Part shown: piece after piece, positions 1 to 64,000 of the stretch | How positions within the stretch are numbered: position 1 is the stretch's first letter | Layout of the letters: every line of letters starts with the position of its first letter | Assembly: GCA_017520425.1 (NCBI GenBank) | Contig: JAFXFO010000033.1 | Location: 7,257 to 71,256, forward strand | Source of the DNA: Lachnospiraceae bacterium | Lineage (GTDB): Bacteria; Bacillota; Clostridia; Lachnospirales; Lachnospiraceae | Direction of reading: 5' to 3' | DNA: 64,000 nucleotides | Made by a program: the position numbers and the translations under genes | Notes under the pieces: generated by a model | Told to the model about the DNA's origin: nothing | The model's input: the letters and a program-made list of their open reading frames with translations, nothing else | Databases searched by the model: none

Positions 1-336
1 TTCGTTATTTAAGTTTTTGGCATAAGTGAAACAATCAATAAAAGTTTTTTTTAATTTTTTCCCCGAAAAAATCTTTAATCTATTCAATATTATCAATGCT
101 CCGGGCCAATTTAAGTCTTGTAACCATTCTAAAAGACTATCCAGATATGGTTCTAAAACTGTATCAGTTTTTTCACTCAAAACTTGTGCACAACATTCCC
201 AAACAGATGGTGCCGCAGGTGGAAGAATTAACAAAGATAAATCCTCAATTTCTTTTGCTAAACTAATTCCCTCTGCTCGTGTTTCATTATTATTTTCCCA
301 ATTTAGCATTTTGTAGATATTTTGTATATCATTCAT
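1..336 (-). CDS. DUF5071-like protein, putative immunity protein of the upstream RHS toxin (3' end runs off the window)
   Basis: Not in ORF track. Manual translation from ATG at 336-334 is open to position 1 (112 codons): MNDIQNIYKMLNWENNNETRAEGISLAKEIEDLSLLILPPAAPSVWECCAQVLSEKTDTVLEPYLDSLLEWLQDLNWPGALIILNRLKIFSGKKLKKTFIDCFTYAKNLNNE. WLQDLNWPG is the motif I recall for DUF5071; the start lies 1 bp after the RHS stop. Confidence 0.8.
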   Translation of the reverse strand, partial: MNDIQNIYKMLNWENNNETRAEGISLAKEIEDLSLLILPPAAPSVWECCAQVLSEKTDTVLEPYLDSLLEWLQDLNWPGALIILNRLKIFSGKKLKKTFIDCFTYAKNLNNE

Positions 337-337
337 G

Positions 338-1732
338 TCAATTTCCTCCATTCCACTTTACTACGACTGATTTAACAGCTGTTGTCCATACTGATGAGGA
401 ACCGGCATTGTGCCAATCCTCCAAAGTTCCGCCAAGGGGATGAACACTGACATGACCTGCACCGTCGTAAACAGCATATACCACTCCAGTTGCATTCAAT
501 GCTTCTATTGTAGTCATTGCCGCACCTGGTTTCGGCACTGTGGAAAAAGAAAGCCCTTTTCTAGTGATTGGGTATAAATCGACATCACGTTGACTAGGTG
601 TTAAATTTCCTGGATTAGTGCCCCCATATCTATAAATGACGGTAGGAGATGGCGGTGGAACTGTAATATCTTTTTCTTTTGTTTCTGCTTTTGGAATAGA
701 GATAGATGGAGCTTGTGCTGCTTGATAAACTCCGTATCCTATTGCACCTACTGTTAGCAAAGTTGCTCCAGCAAGACCAACAATATCACCAAAAGGTAAA
801 GGTCCATCGCTCAAAGTGGCTCCACCACACCCAGCGTAAGCGGGAGACATAAGCTCCATAGTCTTTCCAATTTCGGTAACCGCTGTTTTTGCAAATCCCC
901 AAATTTCACTCCACAATTGTCCTGTTGGATCCACTCTGTTCACCGGATTATTCCCACAATACGCAAACATATTGTAGCCCATGATGCCCTGGCCTGTGGA
1001 TACATAGCTGTCCGCGTTGATAAACCTGCCAAGCTTCGGGTCATAGTATCTGCTGTTCAAATAGTAGAACCCGGTTTCCCGGTCGTAGTAATATCCTCTG
1101 TAACGTAAGGGATTGGCTTCTGCCATGGTTCCCGTGGCGCTTACGATATTACCGAAGGGGTCATATTCGTAGGAAGCCACAGTGGCTCCGGTACTGTCTA
1201 TCATGCGGATGACATCACCCTGAGCATTTAACAGGTAGTAGAAGATGGTACCGTTGTATTGTAAGGCGTAGGGGCGACCGTTCATGTCATAGTGGAAGTA
1301 CATGATGGTGCCTGCACTGTGAATGCCCGTATTGCCGGATACACACTCCTGTAAAGGCCTTCCATCCTCCCAGATATAGGTATGGGATACATCCCCCACA
1401 CGCTTCACGCTTCTGGTGCCATCCACATCGTAGGTATAGGTGATGGTGGTGCCGTCGGATGCCACGGCTGACATTAACTTCCCGCCGTCCGCCCAGCTGA
1501 AGCTCCAGTGACTGCCGTTATAATAAGTCAAAGGATTTCCCGAACCATCATAGGTGTAGGAGAAGCTTAAACCTGCCCCTGCCTGAGCATAGGTCATGCT
1601 TCCTATCTGTCCCGTGGTCCGGTTACTGTCTCCCGGGTAGTCCCGATAGGTATAGGTATAACTGTACACACCATTTCCTACAGTGCTTACCCTGCGTAGG
1701 TGATCATATCCGATGCTGAGGGAATGGTCCAC
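338..1732 (-). CDS. RHS repeat-associated core protein with C-terminal toxin domain, N-terminally truncated (orphan-type module)
   Basis: YD-type repeats, RHS core PLRYRGYYYDRETGFYYLNSRYYDPKLGRF and boundary NMFAYCGNNPVNRVDPTG, then a 193-aa variable tip. GTG start without SD; frame closes at 1751. Confidence 0.9.
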   Translation of the reverse strand: MDHSLSIGYDHLRRVSTVGNGVYSYTYTYRDYPGDSNRTTGQIGSMTYAQAGAGLSFSYTYDGSGNPLTYYNGSHWSFSWADGGKLMSAVASDGTTITYTYDVDGTRSVKRVGDVSHTYIWEDGRPLQECVSGNTGIHSAGTIMYFHYDMNGRPYALQYNGTIFYYLLNAQGDVIRMIDSTGATVASYEYDPFGNIVSATGTMAEANPLRYRGYYYDRETGFYYLNSRYYDPKLGRFINADSYVSTGQGIMGYNMFAYCGNNPVNRVDPTGQLWSEIWGFAKTAVTEIGKTMELMSPAYAGCGGATLSDGPLPFGDIVGLAGATLLTVGAIGYGVYQAAQAPSISIPKAETKEKDITVPPPSPTVIYRYGGTNPGNLTPSQRDVDLYPITRKGLSFSTVPKPGAAMTTIEALNATGVVYAVYDGAGHVSVHPLGGTLEDWHNAGSSSVWTTAVKSVVVKWNGGN

Positions 1733-1752
1733 TAGTAAATATTTGTAATTTT

Positions 1753-1781
1753 ATTTTATCCCCTTATATTACCGTTTGTCA
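1753..1781 (-). promoter_or_regulatory. sigma-A-type promoter pointing into the RHS fragment
   Basis: Minus strand TTGACA (1781-1776), 17 bp, TAAAAT (1758-1753). Confidence 0.7.
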
Positions 1782-1812
1782 ATATGTCTAGTTGCTTCGT
1801 CGTCTGTGTTAT

Positions 1813-1846
1813 AAAAAACCACTACAGATTTCTCCATAGTGGTTTT
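1813..1846 (-). terminator. Intrinsic terminator of pnp
   Basis: Inverted repeat AAAACCACTA/TAGTGGTTTT with U-tract on minus strand just after the pnp stop. Confidence 0.8.
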
Positions 1847-1857
1847 AACAGCACTTC

Positions 1858-3948
1858 TTATGCCTGAGCAACATCCTTCATAGAGAAGCTGATTCTGCCC
1901 ATCTTGTCCTTACCTAAGCATACAACAGTTACCTTGTCGCCTAAGGTAAGTACATCTTCTACATGGTTGATTCTTTCCTTTGCAATCTTGGAAATATGAA
2001 CCATACCTTCCTTGCCGGGTGCAAACTCAATGAATGCACCGAATTCCTTGATACTTACAACAGTACCCTTGAAAATCTGGCCTTCTTCGAACTCGGTAGT
2101 GATGATCTTAATCATTTCTACTGCCTTGTCCATCATATCCTTATCGGTACCGCATACGGATACCTTACCATCATCGGTAATGTCAATCTTAACGCCGGTA
2201 CGTGCAATAATCTCGTTAATGGTCTTACCACGCTGTCCAACCACTTCACCAATCTTCTCAGGATCAATCTGGATGGAGATAATCTTAGGAGCGTAAGGTC
2301 CAACTTCCGGACGGGGAGCTGCGATAGCTGGCTTCATACAGGTATCCATGATAAAGAGTCTTGCTTCACGACATCTTGCAATAGCACCCTCTACGATTTC
2401 TCTGGTCAAACCATGAATCTTAATATCCATCTGGATAGCAGTAATACCATCGGTAGTACCGGTTACCTTAAAGTCCATATCACCGAAGAAGTCTTCCAGA
2501 CCCTGAATATCGGTTAATAATACGAAATCGTCATCGGTTTCTCCTGTTACCAGACCACAGGAAATACCTGCAACCATCTTCTTAATAGGCACACCTGCAG
2601 CCATTAATGACATACAGGAAGAACAGGTAGATGCCATAGAGGTAGAACCGTTTGATTCAAAGGTTTCAGATACGGTACGGATTGCATAAGGGAATTCCTC
2701 TTCACTGGGAAGTACGGGAACCAATGCCTTTTCTGCCAATGCACCATGTCCGATTTCACGACGTCCGGGTCCTCTGGAAACCTTGGTTTCACCTACGGAG
2801 TAGCTGGGGAAGTTGTAGTGATGCATATATCTCTTGGATACTTCGTTCTCATCCAAACCATCCAGCTTCTGCTGCTCTGATAAAGGAGCCAGAGTAGTAA
2901 TGTTACAAATCTGAGTCTGTCCACGGGTAAACATAGCAGAACCATGTACACGAGGAATAATATCAACTTCTGCAGATAACTTACGAATCTGATCAATCTT
3001 ACGACCGTCGGGACGCTTGTGATCCTTTAAGATCATCTTACGAACGGTCTTCTTCTGATACTGATATACTGCTTCGCCAAGGATTGCCAACCACTCTTCG
3101 TTATCAGCAAATGCCTCTTCCATCTTAGCGGTTACTTCGCGGATGTTTGCCTCACGAACCTGCTTTTCATCAGTGAAAACTGCTTCTTCCATTTCTTCGG
3201 GAGTTACAATCTTCTTCATTTCTTCAAACATTTCAGCAGGAATAGCACAGCTGGTGTATTCATGTTTCGGCTTACCAACTTCAGCTACAATCTTATCAAT
3301 AAACTCGATAATCGTCTGATTTACTTCATGTGCAAGATAGATTGCTTCAATCATCTTTGCTTCAGGTACTTCGTTAGCACCTGCTTCAATCATAATAACC
3401 TTTTCCTTGGTAGATGCAACGGTTAAGTTTAAGTCACCGTTCTTCCACTGTTCCTGGCTGGGGTTGATAACAAATTCGCCATCTACCAAACCAACCTGAG
3501 TCATAGCACAAGGACCGTCAAAAGGAATATCAGAAATACTGGTTGCAATAGCGGCACCAAGCATAGCTACGATTTCGGGACGGCATGAAGGATCAACACT
3601 CATTACCATATTGTTTAAGGTTACATCATTACGATAGTCCTTAGGGAATAAAGGACGCATAGGTCTGTCGATTACACGGCTGGTAAGGATAGCATTCTCA
3701 CTTGCCTTTCCTTCTCTCTTGTTGAATCCTCCGGGAATCTTACCTACAGAATACAGCTTCTCTTCGTATTCTACGCTCAAAGGGAAAAAGTCAATTCCGT
3801 CTCTGGGCTTTTCAGATGCGGTTGCGGTAGAAAGCACGGTGGTCTCACCATACTGCATAAATGCACAACCATTTGCCTGCTTACCTACACGGTTAATATC
3901 TACGCGTAAGGTTCTGCCGGCCAGTTCCATTGTAAAAGTATTATACAT
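1858..3948 (-). CDS. pnp: Polyribonucleotide nucleotidyltransferase (PNPase)
   Basis: RRExGHG, FESNGSTSMAS and DFKVTGT motifs; C-terminal KH and S1 domains; follows rpsO. Confidence 0.99.
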   Translation of the reverse strand: MYNTFTMELAGRTLRVDINRVGKQANGCAFMQYGETTVLSTATASEKPRDGIDFFPLSVEYEEKLYSVGKIPGGFNKREGKASENAILTSRVIDRPMRPLFPKDYRNDVTLNNMVMSVDPSCRPEIVAMLGAAIATSISDIPFDGPCAMTQVGLVDGEFVINPSQEQWKNGDLNLTVASTKEKVIMIEAGANEVPEAKMIEAIYLAHEVNQTIIEFIDKIVAEVGKPKHEYTSCAIPAEMFEEMKKIVTPEEMEEAVFTDEKQVREANIREVTAKMEEAFADNEEWLAILGEAVYQYQKKTVRKMILKDHKRPDGRKIDQIRKLSAEVDIIPRVHGSAMFTRGQTQICNITTLAPLSEQQKLDGLDENEVSKRYMHHYNFPSYSVGETKVSRGPGRREIGHGALAEKALVPVLPSEEEFPYAIRTVSETFESNGSTSMASTCSSCMSLMAAGVPIKKMVAGISCGLVTGETDDDFVLLTDIQGLEDFFGDMDFKVTGTTDGITAIQMDIKIHGLTREIVEGAIARCREARLFIMDTCMKPAIAAPRPEVGPYAPKIISIQIDPEKIGEVVGQRGKTINEIIARTGVKIDITDDGKVSVCGTDKDMMDKAVEMIKIITTEFEEGQIFKGTVVSIKEFGAFIEFAPGKEGMVHISKIAKERINHVEDVLTLGDKVTVVCLGKDKMGRISFSMKDVAQA

Positions 3949-3991
3949 AGCTTCTCCATTCTGCCTTTAAAAGGCTATTTGTTTATTTCAA

Positions 3992-4075
3992 TCGAACAGG
4001 GAGCTACCGAAACTACTGAAAAAAGCACGATATTCATACACTTTTCAGCGGTCTCGGGGGCACCGCCCTATTCGA
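3992..4075 (-). promoter_or_regulatory. Long imperfect hairpin in the pnp 5' leader (candidate RNase III processing stem)
   Basis: Arms TCGAACAGGG..ACCGA..CTGAAAA (3992-4022) and TTTTCAG..TCGG..CCCTATTCGA (4042-4075). Confidence 0.5.
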
Positions 4076-4095
4076 AAGTTACCATTTTACGCACA

Positions 4096-4137
4096 GAAAG
4101 ACGGGGAAGCCAAATCTTTCGGACTTCCGCCGCCTTC
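4096..4137 (-). terminator. Hairpin downstream of rpsO (terminator-like, short U-tract)
   Basis: Minus strand GAAGGCGGCGGAAGUCC...GGCUUCCCCGUCUUUC just after the rpsO stop. Confidence 0.5.
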
Positions 4138-4147
4138 ATCATGTCAA

Positions 4148-4414
4148 TTACTTTCTGATGCCTAACTTCTCGATCAATTCACGATACTTGTTCAGGTCTT
4201 TTCTCTTTAAGTAGTCAAGAAGACCACGTCTCTGACCAACCATCATGTACATACCACGACGTGAATGATGATCCTTAGGGTTGCTCTTCAAATGCTCGGT
4301 AAGCTCAGCGATTCTTGCAGTTAATACTGCGATCTGAACTTCAGGTGAACCGGTGTCACCGGGGCATCTGCCGTACTCGTTAATAATTGCCTGTTTCTTT
4401 TCCTTTGAAATCAT
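4148..4414 (-). CDS. rpsO: 30S ribosomal protein S15
   Basis: [13 protein letters not shown] and DHHSRRG motifs, 88 aa. Confidence 0.99.
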
Positions 4415-4500
4415 TTTAGTTTCCTCCTAAATTCTTAATCTCACCTGACACCAAGACCGGGTCGGAGTGTCCCAAGCCTGAGCGTCGGCTAAACCATACT
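4415..4500 (-). ncRNA. Probable S15 autoregulatory leader RNA
   Basis: Structured 5' UTR of rpsO (CCAAG/CUUGG and GACAC/GUGUC stems, CCGACGC core) between promoter and SD; Firmicutes rpsO leaders are known S15-binding RNAs. Confidence 0.55.
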
Positions 4501-4505
4501 TGGCT

Positions 4506-4534
4506 ATTTTATCATACTTTTGTGTAATTGTAAA
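4506..4534 (-). promoter_or_regulatory. sigma-A promoter of rpsO
   Basis: TTTACA-N17-TAAAAT with extended -10 TG. Confidence 0.7.
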
Positions 4535-4551
4535 CACTTTTTTGAATTTTC

Positions 4552-5619
4552 TTAATCCTGCAGGATTCTTACATACTTCACCGGTGTACGGTAATTGTAT
4601 TTGCTAATCTTAATACCGCTCTTAGGGTTACTTGCATGGATTACCTGATTGCCTCCCAGATAAATCGCCACGTGATTGATGGTACCCGAACTATCCGCAT
4701 AGAAGATTAAATCTCCTGCCTGCAATTCATCCTTACTGATTTTGGTACCGCTGTTGGACTGGGATACGGAGTAATGAGGCAACTTCACACCAAATTTCTT
4801 ATAAACGCTAAGTACAAATCCGGAACAGTCAGCGCCCTTGGTCAGGCTGGTTCCGCCCCATACATAAGGATTGCCCACAAACTGCTTTGCATACTCGCAA
4901 AGCTCCACTCTTACGTCAGATACGCCCATACCGTACAAAAGCTCTGTCATGGTAATTGCCGTATCCAGGCTTTCTTCTACATGGGCAAATTCTGCGGAAA
5001 CATAGCCTTCTTCGCTATCCACATATACCTTATACCAGCCGTCCAGTTCTTCCACAAATTCCAGTTCTTCGCCCTTTAATATCTGTGTCATAACTGCACT
5101 GTTCACATCCGCTTCATCTCTTACACGAAGTCCGTCGGTATCGGCAATTACTACCTTATCCACCAACTCATTTGCACGAAGTCTGGCCTCGGGTCCTACC
5201 AACAAAAACTCTGTGCTTACATAGCCTTCCACTTCGCCGGATTTAATATGAGCCCAACCGCTTTCCTTGTCAATATCTAACACCTCACAACCAGCATTCT
5301 TACACATCTTTCCTACCAGCTTACCCTTTGTAGAAGCTTCTGCACGAACGTTCAGATTGCCGGATTCCTGATTGGCAATACCGATATTGGTATATCCCCA
5401 AGATGCTCCAACCGCTTCCTGCGCGATACTTAAATACTCTTCCTGCGTCAAATCCACACTAAACATGGACGCAATTCCCGCCTGCTGCAACACATAATTA
5501 CCACTATTTATTTCCGTAGCGGAAACATCCATAGGTTGCCACAACATCACTGCCGCAACGCCCATCCCCAATATGGAACATATCCCCCTTCTTCTACCTT
5601 CTTTTATCATAAAATACAC
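4552..5619 (-). CDS. Secreted SH3b-domain NlpC/P60 (C40) peptidoglycan endopeptidase
   Basis: N-terminal signal-like segment, two SH3b-like repeats (LNVRAEAS, LRVRDEAD), PYVWGG..DCSGFV and HVAIY..H catalytic motifs. Confidence 0.92.
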   Translation of the reverse strand: MYFMIKEGRRRGICSILGMGVAAVMLWQPMDVSATEINSGNYVLQQAGIASMFSVDLTQEEYLSIAQEAVGASWGYTNIGIANQESGNLNVRAEASTKGKLVGKMCKNAGCEVLDIDKESGWAHIKSGEVEGYVSTEFLLVGPEARLRANELVDKVVIADTDGLRVRDEADVNSAVMTQILKGEELEFVEELDGWYKVYVDSEEGYVSAEFAHVEESLDTAITMTELLYGMGVSDVRVELCEYAKQFVGNPYVWGGTSLTKGADCSGFVLSVYKKFGVKLPHYSVSQSNSGTKISKDELQAGDLIFYADSSGTINHVAIYLGGNQVIHASNPKSGIKISKYNYRTPVKYVRILQD

Positions 5620-5642
5620 CTCAAAATAATCATTACGATTTT

Positions 5643-5659
5643 GTTACAAAAATATTACA
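5643..5659 (-). promoter_or_regulatory. WalR-like direct repeat upstream of the NlpC/P60 gene
   Basis: Minus strand TGTAAT-ATTTT-TGTAAC fits the TGTWAH-N5-TGTWAH consensus. Confidence 0.5.
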
Positions 5660-5669
5660 CCACATTGGC

Positions 5670-5699
5670 ATTATACCAACATGGTGTAACTTATGTCAA
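5670..5699 (-). promoter_or_regulatory. sigma-A promoter of the NlpC/P60 gene, -35 overlapping the ribF stop
   Basis: TTGACA-N18-TATAAT with TG extension. Confidence 0.7.
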
Positions 5700-6625
5700 T
5701 CTATTTTCGATAAATGGTAGTATTTTCCCGCTTCAATATCAGCCGCCATTTGGGTCTTTAATGCCTCCACATCCGCAAAACGCATTTCCGGCCTTCTGTA
5801 GGTTAATAAAGCCACCCTGATTTCCTCACCGTAAATCTCCTCATCAAAATCATAAAGGTAAGTTTCCACCCCTATAATCTTCTCATCCGAGACAGTTGGT
5901 TTACTGCCAATATTGGTAATGGCGGGGTATATTTTTTCTCCCCAATAAACCTGCGAAAAATAAACTCCGTTGGGTGGTAACAGTTTCATTTCAGAGGGAA
6001 TCAGATTCAACGTAGGCATACCTAATTTTCTGCCCAGCGCCTTTCCGTGCAATACACTACCGCTAATCGCATAGGGCACTCCCAAAAGCTTCTGTGCCTG
6101 TTCCATCCTACCCAGCTCTACCTGCTTTCTAACTAAGGAAGAACTGATTTCCTCTCCATCCAGAGTCACTTTTTCAATCAGCGTAAGCCTGTATCCCAGT
6201 TTCTCCGCAAATTCTTCCAGCAACTGTGCATTTCCGGCACCTTTTGCTCCAAAGGATACATCCATCCCTGCCGCAATATATCGCACATGCAAGCCTTCCC
6301 ACAATAATTTCTCCACGAAATCCTGAGGGGTTACGGCTGCATTCTCATAGTTCATGGGATATTCCACCAGCACATCCACGCCCAGCGCCTCCAGTGCCCT
6401 ACGTTTTTCTTCCTTTGTCATCAGCTCCTTACCATCCGCCAGTCCGAAAAACACTGCCGGTGACGGATTAAAGGTAAACACACAGGCCTTCAATCCTTCT
6501 TTTTTAAGCGCCAGAATCTCTTGCAGCAATCTGAGATGCCCCAGATGCAGACCATCAAATTTGCCGATGGCTACCGCAGTCTCTCCATTCAATTGACAAT
6601 TTCTAATGTCTGTAATAATTTCCAA
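5696..6625 (-). CDS. ribF: Bifunctional riboflavin kinase / FAD synthetase
   Basis: GKFDGLHLGH, ISSSLVR, GRKLGMPTLN, NIGSKPTV motifs; follows truB. Confidence 0.97.
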   Translation of the reverse strand: MEIITDIRNCQLNGETAVAIGKFDGLHLGHLRLLQEILALKKEGLKACVFTFNPSPAVFFGLADGKELMTKEEKRRALEALGVDVLVEYPMNYENAAVTPQDFVEKLLWEGLHVRYIAAGMDVSFGAKGAGNAQLLEEFAEKLGYRLTLIEKVTLDGEEISSSLVRKQVELGRMEQAQKLLGVPYAISGSVLHGKALGRKLGMPTLNLIPSEMKLLPPNGVYFSQVYWGEKIYPAITNIGSKPTVSDEKIIGVETYLYDFDEEIYGEEIRVALLTYRRPEMRFADVEALKTQMAADIEAGKYYHLSKID

Positions 6626-6665
6626 TACTACTTCCTCGGTTTTTGAAACCTGACCTTCCTTACGT

Positions 6666-7568
6666 TTATTCCTCTGTCAAAAACATTTTCACAGGCTTAT
6701 AACGCTTCTTTTCCGTTTCATACGTATAGATTCCGTAAAATTTGTTTTTGCCGTAAACCCGCACCCATTCTCCGTCCGGGTACTTTATATTTTCCATAGT
6801 ATGACTCACCAAAATCGGATTTCCATTATCCAAAAGCTTGCAAAACTCTTCTTTTACATGCAAAGCAGGCTTTTCCTCAAATACCCGCTCCACTGCATAA
6901 AGCCTGGTCTCGATACCCACGCTGTCCCGAATCTGCTCCAGTTCTGCCAAAGTAATGGCCTCCTCTTTCCGAAAGATTCCCACCTTGGTACGCTCCAGAC
7001 TCTTCATGGTACCACCGCACCCCAGCTTCGCACCGATATCTGCGCAAAGAGTACGGATATATGTTCCTTTGGAACATGCCACACGGATTCTTACTACCGG
7101 TAGCTGCATATCCAGTATTTCCAACTCATGAATGGTCACCGGTCTGGCCTGACGTTCTACTTCCTTACCGGCCCTGGCCAGCTCGTACAGTTTCTTGCCA
7201 TTTACCTTCAAGGCAGAATACATAGGCGGAACCTGCATGTAATCTCCCAGGAAACTCATAACTGCTTCCCTAACCGCTTGCTCATCCGTTACGGGACTAC
7301 TCTCTCTAAGAATCTGACCGGTAATATCCTGGGTATCAGTTTCCACACCCAAAAGTAATTCTGTTACATATTCTTTTTCTTTATCCGTCAACAAATCACA
7401 GAGCTTGGTTGCGCTTCCCAGACAAACCGGCAACACACCGGTTGCATCCGGATCCAGGGTGCCTGTATGCCCGATTTTCTTTTGCTTACAGATGCCTCTC
7501 ATTTTCGCCACCACGTCATGAGAGGTAAAACCTTTTTCTTTGTATATATTAATAATACCGTTGTACAT
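6666..7568 (-). CDS. truB: tRNA pseudouridine(55) synthase
   Basis: KIGHTGTLDPDATGVL, PPMYSALK, CSKGTYIRTL motifs. Confidence 0.98.
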   Translation of the reverse strand: MYNGIINIYKEKGFTSHDVVAKMRGICKQKKIGHTGTLDPDATGVLPVCLGSATKLCDLLTDKEKEYVTELLLGVETDTQDITGQILRESSPVTDEQAVREAVMSFLGDYMQVPPMYSALKVNGKKLYELARAGKEVERQARPVTIHELEILDMQLPVVRIRVACSKGTYIRTLCADIGAKLGCGGTMKSLERTKVGIFRKEEAITLAELEQIRDSVGIETRLYAVERVFEEKPALHVKEEFCKLLDNGNPILVSHTMENIKYPDGEWVRVYGKNKFYGIYTYETEKKRYKPVKMFLTEE

Positions 7569-7602
7569 ACTTATCCTCTTGCTTATTTATGGGCACACCC
7601 AA

Positions 7603-8577
7603 CTAAATGGCACCGTTTTTCAACAGCTGTTCTTCAATATACTTGGACAAATTATTGACGCAATCGTGGAAGGTGCCCTGCATGGTACAGCCTGCCGCAC
7701 GCATGTGGCCGCCGCCGCCGAAATATCCTGCCACTTCAGCCACATTCACCATTTCATCAGACCGCATGCTTACCTTGAATTCCATATTGCCGATCTCATA
7801 CATGAAAATGGCACAATGGACGCCCTTTATGTTTCTCAGCTGATTTACGATGCCGTCAAAATCCTGACTGGTGGCTCCGTAAAAGTCCATGTGTTTCTTT
7901 TCCATACAGCTTACGATACAGGTTCCATCCATAAAACGGATGCTCTCCATCAAAGCACGGCCCAGCACCTGGGTCTGCAAATAGGTTCTCTGATAAAAGG
8001 TCTCTTCTATCAAACGCGGAAAATCAAAACCATAGCTAATCAGCTTGGCGCCTACTTCCATGGTTTTTTGATTGGTATTGGAATACTGGAATACACCGGT
8101 ATCATGAATGATTCCGGTATAAAGGATCTTAGCCAGTTCCTTATCCAATGCTTCCTCACCCATATCCTCCATAATCAGGTCAAATACCAGCTCACTGGCT
8201 GAACCCACATGGGGCTTTATATAATTCAACTCGCCGGTGCCCTGGTTGCTGATATGATGATCAATATTGATTCGTTTCTTTGCATTCTCAGCATACTTCT
8301 GTGCCTGGCCGGTTCGCTCCATGCCACAATCCATAACGAAGAATACATCAAACATTTCTTCTTCCGGAAAATCCGTCACAATATCCTCGAAACCGCTTAA
8401 TTCACTAAACACAGCCGCCGGTTGCTCCAAATATACTTTTATATAGGTATTCTCCGGCATATATTTCTTTAAATAGCCATATATCCCCAGACAGGAGCTG
8501 ATACAGTCTCCGTCCGGTCTGATATGTCCGCTGATTCCGATTCTGGTAGCATCCTTACATTCTTGTAAAAGCTTCAT
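7603..8577 (-). CDS. nrnA: DHH/DHHA1 oligoribonuclease / pAp phosphatase (NrnA family)
   Basis: HIRPDGD, IDHH, HDTG and GGGGHMRAAG motifs; conserved position between rbfA and truB. Confidence 0.88.
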   Translation of the reverse strand: MKLLQECKDATRIGISGHIRPDGDCISSCLGIYGYLKKYMPENTYIKVYLEQPAAVFSELSGFEDIVTDFPEEEMFDVFFVMDCGMERTGQAQKYAENAKKRINIDHHISNQGTGELNYIKPHVGSASELVFDLIMEDMGEEALDKELAKILYTGIIHDTGVFQYSNTNQKTMEVGAKLISYGFDFPRLIEETFYQRTYLQTQVLGRALMESIRFMDGTCIVSCMEKKHMDFYGATSQDFDGIVNQLRNIKGVHCAIFMYEIGNMEFKVSMRSDEMVNVAEVAGYFGGGGHMRAAGCTMQGTFHDCVNNLSKYIEEQLLKNGAI

Positions 8578-8643
8578 CTGCCATCGCCTTTCTTATACAT
8601 AAAATACACAGACAGCCCCGCACAAAGCGGGGCCCATCTATTA

Positions 8644-9021
8644 TTACTCTTCTTCCTCGTTTCCTTCCTGCGAAGACATTACATCATCAATCTTCTTTGA
8701 CATATTCACGCCATACTCTATGGACTGATCCATAATAAAGGTAATGGCAGGTGTATTACGCAGATTGATTTCCTTAGCCAGCTTAGACTTAATAAAGCCC
8801 TCTGCACTTTTCAACCCCTGATAGGTGGCATTTCTGGCTTCCTCATTGCCCAGTACGCTGATCCATGCCTTGCAGCTCTTCAAATCCGGAGCCACTTCCA
8901 CAGCCACCACACTGGTCAGAGGACTGATGCGGGGATCCTTGATTTCTCCACGGATAATCTCCGCCAGAACCCTCTGCACCTCCCCGTTAATACGGGTATT
9001 TTTAATGCTGTTTTTTCTCAT
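8644..9021 (-). CDS. rbfA: 30S ribosome-binding factor A
   Basis: IKDPRI..VEVAPDLKSCKAWIS..LRNTPAITF pattern; follows infB. Confidence 0.97.
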   Translation of the reverse strand: MRKNSIKNTRINGEVQRVLAEIIRGEIKDPRISPLTSVVAVEVAPDLKSCKAWISVLGNEEARNATYQGLKSAEGFIKSKLAKEINLRNTPAITFIMDQSIEYGVNMSKKIDDVMSSQEGNEEEE

Positions 9022-9226
9022 AAAAATCCTTTCTTCAGGAATCGCTTACGCTTGTCATGCAGAAGCGCCATAAAACATTCCACTTAGGCACGCTCTCGCT
9101 CCGTGGAACGCGTAGCGGTTCTAAATTCGAAAACACCTCATTAAGAACCGACGTGTTCCAAGGGCCTTGCGTTGGAACATTTTACGGTGCTTCTGCTTTC
9201 CAAGCTTACGCTTCCTTCAAAAATCC
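9022..9226 (-). repeat. Highly structured REP/MITE-like intergenic element flanked by 8-bp direct repeats
   Basis: Outer stem 9059-9082/9173-9196, inner stem 9104-9122/9143-9160, several GNRA-type loops on the minus strand; AAAAATCC at 9022-9029 and 9219-9226. Confidence 0.7.
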
Positions 9227-9251
9227 ATCCAACATTCCCTCGAAAATATCA

Positions 9252-12227
9252 TTATCTGGGAACTTCTACCATGATATATGCTTCTACAATATCCAGTTCC
9301 TGCATCTGGTCGAAGCCGTCGAATACAAGACCACATTCGAAACCGGTCTTAACTTCCTTCACATCATCCTTAAATCTCTTAAGGGATGCCAGTTCACCTT
9401 CGTAAATCTGATTGCCTTCACGGGTGATACGAATCTTACAGCCTCTCTGGAAGATACCATCTAATACGTAAGAACCTGCAATATTACCCACTGCGGATGC
9501 CTTGAAGATCTGGCGAACCTCTGCATGACCGATAATCTTCTCCTCGTAAACAGGATCCAACATACCCTTCATAGCTGCCTGAATATCTTCGATTGCCTGG
9601 TAAATAACCTTGTATAATCTTACATCCACGCCTTCACGCTCTGCAGTAGCCTTTGCGGTAGCATCGGTACGTACGTTGAAACCGATGATAATTGCATTGG
9701 ATGCACCTGCCAAAGTAACGTCGGATTCGTTAATGGCACCAACACCGCCATGGATGCATTTTACCACTACTTCTTCGTTAGACAGCTTCATCAAAGACTG
9801 CTTCACTGCTTCCACACTACCCTGTACGTCTGCCTTTACGATTAAGTTCAATTCCTTCAGATTGCCTTCCTTAATCTGGGAGAACAAATCATCAAGAGAC
9901 ATTCTGGACTTGGTTTCCTCCAGCATCTTCTCCTTGTTCTGTGCCAGATAGGTTTCTGCATAGGTCTTAGCCTGCTTGTCGGTAGCATGGGAAAGGAAAA
10001 CCTCACCTGCTGCAGGTACATCGGAAAGACCTAAAATCTCTACCGGTGTGGAAGGCGTTGCTTCCTTCACTCTTCTGCCCTTATCGTCAATCATAGCTCT
10101 TACCTTACCATAGCAAGCACCTGCGGAAATAAAGTCACCTACATGCAAAGTACCCTTCTGTACCAATACGGTAGCCACAGGACCGCGTCCCTTATCCAAC
10201 TCAGCTTCGATTACAAGACCTCTTGCCTGACGGTTAGGATTTGCCTTTAACTCCAGCACATCTGCGGTCAGAAGAATCATTTCCAAAAGGTCCTGAATAC
10301 CTTCGCCTGTTTTTGCGGAAACAGGTGCAAAAATAGTACTTCCGCCCCAATCCTCTGAAATTAATTCATATTCGGTCAGCTCCTGCTTAACACGTTCAAT
10401 GTTTGCAGAAGGCTTATCAATCTTATTTACGGCTACGATGATTTCAATACCTGCCGCCTTAGCATGGTTAATTGCTTCCACGGTCTGGGGCATTACACCA
10501 TCATCTGCTGCAACTACCAAGATAGCAATATCCGTAGCGGTTGCACCACGCATACGCATCGCGGTAAACGCTTCATGTCCGGGTGTATCCAGGAAAGTAA
10601 TCTTTCTGCCGTTCGCATTAACGGTATACGCACCGATATGCTGGGTAATACCACCTGCTTCCTTGTCGGTTACATTGGTCTTACGGATGGCATCCAAAAG
10701 GGAAGTCTTTCCATGGTCAACGTGTCCCATTACACAGATAACGGGAGGTCTTTCCATCAAATCTTCCTCTGCCTCTTCCTCTTCCTTCAAGAGTTCCTCA
10801 ATTACGTCAATCTTTTCTTCCTTTTCACAAAGAATATCGTATTCCATCGCAATATTCTCTGCATCTTCATAAGAAATTTCCTGATTTACGGTTACAATCT
10901 TTCCTTCCATAAACAGTTTCTTCACAATTACGGAAGGCTGCAACTTCATCTTATCAGCCAAGTCCTTGATGGTGATGGTCTCAGGCAATACGATTACCTT
11001 GATTACCTCTTCTACCACTTCTTCTTTCTTCTTTTCCGGCTTGATGAAGCGTCCCGGTTTGTTCTTCAGTGCTTCCTCTTCCTCATAGAAGTGATCCTTC
11101 TTGTTTCTCTTATCCTTTTCCTGACTGATACGTCTCTTTTCTTCTTCTCTATGCTTTTCGGTATCCTTTATAGGGGCTGCATCACCGCCGAAATTATTCT
11201 TGCTGCGATTGTCCCTACTAAACTTATCTCCCTGACGTCCGTCATTTCTGCCGCCACGGCTGTCTCTGTCCTTGCCGCCGAAATCCTTGCCGCCAAAGTC
11301 TTTTCCTCCAAAGTCCTTGCCGCCGAAATCTTTACCGCCATTGTTTCTGCGGTCGCCCTGGTTAAAGCCGGGTCTGCCCTGCATACCGCCTTCCGGTCTA
11401 TTGTAACCACCCTGACGATTGCCCTGACCGCGATTGTCACGGTTTTCTCTGTTATCACGGTTAAACTGACCGTTTCTGTCCTGGCCCTGACGATTGTCGG
11501 GACGATTTCCTCGATCATTATTTCTCTCAAAACCACCCTGACGCTGATTATTTCTGTCTCCCTGGGGTCTGTTATTGGTATTCTGAGGTCTTTCCTGTCT
11601 GTTTTCTCTAACAGGTGCTGCCACTTCCGACTTCACTGTTACTTCCGGTGTTTGTACCTGAACCTCTACCTTTTCAGCCACCACATCCTTCTTAGGCTGA
11701 GACTGAGGCTGTGACTTCACCATCTGCACACTGGGTGTGGGAGAAGGAGGAGTCAGGGGTTTAATAGCAGGACGTGATACAGGTGCCTGTGAAGGTCTGT
11801 TACCTGCATTATTATATCCGCCGGGTCTGTTTTGATTCTGAACCGGTCTGTTCTGGCTCTGCCCCTGTACCGGTGCCTTGGACCTTTGTCCGCCGGGAAT
11901 CTTTGAATTTTGCGGATTGCTTACAAAGATAATGGTTTTCTTTTTCTTCTTTGGTGCTTCCTCATTTGCTACCGGCTTCTTTTCTTCAGAGGTAGCCTCG
12001 GTTGCCTCCTTCACCACTTCTTTGGTTTCCGCTTCTGTCACTTTTTTATCTGCCAAATGCGTTTCTCCTTTTTTACCGAATGCTTTACGCACGCTTTCAA
12101 TCGCATCCTCCTCTACGGAGCTTTGCGCCGCCTTTGCTTCAATACCCTTTTCCTGTAAAAAAGCAAGGACTTCTTTACTTGTTATATCAAGCTCTTTTGC
12201 TAACTCATGTACTTTCATTTTTGCCAT
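9252..12227 (-). CDS. infB: Translation initiation factor IF-2
   Basis: [24 protein letters not shown] GTPase motifs; long low-complexity N-terminus; [13 protein letters not shown]-terminus. Confidence 0.99.
11267..11340 (-). repeat. 15-bp coding tandem repeat (GGKDF x4 + GGKDR) in IF-2 N-terminal region
   Basis: Protein [27 protein letters not shown]; DNA units vary at synonymous sites. Confidence 0.9.
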
Positions 12228-12245
12228 GCATTCTACCTCCTATCC

Positions 12246-12563
12246 TTACGAACCGGCCTCTGTCTCGATAGCCTTTACTATTGCCTGAGCCAGACCGGCA
12301 TCACATACTGCCAGAGAAGACCGTAAGCCTTTACCCATAGCCCATCCCAACTGCTCCTTGGTACCATATTCCAACATGGGTACCTCATAAAATGAACATT
12401 TGTCGGTAAACAGCTTTTTGGTATTCGCTGACGCATCCACCGCAACGATAACTAACATGGCAGAACCGTCCTTTACAGCCGTTTCTGTCTGATATTCACC
12501 ACTCACCAGATTGCGTCCTCTGGTTGCCAGTCCTAATAATGATAATGCTTTATTTTGCTTCAA
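12246..12563 (-). CDS. L7Ae/L30e family RNA-binding protein (YlxQ-like)
   Basis: LSLLGLATRGRNLVSGE motif; likely TTG start at 12563 with SD AAGGAG inside ylxR; conserved position before infB. Confidence 0.92.
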   Translation of the reverse strand: MKQNKALSLLGLATRGRNLVSGEYQTETAVKDGSAMLVIVAVDASANTKKLFTDKCSFYEVPMLEYGTKEQLGWAMGKGLRSSLAVCDAGLAQAIVKAIETEAGS

Positions 12564-12819
12564 TCGCTTCAAACTCCTTATCCAAGGTGTCATATATTTC
12601 TGCCGGAATGCTCATCTTAAAAGAACGCTCCAAGCCCTTATTCTTACGGGCTTTTTGCAAGCACTCCTTACTGATACACAAATAAGCACCTCATCCGTTT
12701 TTCTTTCCTGTAACATCTAAACATATGTCATCCTCTGCGGTTTTAATGACACGCATCATTTCCTTTTTGCCCTTCATCTCACCACAGCCGATACACTGTC
12801 TCATGGGAATCTTCTTCAT
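12550..12819 (-). pseudogene. ylxR: YlxR/RnpM-family protein interrupted by an in-frame TGA at codon 43
   Basis: Not in ORF track. MKKIPMRQCIGCGEMKGKKEMMRVIKTAEDDICLDVTGKKNG*GAYLCISKECLQKARKNKGLERSFKMSIPAEIYDTLDKEFEAIEAK; TGA at 12693-12691 replaces the Arg of the conserved GRGAY motif. Confidence 0.9.
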
Positions 12820-12825
12820 GAACCC

Positions 12826-13965
12826 TTATTCCTCTACTTCCTCATCATACTCTTCGTATTCATCATACTCATCGTATTCTTCATCCATATCCATGTAGTC
12901 TTCATAACGGAAGCCGGGTGCATCCTTTGCCTGAGTTTCAGACTTAATATCAATCTTGTATCCGGTAAGTCTTGCTGCAAGTCTTGCATTCTGACCTTCC
13001 TTACCGATAGCCAATGACAGCTGATAATCAGGAACGACTACCTTCGCGGTCTTTTCATCGGGATCCGCAAATACTGCTACGATCTTCGCAGGAGATAATG
13101 CATTCTGAATCAAATTACCGGGGTTCTCATCCCAGTTTACGATATCAATCTTCTCACCACGCAGTTCTTCTACGATAGCATTTACTCTGGCACCGTTCAT
13201 ACCTACACATGCACCAACTGCATCTACGTTAGGATTGTTAGACCAAACTGCAATCTTGGTTCTGCTACCTGCTTCACGGGCAATGCTCATGATTTCTACG
13301 GTACCATCCTTGATTTCGGTTACTTCTGCTTCAAACAATCTCTTCACCAATTCCGGATGAGTACGACTTACATTGATACGAGGTCCCTTAGGAGTATTCT
13401 TTACTTCCAGGATATATACCTTAATACGTTCGGTAGGCTTGAAGCTTTCTGTCTTAACCATTTCAGATTCTGTCAGCATAGCGTCTGCCTTACCTAAATT
13501 AATGCTGATGTTTCTGCCCACATAACGCTGTACCACACCGGTAACAACATCCTTTTCCTTTTCGAAATACTGGTTATAAATAACACTTCTTTCTTCTTCA
13601 CGAATCTTCTGTAAAATAACGTTCTTTGCATTCTGTGTTGCAATACGTCCGAACTCCTTAGACTTAATCTCCACATTCAGAACATCACCAACTTTAGCCT
13701 TCTTGGAAACCTGCTTTGCATCCTCCAAAGCAATCTGTAACAAAGCATCTTCTACTTCTTCCTTGGTCTCTACTACTTCTTTCTCTGCGTAGCAAAGGAA
13801 ATCACAGGTGTCTCTGTCAATCTCCACCTTGATGTTATCTGCCTTGCCGAAATGGTTCTTACATGCGGTCAGCAATGAATTTTCAATTGCCTCAAAAAGA
13901 GTTTCCTTACTAATCTCTTTTTCCTTCTCCAGAATATTCAATGCCTCCATTAACTCTTTGTTCAT
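12826..13965 (-). CDS. nusA: Transcription termination/antitermination factor NusA
   Basis: FGRIATQNAK, AREAGSRTKIAV, GACVG and LSLAIGKEGQNARLAA motifs. Confidence 0.99.
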   Translation of the reverse strand: MNKELMEALNILEKEKEISKETLFEAIENSLLTACKNHFGKADNIKVEIDRDTCDFLCYAEKEVVETKEEVEDALLQIALEDAKQVSKKAKVGDVLNVEIKSKEFGRIATQNAKNVILQKIREEERSVIYNQYFEKEKDVVTGVVQRYVGRNISINLGKADAMLTESEMVKTESFKPTERIKVYILEVKNTPKGPRINVSRTHPELVKRLFEAEVTEIKDGTVEIMSIAREAGSRTKIAVWSNNPNVDAVGACVGMNGARVNAIVEELRGEKIDIVNWDENPGNLIQNALSPAKIVAVFADPDEKTAKVVVPDYQLSLAIGKEGQNARLAARLTGYKIDIKSETQAKDAPGFRYEDYMDMDEEYDEYDEYEEYDEEVEE

Positions 13966-14005
13966 TTTTTCTCTTTTCCTCCATTCTGCCCTACCGGGCG
14001 GTTCC

Positions 14006-14470
14006 TTAAAAATCTAATGCCAATCTGATAATTGCAATATCACTTCTTACAAACTTCTTTTCTGCTCCGTTTTCTAAGACGGTAATGGTTTCGCTGTCGT
14101 ATCCAAGCAACTCCCCTTCAAATTCCTTACATCCGTCCACAGCCTTAAACAGCTTGATTTCCACATCTTCACCGATGCTTTTTTCCAAATGTCTGTCTTT
14201 CTTCAGTGTTCTTCCCAGTCCCGGACTGCTCACCTCCAAAATATAGGCATCCGGTATGAAATCTGCCTGATCCAAAGCATCTGACAGGGCGCGGCTCACG
14301 GCTTCACAGTCATTGATGTTCACGCCTTCTTCCTTGTCGATGTAGGCCCTCAAGAAGTAATCGCTGCCTTCCTTCACATACTCCACGTCATAGATGTCTA
14401 CGCCATTTTTCTCTGCGATGGGAAGCAATAGTTCTTCCGTACGCGCCTCGTAGTTTTCCTTTTTGGACAT
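14006..14470 (-). CDS. rimP: Ribosome maturation factor RimP
   Basis: GVNINDCEAVSRALS and LEVSSPGLGRTL motifs; start refined to ATG at 14470 (SD GGAAGG), downstream of the leader hairpin. Confidence 0.96.
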   Translation of the reverse strand: MSKKENYEARTEELLLPIAEKNGVDIYDVEYVKEGSDYFLRAYIDKEEGVNINDCEAVSRALSDALDQADFIPDAYILEVSSPGLGRTLKKDRHLEKSIGEDVEIKLFKAVDGCKEFEGELLGYDSETITVLENGAEKKFVRSDIAIIRLALDF

Positions 14471-14512
14471 TCCTTCCATCCTTTCATTAAAACAATGATT
14501 AAACAAACAAGA

Positions 14513-14536
14513 AAGAGTGGATTGCAGTCCACTCTT
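14513..14536 (-). promoter_or_regulatory. rimP leader hairpin (attenuator-like)
   Basis: AAGAGTGGA/TCCACTCTT stem followed by a U-rich run, between promoter and rimP start; a NusA-dependent terminator is known in the B. subtilis rimP leader. Confidence 0.65.
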
Positions 14537-14564
14537 AACTAGTAACTATCTTTAATTCTTCCTT

Positions 14565-14593
14565 AGTATATCCCTAAATGTGGGAATTGTCAA
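14565..14593 (-). promoter_or_regulatory. sigma-A promoter of the rimP-nusA-infB operon
   Basis: TTGACA-N17-TATACT. Confidence 0.75.
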
Positions 14594-14618
14594 CATGGTT
14601 TTGGAATATTTTATTGCT

Positions 14619-15989
14619 TTAATACCCCACCATAGTTCCCAACAGTAATATTCCGCAACAGCAGACTGCAATCAATACCTGCAACTTCAAACTAAACTTA
14701 ATCCACTTGCCATAGCTTACACCAACTACGCTTAAGGCAATCAGTAAACAGGGATTGGTAAAGTAAACAATATTAGAAAAACCATCCCCGTAGTTAAAGG
14801 CCAATACGGTCAACTGCCTGCTGATCCCACATACATCTGCCAAGGGACCTAAGAGAGGCATCAACAGTACTGCTTCTGCACTTCCTGAAGAAATAAAGAA
14901 ATTTACCACCATGGTAAATAAGAATATGCAAAGGATTCCGGCGTAGGGCGACATAGGCGATATCACGTCAATGGCAAACTGCAGGATACTGTCCATAATC
15001 CCAGCTTCGTTCATGGTATACTGGATGCTGCCTGCCATGAGAATCAACAGCATGGAAGGCATGATATTCACCACTCCATAGCCAAAATAAGATACTGCCT
15101 TGTGACTATCAATCTTGCTGCATATACAGCAGCCGATACCGATAATCAAGAAAAAAGCCGCCACAATAATCATCAGATAATCGGAAATACCATCCACAAA
15201 TGCTGAAAGTAAAATCACCAGAAAGCATACCACCAGGGTTCCCACAAAAAATCTGACGGAGGATTCCAGATGTGTTTTCTTTACAAACACTCCCGCCACA
15301 TCAAAATCTGATGCTTGCGTTTTTCCTGCATTTTTCTTCTCACATTTCTTAGCATAAGGAATCAGTACCAGCAACAAGCAACCGTAAATAACCACATAAG
15401 TCAACAATCTCAAGGAAATACCACTAAACATAGGAAGTCCCATGATTCCCTGCGCCACACCTGTGGTAAAGGGATTCAATACACCGGTAGAAAATCCGCA
15501 GCCCACTGCCGCCATGGACATGCCTAAACCTACCATTTCGTCCCAGCCCATAGCCAGTGCCAAGGCCACTGCCAGAGGCACCATAGGGATACATTCCTCA
15601 AAGCTACCGATAAAAGCTCCCATGCTCAAGAAGAACAAGGTAACCACAGCCAGTAGCAAATACTTCCTGTTTCCTGCAAAATGTACGATTTTTCGCAGCA
15701 TATAATCCATGGTACCGCTTCTGTCCAGCGCATTAAAGGTACCGCCGATGACCAGCAGGAAGATAATTACTGCGATTAAAGTTACTCCCTGGTCGGAACC
15801 CAATACCAAAAAGGGAGAAAGCAACCATTTCCAAAAGGGAATCCCTTTTCCCGGTATCACCAGCGTCAAAATATATGTCATAATCATCAGAACCATCAGT
15901 ATGCCTATGGCACTGATGAAGCTGCCCACACCGATACCCAGACCTTTTTTCTCTTTGCTACTCATTGGATAAATCCTTTCATCTATCAC
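14619..15989 (-). CDS. YfcC/DcuC-family multi-pass membrane transporter
   Basis: About 12 hydrophobic segments; GVLNPFTTGVAQ, FFISSGSAEA and YGDGFSN motifs typical of YfcC. Confidence 0.85.
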   Translation of the reverse strand: MIDERIYPMSSKEKKGLGIGVGSFISAIGILMVLMIMTYILTLVIPGKGIPFWKWLLSPFLVLGSDQGVTLIAVIIFLLVIGGTFNALDRSGTMDYMLRKIVHFAGNRKYLLLAVVTLFFLSMGAFIGSFEECIPMVPLAVALALAMGWDEMVGLGMSMAAVGCGFSTGVLNPFTTGVAQGIMGLPMFSGISLRLLTYVVIYGCLLLVLIPYAKKCEKKNAGKTQASDFDVAGVFVKKTHLESSVRFFVGTLVVCFLVILLSAFVDGISDYLMIIVAAFFLIIGIGCCICSKIDSHKAVSYFGYGVVNIMPSMLLILMAGSIQYTMNEAGIMDSILQFAIDVISPMSPYAGILCIFLFTMVVNFFISSGSAEAVLLMPLLGPLADVCGISRQLTVLAFNYGDGFSNIVYFTNPCLLIALSVVGVSYGKWIKFSLKLQVLIAVCCCGILLLGTMVGY

Positions 15990-16051
15990 TTTTCTTTTCT
16001 ATCACTTAACACAGCAGAAGCCGGGAGTATTCCCGGCTTGCAAAAACTTTC

Positions 16052-16270
16052 TTAAAACAATTTCTTAAACTTACTTGCTACATCTGAGATGGAATCCACT
16101 GCCACCTTAGCCTTTACACCATCCACGATTTTATCCATGGCATCATCCGGCAAATCCACACCCAAAATATCCTCGATTGCCTTCACGGGATTCTTTTCAA
16201 ACTTCTCCTTCATAGTCTTGTCAGAAGTCACCTTCTCTACCACTTCATTGATTTTTGCTTTAATGTCCAT
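16052..16270 (-). CDS. Small conserved-looking hypothetical protein (72 aa)
   Basis: SD GAGG before ATG; helical, KFEKNPVKAIEDILGVDLP core; hairpin at 16018-16039 downstream. Confidence 0.75.
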   Translation of the reverse strand: MDIKAKINEVVEKVTSDKTMKEKFEKNPVKAIEDILGVDLPDDAMDKIVDGVKAKVAVDSISDVASKFKKLF

Positions 16271-16337
16271 TTTAACTTACCTCTTTCTTATTTTGTGCCT
16301 TATGTCAGCAATTTTATTATAGTCACCGACATCGCTT

Positions 16338-17294
16338 TTATTGATACAGAGCTTCATATGCCTTTACTGCCTTGGCATATTCCTCTTTATCTTTGATTTC
16401 CTCTACAATGAAATCCTCTCCCTGACTCTCTGCGCGGAATAGATATACCCCTTCCGTGATTTCATCGCCCTCTACCTCAGACACCAGCACATAATGCTTC
16501 TCTTCGTGGTCAAATTCCTCCACAATGGCAAATTCATGCTTCTTTCTATCCGACATCTCCAAGATAAAGGTGGTATATTCTTCATAATCCCCTGATTGGG
16601 TATTTACTTCATTACTCATATTAACCTCTTTCTGTTTCAAGATTTCAAGCAACTGTGCAGGCTTATCTATAAAAGTATTGGCACCGTGAAACATCAAAAA
16701 TTCTCTGTCCCGAAAGCCCCAGGTGACTGACACACAGGGAATCTCTGCATTCATGGCAGTCATCAGATCCACATCCGAATCCCCCACATAAATGGCCTCT
16801 TCTTTCGTTGCTTCCAATTCCTCCAATGCTATATACACCAAATCAGGTGCCGGCTTACGATTGCAACCTTCCCTGTCACCGATAGCTACTTCAAAGCATC
16901 CCGGAAAATACTTTTCAGCCAATACCTTAACTGCATCATCCGGCTTATTGGATACTACTGCCATCTTGTAATTACGATTCTTCAGCTCCTGTAAAAGCTC
17001 CCATATACCTTCATAAGGCCTGGTCTCTTCCTCACAGTGCTGCGCATAATATGCTTTATAGTACTCAAATATGGACTCAAAATCCGGATGTTCCTCTCCT
17101 CCCGGCACAATGCCCTTCACCAGATTCCTGGCTCCGTTTCCAACCACCTTGCAAACCTCAGCAACTGTTTTTTCCGGCAATCCGTACTTGGACAGTGCCA
17201 TATTTGCCGCATTGGTCAAATCCCGCAAGGTATCCAACAAGGTACCATCCATATCAAATACGATGGCTTTTACGTTTTCTTTCTTAATATCCAT
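16338..17294 (-). CDS. HAD-family phosphatase (phosphoglycolate-phosphatase-like) fused in frame to a DUF1292-like domain
   Basis: DMDGTLLDT, SNKPD, KPAPD, YVGDSDVD motifs; start refined to ATG at 17294 (TAATG overlap with rhomboid stop); acidic C-terminal 93 aa begins at internal ATG 16619. Confidence 0.88.
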   Translation of the reverse strand: MDIKKENVKAIVFDMDGTLLDTLRDLTNAANMALSKYGLPEKTVAEVCKVVGNGARNLVKGIVPGGEEHPDFESIFEYYKAYYAQHCEEETRPYEGIWELLQELKNRNYKMAVVSNKPDDAVKVLAEKYFPGCFEVAIGDREGCNRKPAPDLVYIALEELEATKEEAIYVGDSDVDLMTAMNAEIPCVSVTWGFRDREFLMFHGANTFIDKPAQLLEILKQKEVNMSNEVNTQSGDYEEYTTFILEMSDRKKHEFAIVEEFDHEEKHYVLVSEVEGDEITEGVYLFRAESQGEDFIVEEIKDKEEYAKAVKAYEALYQ

Positions 17295-17902
17295 TAATAA
17301 CGGTCCTTTTTCTTCATATTCAGGCAATAGCCAAACACTGCACCTACAATACCGCCAATGATATGGGACAGATTAGACACATTGTTTCTAATAGAAACTC
17401 CTTCAAACACCTGCTGACCCAGGAAAATCAATGCCACCAAAATAAAGGTCAAAGGAATCTCACCTTCTTTAAAACTGGTAAAGGAAGTCAACAGAATAAA
17501 CGCAAATACCACACCGCTTGCACCGCAAAGTGATACTCTGGGGAAGAAAATGAAGTTAACCAAACCGGTTACCAAAGCGGTTATCAAGATAATTTCAACC
17601 AGCTTCTTTCCGCCGTGCTTTTCTTCCAACATAGGGCCCAACAGTAATATATAAGACATATTACCAATAAAATGTGCCCAGTTCTGATGACCAAATACAT
17701 GGCTAAAGAAATGCAAATAGGTCATGGGATTCAATAATGAATCACGATAAGTAATAAACAAAATTCTGGTACTGTTTCCTCTGGTAATCATTCCCAAAAG
17801 CAATGCAATCAGGCAGATAAAGGAAAATCCCAAAACAACCGGTGCATTAAAATTGATTGTAATGTTCTTCTTAATCTTCATACTCTTTTCTCCTTTGTTC
17901 AT
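17294..17902 (-). CDS. Rhomboid-family intramembrane serine protease
   Basis: HFIGNM, GASGVVF (catalytic Ser) and SHIIGG (catalytic His); six hydrophobic segments. Confidence 0.92.
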   Translation of the reverse strand: MNKGEKSMKIKKNITINFNAPVVLGFSFICLIALLLGMITRGNSTRILFITYRDSLLNPMTYLHFFSHVFGHQNWAHFIGNMSYILLLGPMLEEKHGGKKLVEIILITALVTGLVNFIFFPRVSLCGASGVVFAFILLTSFTSFKEGEIPLTFILVALIFLGQQVFEGVSIRNNVSNLSHIIGGIVGAVFGYCLNMKKKDRY

Positions 17903-17914
17903 AAAAAAATCATT

Positions 17915-18820
17915 TTATAACTCGTACGGTGTCATCTGGTATACGTAATAATTCAACCAGTTACTGTACAAATTATTACTGTGTGACCGCCACTGTAACA
18001 GTGGCTTATTGTCGGGATTATCATCAGGGTAGTAATTGTACGGCACCTGAATAGGCAATCCCTTATTTAAATCCCTGAAATACTCATTCTGTAAAGTATA
18101 TCGGTCATATTCAGGATGTCCGTTAACAAAAATTTTCTTTCCGTCCTCTGCAATGGCTAAAAATACGCCTGCCGCATCACTTTCTGCCAACACGGTTAAC
18201 TCCGGACAAGCATGTATCGCTTCTCTGGGTGACTCTGTATGGCGGCTGTGAGGTGCCAAAAACACATCATCAAAACCTCTTACCAAAGGAATTTTACGAT
18301 TAGCCACCTTGTGCTCATAAATACCGAACAGCTTCTGCGGAAGCTTCTGCTTGTCAATTCCGTAATAGTGGTACAGTCCGGCCTGCGCTCCCCAGCAAAT
18401 ATGCAATGTAGACGTCACATGGTTTTCTGCCCAGTCCATAATATCACACATTTCCTCCCAGTAGTCCACCTCTTCAAAGGTAATATCCTCTACCGGTGCT
18501 CCCGTAATAATCATACCATCAAACTTACGGTTTCTGACATCATCAATGGTACAATAAAACTTGTTCAAATGGTCTGCAGGTGTGTTTTTGGAAATATGAT
18601 TCTTCACATTTAAAAAGGTCACATCCACCTGCAAAGGAGTATTGGACAGTGCTCTCAGCAACTGCAACTCCGTGTCCTGCTTCACCGGCATAATGTTGAG
18701 TATGGCAATCTGTAAAGGACGGATGTCCTGATGCATCGCACGATTTTCGTCCATCACAAATATATTTTCATTTTCCAGGATTTCCTTTGCCGGCAAATCG
18801 CTTTGTATCTTAATAGGCAT
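17915..18820 (-). CDS. metA: Homoserine O-acyltransferase, MetA family; likely acetyl-specific (MetAA)
   Basis: ITGAPVE (Glu at the specificity position; Gly in succinyltransferases), ICWGAQA catalytic Cys, GHPEYD His. Confidence 0.95.
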
Positions 18821-18836
18821 TTACTTTCTGTCTCCT

Positions 18837-20813
18837 TTAAACTTCTATCGCTAAGTATTTTACCATAAATTCCTCTTCTGTCAAAATAGGAATTTGTAAT
18901 TCCTTGGCTTTTTTATTTTTTCCCGAATTGGATGTAATATCATTATTGATAAGGCACTGTGTCTTTGAGGTAACACTTCCTGTCACCTTTCCGCCCTTCT
19001 GCTCAATGATTTCCTTCAGTTCATCACGGTTACCGTAATAATTCAGGCTTCCTGTAATACAAAAGCTCATACCGTTCAAGCTCTGCTCCGCTTCATTTAC
19101 CACTATCTCCTGAAGTTTCAGCTCCGCCATCAGCTTTCGGATTTTCTCCACATTTTCCGTTCGCTGCATATGACCCACAAATGCAGAAGCAATTACATCA
19201 CCAATGCCCTCCACCGCACTAAGCTCTTCTGTGGTAGCATTTATCAACTTCTCCATCTGATAATCAAACTGCTTGCACAGCACCTTGGCCGTAGCCACAC
19301 CGATTCCCGCAATCCCCAGTCCGTAAATCACTCTGGGTAAGGTAGTCTTCCGTGAAGCTTCAATACTGCTTATCAGCTTTTTGTAGGACTTTTCACCAAA
19401 GCCCTCCATATTTACAATTTCTTCTTCGTAACGGTCCAAATGATATAGATCAGCAAATTCCTGCAAAAATCCGCTGTCGATAAACTTCTCCAAAGTAGCT
19501 TCCGACATACCGTCAATATTCATGGCATCACGGCTGACAAAGAGTGTAAAAGCCTTTATACTCTTGGCATCACAAGCTTCATTGGTACAGTACAAAAACT
19601 GTGCCTCGTTGACACTGCGTACTTCTGTCGCACCGCCGCATACCGGACAAGTCTTAGGTATTTCCAAGGTGTCGCTTCCGGTGAGATTTTCCGCAATCTG
19701 CGGAATAATCATATTAGCTTTATAAACCGTAATCCTATCACCAAGTCCCAGTTTCAGCGCCTTACACATGCTCACATTATGAACGGAAGCACGGCTTACG
19801 GTGGTTCCCTCCAGCTCCACCGGCTCAAAAATCGCCACCGGATTTATGAGTCCCGTACGACTGGCACTCCACTCAATTTCCTTTAATATGGTTTCCTTGA
19901 TTTCATCCCGCCATTTGAAGGCAATACTATGTCTGGGAAACTTCGCCGTACGGCCCAATGCTTCCCCATATGCAATATCCTCAAAGGTCATAACCAGGCC
20001 GTCTGAGGGAATATCATAATCTGCAATTCTTTTTTCAAAGGTATCAATAGCCTCTAAAATCGTATTCGGGGTCACTTTAATGTAATCCACCACATCAAAG
20101 CCCTGTTCTTTCAGAAACAGGAATTGTTTCTCTCGGCTATTCTCAAAATCCACACCATCTGCACGAACCAGGGTAAATGCATAAATCTTTACATTTCTTT
20201 CGGCAGTAATCTCATTATTTAACTGTCTTACAGAACCGCTGCAAAGGTTTCTGGGATTCTTATATTTTGCTGTTTCATCTGCAATCTTTGCGTTAATCTT
20301 CTCAAAATCACTATAGGTAATAACCGCTTCTCCTCGTAGAATCAGCTCCCCTTGGTGCGCAATGCTTAAGGGAAGATTCTTGAAAGTTTTGGCATTATTC
20401 GTAATGACCTCACCCACTTCACCGTTGCCGCGGGTAACTGCTTTTTCCAACCGTCCGTCCCGATAGGTCAGTACAATGGTCAGACCATCCAGCTTCCAGC
20501 TAAGCAGACCTTCTTTGCCCTGCAGCCAGTCCCGCAGTTCCTCCCTATCCTTGGTTTTTCCTAAAGAGAGCATGGGATATTCATGGGCTTCTTTCGGTAG
20601 CTCATCCACTGCTTCATAACCCACATTTACGGTAGGACTGTTTGCCAGAATCATACCTGTTTCCTCTTCTAAAGCCACCAATTCATCATACAATTTATCA
20701 TACTCATAATTACTCATGATTTCCTTATCCTGAGCATAATACACTCGCGATGCTTCATTTAAAAGCTCCACCAGTTCCTTGATTCTTTCCAACTTCTTAT
20801 CTGCCATTTTCAT
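18837..20813 (-). CDS. ligA: NAD-dependent DNA ligase
   Basis: KLDG adenylation motif, RGE, Cys4 zinc finger, HhH repeats, C-terminal BRCT (GGKVTGSVT). Confidence 0.98.
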   Translation of the reverse strand: MKMADKKLERIKELVELLNEASRVYYAQDKEIMSNYEYDKLYDELVALEEETGMILANSPTVNVGYEAVDELPKEAHEYPMLSLGKTKDREELRDWLQGKEGLLSWKLDGLTIVLTYRDGRLEKAVTRGNGEVGEVITNNAKTFKNLPLSIAHQGELILRGEAVITYSDFEKINAKIADETAKYKNPRNLCSGSVRQLNNEITAERNVKIYAFTLVRADGVDFENSREKQFLFLKEQGFDVVDYIKVTPNTILEAIDTFEKRIADYDIPSDGLVMTFEDIAYGEALGRTAKFPRHSIAFKWRDEIKETILKEIEWSASRTGLINPVAIFEPVELEGTTVSRASVHNVSMCKALKLGLGDRITVYKANMIIPQIAENLTGSDTLEIPKTCPVCGGATEVRSVNEAQFLYCTNEACDAKSIKAFTLFVSRDAMNIDGMSEATLEKFIDSGFLQEFADLYHLDRYEEEIVNMEGFGEKSYKKLISSIEASRKTTLPRVIYGLGIAGIGVATAKVLCKQFDYQMEKLINATTEELSAVEGIGDVIASAFVGHMQRTENVEKIRKLMAELKLQEIVVNEAEQSLNGMSFCITGSLNYYGNRDELKEIIEQKGGKVTGSVTSKTQCLINNDITSNSGKNKKAKELQIPILTEEEFMVKYLAIEV

Positions 20814-21516
20814 CTTCCTTCGCCAGCTGATATAATCTTTCTAACTCTTCCCCTGTTACCTTCCGGTAGCTTCCGGGCGTCAATTTGCCTAATCGGATAT
20901 TCATTACCCGCTCTCTTTTTAATTGCTTCACTTCATACCCTAAGGTCTGACACATACGCCTGATTTGACGATTTAGCCCCTGGGTCAAAATAATACGAAA
21001 GGTTAACTTCCCGATTCTCTCCACTTTGCAGGGTCTGGTTTGTACCGCCAGTTCCTTCAAATATACCCCTGCTCTCATCTTCTTTAGGAACTCTTCCGTA
21101 ATTTCTTTGTTGACTTTTACCACGTATTCTTTCTCATGCCCATTGGCTCCCCTCATCATGGCATCAATCAACTTCCCGTCATTAGTCAGGAGTAACAGTC
21201 CTTCTGACTCTTTATCCAATCGTCCTGCATACGTCACTCTGACAGGATACTTAATATAATCATTGATAATTTTTTCCGCATGCTTGTCTTTTTCCGTACA
21301 GGTAACACCCACCGGCTTATAAAAGGCCAAAACCACGGTTGTGGCTTTGCCGGTTAACGTTTTACCATTCACCGTCACCTTATCGGATTCAGACACCTGA
21401 CATCCCATACCAGCCACAGTACCATTCACCTGTACACGGCCCTCTTCTATGAGTCTGTCCGCTTCTCTGCGAGAACATACTCCGCAATCTGCCAGATATT
21501 TATTCAGTCTCGTCAC
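20797..21516 (-). CDS. S4-domain rRNA pseudouridine synthase (RsuA/RluB/RluF family)
   Basis: N-terminal S4 (RLNKYLA..CSRREAD), GRLDKESEGLLLLTNDG, QGLNRQIRRM. Confidence 0.93.
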   Translation of the reverse strand: MTRLNKYLADCGVCSRREADRLIEEGRVQVNGTVAGMGCQVSESDKVTVNGKTLTGKATTVVLAFYKPVGVTCTEKDKHAEKIINDYIKYPVRVTYAGRLDKESEGLLLLTNDGKLIDAMMRGANGHEKEYVVKVNKEITEEFLKKMRAGVYLKELAVQTRPCKVERIGKLTFRIILTQGLNRQIRRMCQTLGYEVKQLKRERVMNIRLGKLTPGSYRKVTGEELERLYQLAKEDENGR

Positions 21517-22185
21517 CTACATTGCCTCCATTTCATCCGCAAACCTTGCTTCCGGGATTCCCTCCGCCTCAAGCAATGCGGATTTGGCCAATCCGTCTGC
21601 CATTTCATTAAAATATACATTGGTATGGGCCGCCACCTTGGTAAAGGAAATAGTGATTTTACCGCTCCAATTGCGCATGGCTTCCGCATATTTCTGTGTC
21701 AATTCCGTCTTGCTCTTCCAAGCACCGGTCACCCATTTTTCCACACCTTCATAGTCATAACGGATTTCAATCTTACGGAATCCGTTCTTCATGGCCCATT
21801 TTACTGCAAACATGGCACCCAGCATTTCTCCTGTCACGTTACGTAGCTTGGCGGAATCCGGATTATTACCGCTTCCCTTCTCTGACAAAATACGCTTGTC
21901 CGGCAATAAGAATACGCAACCAAAGGCATATTTCAGCAGAGAATGCTCATAGCTTCCGTCCACATAGGTCACTAAAGTATTTGTTTCTTTCGGGAATTCA
22001 TCGGGTACCGCTTCATCCATATCAGGCACTGCCATACCCAAATAAGCACATGCTTCTTCCTTTGTCTTAAAACTCTTATATTCCGCTCCCGAATACCCGT
22101 CCACTGCCGCCTTACATTCATCCCAGCTTTCAAACAATCCTGTTACAAGGCCCTTTTTTACTGCATAAATCTTCTTTGCTGCCAT
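21517..22185 (-). CDS. Ribonuclease H1 with N-terminal hybrid-binding (viroplasmin-like) domain
   Basis: YAVKKG..G.F.SW..C...V.GY.GA.YKSF domain; YVDGSY, GEM, YDY, HT..NE.AD acidic RNase H motifs. Confidence 0.92.
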   Translation of the reverse strand: MAAKKIYAVKKGLVTGLFESWDECKAAVDGYSGAEYKSFKTKEEACAYLGMAVPDMDEAVPDEFPKETNTLVTYVDGSYEHSLLKYAFGCVFLLPDKRILSEKGSGNNPDSAKLRNVTGEMLGAMFAVKWAMKNGFRKIEIRYDYEGVEKWVTGAWKSKTELTQKYAEAMRNWSGKITISFTKVAAHTNVYFNEMADGLAKSALLEAEGIPEARFADEMEAM

Positions 22186-22196
22186 ATTTCAATCCT

Positions 22197-23762
22197 TTAT
22201 TTTACTACATAATAGCTTTCAAACAAATCCTTCTTAATGATACTCATATCTTCCGGATTCTCCGCTCTGATTACCAGATAATCACCTGTTTTTCCCATCA
22301 GGTAATTATCTTCTCCTGTCAGAGTAAAGAGTTTTGTCTTCTGGGTTAACTGTCTTGCCATCACATGCTCTTCCTGTTTACTGATACACACATGCGCCTG
22401 ATTTAACAAAGGAACAATCCGATTATCCTTCTTATTTTTTATAGTAGGTGCATATTCCACATCATCCAGACGGAAGGATTCCTGCAAAGTCAAATACTGG
22501 GAAGTAAAGTCACTGCCCTTCATAATCGTAATCTGACCATCTACCCCAATCAATAATACCTGTCCGGGCTCCACTGTCAACTCCATATCTCCTTTCATGG
22601 TACGAACCAACAGGCTGTCACCCACTCCATACATGGTATCCAACTGCAAGAAACCAAGCTCCTGAGGCTTTTGTACAAATTCTGTCAAATCATCCTCTTT
22701 CCAGTTGTAGCGGTCAAAATAGATGATTTCTGTATTATCATAGTATTCCCTCATTCGGGTTTCCAGGAAAAACTTTATAGCAGATATGGTGGGACGATTG
22801 CTGGTACCGTCATCCAATACTTCCATACGCGGTGTGAGACCGGTTTCCTCACAATATTTTATATACTCTCTGGTCAATAAATCCAGATTGATTCTACCAC
22901 CGGCTTTCACAAAATGCCCACCGCCGGAACCGATTCCTTCACAAATCGCCTGTGCCATTTCACTGGCCTTTACCTCACGGATACAGCTTCTGACCGAAAT
23001 TTTTACGCCCACTTCGGTTACACAGAATACCAGACAATTATCTACGGAATCCACAGCCAGCACCAAATCACTGATAATACCTAATATATTGGGGTCACAT
23101 GCATTAGCCTTCACCACGGCAAAACGATAGTCTTCATTATAATCACTTCGAAGCAATGCTGCACCGGCAATATCCAATTCCTCCAGGGACAAATTGGAAT
23201 TACGGAATCTGGTAATTGCCGCCACATTAAACTCTGCCTCATCACGCAAGTCCATATCCAAGGGATGGGAAATCTCCACCAATTCATTGGTATCCGTATA
23301 TAAGCCGTAATACATGGCTGTAGCCAGGTTTTTATTGGCATTGACATCATAACCTTCCTGCTTCAGCATCTCCCAAAGCAAGGTGGAACAAGACCCCAGA
23401 TTGCTTCTTACTTCTGACAACTCCGGAAGGGCACCATTTACTCTATGATGGTCTATAACTGCAATATTTCTGGCCGGAAAGTGAGTCACGTTTCCCTCTC
23501 CATATCGGCAATCCACTGTCACCAGTAATTCCGGAGCTTCCATGGAATCACAATACTTAATAGGAATCTGCAACATCTGAATCATTAACATCAGATTACT
23601 TTTACGAATTCTGCCGTTACCGCCATATATAAGCGAAACCTTCTTTCCATGATCCATCAAATAGCAATACAAAGCATATCCGCTTCCTATTGCATCCGCA
23701 TCCGGATTATCATGGCACTGTACCACTATTTCATCAAATTTTAACAGCTCACGCAATCTCAT
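22197..23762 (-). CDS. DHH/DHHA1 phosphoesterase with an extra duplicated C-terminal domain
   Basis: HDNPDADA, TVD, IDHH, YTDT, GGGH..AGG motifs in the first ~290 aa; C-terminal ~170 aa has two PGDYG-like units. Confidence 0.85.
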   Translation of the reverse strand: MRLRELLKFDEIVVQCHDNPDADAIGSGYALYCYLMDHGKKVSLIYGGNGRIRKSNLMLMIQMLQIPIKYCDSMEAPELLVTVDCRYGEGNVTHFPARNIAVIDHHRVNGALPELSEVRSNLGSCSTLLWEMLKQEGYDVNANKNLATAMYYGLYTDTNELVEISHPLDMDLRDEAEFNVAAITRFRNSNLSLEELDIAGAALLRSDYNEDYRFAVVKANACDPNILGIISDLVLAVDSVDNCLVFCVTEVGVKISVRSCIREVKASEMAQAICEGIGSGGGHFVKAGGRINLDLLTREYIKYCEETGLTPRMEVLDDGTSNRPTISAIKFFLETRMREYYDNTEIIYFDRYNWKEDDLTEFVQKPQELGFLQLDTMYGVGDSLLVRTMKGDMELTVEPGQVLLIGVDGQITIMKGSDFTSQYLTLQESFRLDDVEYAPTIKNKKDNRIVPLLNQAHVCISKQEEHVMARQLTQKTKLFTLTGEDNYLMGKTGDYLVIRAENPEDMSIIKKDLFESYYVVK

Positions 23763-23768
23763 AAACCG

Positions 23769-25490
23769 TCACCTCTCACAGGCATTTTCACATAAATATA
23801 CTTTATCTTTATGTGCACCTTCTTCTATCAAAATCTCTTTAATGTTCCAATCGTATTGATTTAATATCGCTTCTACCTGTTCCTGAGATACAGTATTCTT
23901 CACAACCATGACAAATTCTGTACCATAAAGGACAGATGCAGTATCCTTTCTGTTTTTCAGTTCTTCCGGAGTCACCAATAAGGTTTTTTCATAATTTATA
24001 AACTCCATCAGGTTGTCATAGTAACCGGAACCTTCGTACAAACAGATACAACTCTTTTCTTTGTACTCTTGGGATACAGCCACCTGCTCCTGATAGCCTT
24101 TATACAAGTAGCTGCCGTCATACGTTAACAGTTGTATCAGACAATAGCAAACCAGCAGACATCCCATAACTGTCCGTATCGTCTTACCTGCAGATGGTGA
24201 TTTTACTGATAACGCAACGACCAACCAACTAATGACAAAGGGAAATACTGCCATCAGGTATCGGTCCACATACATGGGAGACATTTTCGCCGCCAACAAA
24301 AAATACACCAATACCGGAACACAATACAAAAGTATTTCTGTTCTGTACAACTTTTGCCTGATAAACAAGAAGATTATTGCAGTCAGGAAAGCTAAGACCA
24401 CTATCAGTCCAAATACCCAATTACCAAAACACCTGTCTAATAATATTTCTCCAAATGCTGCCAATCTTTGTATATACTGTCCCAGACCGCCTCGTAAGTT
24501 TCCAAGTGCTTCTACCCCTCTGGAACTGGAGAACACATCGGATATTGCAAACGGATATCCCACCACACCAATCAGAGCAGCTATCAGCATTGAACGAATA
24601 TAAACAAGCAACTCCTTAATTCTCTTGCTTCTCCATAATGCCAATACCATCGCCAGACTGAGTGCAATACAGTAAAACAGGAAAAAGTACTGGGTCCAAA
24701 AGCCCAAAACCGTAACAAATATGAGTAGCTTATTCTTTTTATCAAAGTTCCTCCCCCACCATTTATCCATCTGGAGATAAAAGGTCAGTAAACAAAGGAA
24801 AGTTAAAACGCCATACATTCTGATTAACAGCATGGTAGCTACTGATGCTTGGGAACATCCGTAAAGTAGCGCTGACAACATCCCCAGTCGCATCCCTTTT
24901 CCGTCTGAAGTTATCCCGTACTTATCCAACATCATGCCGCATTTCATAATAACAATGGCACTGCATATTATCATGAAAATATTGATTACACATCCCATAA
25001 CCGGATGTATCTTGCCCACAAACAATGAGGATATGGTATGCAATAGCATAAAGTGTACGGGAGGATGATTATCATCCTTCACATTAAAATATACGGAAAG
25101 GTAGTTAAAGCTGTCCGTACCATCCGTAGTCAGATAATCACGAAACTGCGCTTTGCTTATCCAAACCGGTTCTTCATATACATCCGCTTTATAGCTGAGC
25201 ATCTTGCTATTTCCACGATTCTTCAGCACGTCCACTATGGTATTACTGATATTCCCCAGTTTTTCGCCCAGGGAATCCGCCTCTATTTCTTCCTGTACAA
25301 ACTTGGCAAGTCTTCCTACCGGCTGTGTTGGTACAATCCAAGGATTATATTCCGCATTTGCCATCTCGAAGCTTATTAGTTCATCCATGTGATATCCTTC
25401 TTTTTGGAAGGCAAACACCAATTGAATCACCAGGATACCTAATATAATCAACAATTGCCATCTATACTTTTTTGCCAACTGAAACATCAT
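23769..25490 (-). CDS. GT-C fold integral membrane glycosyltransferase (ArnT/PMT-like)
   Basis: TM1 followed by YHMDE, then DDNHPPVHF..LH, RMYG, RY motifs; many TM helices; soluble C-terminal domain. Confidence 0.75.
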   Translation of the reverse strand: MMFQLAKKYRWQLLIILGILVIQLVFAFQKEGYHMDELISFEMANAEYNPWIVPTQPVGRLAKFVQEEIEADSLGEKLGNISNTIVDVLKNRGNSKMLSYKADVYEEPVWISKAQFRDYLTTDGTDSFNYLSVYFNVKDDNHPPVHFMLLHTISSLFVGKIHPVMGCVINIFMIICSAIVIMKCGMMLDKYGITSDGKGMRLGMLSALLYGCSQASVATMLLIRMYGVLTFLCLLTFYLQMDKWWGRNFDKKNKLLIFVTVLGFWTQYFFLFYCIALSLAMVLALWRSKRIKELLVYIRSMLIAALIGVVGYPFAISDVFSSSRGVEALGNLRGGLGQYIQRLAAFGEILLDRCFGNWVFGLIVVLAFLTAIIFLFIRQKLYRTEILLYCVPVLVYFLLAAKMSPMYVDRYLMAVFPFVISWLVVALSVKSPSAGKTIRTVMGCLLVCYCLIQLLTYDGSYLYKGYQEQVAVSQEYKEKSCICLYEGSGYYDNLMEFINYEKTLLVTPEELKNRKDTASVLYGTEFVMVVKNTVSQEQVEAILNQYDWNIKEILIEEGAHKDKVYLCENACER

Positions 25491-25578
25491 ATCTTACCTC
25501 TCTCAAATATGATACATCTATGGTATATGTTACCGATTTTACTGTCTTTCGTCAAGCATAACCGATTTCTTATATCAC

Positions 25579-25614
25579 AAAAAAGCGTTGCTCCATATTT
25601 CTATGGAACAACGC
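25579..25614 (-). terminator. Intrinsic terminator closing the SHOCT-dynamin unit
   Basis: GCGTTG.TCCATA/TATGGA.CAACGC stem with U6 tract on minus strand immediately after the dynamin stop. Confidence 0.75.
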
Positions 25615-25620
25615 CGGTTT

Positions 25621-28134
25621 TTAAATACTTCCCCAAATCTTCTGATTCAGTTCTTCATCACGCTTTGCTACCAAATCTAACACAGCTTTCGCTTTTGCCT
25701 GTTTGGTAATCGCTTCTTTCTCATCATTGATAAGGTATTCCAAATTGCTGGAAATCATATCAATATTTTCCTTGAATTCACGAATCAACTCGGTTGTTTT
25801 TGCCTTTGCCACTTCCATGATTTCTGCAATATATGATTCATACTGCATCTTGGTAGTGGTGTCAAACATTTCGCAAATATCATTCTTATAGGACTTCTTA
25901 TCATTGGTAGAGAAGATAAAGATTGCTTTCTGCTTGTTAATATACTCATCCATCTTCAAAGCACGTAAGGTAGAAGGCGGAACCTGTGTATCAGCAACAT
26001 TGGCAATTCTCTTTACCAAGCCTTCATCAATACCCTTGTAACCAGTGATTTTCTTCACCAACAGGGAACGAAGTTCCTCAATCTGCTTTCTTAAGATTCT
26101 TTCACGATTTTCCTTGTAGTAATCATCGATTTCAAGCAAATAGCGGTTTAATTCACTACAAATGATATTATTCTTTTCTTCAAACACTTCCGGTCTGATT
26201 GCAATCCACTTCATCTTGTCTGCAATCTTCTCTGCCTGTTCTTTTCTGCTCTGAACGATAGAATTCAAAGTGGCAATCTCTTCAAACTTCACCGGCAATT
26301 CCTCCGGTCCGCAGGTAAACATATAACCCGCATAAGTTGCATCAATATCCTTAACCATGGTTGTTTTCATGGTCTGAATATTCTCGGAAATCTGCTGCTT
26401 AGACAATCTCGCCTGAGCTTCGATAGCTTCGTAGTCATCCTTAATGAAGTTAACTACGCTGGAAATACCATCGTACAAGCCCTTTGCCTTTACTGCCAGT
26501 GCATACTTCTTTGCATACTTAACAATCTCACGCTCTACGGCATACATACCGGAGTTTACGAAGATACGCTGCAAAATAGGTGCTAAGCTCTTTTCGTCTG
26601 CCTCATCGCAAATCTTTAACTCTGCCATACAGTCAGCAATCATCTGCTTGGTTTCGTTGTCTGCATCTGCCATCTTATTCAACTTAAAGAACATACCGGT
26701 ATCAATCTCGGCATCATCATTCTTAATCAATAAAGGGTCAGAAATATGTACGTTGTTGATTTCGTTTCTATGATTTGCAAGCCACAAACGCTCATCTTCT
26801 GTATCTACATTATTCTTAATCGCCTTTGCGATATAAGCTGCCTTTGCAGATACGAAGAACAATCTTTCGTTTGCCAAATCAATGCACTCGTTCTTTTCAT
26901 TATAAATCTTGTCAGTTTCCTTTAAGGAAATCTCCACCTTCTTGTCCTTCAGATTGCTTAAATCTGCAAGGCTTCTGGTATCTGCCTGATTGATAATATG
27001 TAAGGAACGACTCAAATCAATATGTACTTTATCCTTGGTCTCTGCACTCTCTCTGGATGAATTAATCAACTTATACAGAATAGAGTTACCGGTACCTTCC
27101 ATCTTGGTAGGCTCATAAAGAATCACCAGGATTGAGTTGGTCTGTTGCTGAAGTGCTTTACGTAATACCATTAAATGCTCGTTGGAATTACTGTCTGTAC
27201 CCGGTGTATCATAGAAGGTAAAGCTGATATTAGGATCCAGCATGATAGGGAAATGTACCTCTATAATACCGTCTATATACTCCTCACACTCATCTGAAGG
27301 CATGTTGGGTATATTGTTCAAACACTTTAATATCTGGCAAAGCTGTTCATGCTGCAAGAGATGGAACACTACTGCCGAATTAATCTCATTCTGTACCAAT
27401 TTCTTGGTAAACTCACATTCAGCGGTTGACGAGAAAACAAAGCTCTGCTTCTCTTCTGACCATACAATACTTACATTAACACCTTCATTAATGTCTTTTT
27501 TCTTAACCGTAAACATTACTGCCGGATTATCGTCACTCTGAATACGGAACATTTTAGCAGTTTCGGAATTAATGCTTTCAGGCAAAATTCTCTTACCAAT
27601 CAATGTATTGATAAATGTAGATTTACCGGAACTGTATGTACCTACCAAACACAGATTGATATCACTCTCACTCAGTTTCTTACGCTTTGTTTCGAACACT
27701 TCCTTACGTGACTGGAAATGTACCTGAATATCCGAGTCTTTTAATTCGGTCTCAAATAATGATATGGTCTCATCACAGAATTCATTAATCTGCTTAAAAA
27801 TTACATCTACAGCTGGTAATTCAATAAAATCCTTTATGAATACTCTATCTTCACCTACTGATTTATTGTACTCAGCTATCTTCTCAATAAAGTCTTCATA
27901 ATCTACTTTGGTTCCCTTAAACACCAAATTGATCTTATCATGTGAAAACTGTTCCCATATATCGTCAAAAAACTGATTACCCTGATTCTGAAGTAAAAAC
28001 TCTCCATTCTCCGGTGCGTACTGACTTAAGTTTGGACACATTTTATATGGGATATCTAAAAACTCACCTTTAACCTTAGCCAAAAAGCGAATTTCTTTCT
28101 TCACAGGATGATACATTATCATCAATTCTTTCAT
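25621..28134 (-). CDS. Dynamin-like GTPase (bacterial dynamin-like protein)
   Basis: G1 GTYSSGKST, ILP..ETA (G2), FYDTPG (G3), INQAD (G4 variant), FFVSA; long helical C-terminal half. Start refined to ATG 28134 (SD GGAGG). Confidence 0.85.
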   Translation of the reverse strand: MKELMIMYHPVKKEIRFLAKVKGEFLDIPYKMCPNLSQYAPENGEFLLQNQGNQFFDDIWEQFSHDKINLVFKGTKVDYEDFIEKIAEYNKSVGEDRVFIKDFIELPAVDVIFKQINEFCDETISLFETELKDSDIQVHFQSRKEVFETKRKKLSESDINLCLVGTYSSGKSTFINTLIGKRILPESINSETAKMFRIQSDDNPAVMFTVKKKDINEGVNVSIVWSEEKQSFVFSSTAECEFTKKLVQNEINSAVVFHLLQHEQLCQILKCLNNIPNMPSDECEEYIDGIIEVHFPIMLDPNISFTFYDTPGTDSNSNEHLMVLRKALQQQTNSILVILYEPTKMEGTGNSILYKLINSSRESAETKDKVHIDLSRSLHIINQADTRSLADLSNLKDKKVEISLKETDKIYNEKNECIDLANERLFFVSAKAAYIAKAIKNNVDTEDERLWLANHRNEINNVHISDPLLIKNDDAEIDTGMFFKLNKMADADNETKQMIADCMAELKICDEADEKSLAPILQRIFVNSGMYAVEREIVKYAKKYALAVKAKGLYDGISSVVNFIKDDYEAIEAQARLSKQQISENIQTMKTTMVKDIDATYAGYMFTCGPEELPVKFEEIATLNSIVQSRKEQAEKIADKMKWIAIRPEVFEEKNNIICSELNRYLLEIDDYYKENRERILRKQIEELRSLLVKKITGYKGIDEGLVKRIANVADTQVPPSTLRALKMDEYINKQKAIFIFSTNDKKSYKNDICEMFDTTTKMQYESYIAEIMEVAKAKTTELIREFKENIDMISSNLEYLINDEKEAITKQAKAKAVLDLVAKRDEELNQKIWGSI

Positions 28135-28165
28135 GATGCTTCCCTCCAATAGTCATTCTCATCAC

Positions 28166-29812
28166 TTATAATTCGCTCATCAGCTTAGTCTTGTAAGAAG
28201 TAAACTCAGCTTCAGTTAACATACCTACCTTCTGAAGTTCAACCAGGTTGTTTGCTCTTACCTTGAATTCTTCTACAGAATGGCTGGATACAAATATCTC
28301 ATCAATACACTTCTGCTTCAATGCATCGTACTCTGCGTCTGTAATAAATCCAACCTGAGGAAGCATTCTGTACATAGCTACTCTGGTAGTATAATCTTCT
28401 ACCATATCTACTTCTGCCAATAATTTGCTGCGGCGTGTCACATACTCATCACCGGTCAGGCATTCGCCTTCTTTCAAAGCTCCCATTCTGTTGATAATAG
28501 CCTTCAACTCATCCGGAGTCTTCCAAGGCATATCTAACGAAGTAGAGATTAATTCATTCTGCATGCTCGCCAACTCAGTATCGGAGATATATTTCTCCTG
28601 TGCCAATACAGGCCACTTTTTCAGCTTGCTTACCAAAGATTCTCTGGAATCATTCTTGGTAACCTTGATTTCGTCAAGTAAATTTTTAACCTTCTCATCA
28701 AAACTACTTTCCTCAATCAACTTACAATCTTTCAAAACCGGAAGTCTCTGCAGCTTACGAACAAATACTTCTTTCTCATCATCCAGCTTAAACTCAACAT
28801 CCTCTACCAAAGATACCTTGCTCTTTTCGTATTCCTCAGCAGTAATTACTTCGCCAATCTGAAGGAAAGATAACTTCTGAACATTACGACGATACTCATA
28901 GATATCGCTCACATCCAAATCACAACATTCCTTGATAACATCAATTCGATTAGCTTCAAATTCCTTGTCAGAAAGTAATCCGCAATCCTTTAATGCAATC
29001 AGCTTCTGAATCTTATCGTTAAAATCCTTCAAATCACAGAATTCACTAACCAATTCCAAACGTTTTGAAATATATTCTTTTTCACCCAACAAGCCGCAGT
29101 CTTTTAATACTCCCAGCTTGTCCATTCTCTTCTGGAATTCCTCTTCGCTCAGCTCAGGTTTCTTTGCAACAGGCTCTTCCTTCACTACCGGTGCCGGTTC
29201 GGGTACCGGTACAGGTATAGGTTCCGGAGCAGGTGCAGGTGTCGGCTCAATAGGAGCAGGCTTTCCGGGTTCGGGATTTTCCACCGGCTTAGGCTGATTT
29301 GCAGGTCTGGGCTGTTCCTTCACCTCCTGAGGTATAGGTGCAGGTTGTCCTGACATAGGCTTATCGGCAGGCTTAGGCTGATTTGCGGGTCTGGGCTGTT
29401 CTACAGGCTTCGCCTGAGGTGCAGTATTACCAGATACTGCAGCAGCAATTTCCTCCGCCGTAGTTGCCTTAGGTCCCATCTTTAATTCCTTTAACAGATT
29501 TCTCACTTCGTTAATCTGCTTTAACTGGGGAAGGAATACCTTTATCTTCTTTGTACCATACAATCCCTTTTCCTGTGCTGTAAATGACAACGCAGAAAAT
29601 CCCATGTATTCTTCTTCCTTGATATCGGATATATCCTGGAGTGCAAACGCAAAGTCACCTGTATATCCGTTTCTTCCATCGGAATTACAAATTTCTGCTT
29701 TTCCGGATATCTTGGTGCTGTCAATTTTAATAAATAGGGCATCCTCTTTTTTAAACAGTCTGTTCCTTACGGAATTACCTGACCCACATGTATAAATACG
29801 TGCTTCTTCCAT
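28166..29812 (-). CDS. Hypothetical protein: beta-rich N-terminal domain, Pro-rich linker, eight SHOCT-like repeats
   Basis: SD GAGG; repeated L..L...G.(L/I)(T/S)..E(F/Y)...K..L unit eight times in the C-terminal ~330 aa. Confidence 0.85.
   Translation of the reverse strand: MEEARIYTCGSGNSVRNRLFKKEDALFIKIDSTKISGKAEICNSDGRNGYTGDFAFALQDISDIKEEEYMGFSALSFTAQEKGLYGTKKIKVFLPQLKQINEVRNLLKELKMGPKATTAEEIAAAVSGNTAPQAKPVEQPRPANQPKPADKPMSGQPAPIPQEVKEQPRPANQPKPVENPEPGKPAPIEPTPAPAPEPIPVPVPEPAPVVKEEPVAKKPELSEEEFQKRMDKLGVLKDCGLLGEKEYISKRLELVSEFCDLKDFNDKIQKLIALKDCGLLSDKEFEANRIDVIKECCDLDVSDIYEYRRNVQKLSFLQIGEVITAEEYEKSKVSLVEDVEFKLDDEKEVFVRKLQRLPVLKDCKLIEESSFDEKVKNLLDEIKVTKNDSRESLVSKLKKWPVLAQEKYISDTELASMQNELISTSLDMPWKTPDELKAIINRMGALKEGECLTGDEYVTRRSKLLAEVDMVEDYTTRVAMYRMLPQVGFITDAEYDALKQKCIDEIFVSSHSVEEFKVRANNLVELQKVGMLTEAEFTSYKTKLMSEL
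29286..29401 (-). repeat. 32-bp direct repeat (2 copies, 84 bp apart) encoding EQPRPANQPKP
   Basis: GGCTTAGGCTGATTTGC(A/G)GGTCTGGGCTGTTC at 29286-29317 and 29370-29401. Confidence 0.9.
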
Positions 29813-29967
29813 AAAGTTAGCCTCCTCTCAGTCTCAAGCACTACCCCTAATAATGCTTGATTCTTATCTTATTTTTTGTTATTTATTACATTTTGAAAAA
29901 CACAAAAACCACACATTCACTATTATCCCCACGATAATAATTGAATGCCGCTTTAAGTCTTAATGTA

Positions 29968-30042
29968 ATGATAGCAAATTTTTCCCCTTATTTCAAGAGA
30001 ATTATATAAGATAATGATAGCAATAACTTCCAAATATTTCAA
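29968..30042 (-). promoter_or_regulatory. Two tandem extended -10 sigma-A promoters for the SHOCT-dynamin unit
   Basis: TTGAAA-N17-TATCAT with TG at 29996-29968 and again at 30042-30014. Confidence 0.65.
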
Positions 30043-30277
30043 GGGTTTTTTGGCATGTTGCTACTTTATTTATTATATTTTTTCTTCAAATGTAACAATA
30101 TTAAAATGCTTTGATTTTCAAGATATTATATCTTCCCCAAACCACACATCAACATATTGTGTTGTGCCTTTTTTCGCCACAATAGATTGTGTTTTTCTGT
30201 TGTTTTGTGTCAAATTTATCAATTCATTTTCTATTGTTTATGAATTTGCTTTAATTATTTTTTCTCCGAAAATTTTG

Positions 30278-30862
30278 TCACGTCACTACATCCGACACCA
30301 CATCCGATACCGATACTATCTCCGGTCCTTCCGCAAAAATCTCCGCATTGTCCGCCACTTCCATAGGGTCTTCTGCCACTTCCTTATCCACTTTTTCCTC
30401 CCATAAGGAGTCATATTCTTCCTTTTCTTTCTCTTTTGCCATAGCACCTATGTTTTTTGCAGCCTGATAAAGCTCCATACTGTACTCCATAAGCTTCTTC
30501 TCGTCTGTAGGGGGCACAATACCGCCTTTCATCAGGCGCCTTGCCACCTCCATGATTTTACCCATGTCAATGGCATACTCTTCCATGGCCTCTCCCTGTT
30601 GCTTCGCCACTTCCATATTGGCCACAGCCGCCCACTGTTCAGTAACTTTCTCCATATAGGCCTGATATTCGCTCTGTTTCTCATCCACAGCCTGAATGGT
30701 AAGCTCCAACACCGCCGCTTCATTGGCATATACGTTTTTTCCGTCCGGAGTTGTGTTTATTTTTCGCTCCAGTTCTTTTTTCTGCTTCTGCAACGCAATT
30801 TGTTGTTCGTGATAGGACTTGATTTGCGTTCCGTAAGTTTGCCTTACTTCCTTGATTGTCAT
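30278..30862 (-). CDS. Hypothetical coiled-coil protein
   Basis: SD AAGGA; 194 aa, helical, VARRLMKGGIVPPTDEKKLMEYSMELYQAAK motif; no family recognised. Confidence 0.75.
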   Translation of the reverse strand: MTIKEVRQTYGTQIKSYHEQQIALQKQKKELERKINTTPDGKNVYANEAAVLELTIQAVDEKQSEYQAYMEKVTEQWAAVANMEVAKQQGEAMEEYAIDMGKIMEVARRLMKGGIVPPTDEKKLMEYSMELYQAAKNIGAMAKEKEKEEYDSLWEEKVDKEVAEDPMEVADNAEIFAEGPEIVSVSDVVSDVVT

Positions 30863-30916
30863 TTCTTCACATCCTTATGATCAAATATATACTTCCTTAT
30901 ATTTATTTATATCGTC

Positions 30917-30947
30917 AAAAAGTCCCGAAAACCTAAGCCTTCGGGAC
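30917..30947 (-). terminator. Intrinsic terminator of gdhA
   Basis: GTCCCGAA/TTCGGGAC stem plus U-tract. Confidence 0.75.
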
Positions 30948-30981
30948 CTTTGAAACTCTTTGTTTTATATACTTGTGTAAT

Positions 30982-32355
<1,374 letters not shown>

Positions 32356-32498
32356 TTACCCAAGCATCACATTGTATACAAGTATGCTTTCACTAAGGAA
32401 TATTATATTACGTCTGTTAAAAATACACAACAACTTTATCCCACTAAATCGCAAAAGTTTTTTTAAGTTTTTTATGCAAATTGCACAAGTACATATCT

Positions 32499-32930
32499 TT
32501 AAAGATATTTGGTAAACTGCCTGATATTCTTTTCCTCAAATTGCATTAACCTTTGTGCCAATCCCAATGCCTGTTCATCTGCCTGACTGTTATGGTTCAG
32601 CACCCTATTTAACTTAAGAACTCCCTCATTGCAGCCCTTAATCATCACCTCCGCAATACGGCTGGTGCTGGTGTTAAACAGTGTATTGTACTGAATACCG
32701 CCCGCCAACTTTAAGTTTTCCGCGTAGCTGCTTCGATAAGGGTCTGCCTTGGCTTCCAGCAGCTTATCATAAGCCTGATTACGTATTTGTGCATATTCCA
32801 AAGATTGCTTCGATATCTGCGTAGCCAGCTTCTCATCAAATACCTTATCCGATACCGCATCAATCGCCTTCATAGCAGCTTCCGTATTCCTCTGTATTTC
32901 TTTGTAAATATTCACTTCCTGTTTCAGCAT
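32499..32930 (-). CDS. Hypothetical helical protein (ferritin-like, possibly spore-associated)
   Basis: SD GGAGG; 143 aa four-helix pattern; function not recognisable with certainty. Confidence 0.7.
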   Translation of the reverse strand: MLKQEVNIYKEIQRNTEAAMKAIDAVSDKVFDEKLATQISKQSLEYAQIRNQAYDKLLEAKADPYRSSYAENLKLAGGIQYNTLFNTSTSRIAEVMIKGCNEGVLKLNRVLNHNSQADEQALGLAQRLMQFEEKNIRQFTKYL

Positions 32931-32991
32931 AATAACCTCCGTTCCGCCATTTCAATGCACCTTTTGCACCATGCTTTTCATCTTCAAACGC

Positions 32992-33020
32992 AAAAAGGAT
33001 GCTATTTCCATAGCATCCTT
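32992..33020 (-). terminator. Intrinsic terminator of the SH3 protein gene
   Basis: AAGGATGCTA/TAGCATCCTT stem with U-tract. Confidence 0.75.
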
Positions 33021-33050
33021 AGTATTTCTCGTTCTTTTTACTTTATGCGG

Positions 33051-34265
33051 TTATTGTACAAAATCTTCCTTTACATATCCCACCTGGCCATTATAGTTGA
33101 TCTTACACCAACCATTTTCACGCCCAAGCAAGTCTACCGCTTCCCCTCCGGCCAATACACCCAATCGATCTGCCGTTTCCGAAGCTGCTGTTCTTACATT
33201 CACATTGGAAGTAGCCGTTACAGTCCCTACTACAGGTTCCTTGGAAGCAGTATTCAACAATTGCAAATACTCAGACTTAATATAGCCTTCTGCTTTTCCG
33301 ATTTTAACCTTTGACCAACCGTTAACCTTCTGTTCCAGGACCTCAACCTTGGTACCTGCGGTCACTTTATCCACCTTATCAGCCTGTTCACTGTCAGAAG
33401 CACGCACATTAACTGTAGTCGTAGCTTTGGCATAAACCGGTTCTGTTGTTGCATCATTCTCAACAGGTACAGGTGTCACCTCCGGCACTTCTCCGTTCTC
33501 TTCTTCCGGCGTCTGAGTATCTTCCGGTTGCTCCTCCTTCATCTGATTTGCAATCGCTTCGCCGGTAGTTTTCTGTGCTTCCTTCAATACCTCCTGTATA
33601 TACAGGAACAATTCCTCATTCTTGGCTAAAGTATCCTTGCACTCTACTTCCACACGATTGTTCAATTCTATAACATCCTCTTGGGACGAAGCCTTATCTA
33701 TATACGCTTTCTCTTCATCGGACAATTCTGCATCATTCAGATAATAACTGCCATCTGCATTCTTGCATGCATAGTACAAATCCATACCTGAAACAGTATC
33801 CTCAAAACCGACAAACTTCATCTTATAATACACATATAAGAGGTATGAATCGGGTTTCGGACCCGGCTTACTATATACCACTTTATCCAAATAATCTTCC
33901 ACATATTCACTCTTTGCGCTGATAAAGAGTGCTTTCGTCTCATCCAAATGATTAATAATTTTTCTGACACTTTCAATATCGCCCTGTGCACATGCCGTAT
34001 AATATGCATCTATCATCGACACGATTGCGGGATCCGTATTTTCTGTCAGGGGTATCTGTACCATTTCTTCCTCTGTGGTCTCTGATACCGGTGTGCTTTC
34101 ACTCACCGCCGTACTGTTTTCCGCCACAGACGTTTTTTTTGCATCCTGTGCTCTCAATGCACATAATACCGTAATTGCTACTGCCAAGATAATAATGATC
34201 GGTAAAATCAACTTACTGTTCTCTAACAGGAAACGGCTGAACCGTTTCATCTTTTCTTTAAACAT
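33051..34265 (-). CDS. Membrane-anchored protein with two C-terminal SH3b domains
   Basis: Single N-terminal TM, acidic linker, TVNVRASDS..GYIKSEYL and NVNVRTAAS..GYVKEDFV units. Confidence 0.85.
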   Translation of the reverse strand: MFKEKMKRFSRFLLENSKLILPIIIILAVAITVLCALRAQDAKKTSVAENSTAVSESTPVSETTEEEMVQIPLTENTDPAIVSMIDAYYTACAQGDIESVRKIINHLDETKALFISAKSEYVEDYLDKVVYSKPGPKPDSYLLYVYYKMKFVGFEDTVSGMDLYYACKNADGSYYLNDAELSDEEKAYIDKASSQEDVIELNNRVEVECKDTLAKNEELFLYIQEVLKEAQKTTGEAIANQMKEEQPEDTQTPEEENGEVPEVTPVPVENDATTEPVYAKATTTVNVRASDSEQADKVDKVTAGTKVEVLEQKVNGWSKVKIGKAEGYIKSEYLQLLNTASKEPVVGTVTATSNVNVRTAASETADRLGVLAGGEAVDLLGRENGWCKINYNGQVGYVKEDFVQ

Positions 34266-34312
34266 AAGACAACCTTTCTAAAATCCATCCACTACAGCCG
34301 GGTGATGTAAAA

Positions 34313-34384
34313 TGCATCCGACAGGAATCGAACCTGCATTAAAGGCGTCGGAGGCCTTCGTTCTATCCATTAGACTACGGATGC
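34313..34384 (-). tRNA. tRNA-Arg (anticodon CCG)
   Basis: GCATCCG/CGGATGC acceptor stem, AAGGC-CTCCGAC-GCCTT anticodon arm, GGTTCGATTCC T-arm; CCA not encoded. Confidence 0.95.
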
Positions 34385-34486
34385 AATTATTACGAATTTG
34401 TTACATCACCTCGACCATAATATCATATTTCATCCATTATGTCTACATATTGTTTCGTTAATTTTTTCTAAACTGGCAGTGCCCCA

Positions 34487-35392
34487 TCAGCCGTAATTCT
34501 CATTATTTTTTTCTACCTTCAGCAATTTATCCTGTTCTGTATCATAGTAGTATAAATGATATGACAGCAGTTCTTCTTCCATCACATGATTCCTGTTTGC
34601 CTCCGAAATCATATCCAATAATACATCCGTATCATTCTCGTTCTGTCTTCTTAACAAAAGCACTTCATGAATGGAACTGGGCAACACAAAGAAATCACCT
34701 CCCAAAAGTTCAGCCGCCTCTTGCAGCATCCCGGGATACAATAATGCTATGGACCCGTGGCATTTTTGTTCATTTGACAATACATAGAGATTTGATGCCG
34801 TCGGTTCCGGCCACATATCCTTTAACAACTCTCCCAGGGACATAAGCATGGGCGGAAACATTCTCTTGGTATTTTCCACTGCCAGCTTCATCAATTCCTC
34901 ATGATTGGTTTTCCACATGTCCATATGGGAATTATGTATCAAAATCATACCTTCCCCGATTGTATCATGATGAAACGCATAATAGAAGCAAATTGCCCAA
35001 TCCAGAAATAATATATGCGGAATATCCTTCAATAATTCTTTATTCATTTCTGCGTTTATCAATCGATAGGCAATCCGCTCCTTTACCTTTTCAAAATCCA
35101 TAAAGAAATCCATGGAAATGTCTGTTTTTACAGCACCCTGATGATAGCTTTGCACCACGTGCTCAGCCAGTTCTTCCAGATCAGCACCTTTTTGGTACTC
35201 TTCATACAGGGAATTCACATACAAAGTAGGTGCTATATTACACCCTTCCCTGTGTAGTATCAGCCCCAAATATACCACATTATTATTCTTTCTGACTCTC
35301 TGGGATTTGATATGTACTCCATTTCCCAGTTTTTCACTAACCCTATGTTTCAATTCTTCTAAAAATTTATCTTCACTCATATTTTTCCTCAC
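34487..35392 (-). CDS. DUF5688-like protein
   Basis: V.KNNNV.Y.GL..IAPTLY N-terminus and FFVLPSSIHEVLL..LS...Y.YD C-terminus recalled for this family. Confidence 0.75.
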   Translation of the reverse strand: MRKNMSEDKFLEELKHRVSEKLGNGVHIKSQRVRKNNNVVYLGLILHREGCNIAPTLYVNSLYEEYQKGADLEELAEHVVQSYHQGAVKTDISMDFFMDFEKVKERIAYRLINAEMNKELLKDIPHILFLDWAICFYYAFHHDTIGEGMILIHNSHMDMWKTNHEELMKLAVENTKRMFPPMLMSLGELLKDMWPEPTASNLYVLSNEQKCHGSIALLYPGMLQEAAELLGGDFFVLPSSIHEVLLLRRQNENDTDVLLDMISEANRNHVMEEELLSYHLYYYDTEQDKLLKVEKNNENYG

Positions 35393-35422
35393 TTAATAAT
35401 AATTCTCTCAACCGTTTTACAA

Positions 35423-35516
35423 CAGAGACGAGATTTGCTTTGCCAATCTCGCTCTGATGAGCGGTCGGCAAATGTCCATTCGTGCAAGCACGATGGCCGC
35501 TTGCCTCGTCGCCATC
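35423..35516. repeat. Small REP-like nested-hairpin element
   Basis: Hairpin 35423-35456 (CAGAG.CGAGATT/AATCTCG.CTCTG) and nested hairpin 35456-35516 with CGTGCAAGCACG apex. Confidence 0.55.
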
Positions 35517-35518
35517 AC

Positions 35519-35550
35519 AAAAAAAGACAATGAACAGTGTTCATTGTCTT
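35519..35550 (-). terminator. Intrinsic terminator of efp
   Basis: AAGACAATGAAC/GTTCATTGTCTT stem with U-tract. Confidence 0.85.
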
Positions 35551-35573
35551 ACTTGGCATTCATACAATTGTAT

Positions 35574-36131
35574 TTATACTCTGGACAGATATTCGCCGGT
35601 TCTGGTATCAATCTTAATCTTGTTACCGATTTCAACGAACAAAGGAACAGATACAGTAGCACCGGTTTCAACAGTAGCAGGCTTAGATGCACCTGTAGCG
35701 GTATCACCCTTAAAGCCGGGCTCAGTCTCAGTAACCTCAAGTTCTACGAACAAAGGAGGTTCGATAGCAAATACATTGCCATTGTGTGAGCAAACCTTAC
35801 ACATATCATTTTCCTTTACAAACTTCAGTGCATCACCAACGGTTTCTTCGTTGAGTGCAATCTGGTCATAGCTTTCTACATCCATGAAGTGGAACAAATC
35901 ACCATCTGAATATAAATACTGCATATCTTTTCTATCAATACGCGCCTGCGGGAACTTCTCCTGAGGTCTGAAACTCTTTTCGATAACACCACCGTTAACG
36001 ATATTTTTCAGCTTAGTTCTAACGAATGCAGCTCCCTTTCCCGGTTTAACATGCTGGAATTCAATAATCTGATAAATACCATTGTCCATTTCAACGGTAA
36101 TACCATTTCTGAAATCGCCTGCAGAAATCAT
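35574..36131 (-). CDS. efp: Elongation factor P
   Basis: [15 protein letters not shown] and [10 protein letters not shown] motifs. Confidence 0.99.
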
Positions 36132-36226
36132 AGTATATTCCTCCTAAACATTTATCACGTTATAATTCTTTTCTAGTTTATACTAAATGTAATCATATTT
36201 CAACTGTTTTTTTCAAAAAACTGTGA

Positions 36227-36727
36227 TTATTTTCCTTTCTTCTTCCTATAAAAATACAGTACTATCCACTCCAGTCTTCTTTTTAGTACAATCTGTATTT
36301 CTTCCTTGGGATGAATGGGTTTCACCAAACAGGACAGAATCCCCGTTCTTTTCGCGCCCCACACATCCGTAAATAATTGATCTCCTACAAAAAGGGTGGT
36401 TTCTTTGACGGTCCCCATACGTTCCATAGCCATTTCATACCCTGCTCTGGAAGGCTTATTAGCCTTATAAATATAGTCCGAACCCACTGAATCCGCAAAC
36501 CCTTTTACCCTGGGCTCTTTATTATTGGACAAAAGCATGGTCTGATAACCCAATTCGCGTAAATCGGCAAAAAAGGAAACTGCCCTCTCATCCGCCGGCT
36601 CACCATGTGGTACCAAAGTATTGTCTACATCAAAAATAACTCCCCTGTATCCCTTTTCATACAACCCCTTAAAATCAATATCATAGGTAGAATTTTCATC
36701 CCAATCCGGATAAAAGCATGCAAACAT
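36227..36727 (-). CDS. yqeG: YqeG-family HAD IIIA phosphatase
   Basis: DVDNTLV, SNN, ANKP, VGDQLFTDVWGA; start refined to ATG 36727. Confidence 0.9.
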   Translation of the reverse strand: MFACFYPDWDENSTYDIDFKGLYEKGYRGVIFDVDNTLVPHGEPADERAVSFFADLRELGYQTMLLSNNKEPRVKGFADSVGSDYIYKANKPSRAGYEMAMERMGTVKETTLFVGDQLFTDVWGAKRTGILSCLVKPIHPKEEIQIVLKRRLEWIVLYFYRKKKGK

Positions 36728-36798
36728 ACGCCACCTCATACTTTCTGTTTCTCTATTCAGTAAATATGGCAGGACTCATGGTCCTGCCACCTTTCTTA

Positions 36799-37248
36799 CT
36801 ATTGCAACACTTTTTTCAGTTCGTCCATGAAGGTATTTACATCCTTAAACTCTCTGTACACGGAAGCAAAACGCACATAAGCTACCGCATCCAAATCTTT
36901 GAGTTTATTCATCAGCAATTCACCGATTACCTGACTGGCAATTTCCTTCTCTTCCATGTTGAAAATCTCATTTTCCACTTCATCAATCAATCCGGTAATG
37001 GCCTGTGCACTAACCGGTCTCTTATGGCAGGCTCTCAGCACACCTGCTTCAATCTTAGAACGGTCGTAAGCTTCACGGTTGTCATCCTTCTTAATGATAA
37101 TCAAAGGAATGGTCTCGATTTTCTCATAAGTAGTAAAACGCTTGCCGCATTCATCGCAAACACGACGGCGGCGAATGGAATTATTGTCCTCTGCCGGTCT
37201 GGAATCAATTACACGGGTATTTTCATGGTTACAAAACGGACATTTCAT
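36799..37248 (-). CDS. nrdR: Transcriptional repressor NrdR
   Basis: MKCPFC..RRRRVC..CGKRFTTYE zinc ribbon, ATP cone, AYVRFASVY. Confidence 0.99.
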   Translation of the reverse strand: MKCPFCNHENTRVIDSRPAEDNNSIRRRRVCDECGKRFTTYEKIETIPLIIIKKDDNREAYDRSKIEAGVLRACHKRPVSAQAITGLIDEVENEIFNMEEKEIASQVIGELLMNKLKDLDAVAYVRFASVYREFKDVNTFMDELKKVLQ

Positions 37249-37324
37249 ATGTGCTCCTATCTGTGTATCCGATACACTTTCAGTTTATTCCGGAACTTTC
37301 CTTCTATGCTTTATCATAATATAT

Positions 37325-37573
37325 TTAACAGTTTATGTCAACCAATATGATGTCCGGCCCGATTTGCCGGATATCCTTGAAATTAATCTCTATCTCCTTA
37401 TCCGCCTTAAACAGACAAAACCACTTTCCGTAATCGCTGACAATAATCTTGCAAATACATCCCTTGCATTCATCAAACTCAAAATCACATACCTTACCCA
37501 GGCATTTACAATCCCGGATATTAATCACCTCTTTATTCTTAAAGTCTGAAAACAACATACTCCCCACCCCCAT
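37325..37573 (-). CDS. YlmC/YmxH-family PRC-barrel sporulation protein
   Basis: KEVINI.D...LG.V.D and I..IGPDIILV pattern; start may be the second ATG (37558). Confidence 0.88.
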   Translation of the reverse strand: MGVGSMLFSDFKNKEVINIRDCKCLGKVCDFEFDECKGCICKIIVSDYGKWFCLFKADKEIEINFKDIRQIGPDIILVDINC

Positions 37574-37587
37574 AATCCCTTTCTAAT

Positions 37588-37625
37588 TATTATATGAATA
37601 ACTTCATAAAATGTGGACCATACTA
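37588..37625. promoter_or_regulatory. Overlapping divergent sporulation-type promoters: sigma-G-like for sigG (+), sigma-K-like for ylmC (-)
   Basis: Plus strand GAATA(37596-600)-N18-CATACTA(37619-25); minus strand AC(37614-13)-N16-CATATAATA(37596-88). Matches are to B. subtilis consensus. Confidence 0.5.
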
Positions 37626-37686
37626 ACCGTATACCTACCAAAGACAAGGCATCAAATACCACAAAACAAATGCAGGAGGCGTATAT

Positions 37687-38466
37687 ATGTCATTAGGTAA
37701 GGTTGAAATTTGCGGTGTCAACACCGCCAAGCTTCCCCTTCTGAAACAGGAGGAAAAGGAATATTTATTTACATTGATAGAGGGTGGTGACCGGATTGCC
37801 CGCGAAAAATACATCGAAGGGAATCTTAGACTGGTACTAAGCATTATCAAACGCTTTTCTTCCAGCAACGAAAATGTGGATGATTTGTTTCAGATAGGAT
37901 GTATCGGGTTGATAAAAGCCATCGATAATTTTGACTCCGGACTGAATGTGAAATTCTCCACCTATGCCGTACCCATGATTATCGGCGAAATCCGCAGATA
38001 CTTAAGGGACAACAATGCCATACGTGTCTCCCGTTCCCTAAAAGATACCGCATACAAAGCCATATATACCAGGGATATTCTGACCAAGCGCAATTCCAAG
38101 GAGCCCACCATCGAGGAAATTGCCACAGAAATCGGCATTCCCAAGGAAGATATCGTATATGCCATGGATGCGCTTCAAAACCCCATGAGCTTATTTGAGC
38201 CCATCTACACGGATGCCGGAGACACCTTGTATGTAATGGACCAAATCAGTGACAAAAAGAACAAAGAAGAAACCTGGGTGGAGCATTTATCCTTAAATGA
38301 AGCCATGAAGCATCTGGCTGCCAGAGAACGGGAAATCATTAACCTTCGTTTCTTTGAAGGTAAAACACAAATGGAAGTAGCTGACATGATCGGAATCTCT
38401 CAGGCTCAGGTGTCCCGTCTGGAAAAAAATGCATTAAAAATAATGCGCACCTACCTTTCGGCATAA
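37687..38466 (+). CDS. sigG: RNA polymerase sporulation sigma factor G
   Basis: KVEICGVNTAKLP N-terminus, DDLFQIGCIGL, STYAVPMIIGEIRRYLRDNN, QAQVSRLEK. Confidence 0.96.
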   Translation: MSLGKVEICGVNTAKLPLLKQEEKEYLFTLIEGGDRIAREKYIEGNLRLVLSIIKRFSSSNENVDDLFQIGCIGLIKAIDNFDSGLNVKFSTYAVPMIIGEIRRYLRDNNAIRVSRSLKDTAYKAIYTRDILTKRNSKEPTIEEIATEIGIPKEDIVYAMDALQNPMSLFEPIYTDAGDTLYVMDQISDKKNKEETWVEHLSLNEAMKHLAAREREIINLRFFEGKTQMEVADMIGISQAQVSRLEKNALKIMRTYLSA

Positions 38467-38472
38467 TGCGCA

Positions 38473-38991
38473 CTAGCCCTTCACAAACTTCCGCAATATC
38501 AAAAACACGATTGCCCCCAACGCACATCCCAGTGTGTTGGCAACAATATCATCTAACTGAAAAATACCTCTGCCGGTTACCAGTTGCATCCATTCAATAG
38601 CAATACTGGTAACGGCGCCCACAAATATACTTTTCAAAAACAGTACCTTTCCTTTGGCCCACCAACAAAAACAAAAGCCGTAGGGAATAAAGAGCAACAC
38701 ATTTTCCAATACCAAAGCATCGTTCCGCTTATTGATTTTCAAACTTGCTCCCAAATCCAACTCCATCTTACCGGTTCCGCCACCTTCCCTGGAAAGGTAA
38801 GTTATCATAAGTATCACACTCAGGAAAGAAAAAAAGCATACAGTAGACCAAAAGGAAAGTCTATCCTTCCCCCGTCTGCTTCTTCTGTCATTCATCCATT
38901 TTACTATCAATATCAGGCATCCGCTGATGACCAACAAAAAGGGCACATACTTCAAGGCCTGTATCAAATCCTGTCGTAAATAATTTAACAT
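38473..38991 (-). CDS. VanZ-family membrane protein
   Basis: LENVLLFIPYG, IEWMQL..GRG.FQLDDIVANTLG. Confidence 0.88.
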   Translation of the reverse strand: MLNYLRQDLIQALKYVPFLLVISGCLILIVKWMNDRRSRRGKDRLSFWSTVCFFSFLSVILMITYLSREGGGTGKMELDLGASLKINKRNDALVLENVLLFIPYGFCFCWWAKGKVLFLKSIFVGAVTSIAIEWMQLVTGRGIFQLDDIVANTLGCALGAIVFLILRKFVKG

Positions 38992-38994
38992 CTC

Positions 38995-39303
38995 TTACCT
39001 TTCTTTATAACTCGCCCAATTTTTAGGGGCTTGTTCCCACTTTTCCTTGTCCTGAAACAGACAATCATTCATCCATGCAATAGCATCTATGATACCATCT
39101 TCCTCAAAATCAAACAACTTACTTGTTTTCTGTTCCTCCGGCGTCATAATAAAATTAAAAGGTTCCGGCCAGACTGTAGTTTTCAGTTTCTTGCCTTCTT
39201 CCGTGGCAATCCCCTCCAACCGGTAGCGCATGCCCTGATGACAACCGGTATATTCCGTTTTTTTCAGATATTCCATAGACAATATATCTTCCCGTACAAT
39301 CAT
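38995..39303 (-). CDS. Conserved-looking hypothetical protein (102 aa)
   Basis: SD GAGGAG before ATG 39303; YTG...GMRYRL and WPEPFNF motifs; no confident family. Confidence 0.8.
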   Translation of the reverse strand: MIVREDILSMEYLKKTEYTGCHQGMRYRLEGIATEEGKKLKTTVWPEPFNFIMTPEEQKTSKLFDFEEDGIIDAIAWMNDCLFQDKEKWEQAPKNWASYKER

Positions 39304-39343
39304 ATCCGTCTCCTCTTTCCGATGCAAATCCCTGCATTTCTAT

Positions 39344-39372
39344 ATCATACCCTTTCTTTTGTTATTTTTCAA
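39344..39372 (-). promoter_or_regulatory. sigma-A-type promoter for the hypothetical-vanZ pair
   Basis: TTGAAA-N17-TATGAT immediately after the sigE stop. Confidence 0.6.
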
Positions 39373-39374
39373 GT

Positions 39375-40118
39375 CTATACCACACCGGTCATATCTCTTT
39401 TCAGCTGTTTCATAATTTTCTTCTCCAATCTGGAGATATAAGATTGTGAGATTCCCAGCAGTTCTGCCACTTCTTTTTGGGTCATTTCCTGTCCGTCCGG
39501 CATACCCAGGCCAAATCGCATACGTATAATACACCTTTCCCTGTCATTCAACCGACTGACCGCTTTTCTGAGAAGCTTCCGCTCCACCTCATCCTCCAAT
39601 CCCTTTCCGATTACATCCTCCTCCGTCCCCAGGATATCAGAAAGAAGCAGTTCATTACCATCCCAATCCACATTCAAGGGTTCATCTATAGACACCTCTT
39701 TGTGTGTTTTGCTGTTTCTTCGCAAAAACATTAGAATTTCATTCTCAATGCACCTGGATGCATAAGTGGCAAGCTTAATATTCTTCCCCGGGTTAAAGGT
39801 ATTGATTGCCTTAATCAAGCCGATTGTACCAATAGATATAAGGTCTTCCACTCCAACTCCCGTATTATCAAATTTTTTCGCTATGTAAACAACTAATCGC
39901 AAATTGTGTTCTATCAACACCGCCTTTGCTTCTTCCTCCCGCTCTGTCCCCAGGCGTTCCAGCATACAATGCTCTTCTTCATTGGAAAGAGGTGATGGGA
40001 GCACCTCTGTTCCGCCAATATAAAAAAGTTCTCCTTCCGTATGAAAATCAGCCTTTCTCTTCCGAAACCATACTTTCTCCCCAATTCCCTCCGGCAAAAA
40101 CATTCTCAAAAACATCAT
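39375..40118 (-). CDS. sigE: Pro-sigma-E, RNA polymerase sporulation sigma factor E
   Basis: Pro-sequence then [52 protein letters not shown]; follows spoIIGA. Confidence 0.97.
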
Positions 40119-40926
40119 CTTTTTCTTCCCCTTTCCTTTCCAAAATATCCGGACTCAATATCACCTGATAGCCCCCTGCTTTACCGCAAAACTCTTCTCC
40201 AGTCGCCACATAAACTCCACTGTAGTTTCCGAAGATTCCGTCCCACTCTACCACCAGTTGCTTCAGATAATACCCTTTTAGTACGCCTTTCCTTTTCCCC
40301 ACACTTTGATAGGGTATGATACGATATCCTTCCGGCAACTTCCCTTCAAAAAGTAACATTAAAGTCGGCTCATCCACCACCGCCACAGGCTTTTGACTAA
40401 TCGGCTCTCTTAACAGATTCCCCGTATCCATAAGCGCTCTTATGCGCACCCTTTCCTTATCCTTAACGACGATCACATAACAATCCTTCTCTTTTTCCCT
40501 GCTTCTCCTTATCCTTTCCGAAATGAACATACAGCCTACCGCTCCGGGCACCAACACTCCTATCATACCACTCATCTGAAATACAAACGGCAGTAATCGC
40601 CTTAACATTAGCAGGCTCCCCCCTAACAGCAGGGTAGCCGCTGCCATCTTTTCCAGCACCTTCCACCACTGTGAAAAGCCTCGCACCCGAAAGGTATATA
40701 GACACATGATAGCTACGGCCAGACCGAAACCGATTCCGCTCCCCAACATCCCCATTCCAATCACCAAAGCTGACACCACCGATATTGCCGCGCCACCCGC
40801 AGCCCCTATCAGAATCCGTTTTACAGACGCCGTGTGATGCAACATAACATTCACTATTATCAGAAGATATGTATTAAAGCACAAATTCAGGAGCAACAAC
40901 ATATCTGCATAAACCTCAAAATACAT
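40048..40926 (-). CDS. spoIIGA: Sigma-E processing aspartic peptidase
   Basis: EVYAD..N-terminus, five TMs, [11 protein letters not shown] catalytic motif, IPYQSVG; overlaps sigE by 71 bp. Confidence 0.9.
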
Positions 40927-40963
40927 TTGTCACCTCCCCGTCACCGGATTTTTATTTAATACA

Positions 40964-40996
40964 ATTATACCTTTCCACTCCCGTGAATTTTGTCAA
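40964..40996 (-). promoter_or_regulatory. spoIIG promoter with over-long spacer (Spo0A-activated type)
   Basis: TTGACA-N21-TATAAT; TTTGACA at the -35 is one mismatch from the 0A box TTCGACA. Confidence 0.6.
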
Positions 40997-41038
40997 AAGA
41001 TATGAACAAAAAGCATCCTTCCTATCGTTGTAAAACGA

Positions 41039-41073
41039 CAAAAACAGCCATGTTCTTTCGAACATGACTGTTT
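41039..41073 (-). terminator. Intrinsic terminator of ftsZ
   Basis: AAACAG.CATGTTC/GAACATG.CTGTTT stem plus U-tract. Confidence 0.8.
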
Positions 41074-41088
41074 CTAAATAGTGTCCTA

Positions 41089-42249
41089 TTATTTTCTGGT
41101 CAAGAAATCCGGAATATTTAATGACTTAGACTTTACATTGCTCTGAATATCAATAGGCTTATTCAAAGAAATGGTAGGCTCAACGGGTGTCACCGGCACC
41201 TTGATGGAAGGTGTTACAGGTGTTGTAAAACCGGGATTCACGCTGGGACTCTTATATCCGAATCCGGTTCCTACTCTGTTCTGAACCACTACATTTGCCA
41301 CATCATCAATACCTGTTGCAATTACGGTAATGGTACAATTGCCGCTCTTATTTGAATCATACAACGCACCAAAGATAATATTCACATCGTTGCCGCAAAG
41401 CTCCTGAACATAGCTTACTGCATCGGATGCATCTGCCAATGTAATATCACCGGATACATTTACGATAACATCGGTTGCACCGGAAATGGTGGTTTCCAAT
41501 AAAGGAGATGCCACTGCCATCTTTACAGCTTCCAACGCCTTATCATCGCCCTTGCCTTCACCGATACCAATATGTGCAATACCCTTGTCCTTCATAACAG
41601 TCTGTACATCCGCAAAGTCAAGGTTAATAATTGCAGGTAAATTAATCAAATCGGTAATTCCCTGTACTGCCTGCTGTAACACTTCATCAGCCTTCTTCAA
41701 TGCTTCCGGCATGGTTGTTCTGCGGTCTACAATCTCTAACAGCTTATCATTAGGAATTACAATCAATGTATCCACATATTCTTTAATCTTTTCAATACCG
41801 CTTAATGCATTCTGCATACGGGTTTTTGCTTCAAAACGGAAAGGTTTGGTTACTACACCTACGGTAAGGATGCCCATTTCCTTCGCAATCTTTGCCACAA
41901 TGGGAGCCGCTCCTGTACCTGTACCGCCACCCATACCACAGGTAACAAATACCATATCAGCGCCTTCCAATGCACCCTGAATGTTTTCGCTGCTTTCTTC
42001 CGCTGCTTTCTCACCAATTTCAGGCTTTGCACCTGCGCCCAATCCCTTGGTGAGCTTTTCACCAATCTGAATCAGCTTAGGCGCCTTGCACAACTGAAGG
42101 GCCTGTTTATCTGTATTAACGCCGATGAATTCTACACCATCAATCTGTTCATCAACCATTCTGTTTACTGCATTATTTCCTGCACCACCGACACCTACTA
42201 CAATAATTTTTGCAGCTGCCTGTGTGTCATTTGTCTTAACTTCGAGCAA
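41089..42249 (-). CDS. ftsZ: Cell division protein FtsZ
   Basis: [18 protein letters not shown] tubulin signature, NLDFADV, C-terminal IPDFL. Confidence 0.99.
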
Positions 42250-42361
42250 GGGTTTGTCCTCCTTTTATTCCGAATAAATTCCATATACTTTATCATATAA
42301 TTATTTTACAAATTTATCAACCCATTTTTTCATAAAAATACTATTTTTTTACTGATTATTT

Positions 42362-43093
42362 CTATTTATCTTCTTCAAATATGGTCATTTGGGATTCTTC
42401 TGTGTAATCCTCCAAATGTAAGACACCGCTTTTTCCTTCCAAATGCCCCAAAACAGAAGGCATCATCATAATTTTCTCTTCCAGATTTACAGCCTTTCCC
42501 AATAGGATTCTCAGTTCTCCCATATACAGAACCACATCCAAATCCGGCTGGAAATAGATTCTTTCCGCCGCAATATCATACTTGTCCAACAAATTGGTAA
42601 TGGTCATCACATTCTCAAAAACCTTATCATCCTCCACCGGAATCTTCTCTCCCAAAGCCACATGCTCAAACTTGAGTCCCGATACCTGCGGCACTCCCAA
42701 GGTTCTTACATTGGATGTCTCTATCATATAACCATCCTTATCAAAGTACATAAAGCTGTCCATAAATTCTATATAGCCGGCCAAAGCCTTTTCATATACG
42801 GTTATTTTGATGCTGTCCGGGGTCAGAACCGTTACTTCCATGGCATCCACAAAAGGAATGTTTTCCACCCCTTTGTTGCGGTATTTCATGGACAAATACC
42901 AGGAATTATTCCCCAACGGTCCCTGCATCACCATATCCTTTATTTCCTGCTCGGTATAATGAAGATTGCCTTCCACATATACTGTTTTCACTAAACGAGT
43001 ACTGATAAAATAATATATGGCACCAACCACCGCTGCTAACAATATTAAAATAATCAGTACTCTTACAATAATTCGATTACGCTTCCCTGACAC
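42362..43093 (-). CDS. ftsQ: Cell division protein FtsQ/DivIB
   Basis: Single TM, POTRA-like VYVEGNLHYT..I, position before ftsZ. Confidence 0.85.
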   Translation of the reverse strand: MSGKRNRIIVRVLIILILLAAVVGAIYYFISTRLVKTVYVEGNLHYTEQEIKDMVMQGPLGNNSWYLSMKYRNKGVENIPFVDAMEVTVLTPDSIKITVYEKALAGYIEFMDSFMYFDKDGYMIETSNVRTLGVPQVSGLKFEHVALGEKIPVEDDKVFENVMTITNLLDKYDIAAERIYFQPDLDVVLYMGELRILLGKAVNLEEKIMMMPSVLGHLEGKSGVLHLEDYTEESQMTIFEEDK

Positions 43094-44348
43094 TGAACAC
43101 CCGCGCTCCTAACTCTGTTAAATCCTTCGCAATATTTTCATATCCACGCATAATATATCGGTAACCGTTTATGGTACTCACACCATCTGCCATCAAACCG
43201 GCCAAAACCATAGCCGCTCCTCCCCGCAGTTCCCATGCTTCCACCGACTTTCCGGTAAGCACGGAAGGTCCCCATACTTTTACACGTCTTTCATCCAATA
43301 CCTTCACATTCGCTCCCATATCCCGCAGAGGTTCCACGATATGAAACCGATTTTCAAATATGGTTTCTTCTATTTCACTGACACCCTCTGCACGCAAAGC
43401 AGCTACTAACACAGCAGATTGTAAATCCGTAGGAAAATCCGGATAAACACCGGTTTTTAACCTTCTCACAGGCTGAAGCCTTTCCGGAGCCTGGACATAC
43501 AATCCGTCCTCTCCCGTCTGACAAACAGCACCCATTCTGCGTGCCACCTCTATCACTGCTTCCATCTGGTCACAAGGTGCTTCCTCCAACCAGGCACTGC
43601 CGCCTGCCGCCAATACAGCAAACAGATAGGTACCTGCTACAATTCTGTCAGCCGGAATCCACATTTTACAACCATGCAAGGTCTCTACCCCTTCAATTTC
43701 CAATCTTTCGCTTCCGATACCGCTGATTTGTGCTCCGCAATTTACCAAATACCGGCATAATGCTTGCACCTCCGGCTCCTTGGCCGCACCTGATATCCGA
43801 GTATGCCCCTTGGCCAAAACAGCGGCCAAAAGTGCGTTTTCCGTGGCACCTACGCTAACCTTGGAAAACTCAATATCCGCTCCGTGAAAACCATTCTCAA
43901 CAGAACCGTATATCATCTCCTCTTCCATGCGGAACACGGCACCCATTTTCTCCAAAGCCATCAAATGCATATCTATGGGCCGGGCACCTATCACACAGCC
44001 TCCCGGATATTCCATATATACTTCACCGGTTCTTCCCAGCAAGGCCCCCAGCATGCATATGGACGAACGCATGCTCTGCACCGCCTCCGAAGGCATCTTC
44101 TTTCGCTGTACACGGCTTGTATCTATGGTAATACCTTTGCTGCTTTCCCGTATAATACACCCCATACTGCCAAGTAACTGCTTCATACGAAATACATCAC
44201 TGATTTTGGGACAATTAGTAATCTGCGACTCCCCTTTTGTCAAAAGTGTAGCCGCCATCACAGGCAAGCAGGCATTCTTGGATCCCTGTATCTTTACCTT
44301 GCCCTGAAGGCACACACCACCATCTACACGAATAGAATCTATCTGCAT
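43077..44348 (-). CDS. murA: UDP-N-acetylglucosamine 1-carboxyvinyltransferase
   Basis: GSKNA, PGGCVIGARPID (catalytic Cys), SVGATEN, DRIVAGT, FPTDLQ, ELRGGA. Confidence 0.95.
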   Translation of the reverse strand: MQIDSIRVDGGVCLQGKVKIQGSKNACLPVMAATLLTKGESQITNCPKISDVFRMKQLLGSMGCIIRESSKGITIDTSRVQRKKMPSEAVQSMRSSICMLGALLGRTGEVYMEYPGGCVIGARPIDMHLMALEKMGAVFRMEEEMIYGSVENGFHGADIEFSKVSVGATENALLAAVLAKGHTRISGAAKEPEVQALCRYLVNCGAQISGIGSERLEIEGVETLHGCKMWIPADRIVAGTYLFAVLAAGGSAWLEEAPCDQMEAVIEVARRMGAVCQTGEDGLYVQAPERLQPVRRLKTGVYPDFPTDLQSAVLVAALRAEGVSEIEETIFENRFHIVEPLRDMGANVKVLDERRVKVWGPSVLTGKSVEAWELRGGAAMVLAGLMADGVSTINGYRYIMRGYENIAKDLTELGARVFSVREA

Positions 44349-44377
44349 TACAAAATCCTCCGAATTCAGACATATTC

Positions 44378-44405
44378 TATTATATGTATCCTTTTACATC
44401 ACAGT
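44378..44405 (-). promoter_or_regulatory. Sporulation-type (sigma-K/E-like) promoter upstream of murA
   Basis: AC-N17-CATATAATA on minus strand. Confidence 0.4.
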
Positions 44406-44421
44406 ACGTTGTCCCGTTTAT

Positions 44422-45582
44422 TTATGCTTCCCGAAGTTGTATCCTCTTTGCCACATTCAACACCAGCCCCATTTCTATCAACAGGAACAATACGGATGTA
44501 CCGCCATAGCTGATAAACGGCAGGGAAATACCGGTATTCGGTATACTATTGGTTACAACCGCCACATTCAAAATCACCTGAATGGCAATGTGCCCCATAA
44601 CACCCACTACCAGAAGTGCACCAAACAAATCCGGAGCATTATTGGCTATCAGCATCATTCTCCACAGCAACACCAAAAACATGGTAATGATTATTATCGC
44701 GCCAAACAGTCCCAGTTCTTCACATATAATTGAAAAAATCATATCATTTTGTGCTTCCGGAATAAATCCCAGCTTCTGCATACTCTGACCCAAACCTTTA
44801 CCGACTACGCCGCCGGAACCGATGGCATACAGGGACTGCAGTGTCTGATATCCCACATCCGAAGCATAGGCTTCCGGATTCATCCAAGCCAAAATACGTT
44901 TGAATCGGAAGCCTTCCAAATCAGACATATTAAGCTTAGATATATAATACAGCAATCCGCCTACCGCCGCCGAACCGATGGCTCCCAAAATAATGAACAA
45001 TTTATAATCGGGACTTGCTACAAATATCATAAACACGGAAATACCCAGTATGATAATGGCCGAACTCAGGTTATTGGTCAGCTTCCACACCAGCACCACC
45101 ATAGGGATTGCAGTAAGCATCAAAAAAATCATCCCCCGGGGTTGACGTATCAATTTCCCCATACTGCACACCAGATTAGCCAGGAACAAAATCATACAAA
45201 GCTTAGCTACTTCTGCCGGCTGTATGGTCAGACCGATACCCGGAATGGGTAACCATCGTTTTGCGCCATTGGCTTCCACTCCAAAGAAGGGTACCATGAT
45301 AACCAGGATTGCCGACACCAGATAACCCAGCTCCGAAAAACGGGCCCAGAAATGATAGGGAATATTGGCCACCACGATCATTGCTATCAATCCCAGAATC
45401 CCGGACAGCAGCTGCTTCTTCAAAAAATAAGCCGCATCGTTATACTTGGCATATGCTTCATAAGAACTTACGGAATATATCATTATCAATCCGAAGCCCA
45501 ATAAAAACAAAATAACGAACAACAATGTGTAATCAAAAAAGTATTCTGTTTGCTCTCTTTTCTTCTTTACCCGTCCTGCCAT
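44422..45582 (-). CDS. ftsW: SEDS-family peptidoglycan polymerase FtsW/SpoVE
   Basis: NGAKRW, IQPAEVAK, YQTLQSLYAIGSGG, PEAQNDMIF..EELG, LPFISYGGTS. Confidence 0.93.
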   Translation of the reverse strand: MAGRVKKKREQTEYFFDYTLLFVILFLLGFGLIMIYSVSSYEAYAKYNDAAYFLKKQLLSGILGLIAMIVVANIPYHFWARFSELGYLVSAILVIMVPFFGVEANGAKRWLPIPGIGLTIQPAEVAKLCMILFLANLVCSMGKLIRQPRGMIFLMLTAIPMVVLVWKLTNNLSSAIIILGISVFMIFVASPDYKLFIILGAIGSAAVGGLLYYISKLNMSDLEGFRFKRILAWMNPEAYASDVGYQTLQSLYAIGSGGVVGKGLGQSMQKLGFIPEAQNDMIFSIICEELGLFGAIIIITMFLVLLWRMMLIANNAPDLFGALLVVGVMGHIAIQVILNVAVVTNSIPNTGISLPFISYGGTSVLFLLIEMGLVLNVAKRIQLREA

Positions 45583-45600
45583 AAATCCGTTTTTCCTTAT

Positions 45601-46965
45601 CTACTCTAAACCATTTACATAGTCTTTAAACATCTTACCCCGCACCTCATAGTTGGGGAACATTCCCCAGCTTGCGCAAGCCGGTGATAAAAGTACCGCA
45701 TCACCGCTTTCCGCCAAATCCGTACAAAGTGCCAGACACTCTTCAAAAGTATCCGCCATCTTAATCCGCTCAAAGCCATGCTTTCGTGCACATTCCGCTA
45801 TTTTCTCACGTGTCTGCCCGATCAACACAAGCCATTTTACTTTATTATCAAAAGCTTCAATCCATTCATCGTATTCATTTTGTTTGTCATATCCGCCGCC
45901 TATCAAAACAGTAGGTTTACACATGGCTTTGATTCCTTGAATGGCAGCGTCAGGATTGGTGCCCTTGGAATCATTATAATAGTCCACGCCGCCCTTGGTT
46001 GCCACATATTCAATCCGATGTTCCACAGCCTTAAAGCTCTTAATCACCTTCAATATGGTACTCATAGGAACATTCATCCCCTCTGCCAGGGCAATGGCTG
46101 CCATCACATTCTCTATATTACAAACACCCACCAGATTCATGTCTGTTTTGGTATTCATAAGTTTTTCTGCTTTACCCTTTTCTGCCTTGTAAATATCTTC
46201 ACCTTGCAGGAAATAGCCGTTCTCCAGCTCTCTTGCAGAAGAAAAATATACCACCTTCGCAGGACATTTCTCTCCGAATTTACGGGTATATTCGTTTTCA
46301 TAGTTCAGTACACAAACTTCCTCTGCCAGCTGATTTTTCGCTATATTTTCCTTCGCTCCGGAGTACGCATCCATGGTATAATGGCGGTTCAGATGATCCG
46401 GCGTTACATTTAATATGGCAGACACTGCCGGGTGGAAGGTATCCACTGTTTCCAGCTGGAAACTGCTGATTTCCGCTACGGTTACCGTATCTTTAGTGGT
46501 CTTTAAAGCTTCTAACGTATACGGATTACCGATATTACCTACTACAAAGGTTTTATCCTGCCCCACATGGGCTTTCATAATCTCACCCATCAAGGTGGTT
46601 GTGGTAGTCTTTCCGTTGGTACCGGTGATTGCCACAATCCTTCCCTGCTCTGCCAGGTATCCCAGCTCTATCTCTCCGATAATCCGGACACCGTTCTCAC
46701 GCAAAGTATTAACCAGGGGGATATCAGTAGGTACCCCGGGGCTTAATACTGCCACTTCAATCTGTTCAGAAAGAATATCACTTTCCGCCATCTGACCGCT
46801 ATAACAAACAGCAGTAGCTCCCTCCGGCACTTTGCCCAAAAGCTCCTCCTTGGAAAGCTTCTCATCAAACAGTACAATCTCTGCCCCCAATTTATTTAAT
46901 AATGTCATAGCCCCTACTCCGCTGATTCCGGAGCCGACTACCAAACATTTTTTACCCTTCAGCAT
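45601..46965 (-). CDS. murD: UDP-MurNAc-L-Ala--D-glutamate ligase
   Basis: SPGVP, TGTNGKTTTT, EISSFQL, NDSKGTN, LSPACASW; start refined to ATG 46965 (SD AAGGAG). Confidence 0.97.
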   Translation of the reverse strand: MLKGKKCLVVGSGISGVGAMTLLNKLGAEIVLFDEKLSKEELLGKVPEGATAVCYSGQMAESDILSEQIEVAVLSPGVPTDIPLVNTLRENGVRIIGEIELGYLAEQGRIVAITGTNGKTTTTTLMGEIMKAHVGQDKTFVVGNIGNPYTLEALKTTKDTVTVAEISSFQLETVDTFHPAVSAILNVTPDHLNRHYTMDAYSGAKENIAKNQLAEEVCVLNYENEYTRKFGEKCPAKVVYFSSARELENGYFLQGEDIYKAEKGKAEKLMNTKTDMNLVGVCNIENVMAAIALAEGMNVPMSTILKVIKSFKAVEHRIEYVATKGGVDYYNDSKGTNPDAAIQGIKAMCKPTVLIGGGYDKQNEYDEWIEAFDNKVKWLVLIGQTREKIAECARKHGFERIKMADTFEECLALCTDLAESGDAVLLSPACASWGMFPNYEVRGKMFKDYVNGLE

Positions 46966-46982
46966 CTTATTCTCCTTTCGTA

Positions 46983-48755
46983 TCACTCTGATACACTTTC
47001 TTCTCCCTTTTCCTCACTTATCTCATTATAATCCATTATACCCAAATAAGGAAGAATATTTTCAAAAAGCTGTCTTACAATCGGCGCTGCAATCTGTCCG
47101 CCGTAATAAGTTCCTTGCGGTCTGTTAATAATGGCCAACGCTATAATCTGCGGATCATCCGCCGGTGCAAAGCCCAAGAAAGACGAGATATATTGTTTCT
47201 CTGACCTGGGAAGTGTCTGACTGGTAGCCGTCTTGCCCCCAATTCGTACCCCTTGTACCTGGCCATTCTTTCCGCCGCCTTCCGCTACTACCTTCTCTAA
47301 AATGTAACGCATGGTCTCTGATGTTTCCTCCGATACCACGCCCTCCTGCACCGGATACTCAAAGGTTTCCAATGTATTCCCTTGTTCATCCGTTACCTTG
47401 ACTCCCATATGCGGCGTGATTCTTTTGCCGCCGTTGATAATGGAAGATACGGTAGTAATCAGCTGAACCGGAGTAATCTGAAAGGACTGACCAAAGGACA
47501 CTGTTGCCAGTTCTACCGGTCCTATATTTTCCGGCTTATGCATAATGGTCCCTGCCTCACCGGGCAGGTCAATTCCGGTCTTTGTCAGCAGTCCGAATTG
47601 CTCAAAATAGCTGTAAAACCGCTCTGTCCCTAACTTAAGTCCCAAGGAAACAAATGCCGGATTACAGGAATTCATGGTAGCATGCACAAAATCTTGTGAG
47701 CCATGCCCTCCGTTTTTATGACAACGGATTCTGCGGTCATCCACAATGATATAGCCGGGACAGCTAAAGCCGCTTTCCTTGGTTACCACTCCGGCTTCCA
47801 GCCCTGCGGCAGCTGTTATGACTTTAAAAGTAGAGCCCGGTTCATAGGTATCGTTGATACAACCGTTTCTCCACATCTGATTCAGCAAATTCTGTTTTTC
47901 TTTTTCACTAATCTCCGCGCCGCCCTCTACGGTTACCGTAAACGGATCATTCAAATCAAACTCCGGCACATTTACCATAGCCAATATCTCGCCGTTTTGG
48001 GGATTCATCACAAGGATGGAAACACTTCGAGCCGACTTTGCTTTCATGGCCTGCTCCGCCAGCTGTTGGGCATAGCTTTGAATATTTACATCCAGGCTCA
48101 GATGAAGGGTATTGCCGTCAACCGGTTCAATCCTTCTCTCTCCGGCAGTTTCCACCTCTACTCCCCTGGCATCCGTCATGGTCAGAATGGTACCCGCCTT
48201 TCCCTCCAGATACTCTTCATAAACCACTTCCAAACCGATAATGCCCTGATTGTCACTTCCCGTAAAGCCTAAAACTTTACTGGCCAAATCTCCATAAGGA
48301 TAATATCGTTTATAGTCCTCATCCACTTTCACGCCCGCCAGATCATATTCTCTGATGGCATCTCCTACGGATTTACTCACATTGCTCTTTACACGCTCAA
48401 TGGAGCTATATTTCTCTACTCTTTTTCGAACCGTTTCTTCCGGCATGCCCAACTCCCTGGACAATACCCTGATTACTTCCTCCGGGTTTTCAATCTGATT
48501 ATGTATGACCGACACGGTACAAACCGTTCGATTATCTGCAATTATCACACCATTACAATCTACGATTTGCCCCCTGGCAGCTTTGATACTTCGTTCCCTT
48601 TCATGCAGGTCCGTAGCTTTCGCACCGTAATAATCGCTGCGCCAAACCATCAGATAAACCAACCGTACAAACAACAGCATCAGCAATCCGCCACAAGCAA
48701 GAAAAATAACCAACACCTTTTTTCGATTAGCAAATCGGTTCCTTGTATTTTGCAA
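46983..48755 (-). CDS. spoVD: Class B penicillin-binding protein, SpoVD-like
   Basis: TM anchor, YEPGSTFK (SxxK), SCN, GGKTA; second of two tandem class B PBPs in the dcw cluster. Confidence 0.8.
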   Translation of the reverse strand: MQNTRNRFANRKKVLVIFLACGGLLMLLFVRLVYLMVWRSDYYGAKATDLHERERSIKAARGQIVDCNGVIIADNRTVCTVSVIHNQIENPEEVIRVLSRELGMPEETVRKRVEKYSSIERVKSNVSKSVGDAIREYDLAGVKVDEDYKRYYPYGDLASKVLGFTGSDNQGIIGLEVVYEEYLEGKAGTILTMTDARGVEVETAGERRIEPVDGNTLHLSLDVNIQSYAQQLAEQAMKAKSARSVSILVMNPQNGEILAMVNVPEFDLNDPFTVTVEGGAEISEKEKQNLLNQMWRNGCINDTYEPGSTFKVITAAAGLEAGVVTKESGFSCPGYIIVDDRRIRCHKNGGHGSQDFVHATMNSCNPAFVSLGLKLGTERFYSYFEQFGLLTKTGIDLPGEAGTIMHKPENIGPVELATVSFGQSFQITPVQLITTVSSIINGGKRITPHMGVKVTDEQGNTLETFEYPVQEGVVSEETSETMRYILEKVVAEGGGKNGQVQGVRIGGKTATSQTLPRSEKQYISSFLGFAPADDPQIIALAIINRPQGTYYGGQIAAPIVRQLFENILPYLGIMDYNEISEEKGEESVSE

Positions 48756-48837
48756 AACAAAACCTCATAATCTGTGAATGTCATCTTTATACTGTATTCT
48801 CAGAATTATGAGGTTATTCTTCCTTTGCTTATGTTTC

Positions 48838-51069
48838 TTACCAGTCTATGGCAGGAATACTGTCCCCTACAAGTACTTCACCGGTATCCGGGTCAAGCAG
48901 TGCTCCTGTCACCGGGTCCTTCAGATAACCTGTGGCCGGATCCTTTTCATAGCTCTTCCACTCCGGCTCTTCATAAGTAGTATTACCTTGTCCGGTACCG
49001 TCATTTAAGCCTTCCATGGCCTCCTGTTCCAAGGTTTCATCCACCTTGCCGTAAGTATTCTCCAGTTGCAGTGCCTCCAGTTCTGCTATTTCAGATTCAC
49101 TCAGCTCTTCTGTCATATAAATATTCAGATATGGCAACACTTCCGTCAACACACTACGTACAATACGGGTAGCAAATTTCGCATCATCCTGCTTCGCCGC
49201 ATTGGGTCTGTCAACCACCACATATATAGCGATTTCCGGGTCATCCGCCGGTGCAAAGCCCATAAAAGATACTACGTATTCCTTATTTCCTCTGGGCAAA
49301 GTCTGTGCTGTACCGGTCTTGCCACCGATGGCATAGCCTGCGGGTCTGGCTGTTTTTCCGGTTCTCTGATTTCCGCCCTCGGGCATTACTACCGCCGTGC
49401 AGTATTGCACAAGCTTTTCGGATGTGGCTGCTGATACAGTCTGTTTCAACACTCTGGGTTCGATGTTTTCTACAATAGCGCCCTTGGAATCGGTGATTTT
49501 GTCTACCAAATGAGGCTCATAATAATATCCGCCGTTAATCAATGAAGAAAAGCCTGCCACCATCTGAATCATGGTTACATTAAAGTTCTGTCCAAAGGTA
49601 TTGGTGGCAAGATCCGCATCGCCCATTTTTTCATCAAATAAAAGGTCCACGGTTCTGGCTTCTCCGGCCAAATCCACATTAGTTTTTAATCCAAAATTAA
49701 AAATCTGCTGAAATTTTGCAAAATTCGTTTTACCGATGGCCTGTCCCATATGCATCATAGCCACATTACAGGACCATGCAATAGAGCTTTGCACATTCAC
49801 TGCGCCTTCACCGGTACGCACATGACAATGAATATCATGACCGCCTATATGCAGCTTACCGTTACACTGATACACCTCGTTGCCGGTAATCGCACCGCAC
49901 TCCAGTGCCGTAGCCACGGTAAAAGGCTTTGCCGTGGAACCGGGTTCGTAAGTATCGGAAATACAGAAGTTCTTCCACAGATAGTTCAGATTCTGATACA
50001 AGGTGGCATCATCCATGGCATCCAAATCCGCCTGCGTAATATATCCTCCGGTCTGCTTACCGTTTGCATCCACCATTACATTTCCCAACAATTTAGTAGG
50101 GTCTTTAATATTATTCAGGTCAAAATTGGGATAACTGGCCATGGCAAGAATCCTTCCTGTATCCACTTCCATAATGATACAGCCTACATTCTCCGCACCG
50201 TTTCCTTCCCGTACCGCATTCTTATTGGCTTCGTTAAATTCATACAGCTTGTTTTCTACAATCTTTTGGATATTAACATCGATAGTACTGTGAATGGTGT
50301 ATCCGTCCACTGCCGGCTTAATGGTTCGTTCTACCAAAGAATCATCTCCCAAATAACCGTATTCCCTGCCGTTGGTACCATTCAATATATCGTTGTAGTA
50401 CTCTTCCAGACCATATGTACCCGTATTATCCTTACCGGTAAAACCGATAACATCACAAGCCAGTGTGGAATGAGGGTAAATCCGCTGATATACCTCTTCA
50501 AACCAGATACCTTTAATCAAATCCTTTTCATTCTCTTCTGCCTTAGCAGTCTTATATTCTTCAAATGCCTGCTTCTGCTCGAAATTCAGCAACTTCAGAG
50601 GGATATAGTACTTTGACTCCTTATTGGTTGTTACATGCTTACGGATTTCCTGCATATCCAACTGGGGATAACAAGCTTCCAATGCCTGCAATGTAGGCTC
50701 AACATACTTCTCATCATAGTTGATAACGGATGCATCGATTACCAGATTGTAATATTTTTCGCTGACTGCCAGCTTAACACCCTTGGAATCTACGATTTCC
50801 CCTCTTTTGAAAGGCAATGTCACACTGCTGTAATCCTGTTGCTTCAAAATCTCTTTATTGTACTTGGTACCATTCTCATGGGATATCCAAATCAGACGAA
50901 TTCCCAACCCCAGAAAAGCCAGTAGTACTAAAACAAATAGTACCACCAGCTTCTTTTGCATGTAGATACGAAATCTCTGTGATTTCTTATCCTGTTTTTT
51001 ATTCTCTCTAGACTGCTCTCTTCCGGGTTCCCTTCCGGAACCTCTTCTCTGTTCACTCACACGCTTCAC
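48838..51069 (-). CDS. Class B penicillin-binding protein (FtsI/PBP2B-like)
   Basis: TM anchor, KRGEIVD, YEPGSTAK, SCN, GGKTGTAQ. Confidence 0.93.
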   Translation of the reverse strand: MKRVSEQRRGSGREPGREQSRENKKQDKKSQRFRIYMQKKLVVLFVLVLLAFLGLGIRLIWISHENGTKYNKEILKQQDYSSVTLPFKRGEIVDSKGVKLAVSEKYYNLVIDASVINYDEKYVEPTLQALEACYPQLDMQEIRKHVTTNKESKYYIPLKLLNFEQKQAFEEYKTAKAEENEKDLIKGIWFEEVYQRIYPHSTLACDVIGFTGKDNTGTYGLEEYYNDILNGTNGREYGYLGDDSLVERTIKPAVDGYTIHSTIDVNIQKIVENKLYEFNEANKNAVREGNGAENVGCIIMEVDTGRILAMASYPNFDLNNIKDPTKLLGNVMVDANGKQTGGYITQADLDAMDDATLYQNLNYLWKNFCISDTYEPGSTAKPFTVATALECGAITGNEVYQCNGKLHIGGHDIHCHVRTGEGAVNVQSSIAWSCNVAMMHMGQAIGKTNFAKFQQIFNFGLKTNVDLAGEARTVDLLFDEKMGDADLATNTFGQNFNVTMIQMVAGFSSLINGGYYYEPHLVDKITDSKGAIVENIEPRVLKQTVSAATSEKLVQYCTAVVMPEGGNQRTGKTARPAGYAIGGKTGTAQTLPRGNKEYVVSFMGFAPADDPEIAIYVVVDRPNAAKQDDAKFATRIVRSVLTEVLPYLNIYMTEELSESEIAELEALQLENTYGKVDETLEQEAMEGLNDGTGQGNTTYEEPEWKSYEKDPATGYLKDPVTGALLDPDTGEVLVGDSIPAIDW

Positions 51070-51077
51070 TCCAGACT

Positions 51078-51563
51078 TTAATTACTTTCATCCACCTTAC
51101 GAACATAGTCGTAATCTACACCTGCGTAAGAAACAATCTGTCCTTCCTTGGGATAGGTCATACCCAATTCTGTGATTGCCACCCTCTTTACTTCCTCTAT
51201 ATCGATAGAACTTTCGATTCTGGAAAGTGCCTCCGCATTTTCCATACGCATGGTGTTCAATATCTTCTCCTGTCTGGCGATTTCTGCGTTTAATGTGGTA
51301 ATGTCCGCATTCAGACGAATATAACCAATCAACACAACCGCTGCTACCGAGAAAGCCATCAGTAAAAAGGCGATGTAACCGAAGCTCATATACTTAGCCT
51401 TTTCACGATTCTTTCTTGCAGAATTGCTTAATACCTTCTTTTGCGGTTCTTCAAACTGTCTTCTGACATCCGGCTTTGTTACTGTATTTCCATAAACATA
51501 TGCGCTTCTTTCATAAGCGGTTCTGTTCACTCTGTTGCGATTTCTTTCAAATTCTGTTGCCAC
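51078..51563 (-). CDS. ftsL: Cell division protein FtsL-like
   Basis: One TM, coiled coil, A..ELGM.YP motif; GTG start at 51563 with SD AGGAGG; position after rsmH. Confidence 0.8.
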   Translation of the reverse strand: MATEFERNRNRVNRTAYERSAYVYGNTVTKPDVRRQFEEPQKKVLSNSARKNREKAKYMSFGYIAFLLMAFSVAAVVLIGYIRLNADITTLNAEIARQEKILNTMRMENAEALSRIESSIDIEEVKRVAITELGMTYPKEGQIVSYAGVDYDYVRKVDESN

Positions 51564-51612
51564 GTTTATACCTCCTGTATCCTTACCCAATCCTTTGGAT
51601 GATATTTCTTTC

Positions 51613-52548
51613 CTATTTCTTTTCAAACACTCTCAGCTTTGCGCTTTTTGAACGGCTGTTTACTTCCAATTCCTCTTTAGAGGGCAATATGGGTTTTCTT
51701 GTAACCACCGTTCCTTCCGGCACTTTTCCGCATACACACACCGGAAATTCAGAAGGACAGGTACAAGGATTCTCCTTATTCTTGAACGCCGTCTTTACAA
51801 TTCTGTCTTCCAGAGAGTGGAAGGTGATAATGCACAATCTTCCGCCCGGATTCAATAAATCCACCAAGTCATCCAAGGCTTCTCTCAAAACCTCAAGCTC
51901 CCGGTTGCATTCAATGCGGATAGCCTGATAGGTTCGCTTGGATGGATGACCGTTCTGTCTCATCTTGGCCGGTATGGCAGCTTTGATAATCTCATTGAGC
52001 TCTCCCGTCGTTTCAATGGGCTTATCCTGTCGTGCCTTCACAATATGCTTCGCTATATTCTTAGCAAAATTATCTTCTCCGTAATCTCTGATAATACGGT
52101 ACAAATCCATCTCGCTGTATCCATTTACAATATCTTTCGCCGTCATGCTCTGTCTACGATCCATACGCATGTCCAGTTCTGCGTCAAACCGATAGGAAAA
52201 GCCTCTTTCTTCTGTATCTAACTGGTAAGATGAAACACCCAAATCCAACACAATACCATCCACTCCGGTCACGCCCTGCTCCATAAGAGCCGCCTTCATA
52301 TTGCGGTAATTGTTACGAATGATACACACCTTGTCGCCATATACGGAAAGTCTCTCTCCTGCCGCTGCGATAGCTGCATCATCCTGGTCGATTCCAAAGA
52401 AACGACCGGTGTCCAATCTCTTACACACATGATAAGCATGTCCGCCTCCGCCCAAGGTACCATCCACATAGATGCCATCCGGCTTGATATTTAAATGTTC
52501 GATGGTCTCGTCTAATAAAACGGAATAATGCTTGAACTCCATGTGCAC
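51613..52548 (-). CDS. rsmH: 16S rRNA m4C1402 methyltransferase
   Basis: [45 protein letters not shown]. Confidence 0.99.
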
Positions 52549-52558
52549 TCCCTATCAT

Positions 52559-52996
52559 CTAAAAAATCAATCCTAAGTCTGCCATTGCTTCTGTGATAGC
52601 GTTCATATCCACGCCTTCTTCCATAGCACTCCACTGTTCTGCGCTCCAGATTTCGATACGCTTTCCCATACCTACCAAAACCACATCCTTCTCCAGACCC
52701 GCAAATGTTCGTAGCTGCGTGGGCATCAATATTCTACCCTGCTTGTCCACTTCCACCTGAGTTGCGCCTGCCAGAAAGAAACGTGTATACTGTCTGGTTT
52801 CCAGCTTGCCCATAGGTAATGCAGAAAGTTTTTCTTCGAATTCAGCCCAATTCTTGTTGTCAAACACAAATAGGCAGCCATCCATTCCCTTTGTAATTAC
52901 GAATTCATCTCCCAACTGCTCTCTGAATTTTGAAGGAATGCTCAACCTGCCTTTTGCGTCCATCGTATGATTGTACTGACTCATAAACATCTGCAA
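52559..52996 (-). CDS. mraZ: Transcriptional regulator MraZ
   Basis: DAKGRLSIP and DKQGRILMP repeats; head of the dcw cluster. Confidence 0.98.
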   Translation of the reverse strand: MQMFMSQYNHTMDAKGRLSIPSKFREQLGDEFVITKGMDGCLFVFDNKNWAEFEEKLSALPMGKLETRQYTRFFLAGATQVEVDKQGRILMPTQLRTFAGLEKDVVLVGMGKRIEIWSAEQWSAMEEGVDMNAITEAMADLGLIF

Positions 52997-53025
52997 TCAC
53001 CACCTTCAGAAGCAAAAACTACTCG

Positions 53026-53080
53026 TTTTTATCCCACTTTATGGGGTATTTATACCACTTCATGGGTTTTTATCCCACTT
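53026..53080 (-). promoter_or_regulatory. Putative MraZ operator repeats
   Basis: Three AAGTGG(G/T)ATAAA copies at 20-21 bp period with inverted CCCAT boxes between them, located between promoter and mraZ start. Confidence 0.65.
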
Positions 53081-53089
53081 AATGAGTTA

Positions 53090-53118
53090 ATTCTATACCA
53101 TTACGCAGGTTTTTGCAA
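53090..53118 (-). promoter_or_regulatory. sigma-A promoter of the dcw cluster
   Basis: TTGCAA-N17-TAGAAT. Confidence 0.7.
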
Positions 53119-53200
53119 TACATTTTTAGACAAATATTAAAAAAATATAAAGTTTTACAAAAAGCAACAGAAAAAGCCGCCAAATTCCCTAAAAATAGGC

Positions 53201-53234
53201 AAAAAAAATAACGCTCTGTCCTAAGACAAAGCGT
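53201..53234 (-). terminator. Intrinsic terminator after lgt
   Basis: ACGCT.TGTC/GACA.AGCGT stem with long U-tract. Confidence 0.75.
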
Positions 53235-53248
53235 CGTTTTTGAACATT

Positions 53249-54136
53249 CTATTCTGTTTTTGCTTTTCCTTTTTTCTTGATGTTAACTCTCACCAACACC
53301 TCAATAATCATCGACACTATAAACAATGAAATTCCCAGTATCTGTGACACCGCAATGTTGGTACCGGCAAATTTCAACTGATCTGTGCGAATTCCTTCCA
53401 CGAAGAAACGAATGATACCATAGCCACCTAAATAAATCAGACATATCTCACCATTAAACTTTTTACGTTTATGGTACCATGCCATAAATATAAATATCAC
53501 TAAATTCAGCAGACCTTCATACAAAAAGGTGGGATGCACCTGAATGTAATTGGCACCGGCAGGGATATGACTCTGTATATTGGCCGTAATGTCCGATGGA
53601 TGCGCCACCGCCTCAATGGGTATTCTCATGGCAAACAGATTGTCGGTATATTCGCCGAATACCTCACGATTGAAGAAATTCCCCCAGCGACCGATAATCT
53701 GTCCCAAAATCAAGCCCTGGACACCACAATCAGCCAATTGGAAGGGATTTCGCTTCTTAATCTTACAAAACACAAAGCATGTTATAAAGGCGCCGATTAC
53801 CGCTCCGTAAATAGCCAAACCACCATTTCGAATATTAAGGATACTCCACAAATCATTCTTATAGGAGTCCCACTCAAATATCACATAGTACACACGGGCA
53901 CCGATTACCGAAAACACCACTGCCCATATAGCAAAGTCCCAAATCTCATCCGGGTCCATACCGCATACCTTTGCTGCACGCTCCGCCATTAATATTCCGG
54001 CTAACACGCCCACCCATATCACAATTCCATACAAATAAATATCAAAGTCTCCCAACTTAAATCCACTGGGCACATTCTTCAAATATATCCCCAGATTGGG
54101 AAAGGCAATATCCATTGCATTCATGATTTCCTGCAT
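53249..54136 (-). CDS. lgt: Prolipoprotein diacylglyceryl transferase
   Basis: GAR..YV, GGLAIYG, GRWGNFFNREVFG, HPTFLYE, RFFVE.IR.D. Confidence 0.97.
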   Translation of the reverse strand: MQEIMNAMDIAFPNLGIYLKNVPSGFKLGDFDIYLYGIVIWVGVLAGILMAERAAKVCGMDPDEIWDFAIWAVVFSVIGARVYYVIFEWDSYKNDLWSILNIRNGGLAIYGAVIGAFITCFVFCKIKKRNPFQLADCGVQGLILGQIIGRWGNFFNREVFGEYTDNLFAMRIPIEAVAHPSDITANIQSHIPAGANYIQVHPTFLYEGLLNLVIFIFMAWYHKRKKFNGEICLIYLGGYGIIRFFVEGIRTDQLKFAGTNIAVSQILGISLFIVSMIIEVLVRVNIKKKGKAKTE

Positions 54137-54147
54137 AACAAACCTTC

Positions 54148-55245
54148 CTATACGTTGAATCTAAAGAGAATTACATCTCCGTCCTTTACTACGTACTCCT
54201 TACCTTCCATACCTACCAGACCCTTTTCTCTGGCAGCTGCCAAAGAGCCCTGCTCCAGTAAGTCCTTATAATTTACTACTTCAGCCTTAATAAAGCCACG
54301 TTCAAAGTCGGAGTGAATCTTGCCTGCTGCCTGAGGTGCCTTGGTACCAATCTTAATGGTCCATGCACGGGTCTCATCCTCTCCGGCGGTCAGAAAGCTC
54401 ATCAGACCAAGCAAACTATAGCTTGCCTTAATCAGTTTCTCCAAACCGGACTCACTTAATCCCAAATCCTCTAAAAACATTGCTTTTTCATCGTCATCCA
54501 GCTCAGAAATCTCCTGCTCAATCTGAGCACAAATCACAAATACTTCACTGCCTTCTGCTGCCGCGAACTCACGCACGGTCTTTACACCTGCATTGGAAGC
54601 TGCATCATCTGCCAATTCATCCTCCGCCACATTAGCTGCATAAATAGTAGGCTTATAGGTCAGCAGATTGTAAGAACGTAAGATTTCTTCCTCATCCTCA
54701 TTCTCACACTCCAAGGTCTTTGCCATCTTACCGCTTTCCAGATGGTCCTTCAGCTTCTCGATCAGGGTCACTTCCTTGGCTAAAGTCTTGTCCATCTTAG
54801 CCTGCTTAGCCACCTTCGCATAACGTCTTTCCAAAATCTCCAAATCCGAGAAAATCAATTCGAAATTAATTGTTTCAATATCTCTCAAAGGATTGATATT
54901 TCCATCCACATGGATGACATTTGTATCTTCAAAACAACGAACCACATGAACGATAGCATCCACTTCACGGATATTGCTTAAGAACTGGTTACCCAATCCC
55001 TCACCCTTGGATGCACCCTTAACCAAACCTGCTATATCCACAAATTCGATTACCGCAGGGGTCACCTTTTTGGACTGATACATATCTCCTAAGAGCTTCA
55101 GTCTCTCATCCGGCACCGGTACAATACCGATATTAGGATCTATGGTACAGAAGGGATAGTTAGCTGACTCCGCTCCTGCCTTGGTTAATGAATTAAATAA
55201 TGTACTCTTTCCTACATTGGGTAAACCTACGATTCCCAGTTTCAT
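54148..55245 (-). CDS. ychF: Redox-regulated ATPase YchF
   Basis: [47 protein letters not shown]. Confidence 0.99.
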
Positions 55246-55337
55246 TTTTATTTCCTCCTTATCCTCTTCTCAAAGGATTTCTGCACATTTTATAATGCTA
55301 TCACAAACAGACGCCTTTTTCAACCGTTTGACATACA

Positions 55338-56564
55338 TTATCGTTTTAACATACGCCGTATCTTTTTCTTTACAGCAACCGGTATCCTATCCAACACAAA
55401 TACAAAAGGCATTTTGATTAAATTCTTTCGTTTGAACCATGCATCCACCTCTTGGTACCCACCATTTACATACTTATCCAAAATCATTTGCCGCCGTTCC
55501 GAACTCTTCGTAGGGTAGCGCAGCTGACCGTTTTTGCGAGCCACTTTCTCAAAAGTAGATGTTCCTAATCTCAACCCATCTGATACCTGTTTTACATACT
55601 CCTTTCCCTTTGAAGTATTGATAATCATACAGGATATCCCTTGTGCCTCATCAAAATCTCCACCGTTTGCCACCAGATAATCCGGATGTTCATGCTCTAT
55701 TCCCCAATAATCCCCTAAAGTGATATCTCCCGGTCTGTTACTTGATGCATATTTACAGCTATAACAGTTTTCACGATAAATATCCCCTCTCAAGAAAAGT
55801 TGGTAATATGAGGACTCTCTTGCATAAATCAGCTTGCTCTTTTCCTGATTCTTAGCAGTCAGATAACTCGCCTTACCTACCAATCCCCAACCACTGGATT
55901 TATCTCTAAACCTAAATTCTGTAATTTTTCCCTTTAATTTTTTCTCCAGCTCCTTTACATAGCTTTGGAAAAACGAAACGGAAGGTACACCGTGACAAAT
56001 AATATCAACCAATAGCAGGTTTTCATTACCGACATCCCCCAAATAAGTCTTAAGTCCCGCCACCTGACAGGGTGTTCCTGAAAACAATATCTTCCTTCCC
56101 TGCATAAGCAGTTTTTTTACCTGCTGATAAGTGTCCCCCATAATACTCTGTACATATTTAGAGCCCTGTAGCTTAATCAAATCCTCCAACTTTTCAACAC
56201 CAATATGCATAGGTGTCAATTCACCCGATATCGTTTCCATGGACACACCATATACGATACCTCCCTGCTCAATCATACTCTTTGCAAGACTGGCAAAAAT
56301 ACCGCCGGATGCAGATTTCATAATATCTGTATTCAAAGTACAGGCCACATATGTACTCACAGGAACATTGTTTTCTTCTACCTGCTTATATCCACATACT
56401 CTTTGACACAATCCGCATTCTACACATAAACTTGCATCGATACAAGAATATCTGAAACCATATTCGTCTTCTTCCATATGTATCGCCTTCTGCGGACATA
56501 TATTTACACAGGCTTCACAACCACAACATTCTGCTTTGTCATGGAATAATGTTATTTTCGCCAT
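55338..56564 (-). CDS. F420 hydrogenase beta-subunit-like Fe-S protein of polysaccharide loci
   Basis: N-terminal 2x[4Fe-4S] ferredoxin (CCGCEAC..CP, CVECGLC..C), SASGG, GSKYVQS, GTPCQ, CHGVPS, RENCYSC, DITLGDYWG. Confidence 0.88.
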   Translation of the reverse strand: MAKITLFHDKAECCGCEACVNICPQKAIHMEEDEYGFRYSCIDASLCVECGLCQRVCGYKQVEENNVPVSTYVACTLNTDIMKSASGGIFASLAKSMIEQGGIVYGVSMETISGELTPMHIGVEKLEDLIKLQGSKYVQSIMGDTYQQVKKLLMQGRKILFSGTPCQVAGLKTYLGDVGNENLLLVDIICHGVPSVSFFQSYVKELEKKLKGKITEFRFRDKSSGWGLVGKASYLTAKNQEKSKLIYARESSYYQLFLRGDIYRENCYSCKYASSNRPGDITLGDYWGIEHEHPDYLVANGGDFDEAQGISCMIINTSKGKEYVKQVSDGLRLGTSTFEKVARKNGQLRYPTKSSERRQMILDKYVNGGYQEVDAWFKRKNLIKMPFVFVLDRIPVAVKKKIRRMLKR

Positions 56565-57664
56565 TATGCTCTCCCAATCGTAAAATCTTCAAACACGGTA
56601 GCCAAAAACTCTCGAATCCGAACACGTTGCTCATCTAAAGCTTTATTCACCTTATTGAAATCTATTTTTCTATTAACCACATCAAAATCATCATAGTTTT
56701 CTACATGTTTTTGTAATGTTCCAGTCATCCTTAAAATACTCTCTAAACGACTGCTATACTCTGATGGATATACACATATTGGCTCAGTATTCAAATTTAA
56801 CGAAAATGCTGTGGCATGAAAGGAATCCGTCAATACATACCTGGCGTTATCAATTAACGTAATAAATTCAAATACTTCCGGAACCAATATGCTCTTTCCA
56901 GGGCGATAAAACTGGTCATATCGGGTACATAATCTAACCAATGGAATCCCTGTTTTTTTAGACAGCTTCACTGCATAGTCATCAAATTCTTTAGAGCGAT
57001 TCAGATTATAGATTAATATATAGTCTCCTTTTAACTTGCTTTTAGGAGCAAGGTCTCGCCAAAAATCACCGTCATAGGCAAGCGTCGGGTCAACCACATG
57101 CTGACACTTGGTATATCCATATTGCTCTTCCAGTATAGTCTTAGCGGAATCTTCACGTACCGAAATATATTGATACTGATCAATATACTGCTTTGTTGCT
57201 TTTACCTCTTCTTCTGTAAGGCTCTTCTTTCCGAAACTGGCTGCATATGCAAACTTATACTTATCTTCAGGCACAAAGCTTAAGAACAATGGCTTCTCAA
57301 TACCACCATTCCATCCGCTGTTCCACACCTGATCGCTTCCCGTACAATAAAGGTCTGCGTCTGTTGAAAAGCCCTCAAAATCGTGCTCATAGGTATATGT
57401 TTTTTCAGTCAACTTAATATGTTCCTTTAAAAACTGATTAAAAACCGTATTCCACCTCTTAAGCGTAGGATACATGGCGATTTTTTTAAGAATGTTGTCA
57501 CCGCACCAATACTCCATAAGGTTCTCATCCAGACAGTCTTCTCTGATATAGTTTATTACCTCTACCTCATAACCATAGGACTCAAACAAGGTCTGTGTAG
57601 CCAGTGTCTGAAGCACCGATCCGTAATTCTTAATCGCATGCAATGTAATAAGGTTTATTTTCAT
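56564..57664 (-). CDS. Polysaccharide pyruvyl transferase family protein
   Basis: NYGSVLQ, GSDQVWN, YAASFG, ISVRE, DPTL, TDSFHATAFS. Confidence 0.92.
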   Translation of the reverse strand: MKINLITLHAIKNYGSVLQTLATQTLFESYGYEVEVINYIREDCLDENLMEYWCGDNILKKIAMYPTLKRWNTVFNQFLKEHIKLTEKTYTYEHDFEGFSTDADLYCTGSDQVWNSGWNGGIEKPLFLSFVPEDKYKFAYAASFGKKSLTEEEVKATKQYIDQYQYISVREDSAKTILEEQYGYTKCQHVVDPTLAYDGDFWRDLAPKSKLKGDYILIYNLNRSKEFDDYAVKLSKKTGIPLVRLCTRYDQFYRPGKSILVPEVFEFITLIDNARYVLTDSFHATAFSLNLNTEPICVYPSEYSSRLESILRMTGTLQKHVENYDDFDVVNRKIDFNKVNKALDEQRVRIREFLATVFEDFTIGRA

Positions 57665-58773
57665 CCCTTTTCCTCCATTAGGTAAAACTCTTCCATTTTT
57701 TTGCTTGCAAGATTTATATCATATCCTGCCTTCGCCACCTGCTGACTATAACTCATCCTTTTCTCAACATTACTGCAGCAAGCGGCCATTTTTTCAGCCC
57801 ATAGTTTTTCCGTCCCTTCAATGGATAAAAACTCAATCAAATCTGTTATACGCATCTCATCTGTAACCTTGTTTGAAACCAGCTGTTTCAACCCGTTTGC
57901 CTGCGCCTCAATCAACACTACCGGCAAGCCTTCATAATGAGAAGGCAAAACAAACATATCAAATGCATTCAATAACTCCGGAACATCATTTCGTACACCA
58001 AGAAAGAGAATATGCTCCTCCATTTTCAATTGACGTGCTCTCTCCTTAATGTTTTCCTCCTCCAAACCTCTACCCACTATTACCAACACTACATCGTTAC
58101 AAATGTTTAAAAGTTCTTTATACGCATCAAATAAGAATGGATAGTTCTTCTGTTCTGACAAACGTCCCACAATACCTATAACCAATTTATCTCCAACGCC
58201 AAGCTCTTTCCGTTTTTTCTCTCTTATCTCAGCAGCAAATTCATAAGCCTTGGTATCTACCGCATTGGTCATTATTGTAACCTTGCCCTTTTGGTAACAA
58301 CGTTTTCCCCACATATATTTTCCCGCTTCGCTACCGCATGCAAAAAGGGTTGTTGCATTCATTTTTGCCACACATGACAGTATAATGTCAAAGCATCTTT
58401 TTAATTTACTTATTGGTTCATAAGCGATGTGAGAATGTACAATCCGTTGGGCAACCTTAGCCTTCCGCGCATAATACATAGGGAATAAGCCACGTGCGCC
58501 CATATGAGAATGAACCACATCATAATCTCCTTCGCAAATCACCTTCTTCATTCCTTGAAGATAGCCCTTTTTATCCTTCTTTATGCGTGGGATCTTATAT
58601 ATTGTACATCCCAACTCCCGAAGCGGTTTCTCATAAATCCCTTCGTCATAAAAATCCTGTATCAGAAAATCAAAATGTATTTTTTCACGGTCCATATGAG
58701 AATAATAGTCATATAATAATTTTGCAACTCCGCCTCCATCCAATGCGGATAATTCATGCAGAACTCTAACCAT
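57661..58773 (-). CDS. GT4-family glycosyltransferase (EpsF-like)
   Basis: GGVAK, VGRLSEQKN, DMFVLPSHYEGLPVVLIEAQANG; start refined to ATG 58773 (SD GGAGG) because the track start overlaps the promoter. Confidence 0.92.
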   Translation of the reverse strand: MVRVLHELSALDGGGVAKLLYDYYSHMDREKIHFDFLIQDFYDEGIYEKPLRELGCTIYKIPRIKKDKKGYLQGMKKVICEGDYDVVHSHMGARGLFPMYYARKAKVAQRIVHSHIAYEPISKLKRCFDIILSCVAKMNATTLFACGSEAGKYMWGKRCYQKGKVTIMTNAVDTKAYEFAAEIREKKRKELGVGDKLVIGIVGRLSEQKNYPFLFDAYKELLNICNDVVLVIVGRGLEEENIKERARQLKMEEHILFLGVRNDVPELLNAFDMFVLPSHYEGLPVVLIEAQANGLKQLVSNKVTDEMRITDLIEFLSIEGTEKLWAEKMAACCSNVEKRMSYSQQVAKAGYDINLASKKMEEFYLMEEKG

Positions 58774-58824
58774 TCTTTGTATCCTCCGATTCAGCACATA
58801 ATTATGCCATTCTACAAAAAATAA

Positions 58825-58853
58825 ATTATAATTCATATAAATATTCTTGTCAA
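58825..58853 (-). promoter_or_regulatory. Perfect-consensus sigma-A promoter for GT4-pyruvyltransferase-FeS genes
   Basis: TTGACA-N17-TATAAT. Confidence 0.85.
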
Positions 58854-58908
58854 GGAATTATAAAAATGATACCATATTCTATATATAACTTAATAAGGAG
58901 GTTCCTGT

Positions 58909-61383
58909 ATGAAACAAAAGAGAAAAGTCTTAACAATCGCAATTAGCTTATTCGTCATCCTTGGAATTATTATCATCATTGGTCATACCATTGTATGTGC
59001 ATCAACAGAACGATTTGAAGAACCCGTTTTCTCTTCCGTGGTATTAACCCCCGGGCTCTATACGCAAAAGAATCTCCACTCCGACTTTAAAGCCCCTTCT
59101 TCTGTCCAATCAGAATCCGACTTTGCGTTTTATTACCGTACATCCTCATACAGTTATGGTATTACACCATCCGGGTATGAAGTTATTTCCTTTGTAAATC
59201 CGGATGGTACTGTTGTAAATGTTCTCAACGGTGGCGGAACTTTTCAAATTACAAACCGAAGTGCACGCTATTTAACATATTCCTCTTTCCACGTAAAAAA
59301 TTATAAGCTACAATCTGACAACAAACTTATTGTTTATTATGATACAAATGATGGCGAACAATATACAGAATACACTTTTCGTCCCAACAACATTGACATA
59401 ACGGCCAATGTACGCTTTTCTTCTGAAGCAACCAACCTGAACACTATCGTTCTGAAAAGAAACTTTATTAACAATTATATAGACCATGAGAAAAAAGTCT
59501 CAAGCAACTGGGTTTTCCCGGAAAACAAAGACTTTCCATACAGAACTTTTGACGGATATGTTCTTACAAACTACATCGATTCTTCCCATAAGCTCTATTC
59601 CTTTTGGAGAGAACCTGACGCTAATCCCGCCGTTATTCCGGATTATTTGCCCACAGGTGACTTAATGGTAACAACTGTACCGAGTTCCCTGTCCTCATAT
59701 GCATTATCTTACACCCTAGTATTTGAAAATCTTTCAACCGGTTATGATAGTGATTACTATGCACTCTTCAAAGGCCGGCATTCTGATTTGGCAATTGGTA
59801 TCACACCGACTGTACGCCCCAAAAGCAGCGCCACACTTTTTGACACAAAGGATATCGCTTTCAACCTGAATATTACCAACTTATCTGATTCATCAGTGGA
59901 ATATAATGTAAAATATTCCATATACGACTATTACGGTAATGTATATAACAATACAAAAGATTCATTAAAGCTTGCTACAGGTTCACAAACCAATTATTTA
60001 CTAAAACCGGTTACAGACAAAAACGGTATTTATTATATTGATGCTACTGTTTCCTACCAAGGCAAGGAATATCACGAACTATATCCTTTCATCTTATATG
60101 AGCACCGGGATTATGAATACGCATCTACCAGCCCCTTAGGTGTATCAGGTATTCGTTTTGGACAATATTCTCCTAACGATACCATCCTTCACCTGGCAGA
60201 AGAAATGGGCATTGCCAATATGCGTGTCTGTTTCTCACTTCCCGATTATATTGGTAGCGACTATTCGTTGTTACAGAATTACCTAGCTCAGCTACACAGT
60301 AACGGAACCAAAATAACCGGCCAATACCTGTTAAGCTCTGACTGGACCATCCCAACCGACAGTACTCGATATGCCAATGAGCTTGCAAATGCGCTGGCAC
60401 AGATTGGTAGATATCTCACCGATTGTGAAATCGGCAACGAAAACAACTACACAACAGCCGGTATGAGTACTGCAATGACAAATTACATGAATAAGCAGTT
60501 TAATCCCACCTATGATATTGTAACGAATCAATACAAACTCCCTATTATAGGTTCCGGAATTTATCTATCAAAAACAGAATGGTTAGATGCCGCGATTGCT
60601 TCCGGATTGTGGGATAAAACGAATATATTATCAACACATGCTTATTCTTTTCCACATCGCCCTGACATGACAAACAAGCCTCACATTGAACACAGTTATG
60701 AAAGCGCCTTGGCTCGTATTCGTAATTTTATGGATAAACATGACGAAAAGACCTGGTATATGTCAGAATTTGGATATCATACTACCCCCGGCAAATCTTC
60801 AGGATTATTCTCCGGTTCTGACTTAAGAAGTCAGGCTGACTATACCATAAGAGAATATATTTTAGGTTTGGCCTATGGAGTTGATGTATTAGAAGCTTAT
60901 GCTTTTATAGATGGTGTAAACACTTCGAAAGTTATGTCAGATACACAGATTGAATGTCACTACGGAATGTTCTATGCCGAAGATTATTATGGGCGACTGA
61001 TGCCCAAACCTTTGGTTATGTCATATATCACCATGGCACAAGAATTAGATGGTTATAAGGAATGCTCAGAAGTTGCAGATAAATCTACCACTTCCAGAGT
61101 ATTTGAAATCAAATTACAACAAACAAACGAACCACTATATATTTGTTGGTCTAATTGTAGTCCGTTAAGTACAGACACTTCCTATTCCCGCCCCAAAGGA
61201 CTCCCTTGGATTAATCAGTGGAAAGGCAGAGAAAACCTAACCTTCTATACAAACAATTATGTTTCCGTAACGGATTTTCAAGGAAATTCTACAACCTATT
61301 ACCCCAAAAACGGGACAGTTATAATCCCAGTAACAGGTGAACCCATTATAATTAAGCATGCATCCCTATTACCTGTAAATTAA
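58909..61383 (+). CDS. Membrane-anchored clan GH-A-like glycoside hydrolase (GH39/GH5-like)
   Basis: SD AAGGAGG; N-terminal TM; beta-rich N-terminal domains; EIGNEN (E511) and YMSEFGY (E620) match acid/base and nucleophile motifs; STHAY, YGM, PKP. Confidence 0.75.
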   Translation: MKQKRKVLTIAISLFVILGIIIIIGHTIVCASTERFEEPVFSSVVLTPGLYTQKNLHSDFKAPSSVQSESDFAFYYRTSSYSYGITPSGYEVISFVNPDGTVVNVLNGGGTFQITNRSARYLTYSSFHVKNYKLQSDNKLIVYYDTNDGEQYTEYTFRPNNIDITANVRFSSEATNLNTIVLKRNFINNYIDHEKKVSSNWVFPENKDFPYRTFDGYVLTNYIDSSHKLYSFWREPDANPAVIPDYLPTGDLMVTTVPSSLSSYALSYTLVFENLSTGYDSDYYALFKGRHSDLAIGITPTVRPKSSATLFDTKDIAFNLNITNLSDSSVEYNVKYSIYDYYGNVYNNTKDSLKLATGSQTNYLLKPVTDKNGIYYIDATVSYQGKEYHELYPFILYEHRDYEYASTSPLGVSGIRFGQYSPNDTILHLAEEMGIANMRVCFSLPDYIGSDYSLLQNYLAQLHSNGTKITGQYLLSSDWTIPTDSTRYANELANALAQIGRYLTDCEIGNENNYTTAGMSTAMTNYMNKQFNPTYDIVTNQYKLPIIGSGIYLSKTEWLDAAIASGLWDKTNILSTHAYSFPHRPDMTNKPHIEHSYESALARIRNFMDKHDEKTWYMSEFGYHTTPGKSSGLFSGSDLRSQADYTIREYILGLAYGVDVLEAYAFIDGVNTSKVMSDTQIECHYGMFYAEDYYGRLMPKPLVMSYITMAQELDGYKECSEVADKSTTSRVFEIKLQQTNEPLYICWSNCSPLSTDTSYSRPKGLPWINQWKGRENLTFYTNNYVSVTDFQGNSTTYYPKNGTVIIPVTGEPIIIKHASLLPVN

Positions 61384-61389
61384 TTTAAA

Positions 61390-61425
61390 AGCCATGCTGT
61401 CACATTAACCGGTGACGGCATGGCT
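61390..61425. terminator. Bidirectional hairpin between convergent hydrolase and wzx genes
   Basis: AGCCATGC.GTCAC/GTGAC.GCATGGCT 14-bp stem. Confidence 0.75.
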
Positions 61426-61430
61426 CATTT

Positions 61431-62849
61431 TTATCTTATTAATGCTTTAATATTCTTAAAACACAATTTAAGTTTATTTCTTCTAATCACAACATAACCT
61501 ACAAACAATATTGCATAAATGATTACCGAATACAATCCCGAACAGAACCAACTTGCGGTCATGAAACCAATAACCAATATGGTCTCCCACAAATCATCTA
61601 ATCCTAAATCCACATTGTCAATATACTTTCTCAACAGAAACTCTGCATAATGAGATTTAAACGCCATTAGGACAACAATAAGTATTATTGCCATATCCAG
61701 GCTTTGAACCCCATATACGACAATGATTGTAGCACATATGCTGATAAACATACTCACCAGATTAGACTTTAATTGCATCTTCTCTTTTCTCAGTGCCTTA
61801 AAGTAGGTGCTTAACAAAACGGTAAATCGTGTTTCATAAATACAAACCGGCAAAAGCAATGCTAAATATTTGAAACTAACCTCATATTGCGGCAGCCATA
61901 TCTGCAATACAGCCTTCATAGGTATATATAAGAGCAATATGCAAAGTAATAAAGTGGTAATCGCTTCCCTGATAATCTCATATACCTTCATGAGCTTATC
62001 CTCTGACATTCTCTTTAACATGGGGAATATCACAACACTGACCGCCGTAATAAAGGTAATAATCATATTCACCATACTCAACGCAAGAGAAACCTTACCA
62101 AACACCAGATTGCCCCATTTATTCTCCACAGCAAATCTAACCGTACCCACAATCAACTGTCCTGCTACTCCTGCTAAAAGAAGCTTGTATCCGCTACTAA
62201 TAAGTTCCTTACTTTCTGTCAAAATCTCACGAATGCCGTCCGGTCGAACAAATACAATCCCTTTGCACGAAACAAGTGCTAATAACAGAGATAAGAATCT
62301 TGCCAACAGTTCTGCATAAATAAAGTAAACAAATTCGAATTTATGAAGCCCCAAAAACAGCAAAGAAAATAGCAAAAACAGAATTCTCTCACAAGTGGCA
62401 ATTCTGGCATATCCCTTAATCTGATTGGTTGCCTGTAAAACCATTTGCAAATAGTAACGCAAAATATCCAGAATAGCCGATCCGGCTGCCAAAATCAGTA
62501 TAATTACTTTAATTCTGTCCTGCACAAAAATAAATACCACAAGACTAAACACCAGATTTACAACCAGTTCATAAAATGCCAACGTCCAGAACTGACCGGC
62601 CATCTTCTTTGCCGGCAAATTATGATACTCATCCCCTCCATATTTCAGATAGGTGCCTTCACACCATCCCAAGGAAGTATAGGCAAGGTAGGTAAAATAA
62701 AACAAATACAATTGCCAATAACTATAATCCGCTTCACCTAAAAATTTGGGTAATACCAGTGTCAATACAAAGGTAATGATGATTCTTGAAGCATTTACCG
62801 TCATACTATTAAATATATTACTTATAAAGCCATAAACTTTCTTATTCAA
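61431..62849 (-). CDS. wzx: Wzx-type polysaccharide flippase
   Basis: About 14 TMs; LPKFLG...YSYW.LY and FGKVSLALS pattern of MOP-family exporters; locus context. Confidence 0.85.
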   Translation of the reverse strand: MNKKVYGFISNIFNSMTVNASRIIITFVLTLVLPKFLGEADYSYWQLYLFYFTYLAYTSLGWCEGTYLKYGGDEYHNLPAKKMAGQFWTLAFYELVVNLVFSLVVFIFVQDRIKVIILILAAGSAILDILRYYLQMVLQATNQIKGYARIATCERILFLLFSLLFLGLHKFEFVYFIYAELLARFLSLLLALVSCKGIVFVRPDGIREILTESKELISSGYKLLLAGVAGQLIVGTVRFAVENKWGNLVFGKVSLALSMVNMIITFITAVSVVIFPMLKRMSEDKLMKVYEIIREAITTLLLCILLLYIPMKAVLQIWLPQYEVSFKYLALLLPVCIYETRFTVLLSTYFKALRKEKMQLKSNLVSMFISICATIIVVYGVQSLDMAIILIVVLMAFKSHYAEFLLRKYIDNVDLGLDDLWETILVIGFMTASWFCSGLYSVIIYAILFVGYVVIRRNKLKLCFKNIKALIR

Positions 62850-62874
62850 GTTCTTACATTCCTCCGGTACTTAA

Positions 62875-63933
62875 TCACATCGAGGAAATGGTCTGAAATG
62901 GTACAACATCAAAAAATCCACAGACATATACGTTATAGACTAATTTAGTTGTCAATAAGGCCACTATAAGACAATAAACAATAATCCTCTGATTTCGCTT
63001 CTTTTCAAATAAAATCATCCTTGGAATTGCCAATATGGAAATAATCTCCAATGCTGATGATATACGGGAAACTTGCGGAATAAATGCAGTACATAATAAA
63101 CTAACCAGACATAGCCACTGCATATTAACCATAAAATGCACTGTCTTATCATCATCTACATTTCCAACATAATTGTAGTATTCCATAAATACCAATAACA
63201 AAAAGCTGATAATAAATCCGGCCAACAGGAAATCATTCTCACTATATGCAGAATCAAAATACCATGCATACGGAGTAAGCTTTAGTACTGCAACAATAAC
63301 CACTTTAAGTACCGGCATTGATACGATTATAACACCAAATAGAACAATATGCTTCTTTATTTCTGCTCTCCACCCATACAAAAAGTAAACCGGAACATAT
63401 ATTAATGCACTCACATGGAAGCACATTGCCACCAGAATCCACAGCATGTACTTTTTACATTTTCTGTCCCATATATACCGAGATGCATATAAAAAGATAC
63501 TCATTGCGATTGCCTGACGCATCTGGTTTAATGAATTAAAATAGATTGTTGACAAGAAATACAAAATAATACTAAAGGGTATATATCTGGACTGTTGATA
63601 AATCGCAGTAAACGTAAATCCTAAAGTTATAATCGCAACTGCAATAAACAAAAACTGGGAATTGTCTGTAAATAAATATATAATCCTATTTAATAAATTA
63701 AACAGCGGCTCCCTAAAAGAATTGGTTCCTTCATGTATAGCATGAAAATATCTGTCATATATATACCAATCCGTTCCCACTCTATAACGAATTGCAGATA
63801 CTACCAAAAAAGGAAGAACTGATAATAATCCATATACATAATATGCTTTTCTATATTCAATTTCGTACTGTAGTTTTCTTGCACAAGAAGCAAAGAAAAC
63901 CGATACAACAAGCATGATTAAATAAATCGCCAT
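62875..63933 (-). CDS. EpsG-family polysaccharide polymerase (Wzy-like)
   Basis: SAIRYRVGTDW..Y, EPLF, NQMRQAIA, FHVSAL motifs; multi-TM. Confidence 0.88.
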   Translation of the reverse strand: MAIYLIMLVVSVFFASCARKLQYEIEYRKAYYVYGLLSVLPFLVVSAIRYRVGTDWYIYDRYFHAIHEGTNSFREPLFNLLNRIIYLFTDNSQFLFIAVAIITLGFTFTAIYQQSRYIPFSIILYFLSTIYFNSLNQMRQAIAMSIFLYASRYIWDRKCKKYMLWILVAMCFHVSALIYVPVYFLYGWRAEIKKHIVLFGVIIVSMPVLKVVIVAVLKLTPYAWYFDSAYSENDFLLAGFIISFLLLVFMEYYNYVGNVDDDKTVHFMVNMQWLCLVSLLCTAFIPQVSRISSALEIISILAIPRMILFEKKRNQRIIVYCLIVALLTTKLVYNVYVCGFFDVVPFQTISSM

Positions 63934-63948
63934 TCTGATTCCTCTCTT

Positions 63949-64000
63949 TTATTTCTGTAATACCTTTAATGCTTTCCTAATTGTTTCAACTTCTTTAATC
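63949..64000 (-). CDS. 3' end of an upstream gene, cut by the window edge
   Basis: Open frame IKEVETIRKALKVLQK* ending at TAA 63951-63949, just before the EpsG SD; product not determinable. Confidence 0.5.
   Translation of the reverse strand, partial: IKEVETIRKALKVLQK

Follow-up and report, generated by a model that had tools for sequence, protein, structure and literature searches.

Gene content and organization of the locus

The stretch of DNA analyzed here, called the window throughout (64,000 nt, positions 1 to 64,000, equivalent to positions 7257 to 71256 of contig C30), carries near its start a short series of elements that all read on the minus strand. In the direction of transcription, pnp (3948-1858) is followed by an inverted repeat with a T-run, a promoter-like site, an RHS-type open reading frame (ORF), and a DUF5071-like ORF that continues past the start of the window. 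The RHS ORF starts 125 nt after the end of pnp. Judging by its sequence, the inverted repeat with its T-run likely separates pnp from the toxin module as a terminator; a terminator scan left it unlisted because its loop is longer than the limit of the scan. The promoter-like site is the best consensus match of the region. The features are listed below.

1813..1846, minus strand: inverted repeat and T-run following pnp, likely the pnp terminator (direct reading)
1753..1782, minus strand: promoter-like site just upstream of the RHS ORF, TTGACA-18 nt-TAAAAT (11 of 12 positions, consensus match only)
1732-341, minus strand: RHS-type ORF, 464 codons, 464 aa (direct reading)
1166..1732, minus strand: truncated YD/RHS repeat region, residues 1-189 (PF05593, 26.5 bits)
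917..1165, minus strand: RHS repeat-associated core, residues 190-272, with terminal motif PVNRVDPTGQLW (TIGR03696, 81.8 bits, cut-off 32.5)
647..916, minus strand: pre-toxin region after the RHS cleavage motif, residues 273-362 (no Pfam family)
341..646, minus strand: C-terminal candidate toxin domain, residues 363-464, ~100 aa (79-sequence alignment A2, AF2 model)
345..349, minus strand: GGAGG ribosome-binding site, 8 nt before the ATG at 336, inside the end of the RHS frame (direct reading)
340-338, minus strand: TGA stop of the RHS ORF, 1 nt (337) ahead of the ATG of the next gene (direct reading)
1..336 plus 132 nt past the window start, to C30:7125, minus strand: DUF5071-like gene, very probably an immunity gene, 155 aa (PF16804, contig reading)

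The RHS ORF opens with a GTG codon in the middle of a repeat, has no ribosome-binding site, and is preceded by an in-frame stop six codons upstream. A complete RHS shell spans about 1500 to 2200 aa and includes an N-terminal region, as compared with the 464 aa and mid-repeat start seen here, and in alignment the ORF corresponds to the part from residue 387 onward of a called RHS product of 828 aa in another locus (L009), which is itself incomplete. An earlier note on this DNA had described the gene as an RHS toxin. RHS repeats, core and tip are indeed there, the YD repeats and core that characterize RHS polymorphic toxins being recognized by PF05593, by TIGR03696 and by PVNRVDPTGQLW, a DPxGL-type motif that closes the RHS core as read from the translation. 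However, the gene is a 5′-truncated orphan C-terminal piece and not a full RHS gene or a deliverable toxin. Since it is truncated and lacks a ribosome-binding site, the window copy may never make toxin.

The last ~190 residues of the RHS ORF gave zero matches in Pfam or NCBIfam. Their first part, the pre-toxin region (about 85 to 90 aa), combines helices, including a hydrophobic membrane-like one, with a Pro/Lys-rich linker; it is conserved across many related loci and also precedes a different tip. As the earlier note had remarked, the tip and the ORF that follows it are more AT-rich than the RHS core, with GC contents of 44.8% for the toxin domain, 43.7% for the linker and 30.6% for the DUF5071-like ORF versus 50.9% for the core (genome, 42.7%). 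The same note had placed the start of this second ORF at 336, 1 bp after the RHS stop, and had read WLQDLNWPG in it before it ran off the window. Both readings held, as the stop (340-338) is separated by base 337 from an ATG at 336, and translation yields WLQDLNWPG at about window positions 100-126 (residues 76-84 of a 160-aa form). Extending the contig brought the ORF to its end 132 nt beyond the window. The 160-aa form would arise from an alternative ATG at 351, which overlaps the GGAGG; because of this overlap, and because homologs are mostly 155 aa long, the ATG at 336 is the likely start.

Past the window start, the contig carries another orphan RHS end, whose tip is a different one and which has its own small ORF, and further along an IS110-family transposase, after which comes an Ntox17 tip that lacks a start, again with a small ORF. 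A broken IS110-like gene and another small pair lie in the same stretch, and the contig ends in an RHS fragment that is 95% identical to that of the window. The assembly (42 contigs, about 90% complete) contains five RHS core ends and breaks inside RHS repeats; no full-length RHS shell was found in these 42 contigs, and PF25023 had zero matches in the genome. The locus is an orphan rhs-CT/immunity array.

The RHS tip and its DUF5071-like neighbor

Conservation within the tip was assessed on an alignment of 79 toxin domains (A2). Residues P17, G31-L-S-F34, T45-T46, N51, T53, A58, H65, P70, W78 and G82 proved invariant, while Y5-R6, N11-P12, N14, D21, S35-T36 and D61, among others, are nearly so; in the numbering of the RHS ORF, the conserved residues include R368, S395-F-S397, D423 and H427. 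None of the 79 members (0/79) matched any Pfam family, the domain has no NCBIfam match, and a search of PDB sequences with the A2 profile found nothing. AF2 modeled the domain alone from the A2 alignment with a pLDDT of 97.1 and a pTM of 0.89, which supersedes a single-sequence model of the whole tip (pLDDT 41).

With the domain model as query, Foldseek returned no PDB or Swiss-Prot analog, including after re-alignment of its own matches, and among AlphaFold clusters it returned RHS and uncharacterized proteins only. The exhaustive aligner VIA-align placed Tse2 of Pseudomonas aeruginosa (5AKO_D) at the top, over 86 of 102 residues and with a Z of 5.8 that falls under the aligner's own safe level. 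Tse2 was followed by 9LD3 (likely Tpt1-type), tRNA 2′-phosphotransferases, DarT, AvrPphF, TreX, CARDS and scabin, and the diphtheria and pertussis toxins, NarE, TccC3 and TreTu were further matches; about 20 of the 50 matches listed are ADP-ribosyltransferase (ART) folds. A shape search in the ESM Atlas led to the PF18648 (Tse2) cluster (TM 0.65/0.59), and a language-model feature search led to Tse2-family clusters (0.95), then to scabin-like, NarE and pertussis-like ones. In the model, strand 1 ends in Y-R, with a nearly invariant Arg, and strand 2 carries S-F-S, of which the first Ser is invariant and the second nearly so, as in R-S-E transferases. At the start of strand 5, an invariant His stands in place of the R-S-E Glu and is preceded four residues earlier by a nearly invariant Asp; the domain shows no evident counterpart of the Glu that is classically the third catalytic residue of ADP-ribosyltransferases.

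Placement of the domain in PF18648 by sequence was tried and rejected. The PF18648 model matched 0/79 toxin members at E-values up to 10 and had zero matches in the genome, and neither hhalign (with one and with three Tse2-family sequences) nor pairwise alignment with shuffles against PF18648 proteins was significant; the homolog search for the Tse2 family had given 3 proteins only, too few for a good profile. As every test of kinship at the sequence level failed, the domain was not filed as a Tse2-family member. On the strength of the structural models, an ART/Tse2-like fold for the tip is likely, and the domain probably works like a Tse2-type ART toxin; for an active NAD-dependent transferase, we regard the chances as about even.

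The protein encoded downstream scored 33.1 to 35.1 bits against PF16804 (DUF5071), above the gathering cut-off of 27, so that the family assignment made in the earlier note was borne out by the profile. The alignment covers positions 13-55 of 119 only, less than most of the profile, whereas a canonical DUF5071 member aligns over positions 1-114 with 114 bits, and the window protein therefore belongs to a divergent DUF5071 subfamily. All 443 of its close homologs carry PF16804, representative clusters at 50% identity number 591, and the 34 diverse subfamily members that we aligned (A1) match the family without exception (34/34, best E 1.3e-11). The family is rare; among 401 genomes sampled from the phylum, 6 matched PF16804.

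The founding and only solved DUF5071 structure is that of Cthe_2751 from Clostridium thermocellum (PDB 3UT4/3UT7/3UT8). Its authors presented the protein as a singleton without a function, tentatively suggested a part in nucleic-acid processing on the basis of a very weak match, and proposed no toxin link (PMC3282739). Cthe_2751 belongs to the same Pfam family and shares the LL-W-LQD-x-NWP motif of the window subfamily (E 9e-5 with the family profile), but only about 30 residues align and the two proteins differ in length (130 versus 155 aa). The likeness of the window protein to all-alpha Cthe_2751 is thus a motif-level sequence match to 3UT7/3UT4; its chain reached a pLDDT of 92 in the complex model described below. 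In the open-access literature on DUF5071, PF16804, PF18648, Cthe_2751 and Tse2-like proteins, we found no statement of DUF5071 as an immunity family.

A link of canonical DUF5071 genes to toxins was considered and found unsupported in the few cases available, none of which has a toxin nearby; the canonical gene mentioned above (114 bits), from a 6.9-Mb genome of the same phylum, adjoins DUF3221 and ABC-transporter genes. Since the canonical members examined have no adjacent toxin, the proposed immunity function is assigned to the RHS-linked subfamily and not to all DUF5071 proteins.

Recurrence and predicted binding of the pair

To survey the genomic neighborhood of the subfamily, alignment A1 was used to fetch 80 loci, each from a different species and picked by the DUF5071-like gene alone, so that counts are at species level. 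The loci come mostly from gut Clostridia, with a few Bacteroidota and one Coriobacteriaceae bacterium. An intact homologous toxin domain ends no more than 60 nt upstream of the DUF5071-like gene in 25/80 loci, and recognizable remnants of the domain lie upstream in another 18/80. In 34/80 loci, about 40% of the genes surveyed, the DUF5071-like gene is an orphan with no toxin alongside, and in 3/80 the contig end is too close for assessment. The upstream gene in ten toxin-less loci is a housekeeping gene or has no Pfam match. Pairing of DUF5071-like genes with several different toxins was likewise considered and dropped, as 0/10 of these upstream genes match a toxin family.

Searching from the toxin is a less biased direction than the DUF5071-first survey. 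Such toxin-first searches found a DUF5071-like gene next to the toxin in 6/6 further loci. Run alone against 399 genomes of the class, the toxin profile recovered three further genomes, all with a DUF5071-like gene directly downstream, although one of the three pairs is disrupted by stops in both toxin and immunity genes; in three metagenomic toxin homologs on long contigs, the DUF5071-like gene comes next after a 1-nt gap or with an overlap. In line with the earlier note, homologs are strongly and specifically associated with one toxin tip. The gene in the window has the arrangement expected of an immunity gene, lying on the same strand and directly downstream after a 1-nt gap, and recurring with the tip across genomes.

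Full-length carriers of the tip are also found. One genome encodes a complete 2232-aa RHS protein with the same tip, then a 133-aa DUF5071 protein, then an orphan module, and at five loci (L029, L030, L055, L069 and L042) the tip-bearing RHS frame reaches the end of the retrieved sequence without a stop, giving 1546 to about 2000 aa. Across 32 pairs, identity to the window sequences ranges from 44 to 90% for the toxin domain and from 37 to 83% for the immunity protein, while the RHS cores differ. The identity matrices of toxin and immunity proteins are correlated (Mantel r 0.60, with 0/2000 permutations as high), a correlation that is confounded by linked inheritance.

We also modeled the toxin domain together with the DUF5071-like protein. 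The predicted complex, which the earlier note had suggested as a check, gave an ipSAE of 0.77 (runs 0.74-0.81), while the best control gave 0.00. In calibration, this mark was reached by 58/80 solved complexes and 2/110 mismatched pairs, counts that apply only approximately to our models, which were built on our own unpaired alignments. In the modeled interface, residues 5-9, 33-35 and 61-65 of the toxin domain meet residues 77-83 of the immunity protein. On the immunity side, it involves VWExCA, QDxNWPG and C-terminal Trp residues, the most conserved motifs of the family, and on the toxin side the nearly invariant Arg, the S-F-S, the Asp and the His of a conserved cleft. The model supports binding of the DUF5071-like protein to the toxin domain, and the predicted interface has the pattern of a cognate immunity protein that would block an active site.

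A candidate toxin-immunity pair and its relation to known systems

We propose that positions 1-1732 of the window represent an orphan polymorphic-toxin module, made up of an rhs C-terminal fragment and its cognate immunity gene. The fragment retains the final ~270 residues of the shell with the core/cleavage motif, followed by the pre-toxin segment and the toxin domain, the latter representing a putative un-named family with a minimal ADP-ribosyltransferase-type fold that appears nearest to the type VI effector Tse2. Relatives of full length (about 2000 to 2230 aa) would carry the domain as a warhead inside the RHS shell and deliver it to rival bacteria, where we infer that it would be toxic, probably in the cytoplasm and through NAD-dependent chemistry. 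The 155-aa DUF5071-type protein would neutralize this toxin by binding it, and we infer that it would do so in cells, with W-L-Q-D-x-N-W-P-G, V-W-E-x-C-A and the C-terminal Trp residues predicted to sit over the Arg/Ser/Asp/His cleft of the toxin. Because the RHS piece cannot build a shell in this genome, we read the module as a spare tip available to recombination and chiefly as an immunity gene that would be expressed, perhaps from the promoter-like site, against the same toxin of neighbors. Identification of the DUF5071-like ORF as the cognate immunity gene of the RHS tip is, in our judgment, highly probable. The earlier claim that the DUF5071-like protein neutralizes the toxin and so gives its family a function is supported in silico by the PF16804 match, the linkage and the complex model, but for the subfamily only, the canonical DUF5071 genes examined not being toxin-adjacent.

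An accessory factor of the toxin, be it a chaperone, a stabilizer or an export adaptor, might be encoded at the same position. An obligate helper would fit the tight coupling and the co-occurrence equally well, and a predicted complex speaks to binding rather than to inhibition. However, DUF5071-like copies that stand without toxin beside housekeeping genes (34/80) and the tandem multi-domain copies that also exist are typical of immunity genes and would be pointless in a helper. Moreover, the predicted interface would cover the conserved cleft of the toxin, and in the toxin-first metagenome loci and the locus of the 2232-aa RHS protein, the stretch from the toxin to the following module shows no other recurring small gene that might provide immunity. 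We thus regard a helper role as very unlikely. The pair could instead be a dead relic of rearrangement in an IS-ridden array, untranscribed and useless, with a gene order that reflects history. The 5′-truncated RHS gene with its GTG start and missing ribosome site would agree with this, as would the assembly devoid of a full-length RHS shell, the IS110-family genes and broken pieces downstream, and the relative in which both genes are disrupted by stops. Yet toxin domain and immunity ORF are both intact and retain all family-invariant residues, a good ribosome site precedes the immunity gene, and a promoter-like site matching at 11/12 positions lies just upstream of the module; moreover, with an assembly that is ~90% complete and breaks inside RHS repeats, a full-length gene may have gone unassembled. 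A functionless relic seems rather improbable to us on balance.

Another reading would keep the tip as a toxin but not as an ADP-ribosyltransferase, its likeness to Tse2 and ART folds reflecting a common small alpha/beta arrangement and its activity being a different one, for example that of a nuclease or NADase. The Tse2 match has a Z of only 5.8, Foldseek was empty, there is no sequence-level link, and the catalytic Glu is not apparent; to our knowledge, neither a substrate of Tse2 itself nor a target of this toxin type has been demonstrated. On the other hand, three different methods (VIA-align, ESM Atlas and language-model features) converge on the ART superfamily, the Arg at the end of strand 1 and the S-x-S on strand 2 match R-S-E-type ART positions, and ART folds make up ~20 of the 50 structural matches listed, which leaves a non-ART toxin somewhat unlikely. 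Going beyond the proposed immunity function, one may speculate that the DUF5071-like proteins form the dedicated immunity family of an un-named toxin family widespread in gut Clostridia and some Bacteroidota, that the toxin is a stripped-down Tse2 relative which ADP-ribosylates nucleic acid and not protein, like Tpt1/KptA and DarT, its next-best structural neighbors, and that the many stand-alone copies in gut commensals are acquired defences against this one toxin. We give this fuller scenario a low likelihood; if true, it would make the pair a practicable means of finding the target of Tse2-type toxins.

If the module is indeed a toxin-immunity pair, a subfamily of a domain of unknown function gains a testable role, that of antidote against a single defined toxin domain. 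This toxin domain, which Pfam and NCBIfam do not cover, is now defined; many gut Clostridia and some Bacteroidota bear it on their RHS proteins. The occurrence of stand-alone antidote genes in many gut species suggests that gut communities select for resistance to this toxin. Furthermore, the predicted Tse2-like fold would add a Gram-positive, RHS-borne branch to the Tse2 toxin type. As an architecture, an orphan array in which an RHS tip is followed by an immunity gene is textbook material; the pairing of these toxin and immunity families is new.

Orphan rhs-CT/immunity arrays with C-terminal displacement were reportedly described in Enterobacteria by Jackson et al. in 2009. The window array resembles them in its serial 5′-truncated rhs ends, each with its own tip and a small downstream gene, and in the IS elements between them. 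In contrast to the enterobacterial arrays, it occurs in Gram-positive-type gut Clostridia, lies directly after pnp, and has no full-length rhs assembled upstream. Two characterized systems, TreX-TriX of Xenorhabdus bovienii (PDB 8S2M) and TreTu of Salmonella Rhs1 (PDB 7ZHL), also combine an RHS shell, an ART-fold tip and an immunity gene immediately downstream. As VIA-align matches, however, TreX and TreTu reached a Z of only 3.5 and 2.3, respectively, a structural likeness to the window toxin far weaker than that of Tse2, and they represent different toxin families.

The closest system structurally is Tse2-Tsi2 of P. aeruginosa (PDB 5AKO, PF18648 ADPRTs_Tse2), in which Tse2 is a small interbacterial toxin that acts in the cytoplasm and has a minimal ART-type fold. 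Tse2 is a stand-alone type VI substrate of Gram-negative bacteria, whereas the window domain occurs as an RHS tip, mainly in gut Clostridia, and sequence similarity between the two is undetectable. Tsi2 is a small protein, and at one surveyed locus (L109) a Tse2-family gene is followed by a 74-aa ORF; the window immunity protein, with 155 aa and a DUF5071 score, is contrasted with Tsi2 by size and family only. Tsi2 is helical and has been described as occluding the active site of Tse2 (PMC6099711), an arrangement that the predicted complex of the window toxin and its DUF5071-type partner would resemble.

Pre-toxin segment and promoter-like site of the RHS ORF

Two features accompany the 5'-truncated RHS ORF, the orphan gene that precedes the DUF5071-like putative immunity gene:

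Window 647-916, minus strand: segment that links the RHS cleavage motif to the toxin domain (RHS ORF residues 273-362)
Window 1753-1782, minus strand: near-consensus promoter-like site, TTGACA-18-TAAAAT

The pre-toxin segment, which includes the hydrophobic helix GDIVGLAGATLLTVGAIGYGVY, is kept across many loci and also stands ahead of a different tip in two loci (L030 9050-10138 and L018 4967-5473); it may represent a shared entry or translocation module. The promoter-like site lies after the terminator-like hairpin of pnp and ahead of the truncated RHS ORF, so independent transcription may occur from it, covering the orphan module or, at minimum, its immunity gene.

Other toxin-like modules and RHS pieces in the assembly

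Further modules were found outside the window in L001, the fetched locus that reaches past the window start (contig C30, positions 1-9300):

L001 6265-7047, minus strand: second orphan RHS end, 260 aa
L001 5761-6246, minus strand: AT-rich ORF following it, 161 aa, 29% GC
L001 3668-4999, minus strand: IS110-family transposase gene, 443 aa
L001 3232-3486, open frame to 3564: Ntox17 toxin tip lacking a start (PF15524, 101 bits)
L001 1662-2839, plus strand: second IS110-like gene, broken

The tip of the second orphan RHS end belongs to no Pfam family and differs from that of the window RHS ORF; together with the 161-aa ORF, it is a candidate for another nameless toxin-immunity pair. The Ntox17 tip and then a 105-aa ORF directly follow the IS110-family transposase gene (L001 2903-4999).

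RHS core ends and repeats were also observed at several contig ends of the assembly:

C30:1-525
C16:188238-188465
C36:42631-42726
C36:8-457

No full-length RHS shell is assembled in this genome. Breaks in the assembly probably fall within rhs repeats, and a main rhs gene may therefore be absent from the assembled data.

DUF5071-like architectures and the canonical gene

Two or three tandem copies of the DUF5071-like domain occur within single proteins among the representative relatives (P0122, P0128, P0153, P0166, and P0200) and at L042 4644-6384 and L069 5882-6643; P0140, P0241, and P0260 carry the domain behind unrelated N-terminal regions. In a Paludibacteraceae contig, two double-domain proteins come after an RHS gene bearing the same tip as the window RHS ORF (at least 1546 aa, frame open to the locus edge).

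One canonical full-length member was located in genome G377:

L097 6562-6948, minus strand: canonical DUF5071 gene, 114 bits

No toxin was found near this gene at locus L097, where its neighbors are DUF3221, VanZ, and ABC/FecCD transporter genes. In L098, which comes from a congeneric genome, the canonical gene is broken into two parts.

What the first reader, a model, noticed from the sequence alone, without database searches (positions are those of the whole stretch)
25579..30042. Self-contained two-gene unit: multi-SHOCT protein plus a single dynamin-like GTPase (best candidate novel system)
Seen: own tandem promoters, two co-oriented genes 31 bp apart, own terminator, placed between unrelated housekeeping-type genes. 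The GTPase has G1-G4 motifs (GTYSSGKST near 27615-27642, DTPG near 27200), an extra ~150-aa N-terminal domain (YHP..F.GT..DYEDF) and a long helical stalk without a TM helix. Known: bacterial dynamin-like proteins usually act as pairs or fusions (DynA, LeoABC/Eleos, C. jejuni DLP1/2) in membrane repair and anti-phage defence; SHOCT domains promote oligomerisation. Inference: here the usual second dynamin is replaced by a SHOCT-array adaptor that may recruit or polymerise the GTPase, forming an undescribed membrane-remodelling or anti-phage module.
Basis: partly seen in the sequence, partly recalled or inferred. Interest (0 to 1): 0.8.

Follow-up and report, generated by a model that had tools for sequence, protein, structure and literature searches.

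The report
Dynamin-like GTPase with PH–SHOCT partner
A gut Lachnospiraceae bacterium encodes a lone dynamin-like membrane GTPase directly behind a protein made of a PH-like domain, a proline-rich tether and eight SHOCT repeats; the two genes are usually far apart in related genomes yet are kept or lost together, so they probably work as an undescribed pair.

Summary
Two minus-strand genes lie 31 bp apart: a 548-aa SHOCT-repeat protein and an 837-aa dynamin-like protein (DLP). They have two conserved tandem promoters, a conserved leader hairpin and a strong terminator.

It is not a self-contained or mobile cassette. The genes are adjacent and co-oriented in only 8 of 77 DLP loci (window included), all from the closest relatives. 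Elsewhere both sit among housekeeping genes, often on different contigs. No defence model fits.

The genes are nonetheless coupled at genome level:
- In 101 genomes of the same genus, 25 have both, 2 the DLP only, 1 the SHOCT protein only, and 73 neither.
- On a marker-gene tree each trait changes about 11 times. Independent contrasts go the same way about 6 times and never the opposite way (p≈0.03). Two control genes show no link.
- Deeply divergent DLP types (~30% identity) always come with the matching SHOCT-protein type.
- Exceptions exist: G346, G146 and G176 have the DLP only, and G151 the SHOCT protein only.

The partner's N-terminus models as a PH-like fold. The DLP has an orphan, highly conserved N-terminal domain. 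The likeliest reading is an adaptor/regulator plus DLP pair acting at the membrane.

This scan met the same pair on other DNA (e1-4295098) and judged the genes unrelated. My co-occurrence data argue against that.

The parts
30014..30042 (-). Promoter-like site P1 (TTGAAA, 17 nt, TG-n-TATCAT)
   Evidence: Both hexamers and the extended -10 are identical in 4 species while the flanks diverge.
29968..29996 (-). Promoter-like site P2, 46 nt downstream of P1, with the same boxes
29896..29948 (-). Leader hairpin (29948-29913) followed by a U-rich tract (29912-29896). It looks like a terminator and may be an attenuator.
   Evidence: Fold z-score -3.3. The hairpin is kept in 8 operon-type loci, and 9 pairs in the consensus structure show changes on both sides. 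No Rfam match.
28166..29812 (-). Gene for the PH-like / Pro-rich tether / 8x SHOCT-repeat protein (548 aa)
29474..29812 (-). PH-like N-terminal domain (residues 1-113): seven strands plus a C-terminal helix
   Evidence: AF2 pLDDT is about 90. Foldseek finds PH/PTB domains with probability 0.97-1.0 and target-normalised TM-score (TMt) of 0.4-0.5. No Pfam match.
29156..29473 (-). Proline-rich, hypervariable, disordered tether (residues 114-219; residues 116-215 are 29% Pro)
   Evidence: pLDDT below 50.
28169..29155 (-). Eight SHOCT-like helix-turn-helix repeats (residues 220-548; 16 helices)
   Evidence: AF2 pLDDT 80-94. Pfam SHOCT matches 3 stretches when this part is scanned alone. Each repeat is individually conserved across orthologues.
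28135..28165 (-). 31-bp intergenic gap with RBS GGAGGG (28147-28142) and no terminator
25621..28134 (-). Gene for the dynamin-like GTPase (837 aa)
27820..28134 (-). Orphan N-terminal alpha/beta domain of the DLP (residues 1-105)
   Evidence: 80% mean column identity in 20 homologues. No Pfam or PDB sequence match. Modelled at pLDDT of about 83.
26755..27660 (-). GTPase domain (residues ~159-460) with G1 27642-27616, G3 27210-27199 and G4 26991-26980
   Evidence: Pfam Dynamin_N covers 162-351. The motifs are invariant.
25624..26658 (-). Helical neck/trunk (residues ~493-837). It includes a conserved hydrophobic loop, KQKAIFIFSTNDKK (~735-748), which is a candidate membrane paddle.
   Evidence: AF2 helices. 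Foldseek matches SynDLP, BDLP and IniA. The paddle role is inference.
25584..25615 (-). Intrinsic terminator (14-bp stem, T-run)

Best explanation
The two genes encode a two-part membrane-remodelling machine confined, in the samples searched, to part of the Lachnospiraceae.

The motor is a BDLP/mitofusin-class dynamin-like GTPase. It carries its own orphan N-terminal domain and has no TM segment.

The partner is a soluble protein built of a PH-like domain, a long flexible proline-rich tether and an eight-unit SHOCT helical array.

Proposed mechanism (inferred, not shown): the partner sits on the cytoplasmic face of the membrane, through its SHOCT array and/or its PH-like domain. It recruits or regulates the DLP, plausibly through the DLP's conserved N-terminal domain. 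The DLP then uses GTP to tether, fuse or repair membrane.

In most carriers the two genes are unlinked. In the window's lineage they have been joined into one sigma-A-type operon with tandem promoters and a terminator-like leader.

Shown here: the gene anatomy, the folds, the operon signals, the genome-level co-occurrence and the matched divergence.

Inferred: physical interaction, membrane binding and the cellular role.
For: 1. Folds.
- The DLP model matches SynDLP, BDLP (target-normalised TM-score, TMt, 0.46), IniA (TMt 0.47), Cj-DLP1/2 and mitofusins. A sequence profile hits BDLP 2J68 at 2e-5.
- The partner models as a PH-like fold, then disorder, then 8 helical hairpins.

2. Co-occurrence in 101 genomes of the same genus.
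- 25 have both, 2 the DLP only (G346, and G380 at 74% completeness), 1 the partner only (G328, 67% completeness), 73 neither.
- Restricted to high-quality genomes: 10 / 1 / 0 / 42.

3. On a 6-marker tree of 90 genomes each trait needs 11 changes.
- There are 7 independent contrasts on supported branches. The partner goes the same way in about 6 and the opposite way in 0 (p≈0.03).
- Controls on the same tree show no association: the next-door gene hyp573 (15/9/33/33) and FliF (22/2/57/9). A pilin-like neighbour is also not tightly linked.

4. Of 15 DLP-positive genomes with no adjacent partner, 13 encode a full-length partner elsewhere.

5. In a sample of 300 other genera, all three genera with a close DLP (at least 55% identity) also have the partner, unlinked. 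Only 4 of the 300 have the partner at all.

6. Matched types.
- DLP types A (at least 66% identity), B (~54%) and C (~31%) pair with partner types of at least 37%, ~25-30% and ~26-30% identity, with no mismatched combination.
- The A-versus-C split is not mirrored in housekeeping markers: r(DLP, partner) is 0.8-0.9, against 0.2-0.5 with markers.

7. Operon signals are conserved across species.

8. SHOCT-like domains are predicted to anchor proteins to the inner membrane leaflet (PMC11237479).
Against: - Adjacency is confined to one sub-lineage: 8 of 77 loci, window included.
- Each gene can exist without the other in complete genomes. G346, G146 and G176 have the DLP only, and G151 the partner only.
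- Within type A the DLP-partner distance correlation (0.78-0.91) is only a little above that with housekeeping markers (~0.75). That part is explained by shared vertical descent.
- The species tree rests on few genes with much missing data. Related genomes are not independent.
- A third factor could drive the joint presence.
- There is no interaction, expression or biochemical evidence.
- Domain-wise distance correlations single out no interacting domains.
Confidence: 0.55

Rival explanations
1. The two genes are unrelated chromosomal genes that were recently placed side by side in one lineage. The apparent co-occurrence would then reflect only shared ancestry, or a third trait.
For: - The genes are adjacent in only 8 of 77 loci, window included. 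Elsewhere the DLP sits by topA-codY-flagellar genes, hisH/hisF/UDG, lysA, MatE or PFOR. The SHOCT protein sits by polC, the RNase G-rplU region or topA.
- Single-gene carriers exist.
- Within-type distance correlation is largely vertical descent.
- An earlier follow-up in this scan reached this view on another genome (e1-4295098).
Against: - 25/2/1/73 co-occurrence in one genus, with about 11 joint changes on the tree.
- Two patchy or adjacent control genes show no such link.
- 13 of 15 further carriers hold the partner elsewhere.
- The deep types are matched.
Confidence: 0.25
2. The pair is an anti-phage defence system: a DLP effector with a SHOCT-array sensor or scaffold, acting at the membrane like DynA or Eleos.
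For: - DLPs act in phage defence (B. subtilis DynA and Eleos/LeoABC; background knowledge).
- Presence is patchy within the genus, with repeated loss and deeply divergent coexisting types.
- There is a weak LeoA hit at the P-loop.
Against: - No PADLOC system matches. The LeoA hit covers about 70 of 559 positions at 5.7e-6.
- No PHROG link.
- The neighbours are housekeeping genes, not defence islands or mobile elements.
- The genes are usually unlinked.
- The DLP is very conserved (72% mean column identity) and within type A tracks the species markers.
Confidence: 0.12
3. The DLP works alone, using its own hydrophobic trunk loop as a paddle. The SHOCT-array protein has a separate scaffold role, and both merely belong to a larger lineage-specific envelope or division trait.
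For: - The DLP has a conserved candidate membrane loop, AIFIF.
- G346, G146 and G176 keep the DLP without the partner.
- Both genes recur near the topA-codY-flagellar region.
Against: - FliF and the pilin-like neighbour do not share the presence pattern.
- The two genes are fused into one operon, with a conserved 31-55 bp gap in four genus members.
Confidence: 0.08

Closest known systems
BDLP-class bacterial dynamin-like proteins (Nostoc BDLP 2J68/2J69, SynDLP 7ZW6/9EM7, M. smegmatis IniA 6J72) and mitofusins
   Same: Dynamin_N GTPase with G1-G4, followed by helical neck and trunk bundles. These are the best Foldseek and sequence-profile matches. It is a soluble protein expected to bind membrane peripherally.
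   Different: - Only 10-14% identity.
- An extra, highly conserved ~105-aa N-terminal alpha/beta domain with no known relative.
- No demonstrated paddle.
- Coupled to a non-dynamin PH-SHOCT partner.
Paired or fused bacterial DLPs: B. subtilis DynA, C. jejuni DLP1/DLP2 (5OWV), Streptomyces DynA/DynB, LeoA/LeoBC (Eleos)
   Same: A DLP that appears to need a second, co-inherited protein. In this lineage the two are encoded in one operon.
   Different: - The second protein is not a dynamin.
- The genome has only one DLP.
- NCBIfam DynA scores 40 bits against a cut-off of 1600.
- The PADLOC LeoA hit is marginal.
- The partner genes are usually unlinked.
SHOCT-domain proteins (Pfam PF09851; Eberhardt et al. 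2013, PMC3581485)
   Same: The bi-helical SHOCT motif is recognised above Pfam's cut-off. SHOCT is known to be combined with bacterial PH domains in a few proteins.
   Different: - There are eight non-identical tandem copies forming a long helical array, not one C-terminal copy.
- The array is preceded by a PH-like domain and a 100-aa Pro-rich tether.
- No link to dynamins has been described.
Classical eukaryotic dynamin (GTPase-stalk-PH-GED-PRD)
   Same: The parts list taken across the two proteins is similar: a dynamin GTPase and stalk, a PH-fold domain and a proline-rich segment. This is analogy only.
   Different: - The PH-like and Pro-rich parts lie on a separate polypeptide.
- No sequence relationship between the PH-like domain and dynamin's PH domain was shown.
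- Lipid binding is untested.

Membership tests
Bacterial dynamin-like protein (BDLP/mitofusin class) | Dynamin-type GTPase domain with G1 P-loop, G2 Thr, G3 DxxG and G4 | tested here: met
   Pfam Dynamin_N at 1.2e-16. GTYSSGKST, T192, DTPG and NQAD are invariant in 35 homologues.
Bacterial dynamin-like protein (BDLP/mitofusin class) | Helical neck and trunk (stalk) bundles flanking the GTPase domain | tested here: met
   AF2 model at pLDDT 73.8 with long helices over 493-834. Foldseek: SynDLP 1e-11, BDLP 2e-9 (TMt 0.46), IniA 3e-8 (TMt 0.47).
Bacterial dynamin-like protein (BDLP/mitofusin class) | Membrane-binding paddle or TM segment | tested here: inconclusive
   No TM helix. There is a conserved hydrophobic loop, AIFIF, between trunk helices, modelled at low pLDDT. 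Its function was not shown.
Bacterial dynamin-like protein (BDLP/mitofusin class) | GTP hydrolysis coupled to membrane tethering, fusion or fission | not testable with these tools
   Needs biochemistry.
Eleos / LeoABC defence system | A LeoA-type DLP recognised by the system's model | tested here: not met
   PADLOC LeoA hits only at 5.7e-6, over residues 114-186 and about 70 of 559 profile positions.
Eleos / LeoABC defence system | An adjacent LeoBC-type second dynamin-like protein | tested here: not met
   The genome has one real Dynamin_N protein. The neighbour is a PH-SHOCT protein.
DynA-type fused or paired DLPs | Two dynamin units (a fusion or tandem genes) | tested here: not met
   Single GTPase domain in 837 aa. 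NCBIfam DynA scores 40 bits against a cut-off of 1600. The genome has a single DLP.
SHOCT-domain proteins (PF09851) | A bi-helical SHOCT motif above Pfam's gathering score | tested here: met
   35.4 bits for the whole protein and 42.5 bits with 3 stretches for the repeat region, against a cut-off of 27. The model shows 8 helical hairpins.
PH-like fold superfamily | A seven-stranded beta-sandwich capped by a C-terminal helix | tested here: met
   AF2 gives strands at 5-95 and a helix at 100-112, at pLDDT of about 90. Foldseek hits to PH/PTB domains have probability 0.97-1.0 and TMt 0.4-0.5, with weak E-values (1e-2 to 1e-1) because the whole chain was the query.
Conserved two-gene operon / cassette | The two genes adjacent and co-oriented across carriers | tested here: not met
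   8 of 77 DLP loci, window included. In 25 genus genomes with both genes: 4 in an operon, 1 divergent, 4 within 7-16 kb, 2 at 55-73 kb, and 14 on different contigs.
Functionally linked gene pair (phylogenetic profile) | Joint presence and absence beyond what shared ancestry explains | tested here: met
   25/2/1/73 in the genus. 7 independent contrasts: about 6 the same way, 0 opposite, p≈0.03. Controls are negative. Caveat: the marker tree is thin and exceptions exist.

The most novel reading that the evidence does not exclude
A 'split dynamin': in this bacterial lineage the membrane-targeting PH-fold module and the proline-rich tether are supplied in trans by a dedicated, co-evolving SHOCT-array adaptor. 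In classical eukaryotic dynamin both parts are built into the motor protein itself. The adaptor would dock on the DLP's orphan N-terminal domain. Matched adaptor/motor types (A, B, C) would reflect interaction specificity. This would also give the SHOCT domain its first defined cellular role.
Probability: 0.25. Interest if true: 0.75.

Novelty: new variant of a known kind. Interest (0 to 1): 0.55.

Why it matters
Bacterial dynamin-like proteins are still poorly understood, and the known accessory proteins are mostly other dynamins. SHOCT is a widespread domain with no established function.

A lone DLP is here co-inherited with a PH-like/SHOCT-array protein, and the two are fused into an operon in one lineage. 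That makes a concrete, testable adaptor-motor pair. It could show how a TM-less bacterial dynamin is brought to the membrane and what SHOCT arrays do.

There is also a methods point. Gene-neighbourhood surveys alone had dismissed the pair, both in an earlier follow-up of this scan and in my first 25 calls. Only genome-level profiles revealed the link.

Tried and rejected
- Neighbourhood conservation. The adjacent arrangement is lineage-restricted, so the 'cassette' reading was rejected.
- Defence annotation. PADLOC gave only a marginal LeoA P-loop hit. PHROGs gave nothing useful.
- Third-partner candidates. These were the downstream GT-C-like hyp573 (54 of 101 genomes, unlinked pattern), flagella via FliF (88 of 101) and a pilin-like 664-aa neighbour (39 of 101). 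None shares the pair's profile.
- Mirror tree as evidence of co-evolution. Overall r is 0.81. Within type A it is largely explained by vertical descent, so I rely only on the matched deep types.
- Domain-by-domain distance correlations. These were uniformly high (0.64-0.93) and point to no interface.
- DLP N-terminal domain. No Pfam or PDB sequence relative.
- Rfam scan of the locus. No match.
- Wider distribution. There was no DLP match at 1e-20 in 349 other sampled Clostridia genomes (only 2 candidates per genome were scored). It was found in 5 of 300 other genera of the family.
- Literature. No paper in the held library links SHOCT and dynamin.

Full report
**What is there**

Two minus-strand genes occupy 25621-29812. 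The upstream ORF (28166-29812, 548 aa) and the downstream ORF (25621-28134, 837 aa from the ATG at 28134, with GGAGGG 7 nt upstream) are 31 bp apart, with no terminator between them.

A 14-bp-stem terminator follows at 25615-25584. Two promoter-like sites (TTGAAA, 17 nt, TG-n-TATCAT) lie at 30042-30014 and 29996-29968. The raw count of promoter-like sites in the region is no higher than in shuffles. However, both sets of boxes are identical in four species while spacers and flanks diverge, which supports two real tandem promoters.

The ~150-nt leader contains a hairpin (29948-29913) followed by a U-rich tract. Its fold z-score is -3.3. The hairpin is kept in all eight operon-type loci, and 9 pairs in the consensus structure show changes on both sides. 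Rfam has no match.

The flanking genes are glutamate dehydrogenase upstream, and a GT-C-like membrane protein, a DHH phosphoesterase and RNase H downstream.

**The GTPase**

Pfam gives Dynamin_N at 1.2e-16. G1 GTYSSGKST, T192, G3 DTPG and G4 NQAD are invariant in 35 homologues.

The AlphaFold model (pLDDT 73.8) shows three parts: an N-terminal alpha/beta domain (1-105), a GTPase domain, and long helical bundles. Foldseek places it with SynDLP, Nostoc BDLP (target-normalised TM-score, TMt, 0.46), IniA (TMt 0.47), Cj-DLP1/2, mitofusins and LeoA, at 10-14% identity. A sequence profile reaches BDLP 2J68 at 2e-5 and the mitofusins.

There is no TM helix. A conserved hydrophobic loop between trunk helices (KQKAIFIFSTNDKK, about residues 735-748) is a candidate paddle; this is inference.

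The N-terminal domain is the most conserved part, at 80% mean column identity. It has no Pfam or PDB relative.

The genome has no second DLP. In a library of 1.84 billion representatives the family is small: 85 clusters at E<1e-30.

**The partner**

Pfam finds SHOCT above its cut-off. The alignment of 35 homologues and the AlphaFold model (pLDDT 77.8) show a fixed three-part architecture:
- Residues 1-113: seven strands plus a C-terminal helix.
- Residues 114-219: a disordered, hypervariable tether; residues 116-215 are 29% proline.
- Residues 220-548: sixteen helices forming eight SHOCT-like hairpins, each individually conserved between orthologues.

Foldseek matches the N-terminal domain to PH/PTB domains with probability 0.97-1.0 and TMt 0.4-0.5. 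There is no TM segment.

The founding paper tested oligomerisation and did not find it (PMC3581485). A later comparative study predicts that SHOCT-like domains anchor proteins to the inner leaflet of the membrane (PMC11237479).

**Is it a cassette? No**

I fetched 79 DLP loci from species-representative genomes, of which 76 carry a full-length DLP; with the window that makes 77 loci. The SHOCT protein is adjacent and co-oriented in only eight of these 77: the window, L005-L009, L025 and L074. All are the closest relatives (DLP at least 77% identical). It is nearby on the opposite strand in three more.

Elsewhere the DLP is flanked by topA-codY-flagellar genes, hisH/hisF/UDG, lysA, MatE, PFOR and the like. 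More distant SHOCT-protein homologues sit next to polC, next to the RNase G-rplU region, or upstream of topA.

No defence genes or mobile elements are nearby. PADLOC gives only a marginal LeoA hit over the P-loop. Up to this point my reading matched an earlier follow-up of this scan on another genome (e1-4295098), which judged the two to be separate genes recently joined.

**Genome-level coupling**

Searching whole genomes changed that reading.

- Same genus. In 101 genomes of the window's GTDB genus, 27 have the DLP and 26 the partner (strong matches). Of these, 25 have both, 2 only the DLP (G346 at 99% completeness, G380 at 74%), and 1 only the partner (G328 at 67%); 73 have neither. Among the 53 high-quality genomes the table is 10/1/0/42.
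- Arrangement. In the 25 genomes with both genes, the arrangement is an operon in 4, divergent in 1, 7-16 kb apart in 4, 55-73 kb apart in 2, and on different contigs in 14.
- Further carriers. Of 15 more DLP carriers without an adjacent partner, 13 encode a full-length partner elsewhere.
- Other genera. In one genome from each of 300 other genera of the family, 5 have a DLP and 4 a partner. All three with a close DLP (at least 55% identity) have both, unlinked.
- Class level. In 349 other Clostridia genomes no DLP match at 1e-20 was found.

**Control for shared ancestry**

I built a tree of 90 genus genomes from pnp and five neighbouring genes. Carriers are scattered across it, and each trait needs 11 changes.

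On supported branches there are 7 independent contrasts in DLP presence. The partner goes the same way in about 6 and the opposite way in none (sign test p≈0.03).

The same test gives no association for the gene next door, hyp573 (15/9/33/33), or for FliF (22/2/57/9). A pilin-like neighbour is not tightly linked either.

The tree is thin: many rows have only pnp, and deep forks are unresolved. The counts are therefore indicative, not exact.

**Matched divergence**

DLPs fall into three types relative to the window: A (at least 66% identity), B (~54%) and C (~31%, separated by a very long branch). Partner identities are at least 37%, ~25-30% and ~26-30% in the same genomes. No mismatched combination and no genome with two types was seen.

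The two protein trees share 12 of 30 bipartitions, including the major split.

Overall distance correlation r(DLP, partner) is 0.81-0.93, against 0.2-0.5 with housekeeping markers. Within type A the markers also correlate at about 0.75, so that part is ordinary vertical descent. The informative signal is that the deep A/C split is shared by the two proteins and is not seen in the housekeeping markers, even though the genes are unlinked. Domain-wise correlations do not single out an interface.

**Exceptions and limits**

G346, G146 and G176 (all at least 98% complete) have a DLP without a detectable partner. G151 has a full-length partner without this DLP. The link is therefore strong but not obligatory.

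A third, unseen factor could drive joint retention.

**Most likely mechanism**

My confidence in a functional pair is 0.55. The proposal is a two-part membrane-remodelling machine. The PH-like/SHOCT-array protein sits at the cytoplasmic face of the membrane and recruits or regulates the TM-less DLP, plausibly through the DLP's orphan N-terminal domain. The long proline-rich tether gives reach. The DLP uses GTP to tether, fuse or repair membrane.

Rivals, with my confidence in each:
- Unrelated genes recently joined (0.25).
- An anti-phage system (0.12). This would fit the patchy distribution and the deep types, but not the housekeeping contexts, the lack of linkage or the strong conservation.
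- A DLP that works alone within a larger lineage-specific trait (0.08).

**Novelty**

The DLP fold and the SHOCT motif are both known. The pairing of a lone DLP with a PH-like/SHOCT-array protein is not described in the held literature or in PADLOC.

I rate it a new variant of a known kind. The same pair was met earlier in this scan on other DNA (e1-4295098, and e1-4295100 for the promoters and leader). The present work adds the genome-level coupling and the PH-like fold.

Noticed in passing
window 29896-29948 (-); the equivalent leaders of L005-L009, L025 and L074: A terminator-like hairpin plus U-tract lies inside the ~150-nt 5' leader of the operon. It is conserved in 8 species with compensatory changes and has no Rfam family. 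It may be a transcription attenuator or an unknown cis-regulator.
   Followed up: partly
window 23769-25490 (-): The 573-aa protein after the terminator has no Pfam hit itself. It is 26-27% identical to 586-aa PMT_2/GT87-like (GT-C) proteins that also follow the DLP in L011, L012, L087 and L088. It is absent at this spot in the closest relatives (L025, L005, L074). It is present in 54 of 101 genus genomes, with no link to the DLP.
   Followed up: yes
L013:8638-10632 and equivalents; G000:C28:140228-142150: A ~660-aa protein with an N-terminal pilin-type methylation motif, plus three small genes, lies convergent to the DLP in many loci and near the flagellar cluster. It is found in 39 of 101 genus genomes, partly overlapping the DLP carriers.
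   Followed up: partly
G336:C8:13088-14122 and G347:C73:1165-2190: These are 860-870-aa ORFs that match only the N-terminal domain plus GTPase half of the DLP (28-29% identity, E about 1e-14). The genomes have no SHOCT-array partner. They may be a fourth, partner-less branch of the family.
   Followed up: no
L055-L057, L061, L080 (about 8600-10250): In one DLP sub-clade (66-67% identity) an uncharacterised 520-590-aa ORF with no Pfam hit starts within -1 to +3 bp of the DLP stop. This suggests translational coupling to a different downstream partner.
   Followed up: no
G329/G346 versus G364: In G329 both the DLP and the SHOCT protein group with those of G364 (support 100 in both protein trees). 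The marker tree instead places G329/G346 among type-C carriers. This is either transfer or replacement of both unlinked genes, or an error of the thin marker tree.
   Followed up: no
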